From Asterias rubens (taxonomy: Eukaryota), in assembly GCF_902459465.1 (NCBI RefSeq), contig NC_047066.1, forward strand, positions 20,026,001-20,090,000: DNA of 64,000 nucleotides. Direction: 5' to 3'. Under the pieces are notes generated by a model that did no database searches, was not told the origin of the DNA, and saw only the letters and a program-made list of their open reading frames with translations. Made by a program: the position numbers and the translations under genes. Positions 1 through 64,000 of the stretch are shown here, piece by piece (the first letter of the stretch is position 1; each line of letters starts with the position of its first letter).

Positions 1-1189
1 TTTATAATATTATTATTATAATTATTAGAATTTATGTTTTTGACCAAGATTTGACGTTAAGCTAACTAAAAGTAGCTACGTTCGACTCGAACTTTTTGCG
101 CTCAGTTTTTGGTAACACAATTTTGCCAGAGCACACAACTATTTGTTTACACCATTGTTCAACCCACAAACACGATTGGTTGTAATTACATACTTAAACC
201 ATGAACAACAAGAACAGTTTGAACCACCGATCACAATTACTGCCGGGAACACGGCTTTGTACTAATGATGATTGGAATGGAACTAACGACATGCACTTAG
301 ACTTAATGCTGAGTCCTCTAGTAATGTATAACACATCCAATAGATACGTGCATACTTTAAAGTGTATTCTAAAAGTCATGTTTCCCGCCATTAACTATCT
401 TGGCGACATTTTGGGGCCGAATAATAAACAGAGTCAATCCATTATTACGGGAAAGCTGTAGTGAAAAATGTCCAACTTTGGCCCGTAAAACTAGGAAAGT
501 ACACATCATTTTCAGTGAGCGATTGTGTTCTCATTGAAGTACTTGGGTCAATAAATTTGAATGTAAGCAGTTACTTCGCATGTGGTTTCCAGCAGCACTT
601 CTGGTTTGTACTTGATCTAATTAAGTCCACTGCTTTGAAGCAATACATGGAGATAACAGGTGTAAGTTGCCAGACGAAAAGGATGTGTCTTTTTAGTTTG
701 CCTCTCTCTTTAAGGGAGCATTCCCGTAATGTAAATGTAATGTATAAAAAGAAAACTGCGAGACCTAAACAGAGATAAATAATAAATGTTTTGTGCATTG
801 GCTGAATAAAACGAAATAACGATTATGGGGGGAAAAAATCTGATCAAACGTGTTACCTTATGGTTGAGTCCTTAAACGTACATCTGTGAGGGCGCTATTT
901 GAAACTTGACGGCTTGTACATGTATTTTGTAGTGAACTTGTAATACCACTAACAACATCATAACTAGTAACTAAAAATATTTTGCATTTTACCTTGCGAA
1001 GGCCTTCCTCGTGGCTCGGAGAGCCACTCACATGCGTGGTGTCCCGTTCCAGTCACTTGAGATCGCGGTTCTTCAAGCCACGAAGGCCTTGGCAAAAGGA
1101 TACATCCTTATCACGAATTGAATCAATTTTAAATAGCAAATACAATACCACATTATTTACATCGCTGCCTGGTGACCAAGCAGTCTGGT

Positions 1190-2163
1190 TCACGCGACTT
1201 CCTTTATAGCCATGCTGCATTTCTTCAGGGAGTAATAGTTACTTTTCCAGGGGTTCCATTGTAACCCTTGAGCATATGGAACTCTTGCTTGGTGGTAGTA
1301 TTTACCGTTCAGATGCGAGTAGAAACAAGAGCGGAACCACCATGCTCCTTCATGACGAACTGCACAGTTAGCTCCACTTTCCTCTCTCCTATCGTTATCG
1401 TTGTCTCTGGTAGTGAATTGCTGTCCATTTTGATGTTCAAAGGAGTTGCCTGCGGTACTGTCAGTGTTGTATGAACTGACACTCAGCGTGTATTTGTCAC
1501 CTGATACAGCAAACACTTCATAAACAGCCCAGCTTTTTCACCCTCCCAATCTTCGATTTGTACTTTTAGTTGCCATTGTCCTGACGTTGTGAGTGAACGT
1601 AGAGCATCAAGCCCCAACCAAAACTCAGCAGTAAGATTGCCGAATCCGGTTTTGTAGTCTGCCCAGTCACGGTAAAAGTCAACAGAGCCATCTTGTCTTC
1701 TCTGAATCACGATCCAGCCTCCTCCATCGGTCTCCATATCACAGTAGACCTGAATACCAGTCAGATCATGATAAATGATGTAGATGCCACTGTCACGATG
1801 TCCAGCTTTGTACCACATCTGACAACTGCTGTAACGTAAAGTTCCATCATAGTAGGCACTTCCTTGCAACTGCATGAAATCAGTAGGGCTGTGATCTCCG
1901 GTGACATTGTTCAACTCACAAACCTGGCTGCTTGTGTGATAATTAAAGGATGCACAATTTGAATCAAACGAGCAGTCTCGCCCGCATATGACAGAAGAAG
2001 ATGCTGTTTTCAACTGGTAAACGTGCTTCAGAAGTGCGTGGTTGTCAAACAAGTATAAATTAGTTCGAGCGGTGATTTTTTTATCACAACATTCGACCCA
2101 TACTTGGTGTGTCAAGAACGCTAGAAAGAGAAGCAAGACCGCTGTGATGACTGTCATTTTCAA
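1190..2163 (-). pseudogene. Intronless secreted fibrinogen-related protein (signal peptide + PAN/apple-like module + FReD) with a 1-nt frameshift near 1531; pseudogene, null allele or assembly error
   Basis: ORF 1483-2163 has a signal peptide (MKMTVITAVLLLFLAFLTHQVW), a PAN-like Cys pattern (ICGRDCSFDSNCASFNY..CELN) and the FReD N-half (VYCDMETDGGGWIVIQRRQDGSVDFYRDWADYKTGFG..EFWLGLD). ORF 1190-1516 has the FReD C-half (FTTRDNDND..NCA..GAWWFRSCFYSHLNGKY). At GAA AAA GC TGG GCT GTT TAT (1539-1520) adding one base restores EKAWAVYEVFAVSGDKY and a 324-aa protein. Confidence 0.85.
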
Positions 2164-2381
2164 ATCAGTTTGAGTGTCTAAACACCTATTTCACTCTGCT
2201 TTTCGTTCAAGATTACAACCTCAATTTACCGCCTGTAAATGGCCTTTGAAAACTAGATACAACTTGCCTACCGATCATTAGCTGTACGTGACCATGGTGA
2301 CGCGTCGTTAATTGTTAGTTAATTAATGCAACATGTACATGTATACCGATATCAAGGTTTGTTGACGGTCTGCCGGCTTTA

Positions 2382-2679
2382 TAGTCTTGGTTCCAAGACC
2401 ACTGGTGTTGCGCGGTCACACACAACCAACGTTCCGATTATGCACGGCAAAAACTATACACGCTTGTAATGAACGAACGCTAGCGGGCGCTCTGTTTCTC
2501 TGATTTAGATCTCACCATGAGATTTTGGTGAGCACAGGACATGGTGAGATCCGGAAATCAGAGAAACAGAGCGCCCGCTAGCGTTCGTTCATTACAAGCG
2601 TGTACAGTTTTTGCCGTGCATAATCGGAACGTTGGTTGTGTGTGACCACGCAACACCAATGGTCTAGGAACCAAGACTA
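2382..2679. mobile_element. Foldback MITE with 9-bp TSD (Mutator/MULE- or Merlin-like, non-autonomous)
   Basis: Near-perfect ~135-bp inverted arms (TAGTCTTGGTTCCAAGACC...GGTCTAGGAACCAAGACTA) around a short spacer; flanked by the direct repeat CCGGCTTTA at 2373-2381 and 2680-2688. Confidence 0.85.
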
Positions 2680-3321
2680 CCGGCTTTACAATTAAAGGGA
2701 CATTCTGGTTTTGGCTATACAAGAGGTGTGATGAACTGAATATGGTTGGAAAATGTTTTAAAAGTTGTAGCACATAATAAATCCACACAAATATACATCA
2801 AAATTGTTTGCTTTTACTTCTCGTTAACGAGAAGGTAATCCCATAGGGACAAAAATTGTTATAATAATAAGCCTTGGCATTTTTGAAATCCACGATTCTG
2901 GTAATTTACTGCAAGCATCTTGAAACTAATTTTATAGTCCACCCGGGCGGTACAGTGACTAGAGGGTTTAGGAATTCAAGACGTTCATAGCGGTCTTTGG
3001 AGGTTGGAGGGGCAAATATTAATTCTCAGTCTCAACATTTAAAGTTGTCAGTTTTCCAGTCTTTACCGATCCTGGATCACTCTCATGCACCTTAACGTGT
3101 CGTCCATATTCTCTCATTCAGGAGGAAAGTCGGTATTTTTAACTTAGAGGTTTTAAATTTTTCATAGACCATCAACTCATCTCAAATCCCCTTCCCTGCT
3201 CATCTCGCCGCTGCCCGATTACACGCATCGTCGGTTTTCCTAATAGAGAGCTGACACAAAGAGACCGTGTGACAATAATATTGTATTATTCATGAGTATT
3301 CTGTTTATATCAAGCTTCAGC

Positions 3322-3700
3322 TTTGGTAATTGTCAAAGACCAGTGTTCTCACTTGGTATATCTCAAACTATGCATAAAACAAAAACCCTGTACAAATTTT
3401 ACCCTTGGTCGGCAAAATTGCGAGAGGAGAATCGTGAAGGAAAAAACACCATTGTCACACAAGTTGTGTGCTTTCAGATGCCCTGAAATCGAAACCTCAG
3501 CTCAGGTATCTTATACATTAAAAAAAAAATTAGTAAGAAATTACGACTTGCTCAAAAACTACGTTACTTCAGAGGAAGCCATTCCTCACAATATTGTACA
3601 CTTCAAGCAGCTCTCCATTGTTCGTTCGTTACGAAGTGAAACAAATATTTCAAGTATATACCAGAAGTGTCCATCGTTAGTTTACCATTAGTGACAGTAC
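3322..3700 (+). mobile_element. Degenerate copy of the TTAA-flanked (Kolobok-like) MITE family
   Basis: Aligns by eye to the 4193-4570 copy (tttggtaattgtcaaagaccagt..gttgtgtgctttcagatg..aaaactacgttacttcagagg); termini decayed. Confidence 0.7.
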
Positions 3701-4192
3701 TTTTCGTAAAAACTCATACCAACTAAAATGTCTCAAAATTAACGAGTGTCGACTAACAACTGAGACAGGCAAACGGTCAGAGTACATTAATTGCTATATT
3801 GTCTTATAAGTATCTACGTGCATCTGCTCTCATCAGAAAGATGGTCGATCAATATTTTGTTTAAAACCCAACTCAGCTATACAACTCGTCCATAATTGAT
3901 TGCAGTTCCCTTCTTCCGGTTACAAAGATAGCTTACAAGGCAGCAATTAGTGACCATGACAACCGTATCATCAGTATTTTGGGCCTGCGTCATTTCAGGC
4001 TCTATGGGTGTGTGCTCTTAATTAGCTTTACTTTATTCACCCAGTTGATTCTTCTTTTTCAACAAATTGAGCAAATGTAAAGAGATAAACATGCATAGGG
4101 AGTTCTAAATTCTCCAACCCATCAGACCATACAGTTAATTAACATGCACCAGCAAGAATCTCAGGTTTGACAAAACTATCCGGGGCAACTAA

Positions 4193-4570
4193 AGACAGTG
4201 GACACTATTGGTAATTGTCAAAGACCAGTCTTCTCATTTGGTGTATCTAAATATATGCATAATATAACACACTTGTGGAAATTTGAGCTCAATTGGTCGC
4301 CGAAGTTGCGAGATACGAGTGAGAAAAAAACCACCATTGTCACACCAAGTTGTGTGCTTTCAGATGCTTGATTTCGAGACCTCACATTCTAAACTTGAGG
4401 TCTCGAAATAAAATTCGTGGAAAATTACTTCTTTCTCGAAAACTACTTCACTTCAGAGGGAGCCGTTTCTCACAATGTTTTATACTGTCAACCTCTCCCC
4501 ATTACTCGTTACCAAGTGAGGTTTTATGCTGATAATTATTTGGAGTAATTACCAATAGTGTCCACTGCCT
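4193..4570 (+). mobile_element. TTAA-flanked MITE, Kolobok-like
   Basis: TIRs AGACAGTGGACACTATTGGTAATT / AATTACCAATAGTGTCCACTGCCT; flanks CTAA (left) and TTAA (right). TTAA target with 5'-AG termini fits Kolobok better than piggyBac, whose termini start CCY. Confidence 0.8.
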
Positions 4571-5590
4571 TTAAGCCAACCAGGATCCTACATCGCGTTA
4601 GGCTTTGCATTGCGCACTTGTACGCTCCCATTATTTTCACCTATTGACTGCTCATGTATCATACAAAGAATACAAAACAGTTGTCAAAATGATTTTTTAC
4701 TATACATGTAAACTGTTTTTTTATTAAGACAGAGAGAATATGTACTTACAGAGTAGTGCCATCTTCAAGATTTTCCCTGCTCCAATTTCACTACAGCAAT
4801 GTTCCAAAATCACCCCTTCACATCAATTTGCAACACTGATAACCTGCATGTGTTAAAAGTCTGTAAAATGAAGCAGGCATCCGGATTTTTTGAAACTTAC
4901 TCGACTCCGCTAGATCATCATTTTATCTATTCAGGTTTGTCCCATCAAACAATTGCCTGATCTTAGCCACAATGCATTTAAATAAATAGTACTTAAAAAA
5001 AATAAGAGTGGAGCACCAAAATATTTTGCACACAGAACACTACCGTAAACTTACTCTTCATATAAAGTTTTGTCTCTACTCTCTATCATGACTGTCTCCA
5101 TTTCTATAACATGATCCCTAGTCAGTTCATCTTTGTAAACAGCTTGGCTGTAAATGAGTTGGCCTCATCTCTTTTCCTGTCGGCAAGTATTTCAATCATC
5201 CTGCATATTCAAGAGGTGACTGTTTTGCCCTGGATTACACTTTCAATTTACATGCAGTTCGTTCACCGCGTCCTGTCACAATATGTTGCACTCCATCAAT
5301 GATTTTGCAGTCTTGATTTACCCTTCTTTCTTCACTCCATCAACATCCAAGTCTTCCTAGACCAGTCCTGATTCGATTGACAGTGCTGTTAAGGAACACC
5401 ATCTATACCCAGGCCGATGCTAGAGGTCTTTGATTGGTGTGGGACAACTCCAAGAATTAACTCATAGCCACCTAGAGTTTGAGCTAGATTGCAGCATTTG
5501 GGACATCATCTGGTGACAACCCATCTTGAAGGTTAAGCCATAGTATTTATACCACCTCTAACATCTTGGGTTGAAGACCTGCAAGATCCA

Positions 5591-8500
5591 TCAATTCACC
5601 TTAAAAATTCTAGTCCTGCCTCTCTTAAGAGGAGGTTCACCACTTGGAACGTCATCCTCAAAAGACCGTTTGTCCAAGCTGGCTGTACTGAATATTTTGG
5701 CTGCCGTGCCATCTGATAAAATCAATTTCAATCTCTTGTGCTTGTCAAACTCTTGTGGAGTATTTGCAGAATCGCATGTATTGCCAGTCGATGACAAACC
5801 ACTGGCTGAAAGTTCGTACGACACCTTGTCATCATTGGAGAGCATCTGGACATCATTCTGAAGCTCAGAGAGCGAGTCTTTGGTCTGGATGTTCCCCTCT
5901 ACTTGGCTCTCAACCAAGTCATTCTCTGATGTGATAGTCATGACAACTGTCTGCTCCATGTTTTCCAGGGTGCTAACAGAGTCTGTAGGCATCATCATAA
6001 TACCTTGAATGTTTTGAGATTGGATACTGCCAAGATCTGCTGGTACCAGATCCCCATCTGCCGTTGAGACTGACTCTTCCTCACTTGACACTGTCTTGGA
6101 AAGCTCTCCCAATTCAGCATAAAGTCTCAGCTGTGCCAGATGGTGGTGAAGTAGTTGTGTGTGCTCCTCTGATAGATGCTGCACCAGCTCCTGCAGCATG
6201 GACTGTTGAACTGTGCCATTTGTTAGACGCTTCAAACTGGAAGAGTGCATAGCAGTCAGCTGCTGTTTTAAGGCTGTGTTTGTGTTGGAGAAATATTTGA
6301 CCTAGAGCACAGATTGGACAAAAAGAATGAAATTTATTACAGTGCTCTGCCTCTAATGTCATTTGGCATAAATCAACAAAACACAATCTGCTTATAATTG
6401 TTCTTTACGTAATTCTTGTGAACTAAGGCTGCAAAGCATTCAGAAGAATTATCTCTGAATATCAAATATAATAGTGGGATATGAACTGTCATCAAAGTTT
6501 GGTCAAAACAAACTTAGATCGAGCACTGTTCTCTATCACATGAAAATTATGTAAAATTTGTGCATCAAACGAGCTCTTTGAGAAACAAGTGCAATTACCT
6601 TAGCCCTCAATCTCTCTATAGTGTCCTTCATCTTCTGCTCTGTCTTATTCCACTTTCTCCTCTCCTCTTGTAGTTGTTTCTCAAGCCGTTCCTTCTCATG
6701 CAAGAGTGTGAGATTGATGGCGCCACTGTGCTCTGAGAAGCAGGCAGCTGGACCTGTATCTTCTTTCTCAGACCCTTCGGGGATCTCAATCAGCACTATT
6801 GTTTCTGCAAGAGAAATACAATTTTATGGTGGACTCGTTTAGCTTAATAGTCTCTGATTAAAGTTAGTAGATCAATGCTGAACCTTCCATGCTATCAAGT
6901 GTACTAACAACCCTAACAATAATATTTCCTTCTTTTCTGTTTGTAACCTTTAGGGATGAGTGTCACTGCTGACAAACAAGACTGAAACTGGGATCCAGAC
7001 CTTATCAAGTACATTTAAAAGATAGCAATTCCACCTTGAGCTAACCTCTGAGTTATAGATGTCCTTGAGCATTTTGTGCTTAAAGTAGATCCAAGAGCAC
7101 GATTTATCTAAATTTTGAGAAAAGTACAGCATTTTTAATATACATGTACCAGGTAGACTTTAAAAAGTCTAAATTCAGCTAAATGTATGAACAATGTCTC
7201 ATCCATGAACCTTGTAAGTTGTACAAGGACATACGTTCATCTCCATGGCATGTTCATTAAACTTTACCAAAGTCATATACAAAGTTATAGAGAATCTGAA
7301 ACAGAGAATCACTGAAAGTTCTTCATTTGTTAACAATTTTTTAGTACAGAGAGCCAAATTTCTTTCTGCTCATAAAGCAATCTGTCAGCTCTACTTACAT
7401 GTTTTCAACAAAAAGATCAGCACTCACCCTCTCCATTGTCAGTGCTCTGACTAGGAACATCACTTCCCACACACTCAATTTGTTGCCCACTGTTTTCCTC
7501 ATAGCCTGGGGATGTGTCAACCCTATCTATTCTTCCCTCCATAGACTGTACAATGAGGTGCGACTCCAGGCTAGTGCTGTTTGCAACTTGGCTGGTGTAG
7601 GATGCCATCGTTTGGTTCACATCCTATGAGATGTAAATGATATTTTAAGGATAAGTCTTAATGTACTTTTTACCATGCTTATAAGAAAATATACAATGCA
7701 AACAGCTTGCATATGTGTTAGGGCTACAAAACTATTAAAGAACTGCTGTAACAAAATATTTTGCTAATTTCACTATACTACATGTGCACATTTCTCACAA
7801 ATTACTTTGACAAATACATACATAAAAAGTAAAAACACACATTCTCAAATATGCATCCCCAGCCCTCTGTGGGAGACATCTTTTGTTCTTTCAATTTTCC
7901 CATAAACTTTGTACGCAAAATTGCTCGTTAAACACAAACGGTCTTTAGAATTTCCCTATTAAGTCCTTTTATTTTTCTGTCAACACAATGGTAAGTATCA
8001 GTACCTGAGCAACAACAATTTGTAGCGTGGTCTGTGGGTTGCGGAAGTGTTGTTTATAATGCTTCATAGCCTCATCTCGTCTATTGAACCCATTATGACA
8101 GTGGTAGCAATGCCAGTGGGCACCCTTGAAGTGTTTGAACTGATGGATGATTCCGTGGACATCACACATCCGACAGCACCGCAAGATTTTCAACCCTGTT
8201 CAGAGAAATTGATCCCCCAAAAAATTAACATTAAAAACTAGTGGTTTTAAAGTTTGGTTCTTGCAATAGGTTTAAATTGTAATATTATATTCACCACTTG
8301 AGTTGTCATTAAGTCCTTCACGGCAATTCTCTGAATTGACATCTCGAGTTTTGATCTTTCAATAAACTTATATGTAATAAGTGAAATTGATTAATTTCTG
8401 CTTTTCACAGACATTTATTTTCTGGAATGATGGTTCACTTTTGATACACTCCCTGGCTAATACTTCACAGACTCAAATGTGAAACTCAAATACATTTTAC

Positions 8501-8709
8501 ACACATCTAGTGAATCTAGATTACTCACCAGCAAACTCGATTGCCTTATCAACATGCTTGACCCTGTAGTGAGCCTTGAGAATGAGCTGGTCATTAAACA
8601 TGGTCTCCAACGTGCAGAACGGACAATGAAGATGGGGTCCCTTTATCGTATAGGAACATTCACTATCCATGCAATGCAGTGGGGTCCAGTCAACTTCAGT
8701 GCCTTTCAT
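5591..8709 (-). CDS. Uncharacterised zinc-finger protein (two Castor-like C2H2 modules, coiled coil, low-complexity tail), about 494 aa, 5 coding exons
   Basis: Exons 8709-8529 (acceptor at 8727; the ATG at 8709 is assumed as start), 8195-8005, 7623-7428, 6804-6599, 6301-5591. All are GT-AG with matching phases 1,0,1,0, total 1485 nt. Motifs: CPFC-x14-H-x4-H, CYHC-x12-H-x3-H, and coiled coil LLHEKERLEKQLQEERRKWNKTEQKMKDTIERLRAKVKYF. Confidence 0.8.
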
Positions 8710-8835
8710 ACGCACCGACGGGTGTGCCTACATTAGCATGAAAAGACAGTTTTTAGCAAAATTATTCAACATTAGGAATGCTGAATTTTTACAGCGCATA
8801 GGGACCTCACGGTGATATGCGCTATATAAGAATGG

Positions 8836-8867
<32 letters not shown>

Positions 8868-9499
8868 AAAGTTACCATTTTTGTTGTTTCTATAAATAAG
8901 GCTTTCATCATTCATATTTATTTAAATTCAACTGCCTAACTTTGCGCCTTGAACACCCAGCAGGGTGGATATGTGTGCATTACAAGCCTTATTATTATTA
9001 TTATTATTAGTTAAAGCAAGGGTACCAGTAATTATAATTAGGCATAAACAAAGTAGGCAAACTATTTTTAAAATTCTGTACATAACCTATCATTTAATTT
9101 TTGTAGCAAACTTTTAAAATTCTGTACCTATCCTAAACTACCATTTAATTTTTTACCAACCAAGAAAAGTTATTATTAAAAGTTTCTAGTAGGAAACTTA
9201 TGAGGCGTGCCTCAAAAGTGAACTTAATCACAGATAACTTGGATTGGTAGCATTATGAGGGAAACTGCAGACAAGGCCTGGGTGAGTGAGCGTGCAGTGC
9301 ATGCACTGAACCAAAATCACATCAAGGGTGTGTTCTTAGCTCTTCTAAATGCTCTGTTATAATTATTGGTACAACTTTACAATACAATTACAAAAGACCA
9401 ATCCAGCTTTACACTTACATAGGTCCCATCATGTTTGTATGCTACAATACTTGTATTTCAATACAAAATGGAGGGTAATATATAAAGTATTAAAACAAA

Positions 9500-10050
9500 A
9501 CAACAGAGGGCTGCTTTATGAATAAACGCCATGGTCCACCTGGAGGTAGAACGCGTCGGCTCATCAAGTGTCCGGAAACTGGACAAAAATACTTAAAATT
9601 CAACAAAACCAATACATATTTTCGTACTTTGAACGCTTTAAGTTGAGTTTTGAAAAACTAAATATATACGTACCACATGGATAGACATACTCCCAGAATA
9701 TTTTACACAAGAGTCGACGACAAGTCCATAAAATCTGTAATAAATGTGTGATTTTCGTGAAGTTCGTGAAGGCGACTGTGTACACGTCACTTATTTCTGT
9801 ACCAAACGCATGACGTCATTGCTAGTCTTGTATGAACAGCCGTTAAAACCGAATGCACTCTCAATGGTGGAAACGCTTGCTGCGCTACACTGATCAAAAT
9901 AGAAAGCGTGTGTGTTGGAGGCGAGTCTAGTGACAAAAACAAACAGGTCAAAGGTTGTAAACTAAAAGCACGGGAGAAGTAAACACGGGACATTTGGATC
10001 GGAGGCGCTTATAAATCTTTTCCAGTTTCGACTTTGCCTCATAAATCAAG
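9500..10050. promoter_or_regulatory. Probable bidirectional promoter between the zinc-finger gene and the NDH-2 gene
   Basis: Locally CpG-richer segment between divergent genes. Perfect CRE palindrome TGACGTCA at 9811-9818 and ETS-like CCGGAA near 9572. A candidate non-coding NDH-2 exon ends at a donor near 10050 (caag|gtttga), with an acceptor at 10848 (ctacag|). Function is inferred. Confidence 0.45.
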
Positions 10051-10339
10051 GTTTGAGTAATTTTTGTATAGTAATATTAGCGTATAGATAGTTACTATTC
10101 ACATACGTTAGTTAGTCCGTACTGTCATGACTGCACATGTTCCATTGTTTGGTATTTTGACTCTTTTTCTATATTTTTAATTTTTACTCAACCATCACGT
10201 TCACGGTCAACCAATTTTTTGTAAATTAATCACTGACAAATCATGTCGGTTTTTTTTGTAGGAAGTACAATTACTAATTGAATAACCTGTTTATATGGTT
10301 TCGGTTAGGAAGGACTTGATGTCAAATGTGGAAGACTGT

Positions 10340-10473
10340 TAGACCCAGTGACTGGGGCGCTAGATTCCCTTTTTCGAAGTTTTGACATTCATTATCGGTC
10401 ATCTAGATTTTCGAAAAAAAGGAATCTAGCGCCCCAGTCACTGGGTCTACTAGCGCCCCAGTCACTGGGTCTA
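10340..10473. mobile_element. Small foldback MITE with 9-bp TSD and a duplicated right terminus
   Basis: TIR TAGACCCAGTGACTGGGGCGCTAG; the right end CTAGCGCCCCAGTCACTGGGTCTA occurs twice in tandem; TSD GAAGACTGT at 10331-10339 and 10474-10482. Confidence 0.85.
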
Positions 10474-10587
10474 GAAGACTGTAGTGTTTAGTTTGTAAAA
10501 TTGTGAAGAATAAAGGAGGTCTACAATTTACAAAGATAGCAGCCTCTCTAGATACTAGCTACTAAAATTAAAAATAATATGCCTAGC

Positions 10588-10710
10588 TAGACCCAGTAAC
10601 TGGGGCGCTGTACTCCTTTCTTCGAAATTTTGACATTCTCGGTCGTACTAGCTCGACCACGAATGTCAAAATTTCAAAAAAGGAGTACAGCGCACCAGTT
10701 AGTGGGTCTA
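10588..10710. mobile_element. Small foldback MITE with 9-bp TSD (same family as 10340-10473)
   Basis: TAGACCCAGTAACTGGGGCGCTGTACTCC...GGAGTACAGCGCACCAGTTAGTGGGTCTA; TSD ATGCCTAGC at 10579-10587 and 10711-10719. Confidence 0.85.
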
Positions 10711-10896
10711 ATGCCTAGCTAAGTTAGTGTGTGTTGTTAAACTTTGTAGGCTGTAGGCCTGTATGCAGATTCGTGACTGTACATGATTTCATTTACAAAA
10801 TACTCAATCCCATTTCGAGTCCATTCTTTTTTCTATTCCATTCTACAGATTTGATGGACAATTGTTGACTGAACGAACCCCAAGAAACCACAAGAA

Positions 10897-13800
10897 ATGT
10901 TTGTGTTTGCCTTCCCCCGCAAGATAACCCAGGGCTTATTCTGCCATCGGCATCTATCATCCCCACTACCCAAGATCATTCAACAAATTAGTGTTTGTCA
11001 TGGTTCGTCAGCAGCAAATGTGAAGAGAAAGAAACTTGTGATATTAGGGACAGGATGGGCCAGCTACAGTGTCCTAAAAAGTGTCAATAAAAAACTTTAT
11101 GACGTCATTGTCGTAAGTCCGCGTAATCATTTTTTGTTCACACCATTACTGGCCAGTACAACTGTTGGGACGCTGGAGTTCAGGTTAGTTTTCAAGGCAA
11201 GAATAAGAACCTAATATTTAGATTAGAAATCTTTAGTAATAAGAGACGTAGAAAGATCCATAAGCTGACCCTTTTCCTACTCCAGGTAAAATTTTCAAAG
11301 AAGTTTACCACTGCTTTGAAATCATTCAAATCAATAGCTGCAATAATCGTAACCCTCCATCCTGCTGACATTCAAGAAAGGAGGATTGATATTATATTTG
11401 TTTGTTTGTTTAGATGATCTTCCAATCGAGGGAACTCAGCAAACTCCCACCAGGGAATAACACCAAGTTGGCAACAGCCAATCTCTCTCAAACAAACATT
11501 GGTTTAACGTCTATGATTATGAATTGCACAAATCAAGAAATTCTGATTTAGTAACTAGACGACAATATTTATTCTAGCCATTGTGAAGTACGCTGGCGGC
11601 TTGAAGGAAAGCATGCTGTTATACATATCATTTAAAACCACTGGATGGTTGAGAGTAAGAGGGTTAACTATGTACTGTGTAGTAGAAGCATTCGTTACAT
11701 GATATCACAGGCAAGCATAATTTAACATTGAAAATCACATTGGGTGATATTGATTGGTCAGACTGATTTACACTTTGTCTTCTTTGCATTCACAGGAGCA
11801 TCATTGAACCCATTCGAAACACAGGTTTTAGACAGACGGATCACTTCCATTTGAGTGAAGCCGTTGGGATCGATGTGGGAAAAAAGGTACTCAGCATGTA
11901 GTTTAAGTTCAATGTCCTATCCCTGACCCGTATACCTCCTTCCACACAAGCCTTCACTTTCCATTAAAATGGGGAATCAAACTTCAAGTTAGTTTTCAAA
12001 CTGTCAAAATGCTCCGACCAACCATGCCAACCATTTGTATTTGATTCCTTTTTGGATTTTGTTTAAATCCAAGTTGCAAACATTTTACAATGTGGCTTTA
12101 AAAGAAAAAAAAGTGTATTAATACATTGTATAATATTGAAGTCTTATATAGCGCACGTATCTACCAAGCAAGGTACTCAAGGCGCTGAGTATATACAAAC
12201 TTTCAGAAAGATAGGTAATTGCAGTGATGAATTTTGAGACCCAATTATTTAGCACCTTATAAGGGTTTACAAGGTGTATCAATACATTGTATACAGCTTT
12301 TGTTGTTGTGTGAAGGGCAATGATTATGCTGCGCATGACGCCACGTTTTAAGGCCATGTTTGACACAGACAAGTTACAGGAATAAAAGTTTAGAATTAAA
12401 TTCATTGTTCAGCCATCTGGCCTTCAGATTGATTACACTGTTCTTTCCTTCTTGCCTCAATGCTCATCAACTCTCTAGTTCTTCACACCCCATCGATCCA
12501 ATACCTTGTCAAAGGTGTTTTTTTCTCTTTCTATTATATTGTAGGAACTTTACTGTCAGAGTGTGCTGAAACCTGAATTGACATACAACATTGAATATGA
12601 CAAGTTGGTCATTGGAGTAGGAGCTGTCAGTAATACATTTGGCGTTCCAGGCGTCTCAGAACATGCTTTCTTCCTCAAGGTATTGAAAAAAAAAAGAACA
12701 AACCATCTTTTTGAAGACGATCAGAGTATGCTGATCAAAACGTTGGGTTGTCAACCACCTGTTCTCCTCAGAACCAACACTACTCAAAAGAGATTTACAC
12801 ATGGTGATGCCACAATTACCTCACCCAATTTGTGTAGGTTATCAGTATTGCTTAAATCCATATAAATGTATTTGAAAATCTATTCAAATTCATCATCTGG
12901 TTGTGTTTGATTTTGAGAGACATCGTAAAAGTTAATGAACTCATCACCCTGAGAAAGACATTTCATTATTCTTTAAGAAGTTGCATCTATTTTGGTTAAC
13001 AGGAGGTACAAGATGCCCGCGCTATACGAAACCGCATCCTCAATAACTTCGAGTTGGCACTGCATCCGAGCATCTCCAAAGAGGAGAGAAGACGACTTCT
13101 TCACATTATCATTGTAGGAGGTGGGCCAACAGGGGTGGAGTTTGGGGCTGAACTGTATGACTTTGTCAGGGAGGTGAGGTTTGGTGAAGGTTTGTCTGGG
13201 AAGATTTTCCCCATGACCGTTTTTATCTTCATACCGCGGCCTATAAGTTATGTCTTTACCTAACCTAAGGTAAAATGCACAACCTTTAAAGGGAAATTAC
13301 ACCCTTTTTTTTTAAGTTGTTTGATTGTTTTAATTCTAAACAAATATTGATTATATACGATAAAACTAACCTGTGCAAAACTTAATTTCAAAAGTTGGTA
13401 GCGTTTCTGGAATATCACCAAAAACCAGAGTGGTTTTGTCCTCACAGGAAGAATAAACTATTAATGAAATACACAATCTGAGAAGCGTTACTGTCAGTAA
13501 TGCATCTCAGATTCAAATTTTTGGGGATAAAAACATTTATAATATTCCATAACCACAATACTCCAAAGTAAAATGATACTCAAAATGTTTTATACCAACA
13601 AAAGCTACTGTACTTCTTACAAGTAAGTTTTGAGTGCCGTTAAATTTAAGAGTGATTACCAATTGTATATCTTCCCTTGAATCCCCTTCTTCCACCATAG
13701 GATGTCTCCCGTCTTTATAAGGAGGAGCAAAACCTAATCCGTGTCTCACTCATTGAGGGGAGGCAGATCCTCTCCTCCTTCACTCCTAAGCAACAAGAGT

Positions 13801-16373
13801 ACGCCACCTCTAAGATCAGCTCCCGATCACAGATGGAGTTGATCAAGGCTAACGTGACCAATGTTAGAGAGGATGGAGTCACCCTCAGCGATGGCAAGAA
13901 ACTCCCTTGTGGATTAGTGGTATGGTCCACTGGACTTTCTCCCAGGTAGAACAAATAGCCTTGTATCAGTGGGCAGGGTCGAGCAGTGACCATTTGTCAA
14001 CCACTTGTCATATCCCGTGGTTACCTACGCATGCAATACATCCTGGGTACCAGACAAAATCGCTCAATGGTCGATTGACTTTAGTCCCTTGCTCAAACTT
14101 GACTAGTGTTTTAGTTGAGACCTGGAGACCCGAGACCCAGTCTTTCAAAGGCCAAGACTTTTGCAGCCCGAGACCAAAACCAAGACCACAAAAAGGTCTG
14201 GAGATGAGATTAACATCAGGTCTCGAGACCTACATTGCCGTCTGGTACCATACATTGTTTCTGAAAAGTCAACACCCCCTGTGATGAGAACACCCCTGTA
14301 CTCAAGTGGGCTCTCCCACAATAAGACCTTCAGTCCAATGGTAGGGAAGTTATTCCATTGTGGACAGTTGGTGGGTTCCAATAGACATTTTCAGAGATTG
14401 ACTGGGGGTACTAAAAGCATGGAGTAAGGCAAAACAAAAGTACATTTCCTATTTGGGTACACGATTGTGCATTGTTTTTTTGTTTTTTCGACTTGGTGCC
14501 ATAAATGACAAATTTAATATGTAAATAATATGCTAATGATGAATAAGTATTAAGCCAATGAACAGCCTGCTTCTTAGTTTGGGGATGCAAAACACAGAGT
14601 ATTGGCCTATCAGCAAATTGCATGATGGCCATTATGATAATGACGGGTATATTTTTGCATTAACAGGTCATTTGTGAAGAACCTTCCCTTCTCCAGAAAT
14701 ACGCAGGGTCAGTTATTGACCAATGGCTACCTGAACGTGCTAGATGATGACAGTAAAAGCATCTATGCCATCGGTGACTGTGCGGAAATTGTCGGCAATA
14801 GTCTGCCATGCACTGCTCAGGTTTGTACACTGGCTATCACGCTGGCTATATGCAGATAAAACATTGACTGTAGTATTGCGAGAGGCTGCCTCAGCTGAGG
14901 CCAACTGGCGGAGCCTCTGATGGTCACTTTCCACTAAAGCCCGAGTGTCTGAAAATCGGCTGTATATTAAACAAACTTAATTGACCAGTGAAACCCCTTA
15001 AACATTCTTAACATGTAGATTGTCCATGTCTTTCAGGAGTTATATCCTATTCAGCAACTTTCTCTAACATCTAAAGAAAGATGATAGCAGTCCTCAGAGA
15101 TGCATTTCTAAGGCCAACGGATACCATAAACAACTTTATACCACATTGGCTTTCTTATGATTAATAAGAATATACATTTATTAGCCGGTTTTAAAGGCGT
15201 GTAGCAAAACGACTTGCACTACTACACCCATATTAACTGAAAAAGCACTCCTGAAACATCAAAACTCCTCGAGAATATGCATCACCAGCAGCCAGATGAC
15301 TGCTTAGCATTCACATCAACAATCTCTGCCACGCAGATACCAATTACTACTGGGTGATGAGAAGCAATTATGGTGTTTTTCCCAAGGACCAAACTGTAGT
15401 AACCAGAAAGCCACACTGACGAGTCCGCCATTCAACCACACGTCAAATGCACCACCCTGCTCAGCCAAGAGCCTCTGCTTGCCACAAAGATTAAAAACGT
15501 CAAAGTATCTGATAATGACACCACCTATAACCATACAATGTACATGTAACCTGCATTAACTTCCCTTGTGTGCATCTAGGTTGCAGAGAGGCAAGGTAGA
15601 TATCTCGCCAAGAGCCTTAGTACTGATGGGAAGGGGTCAGAGTTCAAGCACGAGAATATGGGCATGCTGGCCTATGTAGGTGGCTACAAGGGTCTGACTA
15701 ATACACCAGTAGTTAAGGGACAAGGTGAGATTTAAGATTAGCGATGAAGTACAGTAGTCAATGGTGTAGTCTAGTACATATTTTGATTTCACCCTTAACC
15801 GATGTGTAAAAAGTATGCATCCTCAGTGCTTTCCAAGTCCTGCAAAAATACCCATAAATACTCCTATGGGCTACCGCAACCCTCACAATCTAGAGCAGAT
15901 GTCGAAACTAATGAGAACAACAAATATGTCCAATGAGAAAACCAGTTCATTATAATTGGCAAACTGTTAATTTACGAAACATTCAAAAAGGACATTTTGA
16001 AAAAGAGTAGAGATCTGTTCAATACTTGACCCATATGAGAAAGTCAATAACAGAAATATTCAAATACAGGATATGAAAGTAGCTCACTGTTTCAAACAAT
16101 AACTCCAACAGTTATTTGTAATGAGCTGTCTTTTTCAGATTTTAGGTTAACACAGAATAAGCATAAACTAAATCATGTTTTAAATAGCAATCCCGATTTA
16201 TAAACAAATAACCATATTTTGTTTATTTTTTGTTTTTGAATACAGGGTTCAACTCTTGGTTGCTATGGCGATCAGCTTACCTCACACGATTGGGTAGCTG
16301 GCGATTACGTATGCAGGTTCCCATTGATTGGACAAAGACACTGCTCTTCGGTCGAGACATTTCAAGATTCTAA
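10897..16373 (+). CDS. Mitochondrial type-II (alternative, rotenone-insensitive) NADH:ubiquinone oxidoreductase, Ndi1/Nde1/NDA-like (NDH-2/NDX), 451 aa, 8 coding exons
   Basis: Exons 10897-11183, 11796-11886, 12545-12679, 13003-13173, 13701-13945, 14667-14820, 15580-15724, 16246-16373 (1356 nt, phases consistent). Motifs: [10 protein letters not shown] (FAD), [54 protein letters not shown] (NADH), IYAIGDC, TAQVAERQG (quinone site) and C-terminal [26 protein letters not shown]. The first ~45 aa contain no D/E, resembling a mitochondrial presequence. Confidence 0.93.
11395..11565 (+). repeat. Unclassified interspersed repeat (copies at 11395-11565, 17738-17915, 61960-62075)
   Basis: Shared text tttgtttgtttagatgatcttcc..aaactccc..acaccaa..ggcaa..gccaatctctc..acaaacattggttt..tgcacaaatcaa..agtaac.agac.acaa in three places. 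Confidence 0.7.
12711..12806 (+). mobile_element. Penelope-type terminal-repeat fragment with a mutated minimal hammerhead
   Basis: TTGAAGA-C-GATCAG-AGTATG-CTGATC-AAAA-CGTT, followed by sequence shared with 37587-37700 and 47230-47335 (..caacact.c.tcaaaagagatttacacatgg). Core positions C3 and G12 are mutated. Confidence 0.55.
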
Positions 16374-18167
16374 AAATATTATATAGGAATCATAGTTGTA
16401 ATAGTTCTGTTACTTGGTTCATCTCCAAAAGTAGACAAGTTTAACAGAACAGCATGTATTTTGTATGCAATATTTAAAACTCAGGTTTTCCAAACCAAAA
16501 TTTAACAGTGAAGTTAAATTTCACTACTTTTGACGGGTACAGGAAGTAAAACAAATGCACAATGAATAAAACAAAATCACAAGACCAAGTTTTTTGCATG
16601 TACAGGGTTGAAGATGACGATGTCTAAAGAATTAATTCTGGAGTCGATTCCTTGCGCTGGCAAGATTCTATGAACAATTAAGAAGATTGTAATAATCAAT
16701 CTTCCGTAGCAAGTGTCAATAGAAGGTACATAGTACATCTTTTGATTGGGGAAGGATATGTAAAATTTACGTCAAAGTACAAAGGGTAAACATTTTCCAC
16801 CAGACATGGGCTGTACAAGCATAAGATTGGCAAGAAAGACCAATGGTGTGAAGTGATTGGCTGAAGTCAAAACAAGGGCAGCTTAATAGTTGGCTACATA
16901 ACAAATGTCAAACAGTTCAAATTTTACTTGATAGTTAAGCAAAACTACTTGCACCACTGGCCAGAGTCCATTTATTTTACCTTTGGGCCTGTAACTCCAC
17001 AAGTGAACAAGCCCAGCTGCAGTCCAGCATTTTTGGACATGCACACTTTTTAAGATTTCTTGCTTGGGTATGGAACTTTCAGCTGATTTCCTGTTTTTCT
17101 GTAGTTAACAGTACCATGGGAAACTGAAAGAAAACTGAAAGAACACTACAAAGTTAAATGAGGGTGGCCATTTCCTTGTTTTTTGTTTGTTTACTTTGTG
17201 TGGTTTGTTTTAGCTATTCGAAAGCTTTGAATGTATGCATTATGTACATGTATACAAGTATTTAAGCTTTTCAATTCAAAGCTATTCCTCATTGTTCAGC
17301 ACACGGGAATAAATAAGTTCTCATGAAAAGTATTTTAAAAGTTTTTTTGCAAACATTACAGTCCCAGCGAATCTGAGTGAATGAATGTATAGACTGGGTA
17401 TTAGCTGATCAATGCAGTGTGTGTCAACTATGAATACAAATATATATATTTATATTTTTGATATACCATCGTTATTGACTGTAGCAAAACTTTTTAAATG
17501 GATTGTTTATTTTTGTAGTGTAGTGTTGAACAAGATTGAAACTAGTCTTCAAGGCTTAACAGTGTACTCGTTTTCTCAAATCAGAATTTATAAAATTAAA
17601 AATTATGTTCACATGTGACAGATTAAAGAACTTCCAATATGGTGTGATAACTTGCATTTTTTCCCAGTAAAAAAAAACCCCAGACATAGAACCTTTGAAA
17701 ACACAGGAACATTTTACCAAGTACAAAGGTTACTTATTATTTGTTTGTTTAGATGATCTTCCTGTCAAGGGATCTCGGCAAACTTCCGCAAGGGGTTATA
17801 AACACCAAGCTGGCAACGGCCAATCTCTCTCATACAAACATTGGTTTCACGTCTGTCATTATTACATGTACATGTAAATGCACAAATCAAGAAGTTGTGA
17901 TTAAGTAACAAGACAACTGTTATGATACAATATTATTTGGCAAATTTGATAATACTGCTACTGACTTTCCTGGGTCAAAAAAAATTTGAAAAATAATGCT
18001 GAGAGGTCTAGTGCACTGGAATCAAGTTCTGGTGTTGCCAGACTGGTGGTTCAGTTCCTGGTCATGACACACGTCTTTGATTAGAATGTTCACTATTGTA
18101 AACTACAGGATGATAAGAATGATTCCTCCAAAATACAACCATATCTTTCCAAGTAAGCTCAACTTAA

Positions 18168-18503
18168 AGGCAGTGGACACTATTGGTAAATACTCAAAAT
18201 AATTATTAGCATAAAACCTTACTTGGCAAAGAGTAATAGGGATAGGTTGATAATAAAAAAACATTGTGAGAAACAGCTCTCTCTGAAGTGACGTAGTTTT
18301 CGAGAAATAAGTAATTTTCCACGAATTTGATTTTGAGACCTCATATTTAGAAATTGAGGTCTTGAAATCAAGCATCTGAAAGCACACAATTTCGCGTGAC
18401 CATGGTGCGACATGGGTGTTATTTTCTTTCATTAATATCTCACAACTTCGGTGACCGATTGAGCTCAAACAGGTTTGTTGTTTTATGCATGTTGAGATAC
18501 ACC
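18168..18503 (-). mobile_element. Kolobok-like TTAA MITE, reverse orientation, one end truncated
   Basis: TTAA|AGGCAGTGGACACTATTGGTAA at 18164; body is the reverse complement of the 4193-4570 family. Confidence 0.75.
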
Positions 18504-19483
18504 AGTGTCCAGTTTCTTAAAAAGAGTTGTCAACCTGTACAAGCCATCAAACTATTTGCCCAATAAGGTACATAACAAAGTATACATAAGGGCATGTAAA
18601 TCAATACACAAGTGCCCACAAATGAAAAATAAATTAAAAACTTCCAAGTTTTCAAATGATGAATCACTTTTTCAAAAACTATATTTAATCAGGCGTTATT
18701 ATATCCAAACAGCAAAGCAAAATGAACTTGGATAATAACAGTTACAGCTCATGTTGCTTTAAGAAGTTTTCAAGAAAGTTAATATATGAAATAACATTAA
18801 ACAATATTGTGTTTTTGAAGAGGAACATAAAACATTTCTACTTTTAAATACCTCCAGATTTCCCTGTACACTTTTACATGTACCATAAGAAACCTGTTTG
18901 TAATAAAAGTGTCAATGGCTTTTCACAGTAATATACAGCAATACCAATGACACCCCACTAACAAAGTCTGTGAAGCAATTGTATCCACATTATTCATAGG
19001 AAAACTCCATACAAGACAATGTCAAAAGCTTAGCAATACATTTGAAAAAACAGAATACCAAAACAAATCTTTAATCTTCACAAACTCACTTCTAAAAAAA
19101 AAACTCAAGTTAAGAAACACTAAAGCTATTTTTCCATTGAAAGCACAAAGCATATTTTCTTGTTGCAAGAGTAGAAAGGGGAAGTGCCTTTAAGAAGTGC
19201 ACAACTTTGTATTCAAGTCTTGTAAATTAATTCTTTTTATATTAATTTGGTCAACCGTAAAAATATTTGTTGTTGCCTCTTTCCACCTATTCCTTTAGAT
19301 ACGAGACATCCCACACGATTTGTTTAGGACAAGTTCTGGTGGCCGAGTCATAAGGGTGTGGGTTTAGTTCCTAGTCATGAAACATGTGTCGCTGAGTATA
19401 ATTCACCTACAGGGTTAATGGGTACCTATGAGGTCCGAGATAGTTTGTAGCTTGGTGCCCTACATACTTGGCAGCACAGGCTG

Positions 19484-19680
19484 TATTGACCCAATTCACC
19501 CGACGTCATCATCAGAATAATCTTGGATGCGCCATATTGGTGGGCAATGTCACTGTGCCTTATAATATTCAGTGAAGTGCGCATTTTAGGCGACAGGGCA
19601 TCTACATGTAAACCTATTGACCACCAAAATGGTGAGCGTGGCACAGTCATCACTTGTGACGTGCGTGCAAGGGGTCAATA
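19484..19680 (+). mobile_element. TA-flanked MITE (copy 1; copy 2 at 20997-21187)
   Basis: Termini TATTGACCC...GGGTCAATA; internal cccgacgtcatcatcagaataat..ccaccaa.atggtgagcgtggcacagtc shared with the second copy. Confidence 0.75.
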
Positions 19681-20996
19681 CTTGCATCTTATTATGAACA
19701 TTATTACCTTTGGTCACAAAGCCATTCATTTTGTCCATTAAATCATCTCAGCTCCCTTGGTAATGCACGGTATATTCTGCCAAGTAAGTAGTGCATCAAG
19801 TAAAAATGTTCACAAGAACCATCTTTGCCCTCGCAGGAACCCCATTATTCCTGGGTGAAGAGAAGAAATTATAATTATTTAAGTTCGTTGCAAAGCAGTT
19901 CTGTCACAGTCTGGATATAATCTTCATCTCGGCCATGTCAGCCATTTAAACATCCCAACCACCCGGACACTGTGGAGCAGGGGTGTGACTTTGTTTTAAT
20001 CGACCAGTCTCTCTTGGGGAAAATTGTAGAGGGCACACTGCATTGTAAACAGACAAGCTTTCTCAACCAGTCATACTGTAAAAGAAACTAGCTACAAGAA
20101 CCACCAACTACAGGATTGTAACTCACAGTAATCGATACGATATATTTTACAAAATAAACTACTAAATCTACTTGTACCGAATATAAAACCACATCGAGCT
20201 GTTACTTTTTGACCTCAATTGAAAAAGAGAAAGAAAAACACTGTCCATTACAGTTTCACTAAATTTACACCTGCCTGTAAATATACATTGCTGTAATCTA
20301 ATAGCCACTGCAGAGTGGGCAGAAGTACCTACATTTCAGTGGCTATATAAATGGGTCTCATAATTCAAATAAGCTCTGCATAGCAATGTTACCTCGTAAA
20401 CAATTCAACGTGCTATATAAAATGGGTCTCACAGTTCAAACAAACTCTGCATACCAATAAAGTAATACGTGCTTTGAGATTTTATCGGGCGAATGAAAAA
20501 TTAATTTGCCTCTGGTAAGGGACACCGCTATGGGGGAAAATGTTAATTTGTATATTGTATTCTGTGGTGCCTTCTGCAATGTTCTTAAAGAACATTGCAG
20601 AAGGCACCACAGCAAAAGCACAGGGCACCACTACAATTGCTGTGGGTGCTGTTGGTTATTTTGAGGCCTGCAGAGTTAGTCTCAAGTTTTTTTAAAGGTT
20701 TACCATGGTTATCCAGGTTCAATCTCCAGATACCTCGAGTTATCAAATGTTTAATTCTGGTAACTCAGGTCCAGCATGGTCCTAACTAGTCTTCAAACAA
20801 CTTAAACCTGTTTCAGACAGGCGCTTCAGAGTCACGCCAAACCAAATTCTGAATTAAGTACATGAAAAGTTTGATCTCAAAACAATAAGAAGCGACTTGA
20901 CGCGCTAGAAGTAGAAAGATTGACCGTAGCAGTCCCGCCTGTCTTTAAAACAGGTGTTAAATGCAACAGCAGCCTACAAGTTCTTTCACATACATG

Positions 20997-21187
20997 TATT
21001 GACCCTATTCACCCGACGTCATCATCAGAATAATTTTGGATGTGCCATTTTGGTGGTCAATGTCAATGTGCGTTTTTCAAAAAGTACGCTTTTTAGGCGG
21101 CGCGGCGTTTACACGTAAACCTATTGCCCACCAACATGGTGAGCGTGGCACAGTCGGCGAGTGTGACATTCGTGCAAGTGGTCAACA
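20997..21187 (+). mobile_element. TA-flanked MITE (copy 2), in or just beyond the RSRC2 3' UTR
   Basis: TATTGACCCTATTCACCCGACGTCATC...GCAAGTGGTCAACA; homologous to 19484-19680. Confidence 0.75.
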
Positions 21188-21233
21188 CGGGTCTATTCTT
21201 GGCTCCAAGTTACAAAAACTATATACTCCTTAG

Positions 21234-24200
21234 CTATGAGGAGGTGGTTGGGGGAGTGGGTGCCTGCTGGATGACAGGGCCTCCTCCATGCCCAAACCCA
21301 AGTCCAAAGCTTCTCTGGGTGTGGGTCTTTACACGAGCTATCTGGTACTCCTGGTCCAACTGGTGGAATAGCTTGACTCTTTCTTCTTGCTGGCGTGCTG
21401 TGTCACCTTGATCTGCCAAAGAAAGAAAGAAATGAACAGTGATGGATTTCCCTTATATAGCAGAGCAAAAATGCAACACAAATTGTCTCAATTGCACTCA
21501 AGAACCACCATTTGCTACTCAGTGTTGCCATTCAGTGTGCACAACAAAAGTTCAGTCTAAATGTTTTGCTATGCATACAAAACCATTTCCCAAGTATTGC
21601 AACTTATTTTCAGGACAGAACGAGCTGTACGTTAATTTTGGTTTGACCCTCTCAATGATGTGTGTAGGCAGTTTAATGTAAATCTGTGGACATTATGCTT
21701 TGTGTTAAAAAAAGTACCCACATCCTTTAACAGGTAGGACTTGACAATCTGAGAAACATTACTGACAGCAACGCTTCTCATATTTAAATTTGGGGGCAAA
21801 ACTGATATCTGTTTAAATAACCACATTACTTCGAAGCGAAATAATAGTCTGGAGTTTCTCATGCCTGGAAACCTCTTCTTACCTGTTCCTTGCTCGGGTA
21901 TCTCCTCTCCTTCCTTGATCCCCATCAAGCGGCGGAACTTGGCCTTGGTCTCATTATCATCAAACGATGTCCTCTCCCACTGGTTACTTGACACTTTCTC
22001 TGCAATCTTCTAGTGTTCAAAAGCAAAATCAAAATTCTCATTCTGAATTGTTGGACATGTAAAACCTTTTACTTATTTTAACGTTTTACTTGGTACAAAG
22101 TTTATACAAATGTCTATACAAGACTAAAAATATCCTTACTGCATGCAATGGACTCAATTTCATAAAGCCTGTAAGCACAGAATATTACTAAGCACAGAAC
22201 AATCTTAGTTTAGCAGAAACAGCCAACCAGCCACAATTCCTTAAGGCTTATACAAATTGTTGTGACTGGTCCCTCACCCAACTTTTGCTAAGTGAAGATA
22301 TTGGCTACGTAGTATTTTTTGCTAAACAGCTTTATAAAATTGGATCAAACCAGCTCTCCTTATGAAGAGCACTGTTAAGAAGAGGTTCTGCTTTAATATA
22401 TGAAAAGCACATTCGGAATTTCTGAATCTTATTTCTGCTTTGGGTTTCTTTGTTTTCCTGCCCTCTGAAAACAACATTCTTGTTATAGTAAGGTACATGT
22501 AATTTGGCAAGTTGCAAAATGTTAAAATGCGGGTGGACTGTATAGTCAAGATTTTAAACACACAGGTCTTTTTATTTCTTTAATCAGTTGAACACCCCAA
22601 TTGGGCCATGTACTTACATCCTCTTTCTTAGCAGACCACAGTAGTTTCCTCTTGCGTGTCTGCTCCGCTATCTGTACAGGGTTGACTGTCAGTGGGTTGT
22701 AATACTTGGGCATGCTGATTCCAGTTTGGGCCAGAACCTTTGCCTGCATGGCTGCGGCAGCGGCAGCTGCTTGGATGAGGGGGTCTATACCCATGGGTGT
22801 TAGTGACATCAGAGGGGGTGGATTCAGGGATGTCGTGTTGCTCTCCACTCCTTTGGCAATTTCTAAATAAACAGAATTTAGCACAAGTGATTATGATGCC
22901 TTTTTATACATAAGGTACAGGGTTTTTCCCAAGAATTTAGAACTTGGTGTGGTGTGATATCTAGCGCACCAGACTCAAGCTCTGAAGACATAGTCATCAG
23001 AGTGTGCGTGTGCCCTCGAACTGACTGTTGGTGATCGGAAGTGCATAATGCGGCAGAAGGCAAAGCCATGAAACTTTCATAAAACTGTTGAGCAAAAAAT
23101 ACTGCTTAGCAGAATTCTGTGGTAAGCAGTGCCATGAAATTGCACCCAGTTGAAAAGTTGCTTGCCTTGGATACAAGTCTGTATGCTTTGTTTTCTAAAG
23201 GGCAAGGGCACAAAGGCATTTTCTCCTTGGTAAAGAACACCCTAGGAGGAAATTGTAAATTTCTGCTGCAGAGCATTTCAAGGGCACCAAGGCAATGACC
23301 AGGGGGCATGGAGGCTATCGCCTTCGTTGCCTCCGTGAAGTATTAGGCCTGCGGTCAGGGACAAAATAAGTAAACTAAATCACTGTTGCTCTGAAGCGTG
23401 TTGTCTTACACACAGTAAAACATGAAAAAGAGAAAACTTGCATGCCTGAGATTCAAGGAATGGTTCACACTACAATACCTTTCTCAAGCGTGTCATCCGT
23501 CTCCAGCTTCAGGACCTTCTCCCTCTCCTTCTCATCCTTGTCCCGTCTCTCCTTCATCTCCATCAGCTTCTTGGCTCTCTCTAGCCGTCTAGCCAGAGCC
23601 TCCTGGGCATGCATGGCGGCGTCCCTCCCACGGGTCAGAGGAGAGGTGGAGATGCTGCGGCTACGGCTACGGCTGCGGGTGTGACTACGACGCCTCCTTG
23701 GACTCCAAGATCTACAAAGTTTTAAGAAGTCACAAATCTTATAATGCATCTTCGAGTTGTACTTTTAATAGTAATAATAATGGTAATAATGATGAAGACA
23801 TTTAATTTGTAAAACGCCTAATGAAAAAGCCATCAAATTCGCATAAACAAAACAATAAAATAAACATGTATAATACTAATAATAGTGGCTTCTTATATAG
23901 CGCACATATCAGTACTCAGTGGCGCACAATGAGTGAAAGATAAATTACATGTAAGCAGATTATTAATAAGCAGCTTTAAACATAATTATGAGATGATCCT
24001 ACAGTCTGAGTAGGGGATACATAAGCAGGAGTTTGACATGTTTGAGCTTTAGGCTTGATCTGTCTTGTGCCTTTTCATTTTGACAACAAAATAGTGTCAT
24101 GTCAATACCAAGAGATTGTATTTACATCAAAATTACAAATGCATTTTAAGGGAATTGTACAACAAATGGCTTCTTCTTAAAATGTAAATTGACAATAACC

Positions 24201-27200
24201 TTGAGCGTCGCCGGCGTGGAGATCGTGATCTAGACTTCTGTCTTCTCCTGCGAGGAGGGGTTCTTGATCTACCATGAAGAAAACACAAAACATAAAAGTC
24301 AATGACAACTATTAACTCAAACTGGCATGAAAATCTTTGACGACAAGCAAGGGTGTTAAATCACACAGCTTGGAATGGAAATTTCTTTTAAACAGGGGTG
24401 ACAGTCATTGCTGACAAAAACTGGGCTCCAGATCTATAAGACAGCATTTTCGCCTTTTGATAACTCATGAAGTTGTAGATTCCAAATGAGCTTTTGGCAA
24501 CAGTATTCTCAGTGCTAGAGAAGTTCATCAAAGACAATGACTTACTTTATTTTGAGAAAAGTTAAACATTAATTTTGTACCAAGCAGACTGATATTTCTC
24601 GTCTCTGTTTAGATCTTCTTGGGCAAAAAACAATTGTAAGCTTTCTGGACTAGATTTTTATTCGGGAAAATAAAAAAATAAAAATATTATTTACTTACCT
24701 TGACTTTCTACGGCGCCTTGGTGAACGTGACCTCTTTCTGGAGCGAGACCTGGATCTCTTGTGTGACCTCGATCGTGACCTCTTCCTTGACCTAGACCTG
24801 GATTTCCGACGAGGAGGGGACTTGGAGCGAGATCTACGCCTTGACTTTGAGGACTTGCTGCGCTTCGGAGATCTCGAACGAGACCTCCGACGATGTCTCT
24901 TTGGCGATCTACTACGGGATCTGCGGGATTTCTTTGGCGAGAGTGATCTTGATAGGGATCTACGGGCTGACTTCAGCTGCTTCTTTCCAGGCGAGGCCGA
25001 CCTCGATCGAGACTCCCTGGCTCTGGATGATTTGGACTTCCTGTCCTTTTTTGGCGTGAGAGATCTGGATCTCGAATCTCTCTTCCGTCCCTTTGAACGG
25101 GAGCCTCTTTTCGGAGAAAGCGACGCCCTCCGATCACTTCCTGATGACGAAGGTGAGCGAGCAGTCTTAGAGTTGGCCTTCCGGCTTTTCTTGATTCTCC
25201 TTGGCGATAGGGACCGGGATTTGGACGCAGCATGGCGACCGGGGGACGGGGAACGGGATCCTCGCTTCAAGGCATCTTCATCCTCATGGAAACTGGACAC
25301 AGATTTCTTCCTGGAGGAGCTGACTTCATCAGGCCGGAGTGGGGATGACGACGTGACGCTGCTCTCCTGTTGTGGGAAGAATGCTCTTTCAGGGAAATGG
25401 CCCAACAAAACAGTGTTAGTGTTTTCGGAACCAGGCTCTGATGTTACACCATCAGTATGTGTGACACATTTTAAACTGTACCAAAGCTTTTTTTTTAGCA
25501 CTCTGGAAAATACATGTACACATTTGAATCTTGTATGCCTATCATTTAAAGGGAAGGTACATGTTTGGTAATTACTCAAAACAAATATTAACTTAAAAAC
25601 TGACCTGGAACGAGCATTGGAGAGCTGTTGATAGTATAAAACATTAAGAAACGGCTCCCTCTGAAGTAGCATAGATTTTGAAATAGAGCTAAAATAATAA
25701 AAGACTTCTACTTTCTAGCTAGAAGTCTTTTATTTCTATCTGAAAGCACACAAATTCGTCCAACAAGGGTGTTTTTTTATCTCCCAACTCCGATGACAAA
25801 TTGAGCTCAAATTTTCACAGGTTTGCTATTTTATGCATATCTTCAGATACACCAAGTGAGAACACTGGTCTTTTGCAGTTACCAATAGTGTACCTTCCCT
25901 TTAAAAGCAGATCAAGGTTCAAAAAGAAAACAATCATTAGTTTGTCTTTTGGTCAAGTTTAAAATGTGTCATAAAATAGCAAAGATTTGAATTGGTTATT
26001 GTAACTATAAACTTGATGACCAATGGTATCTGTTGAATACATGCTTCCAACTAGGCATACCTGCATACCATCATTAGTTCGTCTGTTGGTCAAGTTTAAA
26101 TTGTGTCATAAAATAGAAAAGATTTGAATTGGTTATTGTAGCTATAAATATGATGACTCATGGCACGTATCTGTCGAATACATGCTTCCTTGAAGTACAT
26201 TGTATCTGTTTGTCTGGGATTCCCAAAAGAAACGGTCTTTTTCCAATTATTACTACAAAATGAACAATCCTCTGAACAAGAGCAATTAAATATTGATGTC
26301 AGTCAGTGTAGATGCTCGCAAACCACATTCAACTCGATGCAAAAAACACCAGGAAACAGTTTGTCCAGGAAACATTTAAACAACATTTGTACACAGATGA
26401 CACTACATGTACAATGTATCTTGATGATGGCACTCCCTCTTTGCTCATTCATACAATACATCAGGAACCCACTAACCGAATGTCACACAGCCAATAATGT
26501 AGAGTTTGCGCAACTTTTTGTTAAAAAAAAAAAATACAAAAACCATGCTCCTTTATTACAGAGTTTGCAATACCACAAAGCGAAACCATTACCACACTGT
26601 TAATGAATGTTTGTTTTTAGATTTTCTTGCACATGTGAACACCTGTTATTTTGGGGTCCAATAAAAAAAAAAAATCAATATTGCCATTTGCTGTTTCACA
26701 AAAAGGTAACTTGGGCCTAAAAATACAAGGCTGTGCGTGACCTCATGACCTCAAACATAAAGGCCTAATACATTGTACTTCATTCTTGTACGGGCAAGCG
26801 GTTGGTCTTCTACACAGGGTACCATTACTAACTTAAGCAAGGACAAGGGGCATGGAGGCAATTGCCCTCATGCCCTCTGAGGCCTACAAGGCTGTGCGTG
26901 ACCTCATGACCTCAAACATAAAGGCCTCATACATTGTAGTTCATTCTCGTAAGGGCAAGCGGTTGGTCTTCTACACAGGGTACCATTGCCAACTCAAGCA
27001 AGGACAAGGGGCATGGAGGCAATTGCCTTCATGCCCTCTGAAGGCTACAAGACTGTGCGTGACCTCATGACCTCAAACATATAGGCCTCATACATTGTAC
27101 TTCATTCTCGTAAGGGCAAGCGGTTGGTCCTCTACACAGGGTACCATTGCCAACTCAAGCAAGGACAAGGGGCATGGAGGCAATTGCCTTCATGCCCTCT

Positions 27201-30200
27201 GAAGGCTACAAGGCTGTGCGTGACCTCATGACCTCAAACATATAGGCCTCATACATTGTACTTCATTCTTGTAAGGGCAGGGCAGTTGGTCCTCTACACG
27301 GGGTACCATTACCAACTCAAGCAAGGACAAGGGGCATGGAGGCAATTGCCTTCATGCCCTCTGACGTATCAGGCCTAAACGTGACCTCAAGTTTACCTAA
27401 GACATGCCTTCAGAGTCAGACATACAGTAACTATCATAAAAATACACAATGAGAAAATAGAATTAGCTGTTTCAAAACTGTTTACCAACCATAAGGACCT
27501 ACATGTACATGTTATGTATGGTATGCAAAAAATTGTTAATGGTTTGACGTTTCGACCATAGCAGAGTTTTCAAGACTCTGCTACGGTTGAAAGTCGGGCC
27601 ATTGACTATTTTTACAAAAAGAACATGTGGCAGATGTAGCTGACCTTACATAATTGTAGCAATTGTCAAGAGTCGTTAGTGTCTTTGTCTGGTCATAAAT
27701 AGCGTATAATAATATTCACCTGATGTGCCATGCTTTGCTTGGGCGGAGCTTCAACGACGGGGTTGCTATCCCGGCGCTTGGATCCAACTGACTCACGGGG
27801 CGGTGAGCCAGGCTGAATAGTATATTGTTGTATATGGCAAAGCGGGTTATCATTTGGACTCATAACATCTGACCCTAACCTGGCTTATAAAGGGCGTTTA
27901 AGAACTACAGTGGGTTTTTGGTCTAATCCTACCCACCCAAACCATCAAACTTCAAAATGTTTTTCTTTTCTTCTTCATTCTGCTGAACTGAGAAAAATAC
28001 TAGCTACAGTAACTGATTATGCTTTAAACTGTACGTGGGATCAGACACACCACCATTATCAGAGTCCAACAGTGTGTCAAGTTAGTTTGGTATTGGATTT
28101 TGTTAGACATGTTAGAGCGACGAAAAATCCAAGTAAATCAATCAAAGAATCAGTAGTCCAACTGACAAATTTCACACAATAGACCTTATGCACATGACGT
28201 CATTTCAGTAGGGCGCCCTCACCTAGAGGTCAAAAGGAGGTTGTTCATTGGCCAATCCTGTGCACCTAGCGTACAAATCTGTGCGTTTTGATTGTTTGGT
28301 CACCGTTTTTCCACTAAGATGGCCGCTGGATGACGTCAATGCATAAGGTCTATAGTAAAGATTGTGTATGACGGCTAGAAATCTAATGTAGGACAGAGAT
28401 TTTCCTATTAATTTTTTTTATTTTTTTAATCATTATCATTCTTATTCAAATTGATGAACCCGTTTTGGATTGGAATAACAACTTGTTCATCCTAGGAATA
28501 ACAAAGATAGAAATGTACAACCCAGCAAAAGATAAATTCAAAAGGTTTAATATTTCATGTGGAACAAATAGCCAATACTTAAACAAAATTAAAAATACAT
28601 TGTTAACATTAGTGTGGACATTGATGGACAGATCCACAAATTTACATGCAAAACTGCATTTGTCATTTTAAACAATTATAACTAACATTGAATACATACT
28701 GTACATGTGCACTTTAAGATATGTGAGGCAGACTTGGTATCGTTTAAAGTAATGAAATAAAAAATGTACAACCTTAGCGTTTCGTCATCTACACACCATG
28801 TGTGTATTTATGCAACCCTGAAAAAGGAAATCTTGGTTGAGTTTGTTGAATTATTTAGTATTAAAATATCTTCAGCATCCATAGATCAAGTCTAGTTTAA
28901 ATATATTATCAGTCATTTCAGTAGATATGTGGATTGTACTGGTCCCAAATTTGAGTATTGAGAGAAAATTCTGCAATAAACAAACCCACTTTGAAATTTG
29001 CACCATATTTTAGTGTGACATTGTACACCAAAGTCGCCCAGACCCATGACGACTTGAAAGGGCAAGGCCATCTCTTTGATGGCAGTCTTTATTTCTACTG
29101 GAATAAATCAAAGGGCACCAATGCAATAACCAAAGGGGCAAGTAGGCGAGTTACCCTCTGTGAAGTATTACTCAGCCCTGGACCAACCTCAGCTTGTCCA
29201 TGAAATAAATTTATTGCCTGTTTTCACACACGACGCAGGAGCGCCTTAGCTCCATTTTCATGTTATATCTTGCTTTCCTGCACTTAGCATTGACAGCCTT
29301 CTTAATGACAGATATTTTCTGACTTGTTGCAGTGGAACCGGGGAACTCCAACTCTGTTTGGTGCAGAATGGCATTCATACGATGTTGATCCAACTGGACA
29401 GTCATAGAGCCGTCCTGAGTCATGGTCTCCCCTCTGAAACTACTCACTGACAACTCTTCAGGTCCGAACAGATGGCCCAAGAGCTCACAGGCATACCGAT
29501 GAGGTTCTACACTCTTGAAGATGGCCTGCTCCATTAGATATTGCCTGATAAGTACTGGATGCTCGGCACCTGATACACCAATCTCAACAAGTGCATCTGA
29601 ATTGGAGGGGGTGGCAGGAGCAACACATGGTCGGGCTCTACCAGGACAAAATGCTGGAAAACCGTCTTTGGCAATTGAGTCTTGTCTGACAGTTTGAATG
29701 CCGGCGGGTTTTGGTCTAATATTTTTTAGGCCAGCCATAGAGTTGGAGTAAATGTAAGTTTCCGTCACACCAGGAACAGAGGCAGGTGGTGGGGAAGTTG
29801 AGTTAAAGAACTGCTGAGGAGTGCCACTTGGAAATTCAGACCCGACCGACTTATTGTATCTGCTTGCACAAATCCCAGTTGGAATCGCTTGAACTGTTCT
29901 ACATGTACTTTGGGAAGCTACAGGGTAAGCATCCACAGTGTTTGGTTTTTGAGCACTCAAGGCAGACAATTGTTGCTGTCTAGTTTTAACTGGTAAACCA
30001 CCATTCGCCTCTAAATCTTGCCTGACAGTACAAACCGCTGTGGGAACTGCTCTTCTTGGCCCAGCCACTATACTGGGAAACAAGTCCGCAGGCACAGCAG
30101 AAGAGGATGGTGGTTGCACACAATTTAGAGGAACATCCTTGAACAAAGTGTCCTGTCGGATGGTGAAAATTCCAGTTGGAGTAATTTGAACCATGTTCCT

Positions 30201-33200
30201 TTGATCAGCCATAATGCCAGAGAATGCAGCCATTTTTTGATGAGGAGATTGAGCAGTTGAACATGGCTGCTCAGTAACACTCAGAGTGCTACCATTGGCT
30301 TTTGTATCCTGTCTTATAGCACACTTATCACTAGGTATTGTTTCAAGGGTTGTACTTGAGCCAGGCGGAAAGCTGTTGAAGGCTTCCATGGCCATAGGAG
30401 AGGAGGCTGTCGAGTGATTCTCAAAGACCTGAAACTCTGAATATGCCGAATCATCCTCAACCTCTTCCTTCTTTATGTCACAGATTGCCATCGGCTCAAA
30501 TTGTGACGCAGCACTAGAGCCACCATCCTCCATACCGAGGGCGGTGTCTAAACCATAGTTATCATCAGAGCTGGCGTTTTTTTGTATGGACTCAACCCGC
30601 TGGGTGACGCGTGCAATACTCTGAACCATACTGCACTGTAAAGTCTCCAAGCGGTTAAGCTTACTGACAACCTCATCCAGTTTGCATTCCAGCCTGTCCA
30701 GTTGCTCCTGGGGAGAGGAGTCAATATCCATGGTCAGAATCTTGGATTGAGACGGGGTAAGGAGTCCGAGACCGACCAAAGGAAACTTTACAGGCTGTAG
30801 CAGGTCATCATTAGGCTCGAGTGATACTCAGCTGGTATAAGATCACTACAAGCTGAAGAACCTTTTTTTGAATCCATGCAGCAATCGTGACAAACTGTTT
30901 TTATCTCACCTCGAGATAAGAGTGTCAAAAATAGCAACATTCTGGTTCTATTTGAAATATGTCTCTCAAAAACATCATACTTTTACACAATGATCAGATA
31001 GCAGGAAAAGTATCAGTTCATACCACAAACATTTATGACTGAAGAATAGAAGATGACGTTTTGTTTAAAGATTATTTTTTCTTTAAAAAATAAATAATGT
31101 GCATTCCATGATTTGCCAGATTGTGTACAATTCCATCGTGTACTTGATCTACCTCACACACCTTCATGACACTAAAATACTTAAACTATTTGGTCTTTTG
31201 CATATTCTTAACAAAAATGTACTTACGTCTGCACTTCGTGTGCGATCAGGAGTCTGACTAGGACTGTGGCTTGGACTTCTGCTCCGACTCCTACTGAGAC
31301 TTTTGCTTCTATCCCGTTTGTTTCTTTTGGATCCTTTTGGGTAAACAAATTTAGAGTGTTTAAGTAAATTCATAGTAAGACAAATTTAAAATATTTGTTT
31401 GTAAAGAAGAACTGTTATGGTCAAAGGAACTATCATTATTATTGTTAATAACCTACATTCTTTGAACATCAGAGCTTGAAAACATTGCAACTTCATAAGT
31501 TTGTTCATTATTTTGTTCAAAATATTTCACAGCAAGTCATGTTGCATGGCTTATAAAGATGCCATGGTCAACTAACAGCACAGAGTAAGTTGTTTCCGAG
31601 TTTAACATTTCATCCCGACTACTTTTAGTGATTTCCTAGGACTCTTCTTCAAACTGTTGGACTCTGAAATACACTAAATGAAGAATATGAATCATTGAAA
31701 TATTACTAACGTATAATGATATTCCTCCCAAGAGAAGCTAGACTATCAAAACAAAAAATCTAAAACAAAATACACTCATATCATAGCCTGATACTTCACG
31801 AAGGCGATTGCCTCCCTGCCCATGGTCATTGCATTGGTGCCATTGAAAAGCCCCAGTGGAAAATTGCAATTTCCTCATAGGGTACCCTTTATTATTGAAG
31901 AAAGTGTTCAGGCCTGTTTGACACTTACCACCAGGTGATCTTCGTCGTTCTCTAGAATGTGACCGACTGTATCTCCGCTTCTTATCCCGTGACCTTGAGC
32001 GACTCCGCTTCCGTCTGGATCCTGATGCATAGTTCCGACGATTCTTTGGTGTTCTGGATCGAGAGCGACGTCGACGCTTTGGTGTTCTAGATCGAGACCT
32101 CTTACGTCGCCTTGGTGTCCGGGACCTTGACCTCCTGGGGGATCGGGATCTTGAACGCCTCTTCCTCTTTGGTGTTCTGGACCGGGAGCGTTTTTTCTTT
32201 TTGGGTGTTCTGGACCTTCTTCGTTTTGGGGACGAGGATCTTGAACGTCTGCGTCTTGATGATTTCGAATGTTTTGGTGATCTTGACCGTGAGCGAGATG
32301 TGGCTGCTGAACTGGACCGAGAGCGAGATTTTCTCTCTTTGACCAGCTCCTCAGATGTAACTTCATCCTTTTTTGTTGCTGTCATGATTTCGCGCTGGTC
32401 GAGAGTACTACCAGTAGAGTCAATTACAGCCACTGGTATCTTTGTTTGAACTGAGTTATTAGTGTCTACTTCAACGAGCTCAACAGCAGTAAGTATAGAA
32501 TTCCCGGCACCGCTACTGCTAGTTTGCTTTTGCTGTGAAGTCACCTTTAATCTCTTGTCTCGAATCTACGAAAAGAAAATTAAAACATGGTTGAAACTCC
32601 CACAAAAAACTTCTTAGGAAATATTTGATAAACATTGAGTATTTCAAGTACCAGTAACAATGAACATGTAGGCCTAAATTCTGAACAAGTCCTGGCAATC
32701 TGACATATTTTAAACCACGTTCTTTATTCAATCTAAATTTACACTAGGTTTAATGAATGTATGGTGCTCATTCAAATAGTAGTAAGTAGTGAGTAAATCA
32801 TTCATAATGTACTCTTCCAAAAATCAAAATTCCCTCCATTTCATTTATGAGACAAAGTTCATTCATTTTGTTAACCAGAATCAATAACAATAACAGAAAA
32901 ATATGTGTAACCAAAAGTGCATTTTATTAATTGATTTCATAATTTTACAGCGCTTGATTGCATATTACTCACAATGGACTCACTTACAATTTGAGAACTT
33001 TCGGTATCCTGCCACCACTTTTTCACTCATCTTTACAAAAAGGAATTTCATTTCATAACAAATGAAAAAGTGGTGGCAGGATTATGGGATACAGAAAGGT
33101 TTCCAACACTTACTTGCCTTGCCCCTAGGCCTAGCCCTCATCGGCAAAACTTTCCAAAGGTTCAATAAAAGAAAGTCACACCCGGTTGGTTTCAAAATAA

Positions 33201-33766
33201 ACACAAAAATAACAATTTTTCCCGCAAAAAAAGTCTAATTCAAAACCCAAAACAAAACTAAGAAACATAAAAAAGGACCCAGTCCAGTGACATATGCCTC
33301 TCCCATTTGCTAAACCAGCAGCCCACCTCCAACACAGAAACGCGAAACCAAAATCTTGGCACTCATAGTCATAACAAACTCTAAAACAACAAAATATTTG
33401 TGATATTTACTTTTTTTTTTACAAAAAATCTGTTAAATTATTCATCACATGCACCGCACGTAACCCCGTACCGTTAACCGTACTACAATGGTAAAGCGCC
33501 CTCAATCGGCAATAACAAACAAATTACAAACGGCTCCTAAAATTATAAAAAGCCTTTATTTTTACCGTTTTCATTTTTTCTTGAATAAAGCATAATTGTG
33601 ACTAGTTTGCATATTTTCTGTTCAGTCATTGAATGTTAGAATAATTGAAACAATGTTCACTACTTACCCGTTTCAACATATCTTCATTTAGAGCGTGAAA
33701 ACCAGGTGAATTTTCACCACTTTTTGTTTCACTCGAATCGCTGATGTAGCCAGAGATCCCGTCCAT
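21234..33766 (-). CDS. RSRC2: Arginine/serine-rich coiled-coil protein 2, about 787 aa, 9 coding exons
   Basis: Exons 33766-33668, 32565-31929, 31333-31227, 25366-24699, 24268-24200, 23711-23479, 22862-22618, 22009-21883, 21412-21234 (2364 nt, phases consistent). Diagnostic segments: AQEALARRLERAKKL, AKVLAQTGISMPKYYNPLTVNP..RKRKLLW, and the SMAP-type C-terminus KFRRLMGIK..FHQLDQEYQIARVKTHTQRSFGLGF. The 5' exon chain is less certain than the 3' chain. Confidence 0.88.
22960..23070 (-). mobile_element. tRNA-derived SINE head fragment
   Basis: Reverse complement reads ggctttgccttctgccg..cagtcagttcgagggcacacgcacactc..tcttcagagcttgagtctggtgcgctagat; shares the cagagcttgagtc and actag segments with the 49894-50140 SINE family. 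Confidence 0.45.
23175..23351 (-). mobile_element. CAGGCCTG-ended MITE family (related copies near 20520-20670, 29020-29175, 31785-31917, 58965-59130)
   Basis: Shared body ggcatggaggc.at.gccttcgttgcctccgtgaagtat.aggcctg and aaagggca..ggca; the 31785-31917 copy has both (c/t)agcctga and caggcctg ends. No TSD resolved. Confidence 0.6.
25550..25900 (-). mobile_element. Kolobok-like TTAA MITE in RSRC2 intron 3
   Basis: TIRs AGGGAAGGTACA / TGTACCTTCCCT; TTAA at 25546-25549 and 25901-25904. Confidence 0.8.
26724..27363. repeat. Tandem array of 4 x ~161 bp containing a MITE terminus
   Basis: Units start at 26724, 26885, 27046 and 27207 (tac.ag.ctgtgcgtgacctcatgacctcaaac..). Each ends with caaggggcatggaggcaattgcc.tcatgccctctga, and the array is followed by cgtatcaggcct, the end of the CAGGCCTG MITE. 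Confidence 0.9.
28180..28352. mobile_element. TA-flanked small TIR element
   Basis: TAGACCTTATGCA...TGCATAAGGTCTA terminal inverted repeats with internal tgacgtca motifs on both arms. Confidence 0.7.
29211..30731 (-). CDS. Intronless N-terminal coiled-coil + C-terminal BEN-domain protein, 506 aa, nested in RSRC2 intron 3 on the same strand
   Basis: Uninterrupted 1521-nt ORF with strong Kozak ACC-ATG-G at 30731. N-terminal heptads QLDRLECKLDEVVSKLNRLETLQCSMVQSIARVTQRVESIQ. BEN signature RYACELLGHLFGPEELSVSSFRG...LDQHRMNAILHQTELEFPG...ISVIKKAVNAKCRKAR (~29265-29500). The stop codon overlaps an AATAAA. Confidence 0.85.
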   Translation of the reverse strand: MDIDSSPQEQLDRLECKLDEVVSKLNRLETLQCSMVQSIARVTQRVESIQKNASSDDNYGLDTALGMEDGGSSAASQFEPMAICDIKKEEVEDDSAYSEFQVFENHSTASSPMAMEAFNSFPPGSSTTLETIPSDKCAIRQDTKANGSTLSVTEQPCSTAQSPHQKMAAFSGIMADQRNMVQITPTGIFTIRQDTLFKDVPLNCVQPPSSSAVPADLFPSIVAGPRRAVPTAVCTVRQDLEANGGLPVKTRQQQLSALSAQKPNTVDAYPVASQSTCRTVQAIPTGICASRYNKSVGSEFPSGTPQQFFNSTSPPPASVPGVTETYIYSNSMAGLKNIRPKPAGIQTVRQDSIAKDGFPAFCPGRARPCVAPATPSNSDALVEIGVSGAEHPVLIRQYLMEQAIFKSVEPHRYACELLGHLFGPEELSVSSFRGETMTQDGSMTVQLDQHRMNAILHQTELEFPGSTATSQKISVIKKAVNAKCRKARYNMKMELRRSCVVCENRQ

Positions 33767-34274
33767 CTTGAAAATACCCGGATGCGCTACCCGGATGCTC
33801 TGTTATGTTTTTGACCGGCTAGCAAAAACGCAAGATTAGGCGCACGCCGCAAGCTTTGGGGCTGACTTCATTGAAATTTAGGGGGTTATTTCAATTACAC
33901 TTAAAAAAATTAGATTATGTGAGTCTGTGAAGTGTAATTTTGAATAATACAGATTTTTAATTACAATAAAATTATATCTTGATATTAATTGTAACTTAAT
34001 TTGCCAAATGTGAGCAAAATAGCATAACAACAATATTTCAAAGAAACGCAATAATTATTGACATCCCTAAAAAGTTGTGGATGAGTCCATACTGTAGCCC
34101 AATTTTGTGCAAAGTTCGTTGAACCAGGAATGGGAGCGTGAACTACGCTTGTCTTATTTATTACACGTGGTTTATGTGCAATATATTTTGCACGTGTATT
34201 TCGTACTACAATTGGTGGAGTTTCTGGACTGGAGTTCAGCAGTAAACACTGAGAAGAATTTCGCAGGAATCAAA
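33767..34274. promoter_or_regulatory. Bidirectional promoter and 5' UTRs of RSRC2 and CCDC86
   Basis: Divergent ATGs are about 510 bp apart. An 11-bp direct repeat TACCCGGATGC at 33775-33785 and 33788-33798 contains an ETS-like CCGGAT core. The RSRC2 start lies in a YY1-like CAAGATGG. Confidence 0.6.
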
Positions 34275-37007
34275 ATGGTTTTAACTCGAAGTCGTCAGAG
34301 CAAAGACACCAAGTCTGTTGATGACAAACCTCAGGAAGCCAGCAAGAAGGTTGAAGATTTGGTGGCACAAAATACCAGCCTCAAAACGAGAAGAGCAAAA
34401 CCAAAACAGACATCAGCAGCAGCATCCACGACCACAGCAGCAAAAGAAGAGGTAGTTAAACAACAACAACCAGTTTCCACAGTTCAAGTTCCTAAACCAG
34501 ACCCAGTGAAGGATGCAGTTGTCATAGAAACGACAGGGGATGAGACACCAAAGAAGAAGAAAAAGAGGAACAGAAAACGAAAGAGTGCTGAAAAAAAGCA
34601 AACTGAAGAAATCTCAAAAGATGCACCATCTTCATCTGTAACAAATTCAACTACAAAAGGAGAAGCATCATCATCATCTTCATCTTCTGGAAAACAAAAA
34701 TCTAACAATAATGCCAGCTCAACAAAAGAAACGGTGATTCCTACAAAATCAGCGAAGAAAGCTAAAATAGTGAAGGAAGACGAAAGAACTGCTGTCGTCA
34801 GTGTCGATGAAGAACTGCAAAAGGAGAACGTGAGTGCGAGTTCGACTTTGGATTTGGAGAACGAGCAGCCTTTGATTGAGAAGATGGAGGTAATCAGCGC
34901 CAAGGAGATAATGAAGTTATACAAGAAGGAGTCGTTCATTGGGGAGGTGACCAAACACAAAGGCGTTTCAAAATCTGGACGGAAGTGGAAGACGGAGCAG
35001 ACGTCTCGGTAAATATAGATTGAACTTCACGTGTACTATCGTCTACGATTAGACTGTCAGACACGAGGAGAGAGGGTTACGAAATGTCGATTATCCCAAC
35101 TTTGAAGCAAGTTCAAAGTTCCTGTTTGTTACAACAAAGAAGATTAAGAAATCTGAATGGCAACAGTCAGAATTATGTTTTATGTAGTTCAAGTAAAACA
35201 TTAATTTACATTTGTTTTGTTTTTGTATGCTAAGTAAATAGTAATACTAATAGTATGCACTACAAACAAAACAAAGTACAACACCCTTGCCATTCCAATA
35301 ATACATACTCTGCACTTCTTCTAATTGTGAAGGAGTCCGAAGTACTGCACTACTGGCACTATTTTATGGAGCTATTTTTAATTATTTGTGATTAAAAATA
35401 CTACCGTACCACCACACATTTGAGTATGTACTGTAGATTATTGTTAATCATTAAACGTTACAAATTATTTGTATTGTGGATGTAGATCTAATGGCATGAA
35501 GCAAGACAAACCCATGAAGACTTCCTGGAAGAAGAAGATGAGTCAGAAAGCGGAGACGAAGAGCATGAAGTTATTTGAGGCAGAGCTCAAGGATGCAAAA
35601 ACCAAGGAAAACGAGGTATAAATAAAACGGGGTTTCATCCATCGATCAATTTGTCCAGATAGTATGAGAGCCTGGGAGCCTACTTCAAGAACTATGACTG
35701 TAAGGGTTCATTCTGCTATCATCTCCACGAACCTCGTAGATGAAGCACCAGAAAGTCCTGTTTGAAAGTGTTTGCCCTTCACGTTTGCAGAGCTTTTTAA
35801 AAATTAGATCTCGCCAAACTTAATGTTATTGCAACCGTAAAGAGCAAAAAATGTTTGAATGGGACTTTCTGGTGCTTTATCTACATGATGTTTATGAGGT
35901 TCGTAGACATGGTAACGGAATGACACAAGCCAATCCATCATTGTCAACCTAATGGGGGCTACAGTCAGGCTCTCCAGCTAGAGCAGGGGTCTTCCAGTCT
36001 CTTCGGGGCACTTTGTCATAATGTGGATTGGGTTTTCAGTCCCTACCTGACTGCAAGGATTTCCCTTGAATAATTCTCAAGAATTTTCCTCCCACATTCA
36101 AAACTGGAGTGTCCTTCATTGTCTTTTCTCCAATGGGTTCACTAAGTCACTCCCTTGGCATTCTCGCTAAAATTGAATCTTTCCTCTTTTATTTCAGAGA
36201 AAGAAACAACACAGAGCAAAAAAGTTGAAGCTGAAGTTGGAGAATGAGCGCAAGTCGGAGGTGGTGCAAGTGGTAAGATTTGGTTGCCTGGGTTCTTATA
36301 GGATTTGTTGTTGAACAAAGACAAATTTACAAGAGCGGGATTCGAACCAACGGCAACCGGATTAACACCAACTAGATTTTTAAAGCCATGATTCCATAAC
36401 AAGCTGTGTTTGATTTGGGAAGTGTCTCACTCTGATTTCATGAAAACTATTTCTCAATGCTATTTTGATTATTATACTTGAACTGATGTGTGATGAATTA
36501 CTACTGTGTACTAATTGCTTTTAATGTACATGTACTGCCTGGAAAACAATTGGGCTACTCAAGTGTAATTCGAACCCACAACCCCTGCACTCAAGAGTGA
36601 ATGTCTTCACTAGCTAGACCACAAGGGGTCAACTTCACACAAAAATATGCTTGATCTTTACTGCTAAGCAAATGTGACCCCAATATGCAAGTCACGTTGG
36701 TCATACTGACAACTCATCTGTAAATATTAATTTTGGTTTTTACCCATACACCGATGTGTGTTAGCACTGTATACTCAGTCCTTTGTAAAGATGAATCTTA
36801 GTGCTTTGTGAAATCGAGCCCTGGCTTGCTCGGTGACAAGAGGGCAGTTTGAATATGCAATCAATTATTTCTTTCATAACAAAATTCAATTCCTTTTTTT
36901 GACAGATCAAGAATACATCCAAAATAAAGCGTATGAAGAAGAAACAACTGAGAACGGTGGAAATGAGAAAGATTCCGAACTTCAATACAGCGCAGATCTT
37001 TGCCTAG
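34275..37007 (+). CDS. CCDC86: Coiled-coil domain-containing protein 86 (Cyclon; Cgr1-like C-terminus), 346 aa, 4 exons
   Basis: Exons 34275-35008, 35486-35615, 36198-36272, 36906-37007 (1041 nt). Motifs KSGRKWK, DKPMKTSWKKKM, LENERKSEVVQVIKNTSKIKRMKKKQLR match the CCDC86/CGR1 family. Confidence 0.9.
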
Positions 37008-37586
37008 TCTACCGTCACACACTGTGAGACTCCTTTTTAGCTCTTTTGGTGTCTGTTTTATTTTATTTTAAAAAAAAATTATTTGGAGGGGGCGCTTTAA
37101 ACCTAAAATGCCCCCTGAGCTTTTATGAAAAAAGTATTTCTCACAAAATGTATTATGCTGAAAATGCCCTGTAGCGATAACATGCATAAACAAATGGCGC
37201 TTTTTGGAATACATAAAACAGATTGTACATAGCAAACTTGGCACTGACAGAGGTGGGCCCTGATGTTGGGTTATGGACATATTTGTACACAGAACATATG
37301 CCTACATTTGTACCTGATGGAAAAACCAGTCTAACTTAATAACCGATTTGTTAAAAATTAAATCTAAATTGATTTATGAGTAGGTGACAATTTATTTCAA
37401 GAAACTGTACCATTTAAATTTAATATGGCTATTCGGTGATTTATAACTTTATTGTGACAAGAACGAAGGGCAAACAATATGTACATAAGTATATTTGAAG
37501 CTTTGCATGGTGTGGAGAAGTAGGAAGAAACTAGAAATGAATAGTAAACTTGCAGGTACAACCAAGTGTAAATCTCTTATTTTCTC

Positions 37587-37700
37587 CTAAAGATGAGCAG
37601 AGTATACTGTTCAAATATCGAGACCAAACCGGCTCTTTTCGGAGCCAACACTCCCTCAAAAAAGATTTACACATGGTTGTACCTACAAGTTTACTCTTTA
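37587..37700 (+). mobile_element. Penelope-type terminal-repeat fragment with a mutated minimal hammerhead
   Basis: TCTC-CTAAAGA-T-GAGCAG-AGTATA-CTGTTC-AAAT-ATC-GAGA: stem I (TCTC/GAGA) and stem II are retained, the catalytic core is mutated. Homologous to 47230-47335. Confidence 0.55.
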
Positions 37701-39115
37701 TAACACATACATAGGTATTTCAACACTAATACAAACAGTTACATGTCCATGTACATACTATACAATCCCAATGTCAAGCGACCTCTGTATTAAAATAATT
37801 AAATACCAATATCCTATGTCGTGTATTAGCAAAATAAACACAATACAATAGCAACAAATACATGTAGTGTATGTGTTTATACTTTGTAATTTGGATTTCA
37901 TATAGGTGGTGTGATCAAGTTAATCGAGTCTTTGGAGAAACAGACCAGCACTGAGCGGAAATTTTAAAGAAGTTGTTTTCTTAATTTTTAATTTAAATGC
38001 CAAAATACATGAATACTTTATTTTATTTTGGCAACTTCCTTCTGAGAAATTACATCAAAAGGGGTTACAATTTAATTGTAACCCCTTTTTTTAATGCTAA
38101 TTGAATTAGCATTAAAAAATATATGCCGATGTTTTTCAATAAACAACTAGACTTTAAACATCTTCATCTTAGTTTCATTCTCTCTGGGTTTTTTCTACTT
38201 TCACAACTTTTGAACCAAAGGTGGTTTCAACATGGAGTTCTACAGTATTAAAGCATAGATTATGCTCTTTTCAAGTAAATAAGAAAAGAAAAATTAACTT
38301 GGTCGACAAACGACTCATTTTGCTTGATCACATCACTAAAAGGAAAGCCCGGTTTTCGTTAAGCATTACTCGAATTCGACCAAGACCTGGACATTGGTTC
38401 CATTATATAATTTTGTGATTTATAATCGCTGTGATTTGTGACTTAAACATAACTCAGATCAGTTATGAAATGAACTATAATTACAGTTATCATGATTGAT
38501 TTCTATTTAGATCGACATATTGTGCATAATACATTGAGGTGTTCTGAAACAAATTACTTACAATAAAAAAATTATATATACACATATCTGCATCCAAATT
38601 ATTTTCAAATATTGCACAACTTTCTTTTAAGGTGTCACAAAAAAACGTCCCCCATAATGGCAAGGACAATGTGTTCTAGGAGAGTGTAGCTAAAGATGGA
38701 AAAACATTTGTGATAATTTCTACACAGAAGTGTATTGCAATCTAAACAGCGACAGAGCTACAGGGGGGTATGGGGGAAATTAATACACCCCCCCCTTTTT
38801 GCCCCCTTCCCCAATTTACCCCCAGAACCTATTTCAGTCTACACCATAACACTTGACATGCTTGATAATGAACAACCCACTCCATTTGTCACTGCTGACA
38901 AAAAGTCAAAAGTGAAACCGAGATCCAAATCTAATAGGCCTACATTGAAAAGATAGCATTTAATTAGCATCTTTTAGTAACCCCCGAGCCAAGATCTGAC
39001 TGTATGGCACAAACAAATTGTTGACATGGCAAAAACCTGTGGTCACAACGTCTCAAGCCGATATTCAGCCCGAGTAGCATCAACTATACATGTGTATATA
39101 TATATATATGGCCCC

Positions 39116-42100
39116 TTAAGACAACTCAAAGCCAGTGTTGCTTGAGATTGCATAACGAAGCTTCTCTTTAAGAGTGCCCTTCTTCTGGTAGTTGGGTAGC
39201 TTGAGCAAATTAAAGCAGGTGGAGGAGGTTGGTAACCGACCGACAGGATCTCTCTTCTGGATACGCAAGAAGCCACGGAGGACACTACCGACAGTATCAC
39301 CGGTATCCTGCATGAGAAGCGGACATTAGTGTCAACAGAAATGTATTATTGTAAAGTGATTTTGGTGAGTCTCAGGCATGATATTATTTGGTCATTGGGA
39401 AAAAAATATGAATATTTTGTTGAGTGCAAGGGCTGACCTACATGTACATATGGTATCTAGGCTTTAATAGACTTCAGGCTACATGTAACATATTGAAATA
39501 GGGAAGAACATCATGCCTGGAAACTAAAACAAAGACAATATTCATAAAGCAGGATCGAGGAGCATTGTACCTCTATCATAAATGAGTATTTTCAATTGGA
39601 TAACACACAAATTGCTTCTTAGATATTTTGATTGAGACAAATTCCTGCCATAAAAATATACATGGTCAAACGGAAGGGGGAAAGAGAAAGTCTGGTCTCT
39701 TGTTCTTTTTGTATTGCTTACAATTAAAACTAAATATTATTAGGAACCTGTACCATTTAAATTTACCATTTTTACCTATTTACTAATTGAAAAGATATGA
39801 TATGCTGTAGTTCTTACCTGATCATCACTGACTTCCACACATCGTATTGAGAAGGGTGGCTCTAGATGGGCAAAACCTAGCAATGGCGGCTTGGAACAAC
39901 TTGTTACAAACTGTAAAAAGATTGGTTTTTAAAATTGGTAACTGATGAGCCTCATGTTTCGATCCTAATAGAGTCTTTCTTACAGGCTAAAGGACAACAC
40001 ACAACAAGTATTGGTGTAACAGAAGCATTTAGGTGGGAAAGTTACTATGAAGTGAACGCAGGGAGCAGAGATGCAGGTTATGAACAAATAATATAAAAAC
40101 CAGTGCATTGTAAATGCAAAACATACATGACTGAATGTTCATTATTAAGTTTATGACAAAAGATAAAAAGAAGGCCTTCACAGAGAGCATTTCATTAAAA
40201 CAGATGGGACTACCCTGGTTATTTAAAACAAAATAAATAACAAAATAAGCACAGAAACAAATGTTTTTCATGAAAACCCACTTGACATCAGATTTGTAAG
40301 AAAGATAAAATATAATCACCTTGAGGAAGAGTGCCCTCTCTGCTGACGTTAAGTCATGCTCCAGAACATCAAACAACCAATTGACCACCCGATGGGAGTT
40401 ATGAAACCCTCCATAGTACTGTGTATGTTTCCTAAACCACAAGCAAAAATAATAAAAACAACAATAATAATAAAAACATGGAATTGAACAAAATAAAAGT
40501 TATTTGGTATTTATTTGATTTTATCAAATTCTTTTGTTTTTTGTCTTAATGAGGATATATCATACTGTGAAGAAATTGTAGTTAAGTGTCTTGTTCAAGG
40601 ACATAAGTGTCAAGACTGGGATTTGCACACACACACTCCAGTGACTTAGCCATCAGAACTTGTGATGAAGGCCATGTGAAATGATGCAAGGTCAAAGGTG
40701 ATTATGTAAGTGGGCTCAACAGCAGATCTCTGGCGCAATTCACAAGCCTCGAAGTGTGATGTCGGATGTTCAGGCTAGTGTTTGATATGCTTAAATTATG
40801 GTTGTGCTTGTGGTTATGGTTATGGTTATGGTTATAGTTATAGTTATGGTTATGATTATGTATATGGTTATGGTTGTGGTTATGGTTAAGAGTTATAACC
40901 TTATCTTTATTACCCACCTGAGGTCTGTAAAGTCAATCTCAGTATTATCTCCAGATATCAATCTCTGTAGCTCTGGACCAGAGAACCACGATAACCACTC
41001 GGGGTTTATTATGGATCTGAAACCGCGCTTAAATGCCTTAGTCTGGTCCCGGATCTGCTGGTACAGCCTGTAGTGGGCCATTAGGTGGATGTAGCTGATT
41101 CTTAAGGGTAATGGATAGGGAATCAGACTTTTTCAATCAAATAGAGTTTTAAACAAAATGTTTTTCCTTTACTTAAAATAATACAAGCACCTGAATAGTG
41201 ATATGTGTCTGCAAGGTTAAAGTAATCTGACACAGACATAGTGTACAATAGTCATAGTTTTAAGTTTTTGTATTCCATTGAATAGTAACAATAATCAATA
41301 GAACCTTTATGGCGCCTTACATCTAAAACAAACCCCAAAGCTCTATAGACAGTATTGAATAGCCCCTTTTTTTGCTGCTATGAAAGACGCCATTTTGTAG
41401 GTCAAACTGTATGCGCGTCTGAACGCGTACATCAAAGAAACACGCAGCATTCCCGATTAGATTGCTACAGCACAAGCACGCACACGCTCGCAGACGCCAT
41501 CTTGGAGAGCAAATACTTGAACGGTAACGACATATTCAATACGGTCTATAACAACAACAAAAAATTTTAAACGAAGCAAGTTTAATAGGGAATAAACTAA
41601 AGTACACAGCCAACGAAAAATAACAAAAAATGTATGTTAATGAACAAGCAACAGAACAAAACGGAGTTATTGATTTGGGCTCTTACTTGTTCTCATTGGT
41701 AACTGCCATTGCCTTGCCACCAGGTACCAGTTCATGAGTGTGGATCTTACCCATGACATCCTCATCATAGGAGAAGACGAGATCAAGGTCAGAAATGTCG
41801 CCCTCATAGTGCTGATTGGAAAATGTAAATGGAACATTTACTATCATTTCTTACTGTTCTTAAAGACACTGGAAACCTTTTGTAATTGTCAAAGACCAGT
41901 CTTCTCACTTGGTTTATCTCAACATATGCACAAAATAAAAAAAACTATGAAAATTTGAACTCAATTGGTTATTGAAGTTGCGAGATATTAATGGAAGAAG
42001 AAACACCCTTGTCACACCAAGTTGTTTGCTTTCAGATGCTTGATTTCGAGACCTCAAAATCTAATTCCGAGGTCTCAAAATCAAATTCAAATATTTTAGT

Positions 42101-45100
42101 GAAAAATTACTTCTTTCTCGAAAACTACGTTGCTTCAGAGGGAGCCGTTTCTCACAGTATTTTATACTATCAACAGCTCTCCATTGCTTGTTACCAAGTA
42201 AGTTTTTTTGCTAACAATTATTTTGAGTAATTACCAATAGTGTCCACTGCCTTTAAACCTTGTCAACCCAACCCTTCAACCCAAACCAGGTAAGGACTGA
42301 TAAAACAAGTCCACAGGCTCTGGTCAGTGGAATCAATCATATGGGACTCCCATGAAGGATTAAACAATGGCTGTTTTCAGTGGAAGGGTCGAGGAGGTCT
42401 GAGTATAATGTCCAGAATCAGGAAAACTCCTAAGAAGTCACACGCCTACATGATTGATAAATAATGTTACCTTGACATAGGTGAGATTCTTGTAGAGTTC
42501 AGGATCCATTGAGGGAAGCTCATCAATGGGGCTATAGAGCTGATTATGCTGCTGCTCTAACATCTGACTCAAGAAGAAGGTTGCGAAAGGAACTTCAACC
42601 ACAATGCTCTATGAAATATATCAATAAAAACCCACATGTTTCAGGATAACGCTAATCAAGTAAAATTGTGCAAAGAATTGTTAATTGCCTCACAATTCAA
42701 CTCTTCCAAAGTCTTTCTATTCTAATAAGGCATATTCACAAAAACACACACATTTATACTAATAAATCAGAAGAATTCAAGTAAAGGAAGTGAAAAGAAC
42801 AGGTAAATAAATTAAAGTTATGTCAGATACCAACCAAGTATAAAACAAAGTTATGAGGAAAATAGTTACACGGGATGTTAAAGGATCCTTAAAAAATAAT
42901 AATATTATAACCATACACAGATGTTCGATAAGCACCGTATACTCGGTGCTGTTAGAGAATCTTCCAGGAAAGATAGACATGGTCAAACACTGAAGCTTTA
43001 AAACTATTCGACTTAACAAAATTTGTGATGACAATACAAAAATGAAACGGGTACACACCTCGTACACAGCTTTGGCGAGCATCTTTCCGACAAACTCAAA
43101 AAGACCTAGATGGTTCTCATTGATGAAGGATGTCGGGCTTGGGTACAATCGCTGCTCACTGGTAGTCTGCACACACAAAAAAACACTTAACCATTAGTGC
43201 TTCTCTTCACCCAGGAGTAATTAAAGGGGTAGCTTGAACATCAACGGAAATAAAAACAACAATGATGGCGTATCGTGGCTAAGCAGTCTAGTGTACTGTG
43301 CTCAATTACTGGTGATTGGGTGTGGATTTGAACCTTAGTCATCACACTTGTGTCCTTCCACTAGGCACTTAACCATAATTGCTTCTCTTCACCTAGGAGT
43401 AAAGGGGTAGCTTGATGTTTATAAACATACTTTGATGAGATGGTTTAAGTTGTGAAATTACTGGCCAAAGGGCCATTCAAATGTTAATGTGCCCAAGTGT
43501 TGGCTGATAATGCATCTTCATCGCGGTCAGGATAAGGGATATCAATGAATAAACATATATCAGAAAGATTTTTTTTTTTATAATTTAGGTTTAATTACCT
43601 TGAATAAATTGAGCGTTGGGTTAAAGACCGTTCTTATAATTTCTTCCAAGAATTCCTTAAAGACTCCATCTTGATCTATGCCTGCTTCGTCTAAGCCCTG
43701 TCACACAAAGATACACATGGTCAAACACTAACAATTTAAGACATCAAAATTTCATAAGTTTCGGATAAACCTTTTGAGATAATCCAAATTGTTTTTATGT
43801 TGCATAGATTACCTGCATGTTAATAAACCTGACCCGGATAAGACCTTTCAGAGTCTGGGGTTGGAGACCAGCTAACTGTTGGTACCCATCCTACAAGCAA
43901 AGAAACACAGAAACAAATAAACAAAGCTAATGTTACAGGACTCTGGTCAGTGCCTCATTGAGTATCTAGCCCTGCATGGCAGTACATAGATAAATGTATG
44001 CAGTTGTTCCACCATACACGACCCTTGCAGATGAATAGTTTTAGAAGGTTAAACCATAAAGAAAGGTCGGACCAGACATTCGCCAAAAAATCAAAAAAGA
44101 AAAAGTTTAACACATGGACAAAGGTAAATCAAACCACTGAAAAAGAATTGGCAGAGTATAAAGATGTGAATAAAACACAAGGCCCTAGCCGGGAATCGAA
44201 CCAGGGCCACATTGGTAAGAGTTGAGCACTGTACACACTATATAAGACACTTTGAGAGTTTCTTAATAACTATTTAGGAAACTTGTAACTTACTTCTACT
44301 AGCCTTGTCCTGTGTACTGTTATGAGCGTCGAGTGTGGGGAGTAACTCGCTGTCTCTGTGAAGCCAAGGGCTTTCTTCTCTTCAGCTACTCGTTTGCGGA
44401 ATAGCATTACTCTCTGTCAGAACAACATTTTACTTCTTACATATATGACATATCCATAATGGCAGTATTAAGGGCATGGAGAGAGAGATCTCTTCCCATT
44501 AGTTTACATGCTGCTAGAATGAAAATACTCCTCAACAACTCCTTAATGTTTTTCTATTGTAGAGAAATAGGGAGGCAGGCTTTTGTGCATTGGACAGACA
44601 CCATAAATGAGTTAACAAGTAGCGGGCAAAACAAATAACTTGAAAATGGACAAACAATGACAAACACAAACAGAAAGCAAGTTTACATTAGATCAAACAT
44701 CCATCAGAATAAATCAATCAATAAAGTAGTATCATATTAATAATTTAGAATTGAACTTTAGAGGTTTTTTTTTATTCACAATAATTAACTTTTAAAAGTG
44801 ACATGAAATGAATTTGGATGAGAATCTCAAAATTTACACCTTACCTCTCTGTGTGGGATGACGTGAGGAATCCGTTGCAATATTAGCGTCGTTCGTTTAC
44901 TCCCCTTCTCAAGCTCCGCTCTGAAAGTGGTCAGTTTTAGGTCCTTGACTAACCAGTGGTTAGCCGAAGCGAACTGGCGCCTGCAGTCTCTGTCATATAG
45001 TAGACTTAGTAGAGAATGTGTGGAGCTAAACAGGTTGGCTTTCTTCACTGTACCATCTGGGATGAAATTTGTTTCGCTAAAATTTAGATTTTTGATAAAG

Positions 45101-48100
45101 TAAATTCATTCTAGTCTCTTTAGGGATAATGCATGTATTTGACAAATGTAGAACTTTCTGAAAGGCCAGGGTTCCCCCTTATTCTAGACCCAGAACCTTT
45201 CACATGTTCAATTTATAAGGTGAAATACTCCGTGCATCCTCAAAAAATACAAGTTTACAGGTTTGGACACAATGAAGATGACTTATTTCTCCCTTTGGTG
45301 ACTGATTTTCTTCTTTCAAAAAAGTTTGATGGCTTCAGGAAAGTTTGAGAAAATCAGAAAAAAAATCCTGTAATATCACATAATCTGGTTTGCAGTAACC
45401 ATTACATGATTACAATTGGTTTCTGGAGACTAAATACTTGATGAATTCTTTCAGTTAAAATTTGAATTTTGGAAGTAAAGTAGTAAAACAAGCAGTCGAT
45501 CAGGAAAATGTTGTTGTATCTCTTCAAATTAATGGGACAAAAATCTGGTCGGCAGGTTCTTAAATGGTCTGTCAAGTTACAGGAAATACACTTTTGTTGA
45601 GCCTAATCAATTCTGTACATGAGTTACTGGGTTGACCTACCAATGCCATGCTCCCAGATCATCTTGAAGACAAAGGTATTAAGGAATGCTGTGACTGCAA
45701 TAAGGTCCTCTTTATGGAATGGAGTCTGCTGGTCGTAAAATTCAACATCATCCAAGATTCTGCACATGGGGTTAAATAGTTAACTCTTTAGCTCATTAGC
45801 AAATTTTGCTCATTAGCAAATTGTTTGGATTTAAACAACCAAATTTGATCTTCCTACCAACTAACTTCAATTAGAGTATGTGAGAAGTATTATAAAAACC
45901 TTCTTCTCAAAGAGGTTAATGATAACTAGGAGCTTTAGATAATTATAACTTGAATTGTCATGTAAAAAAATTACTAATATCCTGGTTATATTACAAAATT
46001 GAGTTAATTGCTCAAATCAGGGGGCCAATTTTACAAAGAGCTTCAAATCAATCGTAGTTGCGAAGTAAAGTGTCATGTCACAAAACAAATCAATATGGTA
46101 ATACTAACAAATTGTCTTAAGATTAATTTTATTACTTTGTAAAAACAAGCCCGGGTTATGAATGAATAATTAAACTAATTATTAATGAATCAGTTTGTCA
46201 AAAAAGAACCCAGGATAATACTTACGGTATTAAGTAGGTGGCAACATCACAAAAGAGCACCAGTACTGAGAGAATATTATGGGATTCCATGGAGGACGAT
46301 AAACACTCTAGGAACAGCTTCAGACCTCCCTGGGGTCCTAATTCAGCGATGAATCGCCACAGTCTAGGCAGAAGGAGATCTCGATAGCTCAGACCTGTAT
46401 CAAATTTGAAAGATAGTTTTGAATTGGATTACAAACTTTAAATGGTTTAAACAGTGCATTACGGGAAAGAGGCTAGAATCAAGCACCCTTTTCATCTGAC
46501 AACTAACACCTGTTATCTTCATGTAACTCCTTTTCCAAACATTTTATACAGTGCATTAAAGATGCTAAAATAAAACATCCTTTTCATCTGACAACTAACA
46601 CCTGTTATCTACATGTAATTCCTGTTCCAAACAGAGTAAACAGTGCATTAAAGATGCTAAAATAAAACATCCTTTTCATCTGACAACTAACACCTGTTAT
46701 CTTTATGTAACTCCTTTTCCAAACAGTGAAAGTAATTGTATCATGCACAAACCAGATTCGCTCATCCATTAAGTTTAATGACCCAAGTACAGGCCTGGAA
46801 TTTCATCTCTGAGAGAGCTAGGCCATTTTATTTCACACAGGGTTTTTCCATTGGAAAGTCTTTAAGTCTATGGGAAACTTCTCAAGGGTCACCAAGGCCA
46901 AGAACAGGGACAACAGAGGTCATGGCCTCCGTGGAATTCAATATAAACACACCCACCGGTGAAAAGAATGTATTACTTGGAACCTTACCTGTGAGTATAT
47001 CACGTCTGAGTTCCGTGAGTGTAGCGATGGCTGTTTGATACATATCACACACATTACACACAGCTACAACCTCTGGTGCCTGTAAGCTCTTCCCTCCCTT
47101 CTGTGTGCCGAGCTTGGAGGTGGTTCTTTGCAAGCGCTTCAAGAAACTACCTCCTGTAAAGTAATGAGCAAGTAATGAGAAAATAGAGAAACGTTCAATT
47201 CCATAACTATGCACTTTCTCAGAAACATACTGAAGACGAGCAGAGTATACTGTTCGAAACATCAAGACCAAACCAGCTCTTTTCAGAGCCAACGCTCCCT
47301 CAAAAGAGATTTTACACATGGTTGTACCCGCAAGTCTACTATTCATAATAGATGTTAAATTTGCATCGGGGATAACGAATATTAATTTTGTTTTTTTTTA
47401 CCCATACACCGATGTGTGTTAGCACTGTATACTCAGTACTTTCCCGAGTCCTGTGAAAAAATATCACAGGCATGTTACTCGGGTGGGATTCGAACCCACG
47501 ACCCTTGCAATTCTAGAGCAGTGTCTTACCAACTAGACTACCGAGGTTGCCCGGCAGCTAGAGGCAGTTCGAATCCTATGTTTTGGCAGCGGGTACCGCA
47601 ACGATATAATAGATGTTAAATTTGCATCGGGGATAACGAATATTAATTTTGTTTTTTTTTACCCATACACCGATGTGTGTTAGCACTGTATTCTCAGTAC
47701 TTTCCCGAGTCCTGTGATAAAATATCACTACTATTCATATTTTGTATTATACCCTACTTCCTAGAAGAAAACAAAATGGTTTTAGGAGATGAACTTTATA
47801 ATCAGGAAGCATTCAGACTGAATTTTACAAATATACCTATTGTATAATAGGTACAACCGAGCCTGTATAGTAGCTTTATTACAAATACAGAGACATACCT
47901 TTAGAATGCCCCTTTCCTGACGATGTCGGTGACTTTGCTGTTGGTTCTTGGTCAGGAGCCGCCTTCAACACATCAAGAAACACTGCCTGTAGAATCTGCT
48001 GGCCCCACAACAGATTTAACTGCCTTACAACGAAGTTCATTGCTTCGTGTAATCTGAAATATTGATACGTCATTGAGCATATTTAATAATAGTAATAATA

Positions 48101-51100
48101 ATAATAATAATAAAGGCTTGTATATCACTCAGGGATGCGCACAAGGAGCTTCCACATTCAGCATTTTCTAAAAGATACTGTCTAGCTAAGTATTTAAGTA
48201 TAAAACCAATTTTTTGTCTAAAGCACCATGAAATGGAAAAAGGATGCTTCATTTTAGTCCCTTAAAGCCATTATACACTTTCGGAACAGAACAAATGATA
48301 AAAGTTCACAGATTTTCAAATAACTTACAGGGTTAACAGAAGGTAATGGTAAAAGACTTCTCTTGAAATTTTATTCCATGAAATGCTTTACTTTTTGAGT
48401 AACAATAAAAACAATTATCAATTCGCGACCACGAGAATTACGGATTTATAGTAAACACATGTCATGACACGGCGAAACGTGCGGAAACAAGGGTGGGTTT
48501 TCCCTTTATTTTCTCCTGACTCCGATGACCGATTGACCCTAAATTTTCACAGGTTTGTTATTTTATATATAAGTTGTGATACACAAAGTTTGGGCCTTGG
48601 ACAACACTGTTACCGAAAGTGTCCACTGGCTTTAATGGAGCTTTTTTTTTATTTTATTAGTTTTTGTAAATTGTCGCAGGGGGAATCTGAAATGCTGTGT
48701 ATAGCTCAATTCATTACCTATGGTCGGTGGGTTGTGAGAACCAGCCGAGGACGGGGTGCCACTGAGTCGTGTGAGATTTCTTCTTGCCGACGTAACCTTG
48801 ACAATGGGTCAGGAGGGAGACGGTCACTCGCTGGAAAACACATTGTGAGAGATGGGTAAGGATTCAAATTCATGTTGTGTCAGATGAAAATGAATGAAAT
48901 AATAGTGGCATTGGAAACAACGTTGCTGTTGACATTTTACAAAAACAATTTCAAATACTAAAATGCATAAGTTAGCAAAAATACTTACTGTAAAAACTTG
49001 CACATTGCTTGAGAGAATCTGTGGAAACAATAACAATACAAAAAAAAAACTGCATGTTAACAAAGTTACAAAGTGATGTGACAATATGCACCGTCAACAT
49101 TGGGGGGCAATCTAAGTTAAGTATTTAAAATTTAACTAGAATATCAAACAAATATTACCTGCTGTTCAAGCTGACCCATGTGTATAAGATTTGCTGTGGA
49201 TGAATACATAAACAGATTTCTATTAAATAACATTAATAAGATTTGACTATAAGATTTGAAAACAAAAACCACCACTTAATCCATGAAAAAGTAGCTGGAG
49301 GGTGAAAAAGTAGCTGGAGTGTGAAAAAGTAGCTGGAGGGTGAAAAAGTAGCTGGAAGTAACTAAAACATTTGCAATTATTATGAGAACAATGCAAGCAG
49401 GCAATGGGCACTTAGGTCTGTAGAGAGATTAGGGATTTACGTGAAAAGATAGCAAGTTATTTGAAAAGAATTGGTTTTGAGAGCCGTGAAGGTAGTTTCC
49501 AGACCTCTTGATGGACCCCTTAGCTCCACACGTGTGATGAAGTTTTTACATCAACTAGAAAACCTCTTGTCCAAGTCAACTACGGTACATCATGTTATAC
49601 ATGTAGTTCTCTTACCCATTAAGCACAGTGCATAGTTTCCTTCCAGTGTGTTAAAGATTATCCTCATATTCTGCTCTTTGGCAAGAAAGTCCAGGCACTG
49701 TTTGAAGAAATTGTGTGTCTTTACGGAGGCCAGACACTGCCGAAAAAGAAAGAAATGTTGTCCCTTTTCAGCTTTTTATTATGGGATAAACCTAACACTC
49801 GAAAATCCTCTGCATGAATTTGGAGAATTGTGGATGAATGGTGGATAAATTGTGCATGAATTGTGGAGGAATTGTGGAGGACTGAAGACCATCATGGTCG
49901 AGCATTCAAGTGCACTGGACTCAAGCTCTGGTGGCCAAGTCATCAGGGTGTGGGTTCAAACCCCGGTCATGACACTTGTGTCCCTGAGAAAGACACCAAA
50001 CTGTAAACGCTTCTCTTCACGGAGGTAAATGGGTACCTGTGAGGGCAGGTATGGTCATTGTGATTGATTTAGCATAGTGCGCTAAAAATTTTGCGGCACA
50101 GGCTGTATAATACCAGGAAGCTGAGATAGTTTAAGGAATGAAATAAAATTGCTTGGTGACCAGGGGAAATAATGTTAGGAGACATACGCCTTTTGGCGAC
50201 AGTTATTTGTTTAACTTTTATGCTCTCCTGGGCACCCCACTGTTGTTTTACTTTGTTTTCTTAAATATTTGTAATGTATGTACATGTGCTTGTAAATGTG
50301 ATTGCCCGAATAAATATTATTATCCCCATGAACATCACTGAATGACGGATTTGTGCGGTATATAAGAAGTCACCATTAGTAATATTATTTTTATTTAATT
50401 ATATTGACAATTTACCTCTGGAGCGATAGTAGTGAGGTGTAGAATAAGAGCTGGTACTGATAGAATGTAGAGATGGAAAAGACTTGTCAGGTTATCCGAG
50501 AATTTACTGGCAATCAACGGCCTGCAAAATTATTTAAATATCAATTATTTAAAAACAAAACTATTATAGAGATTCGTGCATAAACTTTGTACAAACTTCG
50601 CAAAAGACCTAAACCTTTATAAAAAGTTAAAAATCAGCAAAATTTAATATTCAAACTGTCCAAAACAGTAAAGTCAAACAAAAAAGTGCAGCATCTAGAA
50701 GTCATCAAAAGTTAAAAGAAATTTACAGGTTGTACAGATTGTATAAGTTGTAAAAATCAATCAAATGTGTCAAGGCCCTAAGATTTTCCAATGGATGTGC
50801 CGTATACTTGTGTTTCCTTTGTTGTTTCTACTGTGGAAATATCTACATCTAAACACTAACAAAATTCATACATGGGATCCATAGAGATATAAGTTATACA
50901 TAATGGACTGCATACCGTAATGCGACAGTGAACAGAGCTGAGAGCATAGCATGGGTTAATGAGGGCTTCTTCCTGGCTAGGCCCTGGACCAGTAACTGCT
51001 GCAGTGCAGGGAACAATCCCTTGCTGTTCAGATGACCCATTACATTAGCACAAAGCTGGTTCAGACTGGGTTTCAAAGCTTCCGCTTCGGAGCAAAGGAG

Positions 51101-54100
51101 GGGAAAAGGGAATAACAAATAAAACATTCTGAATCAGAATCTACATATTTATATATTTGGTTTGCGGTAACACCATGTGTGTATCTCCTTGAACTGTCCT
51201 TCTTTATTCTACTACCGCAGATTAGATTTATCGGATGTTTGGGAGACTTCTCAGTTCTGAAAAGAACTGTCCTGCTTTTTAACTACTGCCGGGCGGAAGG
51301 TATAGTAAATTGGCTGGGACTACTACTTTAGCTTATAGGATCGTGATTAACTGCACTACCGCGGAGTCAGTTCTTGAATTAGTCTCAACGTTTCGACTAG
51401 CTTGCTCTAGTCATCCTAATTGAAACATCACACAAACTTTTTGTAGAGAAGACAATGAACATACTTCAGTTTCAGATGTGGGAGGAAAACTGCTAAAGGT
51501 GAATGAAAGGGAAAACCCAGGCAGTCAGGTAGGGACTAAAACAAACAATTAAATTCAATTCAATTCAATTAATAAAAAAAAATTAATCATCCTTTATTAG
51601 GCAATTACATCAGTTGCTCAGCTCCATATAAAAACATTAAGAGATATAGCTACAAAATAGACAATATACAATTATTTAAAAGTATTTGATAAAATGACAA
51701 AGCAGATATGTAAAAATGGTTGAAACCACAACAATATATACAAGTGAATACATAAAAAACATTAATTGAATGTACATTATTAAAGACTGTGGACACTTTT
51801 GGTAATTGTCAATGACCAGTCTTCTCACTTGCTGTATGTCATCATATGCATGAAATAACAAGCCTGTGAAAATTTGAGCTCAATCGGTCATCAAATTTGC
51901 AAGATATGAATGAAACAATAAAAAAAAATTGTCACACGAAGTTGTGTGCTTTCTGATGCTTGATTTCGAGACCTCAAATTCTAAATCTGAGGTCTCGAAA
52001 TCAAATTCATGGAAAATTACTTCTTTCTCGAAAACTACGTTACTTCAGAGGGAGTCGTTTCTCACAATGTTTTATCCATCAACAGCTCCTCATTACTCGT
52101 TACCAAATAAGGTTTTATGCTAATAATTATTTTGATACCAATAGTGTCCACTGCCTTTAAGAACCACAAAACAAATTAAAAAAATACAGTGAAAGCAGGT
52201 CAACAAATGCAAGGTAAACAAATGCAAGGCTCCGGTCTGGGTTCAAACCAAGGTCCACAGAGGTGAAAGGCAGGGACAGAAAACTACTGAGTCAATCTGA
52301 CTGCAGTGTATTGCATAAGTAGAACTTGGCTAAGTGGTAATATAATACAACCTTGTTTCAATCATAGTTATAAACAAATAAAAATAAAACGCCTGCAATT
52401 TAGTATCATTTGGCCTTTGCTTATGGTAAGCTGTGTTTATCCAATACAATACATATATCTGAAGAATGCAGAGATGACTATGAGGACTAGTTCAATGGGA
52501 AAATGAGCACAGTAGAGGGCTAACTTACCTCCTTGTACTTTGAGGATCTTCCATGTTGAACAGTCGGTGAATGTCACCATCATGTGTAAGTAGAGGGTTA
52601 TGACCTTAGCATCAACTGGGGATTCAGGCTGAGGACGAATTAAATGAAATAAGAGTAGGAGGGTTAACTAATGAATTAGTATGCTATATGACAGAGGCAT
52701 CATTTTCAGAAAAAAGAACATCAGTCCAAAGTGTTAAAAGAATAAAAGGCATGTATTATTACAATGCAGGATATGTACATGTCGCTGTGAACGGGTGTTN
52801 NNNNNNNNNNNNNNNNNNNNNNNNNNNNNNNNNNNNNNNNNNNNNNNNNNNNNNNNNNNNNNNNNNNNNNNNNNNNNNNNNNNNNNNNNNNNNNNNNNNN
52901 NNNNNNNNNNNNNNNNNNNNNNNNNNNNNNNNNNNNNNNNNNNNNNNNNNNAGTTGTTTGAGGTATTTACAGCACAGATCCAATAAAGTCTTCAGTTGAG
53001 TAATCCAGGCCAAAACATGTTCCTTAGATAGTGCTAGTGACACATACCAAACCTGCCAACAAAATCAAACATTACCAGTCTGAACATTATCCAACTCCTC
53101 CAATAGGCCTAAATAAAATAGTCAACAACGTACAATTATAAATGTATACTAGTGAAGTAATTTTCACCTTAGGATCTCCTTCTTTGTCCATTCCCGCCAG
53201 TATGTAGCGACAAAGGTTCTCCAATCTCTGCAACAATGGAAAAATCAGAATGTAAAAATGTAAACGGGCCGGGTAAACTAAAGGGCATCTCTACAGAGTA
53301 CAATGTAAAAAATATAATAACTTTGTATCAAAAATTTTAAGCCAGGCTGGGTTAAGTGTCTGGTAAGCACTGTGACCAGAGTTCTATAGGCCCTCGGCAC
53401 TAGAGTTCCAAAGGATCTCAGCACTACTAAGTAGTATTCCCAAGGTAGACACCAGTGTTCCAAAGGCAGGCACCGGTGTAACAAAGGCCCTTGATGCTAT
53501 TCCAAAGGTCCTAAGGAACCAGAGTTCCAAAGGGCCTAGGCACCAAAGTTCCAAAGGCACTTGGCCCCACTGTTCCATGTTCAAAAGGCCCTAGGCAATA
53601 GCGTTCCTATAAGGCTCTGGGCACCAAAGTTCAAACACCCTTGGCACCGGAGTTCCAAAGGCCCTAAGCACCAGTGTTCCAAAGGCTCTGGGCACCAAAG
53701 TTCAAACACCCTTGGCACCGGAGTTCCAAAGGCCCTAAGCACCAGTGTTCCAATGGTCCTAGGCACCAGTGTTCCGAAGGCCATAGGCACCAGTGTTCCT
53801 AAGGCCATAGGCACCAGTGTTCCAAAGGCCCTAGGCACCAGTGTTCCAAAGGCCATAGGCACCAGTGTTCCTAAGGCCATAGACACCAGTGTTCCAAAGG
53901 CCCTAGGCACCAGTGTTCCAAAGGCCATAGGCACCAGTGTTCCTAAGGCCATAGGCACCAGTGTTCCAAAGGCCATAGGCACCAGTGTTCCTAAGGCCAT
54001 AGGCACCAGTGTTCCAAAGGTCCTAGGCACCAGTGTTCCAAAGGCCATAGGCACCAGTGTTCCTAAGGCCATAGGCACCAGTGTTCCAAAGGTCCTAGGC

Positions 54101-56010
54101 ACCAGTGTTCCGAAGGCCATAGGCACCAGTGTTCCTAAGGCCATAGGCACCAGTGTTCCAAAGGCCCTAGGCACCAGTGTTCCGAAGGACATAGGCACCA
54201 GTGTTCCTAAGGCCATAGGCATCAGTGTTCCAAGGACCCTAAGCACCAGTGTTACAAGGACCCTAACCACCAGTGTTCCAAAGGCACTTGGCACCAAAGG
54301 TTAGGAGGCCCTATGCCATGTATGCCATTCATTTAGTACATATTAAGTGGAGTTCCATTCAAATGTGCTGGTTGTGGCAAGTTGCTTAAAAAAATTGGTG
54401 AAATTAAAGCTTGAATTCATCGGCCCAAAATAGTCCAAGTCCTGAAAGTCTGACCTTGAATTTCATTTGAGTCCATCCACTTATGATAACAGATTCTGAT
54501 GATGTATGTAAACCGCTCACCTGTTTATCCATATCATCTCTGTACACCATGAGGAATTTATGGACTGCCTGGAAGACATTTCGAGCTAAGGAAGAACGAA
54601 AAACCAAATGATATTCTTTATCCAAGATCCAAATTTTTACATACTATTAATTTGGTGCTCTAGTGGTAAGACTTCTGCTCTAGCATGGCAAAGGTTGGTT
54701 CAAACTTGGTGCAATTTTAGACTCTCAATACAATTTGCATTCATTGGAAAAAAAACACATGAAAAGAATCTATACGTATATAGGTAAAACATGTACATTG
54801 TCACAGAATAATTATAACCACTCGTTGAAACCTGGCTTTTCCATTTGACTCGGCTTCACCTCGTGAAAAGGACTAGTCCAGATTTCATCTCATGTAACCT
54901 GCAGCCGATTTTACGAAACGCTGGGATTAATCCTATCTCGAGTTAGGACGAGTAACCCATCCTAACTTAGGATGGGGCTGAAAGTGTCCTAATATTAATC
55001 CTAAGTTAGGAAGAGTTTGGTGTAATCGACGGCAGACACTCACTCTTGCAAACAAACGTAATTGTGATTTGACAAACTGAATGATATTGTAAGGTACAGT
55101 ACCTGGCTTAAAATGGTGTTTGTTGTTGTTTGGAGACTGTGGGGATTGTGGAGATGAGACATTATTTCCTGCACTATAAGATTCTAGCAGAGAATCTAGA
55201 ATGCTGAGCATGCATCGTCTGTGCCGCCTTCTGGATAGAAATCCTTGTACAAGTGCCTAAATAATACAAAATATATTTTATTTAACAAAAACTACAGGCA
55301 GTGATAAATACAATGTTAGAAAATGGATTGGTTTATTAGTCACTGTGGTCACGTGGCAATTACCAGATAATTTGTTTGCGGACTACTACTTTACTTTGTA
55401 TATTCTAGTACAAGTACGGTTCAGAAAATCATGGGCATAGAAACAGCTGAATCACAATTTACGCACTGTCAACAATCAACAATCAATGATTTCGTGGGAT
55501 GCTAGATTATACGACCGAATATACACATAACAACACAGTACAGTACAGCTCCCCTGAGTTATTGGGTCTACTATACTCAGTATTTACTTATTTACTCTGT
55601 CTATTTAACTTACTTTACTTATAACATTATTATTGCAATGATTAAGTAATAATTATTTAATAACAATAATATTTAATTTAATAATTATGCGGACACATAT
55701 TTATACCCACACCACACTCAGTCAGTAAAAGATGTATTTATTAATTTTAAGCTTATAATTGATTCGTTCTTTATTTATGTTTCAAGGACAAACATACAAA
55801 CAAACATTGTCAAAATAGACAATACGGTACGAATAGGACAACACAAAGCCCAACGTAGTTTCCCGTACGGACGGCCGCTGCACCCTTCGTTTTTACCTGT
55901 ATTTTGATGACTGCTTGCTCCCGTTGTTTTTGGAATGCTCTTTCGTTCCTGGAAGCTTTAGCCTTTTCAAGAAGCTCACCCTTCTTTGAGCCATCAGCTT
56001 TGCTGAACAT
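39116..56010 (-). CDS. UBE3B: HECT E3 ubiquitin ligase UBE3B, about 1079 aa, 27 coding exons (exon 5 clipped by an assembly gap)
   Basis: Exons 56010-55897, 55256-55103, 54585-54521, 53227-53168, 53052-(gap ~52948), 52628-52529, 51084-50916, 50521-50416, 49736-49616, 49193-49159, 49018-48989, 48830-48718, 48053-47899, 47153-46989, 46394-46226, 45759-45641, 45056-44845, 44413-44294, 43890-43813, 43697-43599, 43166-43059, 42608-42471, 41811-41687, 41100-40918, 40431-40320, 39910-39818, 39307-39116; phases consistent. N-terminal IQ-like [17 protein letters not shown]; HECT motifs [17 protein letters not shown] and [31 protein letters not shown], typical of UBE3B. Confidence 0.95.
40797..40890. 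repeat. (TATGGT)n-type microsatellite in a UBE3B intron
   Basis: About 15 imperfect hexamers; source of the spurious NH- and VM-repeat ORFs. Confidence 0.9.
41344..41550. mobile_element. TA-flanked small TIR element
   Basis: 18-bp TIRs TATAGACAGTATTGAATA / TATTCAATACGGTCTATA (1 mismatch) around a CpG-rich core. Confidence 0.75.
41864..42252 (+). mobile_element. Kolobok-like TTAA MITE
   Basis: TTAA|AGACACTGG ... CCACTGCCT|TTAA, with TTAA at 41860-41863 and 42253-42256. Confidence 0.85.
43275..43410 (+). mobile_element. tRNA-derived SINE (truncated)
   Basis: gtggctaagcagtctagtgtactg..gggtgtggatttgaacc..cacttgtgtcc..cacttaaccataattgcttctcttcacc.aggagtaaa; same family as 49894-50140. Confidence 0.65.
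46451..46725. repeat. Tandem array of about 3 x 90 bp
   Basis: ccttttcatctgacaactaacacctgttatc recurs at a 90-bp period (~46488, 46578, 46668). Confidence 0.85.
47230..47335 (+). mobile_element. Penelope-type terminal-repeat fragment with an intact minimal hammerhead core
   Basis: CTGAAGA (47230-47236) + extra C + stem II GAGCAG/CTGTTC with AGTATA loop + GAAA (47256-47259) + C-ATC cleavage triplet. The upstream stem-I strand is missing. Confidence 0.6.
47348..47727 (-). mobile_element. tRNA-containing retroposon in partial-tandem form (1.4 x 261 bp) with a 12-bp TSD
   Basis: Period 261 bp (ataatagatg at 47345 and 47606); TSD CTACTATTCATA at 47336-47347 and 47728-47739. tRNA-like module at 47478-47545 with an A-box-like AGTCTAGTTGG and a perfect T-arm GTGGG-TTCGAAT-CCCAC. 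Confidence 0.75.
48266..48631. mobile_element. Kolobok-like TTAA MITE (related subfamily)
   Basis: TTAA|AGCCATTATACACTTTCGG ... CCGAAAGTGTCCACTGGCT|TTAA. Confidence 0.8.
49894..50140 (+). mobile_element. tRNA-derived SINE, most complete copy (fragments also near 17995-18085, 19335-19430, 40590-40660, 57820-57915)
   Basis: A-box-like TGGTCGAGCA, B-box-like GGTTCAAACCC (49953-49963), conserved central gacacttgtgtccctgagaaagacac, and an A-rich tail. Confidence 0.75.
51155..51417 (-). mobile_element. Second Penelope-type repeat fragment with a 5'-truncated hammerhead
   Basis: Minus strand (51417-51381) reads AGGA-T-GACTAG-AGCAAG-CTAGTC-GAAA-C-GTT-GAGACT; the CUG of the core and the stem-I 5' strand are absent. 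Confidence 0.5.
51784..52156 (+). mobile_element. Kolobok-like TTAA MITE
   Basis: TTAA|AGACTGTGGACAC ... GTGTCCACTGCCT|TTAA, with TTAA at 51780-51783 and 52157-52160. Confidence 0.85.
52800..52951. other. Assembly gap (152 N)
   Basis: Run of n characters; removes the last ~4 nt and the donor of UBE3B exon 5. Confidence 0.99.
53385..54300. repeat. 24-bp minisatellite (GGCACCAGTGTTCC[A/T/G]AAGGCC[A/C]TA)n
   Basis: About 22 homogeneous units from ~53762 to ~54290, degenerate units leftward to ~53385, and a duplicated ~71-bp three-unit block at ~53613-53760; lies in UBE3B intron 3. Confidence 0.95.
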
Positions 56011-56975
56011 TGTAGTGAATAAAGTCAAGAAGACATGTAGAAAACTTTAGCCAAAACACTGGAGAGGGAGTCAGTAGGGAATTCGCCCAATGTTGATTTT
56101 CCTTCATCCATGAGAGGTAGTTGGCATTTTGTGTCTCCAGAGGGCTCACTTCTAAAGTTTAACGGTGGTCTTTTAAACTTGTTCAAGTCGCATCAGAACA
56201 CACAACACAGAGAGTGCCCCCCCCCCCTTCCTCCTCCCATGTTTCTGCTGTCACAAAATCTACATTGTGTCTCTCCTAATCCTATAGCAAACGGATCATG
56301 TGTGTCCTTTCTCTGTGGTATAATTGCCCATAATCTGCTGATATGAATAGATAATCTTATTCAATCTAATCAGAGAGGTAGATTTAATCACCCCTTCCAA
56401 AAAAGTATCTCCCGGCATATTTCAGAACCCTAATAAATTGCCCCTTCTTTTGCCTCCTCAAAACAATTAATTCAAAAGGCACTAACGAGAGGTTTGATAC
56501 ATGAAATAAACCTCCCCACACATGTTTATGAATGTTGCCCTTGCTAATGAGCCCCAACAAATAATAAAAATAAGAACCATATGAATATTTGAACGATACT
56601 CTATTCAAAAGATGCAGTTGAATTCCCAAGTAGATCAATACTGATGCCACTGACTTATTGAAATTCATCGATCAATATTTTATTAAATTAAACATTGGCA
56701 TCCCCCCTACCCCGCCCACACATAGCGCCCTCTCTCAAAACAAAAAATAGTGACCACGATGTCCTTTCGGAGACACCGTACTTTCCATGTGTTTGTGCAG
56801 ATTTTTTCCCATCATACATCATTAAATTACCTGGCCGTGGAGGTGTGTGTCAAAAGTCCGTCTCAGAATAATGGGGGTTTTGTGTTTTGATACAAAGTCA
56901 CTCTTTGCAAATAACGGTTCAACGAGCACAGTTATTTTCATGTAGACGATTGACATGTCGAGGAAATCTTGAAGC

Positions 56976-59900
56976 ATGCCCCTCTTCAAGAAGAAATCTG
57001 GTGAGTGAAATAAATAGCTGTTTTTTCTCCCCCGCGAAGAACGTTCGTCGTGTTTGTTTTTGCTTATTCCGCCGGACGTTTCACCGGCCTTCGATCCTGC
57101 CCCTTGCCTGGCCCTGCCACCTTCCCCACGACCACGTTGCCCTCTGTGTCTTAAAATTTATGGAAGTGTAGAGCTTTGGTTCTAGTTCTAGAGACAAAAA
57201 ACAAAACATGCTCAATCGTCCAGGAAGTTATTGTCTTTGGTCATTGGTGTTATTATAATAATTCATTTATTTTATAAATTCTTGTTAACCTTTTTATAAT
57301 TTTACATTTTGATAACTTTCCGTAATCACGCCACCACCTTTTCACTTATTTTTACAAAAAGGATCTCATTGAAGTAAATTAGATACTATATCGAATGAAA
57401 AAGTGGTGGTGTTATACGGAAACTTTTCCATCAACATGATCAAGGGGAAAATGTCCGTATTCTCATCTGCCACCACTTTTTTTGTTTGTCAAGAAATGAA
57501 TTAGTATCAAAATAATTTACTTTCAAAATGAGATGTTCCTTTTAGTTATGACCTTTTGCCATAACAATTTGGTAAATATTATTATTAGTAAAAAAGGATA
57601 ATTCGAGGATACAGAAATCTTTGCTGTAAGGATGTAGGCATCCATTACTTCTACAACTACATGTATGAGATGATAGCCGAACGAACCTCATACTCATAGA
57701 TAGTTCTAGGAGTATTAGGCATCTAGGACTCAAGCCTTGGCTCTTGTTTTGTTTTTGGTAGAGTAGAATGCACTACCATCCCATCTTTTGGTGAAGCAAT
57801 AATGGTTAAGTAGCCTTACTCGCTCATCAAGGGCACAAGTGTCATGACTGGGCTTCAAACCCATACTCTGCTGCTGAAAACACCACAGGTTAGGTTCAGT
57901 GAACTAGACCACTCTGTCACGACATGGCAACCAAAAACAGACTGAACATGTTTCATTCATTCATAGTTTATACTAATTATTATTTTTTTCTTAACTAGCA
58001 AGTTGCAGTGATTTTTGTGTAGAAACTGGGTGTAGCATTTTACAAAGGAAAGCGGTCACTGTTCTTACAAATCCAGTAATCCTGGTTTGCTAAAACTAAA
58101 CATAAAATTACTTTTTCCATCGTGCAGAGAAGAGGCAGTCACCAGCCAAAACACCTAAGCACTCCCAAGCAACTCCACAAACTGCCACCTCCAAATCCCC
58201 ACCGTATCCAACCCAAAGAAGACCAGTAGAGACTGGTACGAGTCTACCAAATGGAGGCGCTTTAGCACAAATCAGAAATGACCAGACTGGTGAACAGAGG
58301 AAAGGCAGTCTTGGAAAGGAACCTGTTCTGAAGCGAGAGTTCAGCGATGAGGATAGCAAATATGGAGACCTTGGAACAGGTAAAGAGTCAGGTTGTGCAT
58401 ACCATGTTTATTTTTCAATTAATAAAGAAACTTGACACGTTTGGTAATTGTCGACACTCGGTTCTCAATTGGTGTATCCCAACATATCTATGCATAAAAT
58501 AACAAATCTGTGAAAAAAAATTGTTCAATTGGTCATCAAAGTTGCAAGAAAATAATGAAAGAAAAATTACACTTGTTGCACAAATTTGTGTGCTTTTAGA
58601 TGCCTGTTCTCAGTGAGAAGTTACCTCTCTCTCAAAATCTACATTACTTCAGAGGGAGTCAGGTCTCACAATGTGTGTTCAGGTTACAGAGGAAAATGTG
58701 AAACAAATTGTAGGTATTGAAAATAATTTGTGGGGTGGACTAAGATAAGACTGTACATCCATGGTTTCATTAGGCGACATAATCTGAAAAAACGTTGAGA
58801 TGAAATATTAATGTCGAAATGAAACCAAGGCTGCAGCTGTACATGAAGTAAAGACACCAACTGTAATTGTTTTTTGCACTGAGGTCCATGAATGTTGCAA
58901 TTGTGAGCTTTCAGATTGTACCCATCCTGCACTTTTGTATAAATTTATATGACTATGGATATTTAAGGCCCTGATTTTCGTTCTTGAAGGGGCACAGCAA
59001 TTTTCTTCTGGTAATGGGCAACTCTATGAGGAAAATTAAAATTTGTATTGGAAGTTTGCAAAGGGCACCACAGCAAAAGCACATGGCACCACGGCAGTTG
59101 CTGTGTGTGCTGTGGGTTATTTCGAACCCTGCTTACTCCTCTGTTTGTTGATGTAATCAGGTACCAAACAAGCCGTCAACTCAGAGCTGGAAACTAAATC
59201 TCGCCTTTGTCGCACCCTGCCAGAGGTACTCCACGACAATGGCGCCCTCCCCTACTTTATCCAGTTCATGCAGGCCCAGAACGTGGCCCACCTTGTCCAA
59301 TTCTGGCTCGCGACCGAAAGCTTCACAACGGCATCCTGGTCGCGGCTTCGCAGCGAGTCCATAACGAAGGCTCGGGGTACCCTATCGGAGCAGACTCCCC
59401 CTGGGAAACCTGCCAGTGAACCCCTCCCGCCGGCTCTTGAAAGTCATTTCTGCGTCCCGGAAATCACTACAAACATTCCTAATTCCAGTCCGAATTCAGA
59501 ACTCCAGAATACGGACCAGCTCAGACAAAACAATAACAGTAGAACTGAGAATAAAGAACTTGGTATTGAAACGGGAGAGACCAGCATTAAAACACACTCG
59601 AGGGCAAAGTCGGACTCGGTTGTTGAGATAGCTTCGACGAAGCCTACTGTGACCTCAACGGAGCATCCTGGCCACAAGAGAAACAACTCATGGAAAGGGG
59701 TAGATCCAAGGACAGGTAATGAACAACTCTTGAAAAGGAATAAAGAGTAACAACAGGCTTCGTTGAAAGGGCAAGGCCATTTTCATTTATAAAGGGTACT
59801 TCCATTGGAATGGGAAGACCAGTCTTCTCACTTGGTGCATCTCAATATATGCCTAAAATAAGAAACCTCTGAAAATTTGAACTCAATTGGTCGTCAAAGT

Positions 59901-61832
59901 TACAAGATAATAATAAAAGAAAAAAACACCTTGTCACATGAAGTTGTGTGCTTTCAGGTGCTTGATTTAGAGACCTCAAATGCTAAATCTGGGGTCTTGA
60001 AATCAAATTCGAGGAAAATTACTTCTTTCTCGAAAACTACGTCACTTTAGAGGGAGCCGTTTCTCTTAATGTGTTATACTTTTAACAGCTCCCTGTTACT
60101 CGTTACCAAGTAAGGTTTTATGCTAACAATTATTTTTAGTAATTACCAATAGTGTCCACTACCTTAAAGGAGACCCTGTCTTCAAGATGCTGAAATGTTT
60201 CATGTATACTCTTTTCTGTTCTGTAGCTGTTGAAAGGGATGCCTCGAATATCTTCACCCGGTATCTATGCAAGAATGCTATGTTGCCCGTTGGAATCACA
60301 GATGAAATCAGAATAGAAGTCATTGGTAAAGTACATCTTTTCCTAATATCTCTAACCACCACAAGCTATCAAAAGCCAGCTGCATGTTTCGTCTGATTCT
60401 GTTGGACTGAGTATTACCGAGTTTGTTAGAGCGTGTGTTTGCGTCCCGTTCATTTAACTTGTGTTGATTAGCAAGACACACACGGTATTATAACAGACCC
60501 ATCCGAAAAATATTCCCATTTGATTGTAATGTAAACTGTTGTATTGTATTGCAGCAAAAATGTGTCCGCAAGAGGGATGGCTAAACCCTGACTGTTTCAA
60601 AGTGGCACAAAATTACGTCTTTGAATCCATGGAAACACAGTGAGTATTGAAATGATTTCCAATAAACAGTCACTTTTACATAATAACTTTAGTTTCAGCC
60701 ATGATGCCGACATTAATTTTGTCCCAAATTTATCCTCTGGCCCAATGTTCATGAAGCTAAAATAACTCGGTTAAGCTTTTTTCAACAATCAACAGAATTA
60801 CATTTATCGGACTGATAGCCAACATTTGAGCACAAACACAAGTGCCATATGTGTCTAGTCATGAGTTTACTGGCCTGATGCTAAAATCACTAATGGCCTT
60901 GGGCCTGCGCTCTAGTGTAAAATTCAGGCCCCTGCATAGGGAGAAATTATAGTTGATTGGTATGTTTTCTTGTGCAGTTTTTTCCAGCGGTTTCTCAGGA
61001 GTGAGTTCCACTGTAAATATCAGATTGATGTCTTAACGACTGGTAAGGCGTACCTCGCTGATATACTGTACAATGACACAGCAACCTTCTACTTCATGGA
61101 GGTATGTAAAAAACTCAGTAAAAAGATGTCTGAAATAAAAAGTATCTGATACCCTAGTTGCTGCTTCCCAGGTTGTATCATAAACTTGCATGTGATCCCT
61201 GGCTACATGACAGTTAACAGTTGTATGGCTTCTGACTGGCACCCCGAACAAAGATATTGACTGAATAGGGACGGCCAACATAGGGCTAGATATATAGCTC
61301 AGTTGGTTTAGCACAGGCATGTATAAGATTGCAAGTTCAATCCCTGCTTTAGCAAATGTTTCTTTGTTCAATGCAAAATTATTTAGAATTCATGCAGTCA
61401 GTTTCCCTTATGGTTTATTACTTGGTATATGTTAAAGCTTTTAATAAACCTCGATAAATATTGAGATAATTGAACTCGATAAAATACTCCTACTTTTTCC
61501 CCAAGAACAAATTATCATGCCTGATGATGTTGTTTTTCTATTGTTTCAATGTTTTTTTTTACCTCTAAGATGGCAGCATGATGACTTAAATGCAAAATGT
61601 CCATAATTTATGCAGTGTTCCGATCTTATTTTCATGTTATCATACATGATGTGTAGGTTAAAGTGAATGGGTATTCGGTTTCATCTTTGTCTTAGTACAT
61701 GGAACAGGAGGGTGCAGTGCATCTATTACAGTTCTGGATAGCAGCGGAGAACTTTCAGAAACATCTCCTATCTCAGCAGGGGCAGTATGATAGTGCAGAA
61801 GCACAGAGTGATGCCATGGTGCTATATGATCA
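56976..61832 (+). CDS. AKAP10: A-kinase anchor protein 10 (D-AKAP2), RGS domains; 5' part only, 7 coding exons visible
   Basis: Exons 56976-57000 (MPLFKKKS), 58128-58379, 59161-59715, 60227-60325, 60555-60639, 60978-61101, 61696-61832; phases consistent. Motifs LPEVLHDNGALPYFIQFM..HLVQFWLATESF, FLRSEFHCKYQIDVLTTGKAYLADIL, YMEQEGAVHLLQFWIAAENFQ..AQSDAMVLYD match AKAP10. The remaining exons are not in the window. Confidence 0.92.
58424..58672 (+). mobile_element. Kolobok-like TTAA MITE, truncated
   Basis: taaagaaacttgacacgtttggtaattgtc..ttacttcagagggagtc..tctcacaatgt; right end missing. Confidence 0.65.
59812..60163 (+). mobile_element. Kolobok-like TTAA MITE, left end truncated
   Basis: gaagaccagtcttctcacttggtg ... 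aattaccaatagtgtccactacc|TTAA. Confidence 0.75.
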
Positions 61833-62120
61833 GTGAGTTATCTATTACTATTGTGTATAACTCCCCAGCCCCCCTTGTGCACAGCCACAATCATTGGTAC
61901 ACCTTTTGTACAGAGACACCAAATTAACAACAGACAAATGTTGAGTAACTCAGTAAACTCCCACAAGGGGATATAAACACCAATCTGGCAATAGCCAATC
62001 TCTCTCATACAAACATTGGTTTATGAATTGCACAAATCAAACTAATTCTGATTCAGTAACTAGATGACAATACTTACATAATATACTTACATATTATGAG
62101 TTCTAGTCACTGTAAGTCAT

Positions 62121-63008
62121 CAGTTAGCTTGGTAGGATTCAAACCCACAACCTTGTGATTGCAAGTCCTGCAGTCTAACCACTGGACCACAGTTAGCTTG
62201 GTAGGATTCGAACCCACAACCTTGTGATTGCAAGTGCTGCAGTCTAACCACTGGACCACAGTTAGCTTGGTAGGATTCAAACCCACAACCTTGTGATTGC
62301 AAGTGCTGCAGTCTAACCACTGGACCACAGTTAGCTTGGTAGGATTCAAACCCACAACCTTGTGATTGCAAGTCCTGCAGTCTAACCACTGGACCACAGT
62401 TAGCTTGGTAGGATTCAAACCCACAACCTTGTGATTGCAAGTCCTGCAGTCTAGCCACTGGACCACAGTTAGCTTGGTAGGATTCAAACCCACAACCTTG
62501 TGATCGCAAGTCCTGCAGTCTAACCACTGGACCACAGTTAGCTTGGTAGGATTCAAACCCACAACCTTGTGATTGCAAGTGCTGCAGTCTAACCACTGGA
62601 CCACAGTTAGCTTGGTAGGATTCAAACCCACAACCTTGTGATTGCAAGTCCTGCAGTCTAACCACTGGACCACAGTTAGCTTGGTAGGATTCAAACCCAT
62701 AACCTTGTGATTGCAAGTCCTGTAGTCTAACCACTGGACCACAGTTAGCTTGGTAAGATTCAAACCCACAACCTTGTGATTGCAAGTCCTGCAGTCTAAC
62801 CACTGGACCACAGTTAGCTTGGTAGGATTCAAACCCACAACCTTGTGATTGCAAGTCCTGCAGTCTAACCACTGGACCACAGTTAGCTTGGTAGGATTCA
62901 AACCCACAACCTTGTGATTGCAAGTCCTGCAGTCTAACCACTGGACCACAGTTAGCTTGGTAGGATTCAAACCCACAACCTTGTGATTGCAAGTCCTGCA
63001 GTCTAACC
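62121..63008 (-). repeat. Tandem array of about 13 x 69 bp of a tRNA-like (SINE-head) module
   Basis: Minus-strand unit GTGGTCCAGTGGTTAGACTGCAGGACTTGCAATCACAAGGTTGTGGGTTTGAATCCTACCAAGCTAACT: A-box-like TGGTCCAGTGG, B-box-like GGTTTGAATCC (GGTTCGAATCC in one copy near 62205-62215), T-stem GTGGG/CCTAC. 888 bp / 69 = 12.9 units. Confidence 0.95.
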
Positions 63009-63200
63009 TAACGTCCGTCGATATATCGAAAATACTCAAAAACTCGATATTTTTTTGACATCGAAATCGCCGATGTCACTTTTATAATCATATCGTAATA
63101 TCGGATTTTCGATATATATCGAAAATTTCGATGTTTTGAAAATATTTCGATGTTCCTAAATGATATCGAAAATACCAAAAGAGTGTCCGATTATTTAAAA
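63009..63200. mobile_element. CGAT/ATCG-motif-rich segment, possible subterminal region of a DNA transposon
   Basis: About a dozen ATCG/CGAT motifs (tcgatatatcga, ttttcgatatatatcgaaaa) start abruptly at the end of the 69-bp array. No partner terminus is in the window. Confidence 0.35.
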
Positions 63201-64000
63201 GAAATCTGTGTTTGAGTATTAGAAAAGCCGTCGTCGTTATGTAGTTTCATCATTTTGAGTTGCCCTATTAAATAAAATACGTTTTACAACCAAGTATGTC
63301 TGCATGTTCTTTGTGTTTTCGCCATCAGCCGCCGGCCCGCCGCAGAAGTTCACGACCCCGCGGCGAGCGCACGATAAAACCTCAAAAGAAACCGCCGCTG
63401 CTGCCCTAGCCCATAGAGTATGCCTAGCCTATTGGCTGTTTAAGATGCAACTTCCCATTGTGCATGTGATCAAAATCAATGCGTCTTCATCACAGCATTA
63501 TTGACTTTGCAAAAATACCCCGCAAAAACTTCCCCGAATCAACAAGACAAAACAAAATAAGGAAGAAAACAATCTTACGTTATACAGTAAAATAATCTTT
63601 CTATCAATCCAAGGTATCGTAATGGCGTCATTTTGGTCAAATAAAGCCTGCACGTTGTGTTGTTTTCGGTAAACAAGCTAACATTTCCGAGGAACTATAT
63701 GCTTCGCAGACCACGCTGTCGGCGGCTATTGCGTGCGTACACCAGCGAAGACTATGCTGTTGTACGGTTTAAGCGTGCACACCAGCATGTATGGTTATTG
63801 CAATTCGGGGGGAAAACCCGTTTGCCCAAGCATGCGCAGACACATGCAGTCTTTGGTCAAGGCGGTATCGCGTGATGCACTGCGTTATTTCGACAATAGA
63901 GGGCGTTCTAGCATTCAATGTTTCTTGCCTTTGTTATAGAATGCAAAGTAAAAAGACTAAAAGCCTTTATTGGAGACTATGTGACTGCATGCTGCGTGCG

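What the first reader, a model, noticed from the sequence alone, without database searches (positions are those of the whole stretch)
29211..31227. Intronless BEN-domain gene nested in RSRC2 intron 3: independent gene or RS-BEN fusion isoform
The sequence shows a 506-aa ORF (coiled coil, repeats, BEN) on the same strand as RSRC2, starting only ~500 nt after the exon-3 donor (31227), with its stop overlapping an AATAAA. The frame stays open for 32 codons upstream of the ATG and contains a phase-0 AG (ctacag|CCT GTA AAG, ~30795). That phase matches the end of RSRC2 exon 3, so splicing there would fuse the RS-rich N-terminus in frame to the BEN protein. Established knowledge: BEN domains are DNA-binding/chromatin modules (BANP, BEND3, Insensitive), often with N-terminal coiled coils and often linked to mobile-element capture. 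I know of no RSRC2-BEN arrangement. Inference: the locus may produce a splicing-factor-like RSRC2 and a chromatin factor via alternative 3' ends. The acceptor is weak. An upstream ATG (~30878, MDSKKG..) in another frame could instead indicate a frameshifted longer N-terminus.
Basis: partly seen in the sequence, partly recalled or inferred. Interest (0 to 1): 0.7.

Follow-up and report, generated by a model that had tools for sequence, protein, structure and literature searches.

The report
Captured BEN gene inside starfish RSRC2
A 506-codon gene piece for a DNA-binding (BEN) protein, probably of transposon origin, sits in intron 3 of the sea-star RSRC2 gene; it is conserved and transcribed with its host, and public annotation already models it as an RS-BEN fusion, so it is a tidy but not unprecedented case of gene capture.

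Summary
A 506-aa ORF (ATG 30731, stop 29213-29211, minus strand) lies in intron 3 (31226-27813) of the Asterias rubens RSRC2 orthologue. It encodes a six-heptad coiled coil, five ~50-aa repeats and a confirmed C-terminal BEN domain.

It is intact and under purifying selection in A. amurensis: dN/dS is 0.40 overall, and the BEN part is 99.2% identical against 94% for the intron.

The RS-BEN fusion is not new. RefSeq models it in both species (XP_033627105.1, XP_071790485.1).

In four RNA contig sets I saw the canonical exon3-exon4 splice and an unspliced read-through from exon 3 into the ORF. I saw neither fusion junction. The read-through RNA cannot encode a fusion because the RS frame stops after 20 codons.

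The ORF belongs to a BEN family of at least 27 loci in this genome. Half of the 12 paralogs I examined sit head-to-head with a large recurring ORF, and one lies between perfect 46-nt inverted repeats. Their main exons start at splice acceptors, which fits capture in the manner of a gene trap.

This scan had already noted transposon-borne BEN genes elsewhere in this genome.

Whether the protein is a fusion or a standalone 506-aa product remains open.

The parts
33665..33766 (-). RSRC2 orthologue, coding part of exon 1 (aa 1-34)
   Evidence: tblastn of P0002 and P0024
31929..32566 (-). RSRC2 exon 2, RS-rich
   Evidence: tblastn. Contig joint to exon 3 in all four runs, and all contigs end at 32566.
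31227..31333 (-). RSRC2 exon 3. It ends in phase 0 (...GCA GAC) before the donor GTAAGT.
   Evidence: Sequence; joints 31333|31929 and 31227|27812
30708..31226 (-). 519-nt (173 x 3) intron piece between the exon 3 donor and the acceptor that RefSeq models. It is retained in the read-through contigs. In the RS frame it has a stop after 20 codons and 12 stops in all.
30788..30877 (-). Not conserved as coding.
   Evidence: A. amurensis has TAT>TAA plus a 3-nt insertion.
30680..30830 (-). 151 nt that are 100% identical between the two Asterias species (about 9 changes expected, P about 1e-4). Covers both candidate acceptors, the ATG in an ACCATGG context, and the leader.
30708..30709 (-). Acceptor AG used by the RefSeq fusion models (ctcctctccccag|GAG). 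Phase 0, 13/17 pyrimidines upstream.
   Evidence: Junction TRSAD|EQLDR in P0001 and P0002
29211..30731 (-). 506-codon coiled-coil/repeat/BEN ORF including the stop
30576..30707 (-). Coiled coil, aa 9-52. Hydrophobic a/d positions at residues 11, 14, 18, 21, 25, 28, (31/32), 35, 39, 42, 46 and 49.
   Evidence: Read from the translation. Weak HOOK coiled-coil hit, E = 0.016.
29616..30335 (-). Five degenerate ~50-aa repeats with core P-x-G-I-x-T-[IV]-R-Q-D, in an S/A/P/T-rich linker. dN/dS here is 0.44.
   Evidence: (DNA repeat D1)
29214..29594 (-). BEN domain with flanking helices, aa 380-506. 99.2% identical in A. amurensis.
   Evidence: Pfam 26.2 bits; PDB profile hits; AF2 pLDDT 91 and Foldseek BANP TM 0.71-0.77
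29210..29215 (-). AATAAA overlapping the stop codon
28940..29120 (-). Conserved 3' flank (~98% identical) holding a second AATAAA at 29093-29088. Conservation collapses below ~28940.
27720..27812 (-). RSRC2 exon 4 (31 codons), the canonical splice partner of exon 3
   Evidence: Joint 27812|31227 in X2, X9 and X3

Best explanation
The ORF is the main coding exon of a coiled-coil/BEN gene of the 'BEN-solo' type. It came from a family that in this genome travels on a two-gene DNA transposon bounded by inverted repeats. A copy landed in sense orientation in intron 3 of the RSRC2 orthologue before A. rubens and A. amurensis split. It lost every trace of the transposon and has been kept by selection.

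It has no demonstrated promoter of its own and is transcribed from the RSRC2 transcription unit. Polymerase reads past the exon 3 donor into the intron and through the ORF.

I take the most likely route to protein to be the one RefSeq models. The 519-nt piece between the exon 3 donor and the strong acceptor at 30709-30708 is spliced out. That acceptor sits just before the coiled coil, where family members normally have their own acceptor. Splicing there joins 281 aa of RS-rich RSRC2 N-terminus in frame to coil, repeats and BEN, giving a 779-aa protein. The locus would then yield either canonical RS+SMAP RSRC2 (exon 3 to exon 4) or an RS-domain protein with a dimerising, sequence-specific DNA-binding tail.

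Shown: ORF integrity, BEN fold, selection, nesting, co-transcription with exon 3, the transposon association of the family, and acceptor-led exons in paralogs.
Inferred: transposon origin of this particular copy, use of the fusion splice, DNA binding and dimerisation.

The confidence of 0.5 is for the full statement including the fusion route. That this is a real, selected BEN coding exon nested in RSRC2 and co-transcribed with it I hold at about 0.85.
For: - Gene reality: open frame P about 3e-16. 48 substitutions against ~90 expected at the intron rate (P about 1e-6). Nd/Sd = 28/20 against a neutral fraction of 0.77 (P = 0.003). BEN part has 3 changes in 386 nt (P about 2e-7). The only indel is 15 nt and in frame.
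- BEN.
- Fusion: RefSeq models in two species share one junction. The frames match, since 519 = 173 x 3. The acceptor has 13/17 pyrimidines against 9/17 for canonical exon 4.
- Host-driven transcription: X1 contig of 3697 nt runs exon 2, exon 3, intron piece, ORF and 3' flank. X9 and X3 contigs run from the ORF across the donor into exon 3. Intron 2 has zero depth, so these runs are RNA.
- Family: at least 27 loci. 6 of 12 paralogs have a homologous large ORF head-to-head. Copies are 98-99% identical, and one has perfect 46-nt TIRs around the BEN ORF.
- Gene structure: all four usable paralog exons start at polypyrimidine-AG acceptors.
- Tree: the nested pair sits among clades that hold transposase-neighboured copies.
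Against: - No contig in four RNA runs (two species) shows the 31227|30707 junction, although the canonical junction and the read-through do appear. Contigs drop minor variants: X1 lacks even the canonical junction. So the fusion may be minor or tissue-limited, but it is unproven here.
- I could not see the evidence behind the RefSeq models.
- The ORF has its own ATG in a perfect ACCATGG context, and 100 nt upstream of it is 100% conserved. That fits a standalone gene at least as well.
- In X2 only the ORF and its 3' flank are covered.
- No TIR, target-site duplication or transposase remnant lies in the window.
- The tree is an unresolved polytomy with a long branch (1.67), so transposon origin of this copy is inferred.
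- dN/dS in the shifted +1 frame is 0.48, so the frame-specific signal is modest.
Confidence: 0.5

Rival explanations
1. Independent nested gene. The ORF has its own promoter in intron 3, between exon 3 and ATG 30731, and makes a standalone 506-aa BEN-solo protein. Its continuity with exon 3 in contigs reflects overlapping RSRC2 pre-mRNA or detained-intron RNA, and the RefSeq fusion is a merger artefact or a rare by-product.
For: - The ATG lies in an ACCATGG context 8 codons upstream of the modelled acceptor.
- 30732-30830 is 100% conserved, more than an acceptor or branch site needs.
- X2 covers only 28618-30617, at a depth equal to or above that of the spliced host mRNA.
- No fusion junction appears in the contigs.
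- Typical family members are BEN-solo proteins of ~300 aa.
Against: - There is no TSS evidence.
- No standalone 506-aa protein is in the 15-billion-protein collection.
- The examined paralog exons have no ATG of their own before the coil and are entered by splicing.
- A TSS upstream of 30877 would put a uORF before the ATG.
- Three runs show unbroken RNA from exon 3 into the ORF, while intron 2 is absent.
Confidence: 0.3
2. ZBED6-like expression. The protein is made from the intron-retaining RSRC2 transcript itself, with the BEN ORF translated as a downstream cistron by reinitiation, leaky scanning or an IRES after the truncated 301-codon RS ORF.
For: - The dominant ORF-bearing RNA in the contigs is exon 2, exon 3, retained intron piece and ORF.
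- Precedent: ZBED6 is an intronless ORF in Zc3h11a intron 1, co-expressed as an intron-retaining variant from the shared promoter (PMC2780926).
Against: - ZBED6 sits before the host's coding exons. Here a 301-codon ORF and many ATGs precede the BEN ATG, which makes cap-dependent translation of it very inefficient by established scanning rules.
- No IRES evidence exists.
Confidence: 0.08
3. No protein function. The ORF is a slowly decaying transposon relic, and its RNA coverage is only detention of introns 3 and 4, which is common in RS-domain genes. Its conservation reflects the short divergence time or RNA-level constraints.
For: - In X1 and X9 the rest of intron 3 and part of intron 4 are covered at depths similar to the ORF (78 against 93; 29.9 against 28.3).
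- The middle 325 aa evolve almost at the intron rate (95.5% against 94%), with dN/dS 0.44.
- Only two close species are available.
Against: - A 506-codon frame is intact in both species, and the only indel is in frame.
- BEN is 99.2% and the coil 98.4% identical against 94% for the intron (P about 2e-7).
- Nonsynonymous changes are fewer than expected (P = 0.003).
- The long branch from all paralogs implies long persistence of an open frame.
Confidence: 0.07

Closest known systems
Host-transposase fusion genes born by alternative splicing (e.g. KRABINER; Cosby et al., bioRxiv 10.1101/2020.05.07.082677)
   Same: A mobile-element ORF for a DNA-binding domain lies in a host intron in sense orientation. 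An acceptor sits immediately upstream of the ORF. An in-frame fusion to upstream host exons is modelled as an alternative isoform beside the ancestral host transcript.
   Different: The captured module is the transposon's accessory BEN gene, not its transposase. The host part is an RS domain rather than KRAB, SCAN or BTB. The junction is not confirmed by the RNA I could inspect. The taxon is an echinoderm, not a vertebrate.
ZBED6 in intron 1 of ZC3H11A (PMC2780926)
   Same: A single-copy, intronless, transposon-derived ORF for a DNA-binding protein inside a host intron. It is co-transcribed from the host promoter on an intron-retaining variant.
   Different: The ZBED6 intron precedes the host coding sequence, so ZBED6 is the first ORF. 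Here 301 codons of RS ORF precede it. ZBED6 makes no fusion with its host.
BEN-solo transcription factors (Insv, Bsg25A/Elba1, Elba2, BEND5, BEND6; PMC4281564) and BANP
   Same: A single C-terminal BEN domain is the only known domain. The model superposes on DNA-bound BEN structures (BANP TM 0.71-0.77, Insv, BEND6, Bsg25A). BEN-solo factors bind DNA as homodimers, which fits the N-terminal coil here.
   Different: Only 15-23% identity to solved BEN domains. The five-repeat linker is unique. No orthology to any named BEN gene. DNA binding is untested.
Two-gene TIR transposons with a BEN partner gene in this genome (called Zator in scan notes s1-150185 and s1-150156)
   Same: Same BEN subfamily profile, same coil-linker-BEN layout, and a main exon entered through an acceptor.
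   Different: The RSRC2 copy has no TIRs, no transposase neighbour and no near-identical copies. It is much longer (506 aa against ~290-333) and lies on a long branch. I did not test the Zator assignment.

Membership tests
BEN domain (Pfam PF10523) | Score at or above Pfam's gathering threshold (23.2 bits) | tested here: met
   The whole protein scores 22.8 bits, just below. The isolated aa 380-506 scores 26.2 bits, E = 9e-6, and 15 of 20 aligned relatives match BEN.
BEN domain (Pfam PF10523) | BEN fold as in solved structures | tested here: met
   AF2 model with pLDDT 91. The top 19 Foldseek PDB hits are all BEN domains, led by BANP with TM 0.71-0.77. The profile hits BEND6, BEND3, BANP, Insv and Bsg25A.
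BEN domain (Pfam PF10523) | Sequence-specific DNA binding | not testable with these tools
   Needs DAP-seq, EMSA or similar
BEN-solo architecture | One BEN domain and no other known domain | tested here: met
   Pfam finds only BEN plus a weak coiled-coil hit. The Atlas finds nothing for aa 1-385. This holds for the standalone ORF only; the fusion isoform adds an RS region.
RSRC2 (host gene) | RS-rich N-terminal region plus C-terminal SMAP domain (PF15477), orthologous to vertebrate RSRC2 | tested here: met
   SMAP scores 51.5 bits against a 29.5 cut-off. The C-terminal 236 aa are 43-45% identical over 91% to vertebrate RSRC2, E about 1e-37. Exons are mapped in the window.
Host-mobile-element fusion gene by exon capture | In-frame fusion of host exons to the element-derived ORF in a gene model | tested here: met
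   XP_033627105.1 and XP_071790485.1 have the junction TRSAD|EQLDR. Both sides are phase 0.
Host-mobile-element fusion gene by exon capture | RNA evidence for the fusion junction | tested here: inconclusive
   The junction is not among the joints in contigs of 4 runs. One low-support joint was not shown, and contigs drop rare variants.
Host-mobile-element fusion gene by exon capture | Captured ORF derives from a mobile element, which supplied the acceptor | tested here: inconclusive
   Family members are transposon-borne and their exons start at acceptors. This copy has no element remnants, and the tree is unresolved.
ZBED6-type nested gene | Intronless ORF in a host intron, co-transcribed by intron retention | tested here: met
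   X1 record 7, X9 record 26 and X3 record 19
ZBED6-type nested gene | The nested ORF is the first long ORF of the retained transcript | tested here: not met
   A 301-codon RS ORF precedes it.
Intact DNA transposon at this site | TIRs and a transposase gene flanking the BEN ORF | tested here: not met
   No flanking inverted repeats. No transposase-like match in the window at E below 0.6. No TIR match.

The most novel reading that the evidence does not exclude
RSRC2 in Asterias has captured the accessory BEN gene of a two-gene DNA transposon, not its transposase. Through an alternative terminal exon the locus makes a protein that joins an RS domain of the splicing-factor type to a dimeric, sequence-specific DNA-binding module. 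Such a factor could tether RS-domain interactions to particular genomic sites. This domain pairing and this route of capture have not been described.
Probability: 0.3. Interest if true: 0.6.

Novelty: new member of a known kind. Interest (0 to 1): 0.4.

Why it matters
If the fusion is made, this is an invertebrate example of a host gene gaining a DNA-binding tail from a mobile element by alternative splicing. That mechanism has been documented mainly for transposases in vertebrates. Here the donor would be a transposon's second gene, and the host part an RS domain.

The case also suggests why BEN domains spread so widely. In this genome they ride on transposons as exons led by an acceptor, which makes them natural gene traps.

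In practical terms, the RefSeq name 'serine/arginine repetitive matrix protein 2-like isoform X4' hides both the RSRC2 orthology and the BEN domain. The isoform's key junction still needs read-level confirmation.

Tried and rejected
present in the sequence and in phase 0, but with a weak pyrimidine tract. It is not used by the RefSeq models and not seen in the contigs.
- **Frameshifted longer N-terminus from ATG 30877:** rejected. It is a 29-codon uORF, truncated in A. amurensis, and RNA contigs match the assembly.
- **Genomic DNA contamination as the source of intron coverage:** rejected, because intron 2 has zero depth in all four runs.
- **Retrocopy origin:** no poly(A) tract or target-site duplication. 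Family genes are spliced and their main exon is the homologous unit.
- **Transposon remnants around the ORF:** none found.
- **Ancient echinoderm arrangement:** the crinoid Antedon RSRC2 locus has no BEN ORF.
- **Full-length homologues:** none outside Asterias among 1.84 billion representatives or in the word-indexed 5.8 billion clusters. No own-genome paralogue matches the N-terminal or middle parts. The Atlas feature search on aa 1-385 was blank.
- **Literature on RSRC2 plus BEN:** none.
- **Target-site duplication of the L018 element:** not evident.
- **Pfam family for the recurring head-to-head ORF:** none, so I did not verify the 'Zator' label of the earlier notes.
- **Limits:** Read laying allowed one call and only assembled contigs, so junction counts, transcript ends and strand could not be measured.

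Full report
**Identity of the window.** The window is G000:C5:20026001-20090000 of a 417.6-Mb assembly. Contig C5 is 22,602,731 bases long. That equals the contig length recorded for Asterias rubens XP_033627105.1 (P0002), whose exons match the window. I therefore treat the window as A. rubens.

**Observation.**
- The minus-strand ORF 29211..30779 is real. It gives 522 codons from a TTG, 506 from the ATG at 30731, and 538 stop to stop. The chance of such an open frame at this composition is about 3e-16.
- The stop (29213-29211) lies inside an AATAAA at 29215-29210.
- Exon 3 of the host ends at 31227 before GTAAGT.
- The frame is open for 32 codons upstream of the ATG, and a phase-0 AG sits at 30796-30795.

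**Host gene.**
- The longest A. amurensis product (P0024, 820 aa) maps on the window as exon 1 (coding part 33766-33665), exon 2 (32566-31929), exon 3 (31333-31227) and exon 4 (27812-27720). A large RS exon near 25672-24700 and four C-terminal exons down to 21237 follow.
- It carries SMAP PF15477 at 51.5 bits. Its last 236 aa are 43-45% identical to vertebrate RSRC2, E about 1e-37.
- The host is therefore an RSRC2 orthologue. Intron 3 (31226-27813, 3414 nt) contains the ORF.

**The protein.**
- Residues 9-52 form six uninterrupted heptads with hydrophobic a/d positions, read from the translation. Pfam gives a weak coiled-coil hit.
- Residues ~133-372 hold five degenerate repeats of about 50 aa, with core P-x-G-I-x-T-[IV]-R-Q-D, in an S/A/P/T-rich linker.
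- The C-terminus is a BEN domain. The whole protein scores 22.8 bits, just below the cut-off, but the isolated domain scores 26.2.
- A profile of the domain and 19 relatives hits only BEN structures in the PDB: BEND6, BEND3, BANP, Insv, Bsg25A and NAC1.
- An AF2 model (pLDDT 91) has BEN domains as its top 19 Foldseek matches, led by BANP with TM 0.71-0.77.

**Conservation.**
- The orthologous A. amurensis locus (L008) has the same ORF.
- Identity is 94.0% in the upstream intron piece and 88% in the far 3' flank. It is 96.8% across the ORF: coil 98.4%, middle 95.5% and BEN 99.2%. The only indel is 15 nt and in frame.
- Nei-Gojobori dN/dS is 0.40 overall (Sd 20, Nd 28). It is 0.44 in the middle and 0.13 in the BEN part, the latter from only three changes.
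- Nonsynonymous changes are fewer than expected (binomial P = 0.003). The BEN part has far fewer changes than the intron rate predicts (P about 2e-7).
- The +1 frame gives 0.48, so the frame-specific signal is modest.
- A 151-nt block, 30830-30680, is 100% identical (P about 1e-4). It spans the leader, the ATG and both candidate acceptors.
- The 3' flank down to ~28940, with a second AATAAA at 29093-29088, is also ~98% conserved, and then conservation collapses.

**The fusion is already annotated.**
- The only full-length relatives in 5.8 billion clusters and 1.84 billion representatives are RefSeq models XP_071790485.1 (A. amurensis isoform X3, 774 aa) and XP_033627105.1 (A. rubens 'serine/arginine repetitive matrix protein 2-like isoform X4', 779 aa).
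- Both join ...TRSAD (end of exon 3) to EQLDRLE.... The acceptor is ctcctctccccag|GAG, with AG at 30709-30708 and the exon starting at 30707, which is codon 9 of the ORF.
- The skipped piece is 519 nt = 173 x 3, and both sides are phase 0.
- This acceptor has 13/17 pyrimidines.
- No standalone 506-aa protein is in the collection.

**RNA evidence (assembled contigs of four runs, three of organism A and one of a close relative).**
- The exon 2-exon 3 joint is in all four runs. The canonical exon 3-exon 4 joint is in three.
- Intron 2 has zero depth in all four, so the runs are RNA without DNA carry-over.
- Neither 31227|30707 nor 31227|30794 is listed. One joint with weaker support than the rest was not shown.
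- Instead, X1 record 7 (3697 nt) runs from exon 2, spliced to exon 3, straight through the donor, the 519-nt piece, the ORF and the 3' flank down to 28326. X9 record 26 (28327-31255) and X3 record 19 (28753-31256) also cross the donor unspliced.
- In that RNA the RS frame stops 20 codons after the donor, and 12 stops precede the BEN frame. It would encode a 301-aa RS-only protein and carry the BEN ORF as a downstream cistron.
- Contigs extend 460-890 nt beyond the AATAAA at the stop. X2 ends at 28618, X3 drops at 28753, and X1 and X9 end at a repeat. The signal at the stop is therefore not the main 3' end in these data.
- In X1 and X9 the rest of intron 3 and part of intron 4 are covered at similar depth. 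That fits intron detention.
- In X2 only 28618-30617 is covered, at or above the depth of the spliced host mRNA. That fits a discrete unit.
- Contigs cannot give ends, strand or minor isoforms. X1 lacks even the canonical junction, so absence of the fusion joint is weak evidence.

**Origin.**
- Outside Asterias only the BEN region has relatives, at E between 3.5e-7 and 8e-4. The named ones are Holothuria and Lytechinus proteins.
- The crinoid Antedon RSRC2 locus has no BEN ORF.
- The subfamily profile finds at least 27 loci in this genome, mostly single open frames of 290-333 aa.
- Two unchecked notes of this scan described two-gene 'Zator' transposons with a BEN partner. I tested that lead directly.
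- In 6 of 12 paralog loci a homologous large ORF (up to 657 aa, no Pfam family) lies head-to-head 1-3 kb upstream of the BEN exon.
- Three copies are 98-99% identical. One of them (L018) has perfect 46-nt terminal inverted repeats enclosing an intact 332-aa BEN ORF and an internally deleted partner.
- In all four paralogs inspected, three of them transposase-neighboured, the coil-BEN open frame begins at a strong polypyrimidine-AG acceptor. In the two whose coil is evident (L002, L003) no ATG precedes it.
- These elements are thus built like gene traps: acceptor, then ORF, then 3' end.
- In a maximum-likelihood tree the RSRC2-nested pair sits on a long branch (1.67) in an unresolved polytomy, among clades that hold transposase-neighboured copies.
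- The window has no TIR, target-site duplication or transposase remnant.
- Transposon origin of this copy is a reasonable inference but is not shown. The capture predates the split of the two Asterias species.

**Interpretation.**
- I am about 85% confident that this is a real, selected, probably transposon-derived BEN coding exon nested in RSRC2 and co-transcribed with it.
- The route to protein is open. I put the spliced RS-BEN fusion of RefSeq first, at ~0.5. Its support is two independent annotations, a strong conserved in-phase acceptor at the position where family exons are normally entered, and host-driven transcription.
- A standalone 506-aa product from an internal promoter comes second, at ~0.3. 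Its support is the perfect Kozak ATG, the conserved leader and the X2 coverage pattern.
- ZBED6-like expression from the retained-intron RNA (PMC2780926) is unlikely, because a 301-codon ORF precedes the BEN ORF.
- A functionless relic is unlikely given the conservation pattern.

**Comparison and novelty.**
- The nearest described mechanism is host-transposase fusion by alternative splicing to an acceptor supplied by the transposon (bioRxiv 10.1101/2020.05.07.082677).
- The nearest structural family is the BEN-solo transcription factors and BANP (PMC4281564).
- The differences are the captured module (an accessory BEN gene), the host part (an RS domain) and the taxon.
- The gene model is already public and the mechanism is known, so I class this as a new member of a known kind, of moderate interest.

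Noticed in passing
window 28176-28356: A ~180-bp MITE-like element with 17-nt terminal inverted repeats inside RSRC2 intron 3. RNA contigs pile up on it at very high depth (up to ~1e5) with many alternative joints in all four runs, so the family is abundant in transcripts.
   Followed up: partly
window 27600-27748 and 27813-28204: Contigs in X1, X9 and X3 cross the exon 4 acceptor, and in X1 and X9 the exon 4 donor, unspliced, while intron 2 is clean. Introns 3 and 4 of RSRC2 look selectively retained (detained), as is known for RS-domain genes.
   Followed up: no
L018:5294-9215 (G000:C5:17110393-17114314): A 3.9-kb non-autonomous DNA transposon with perfect 46-nt TIRs, an intact 332-aa coiled-coil/BEN ORF and an internally deleted partner ORF. 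Copies on C15 and C4 are 98-99% identical, which suggests recent activity. No clear target-site duplication was seen.
   Followed up: partly
L011:4449-6071, L017:4818-6788, L015:5060-6208 (minus strands): A recurring large ORF (up to 657 aa) head-to-head with BEN genes. It has no Pfam family, only a weak zf-C3Hc3H hit. It is presumably the transposase that earlier notes call Zator; I did not verify that.
   Followed up: partly
L003, L005 and L006, first ~25 codons of the BEN main exon: A shared acidic serine motif (S-D-S-D-E-D-x-P-L) sits right after the acceptor in three paralogs. It is absent from the RSRC2-nested ORF.
   Followed up: no
window ~30861: A 3-nt insertion (CTT on the plus strand) in the uORF region. 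It is seen in one organism-A RNA run (X1) and in the related species, so it is polymorphic in A. rubens.
   Followed up: no
window 24695-25672 (-) and 24759-25571 (+): The large second RS exon of RSRC2 produces long mirror ORFs on both strands. The plus-strand one is a by-product of the repetitive AGR/CGN codons.
   Followed up: no
L008:1-9503 (A. amurensis locus): The neighbours upstream of RSRC2 in A. amurensis are a HECT ligase gene and a Cgr1-family gene. I did not check the matching synteny in the window.
   Followed up: no
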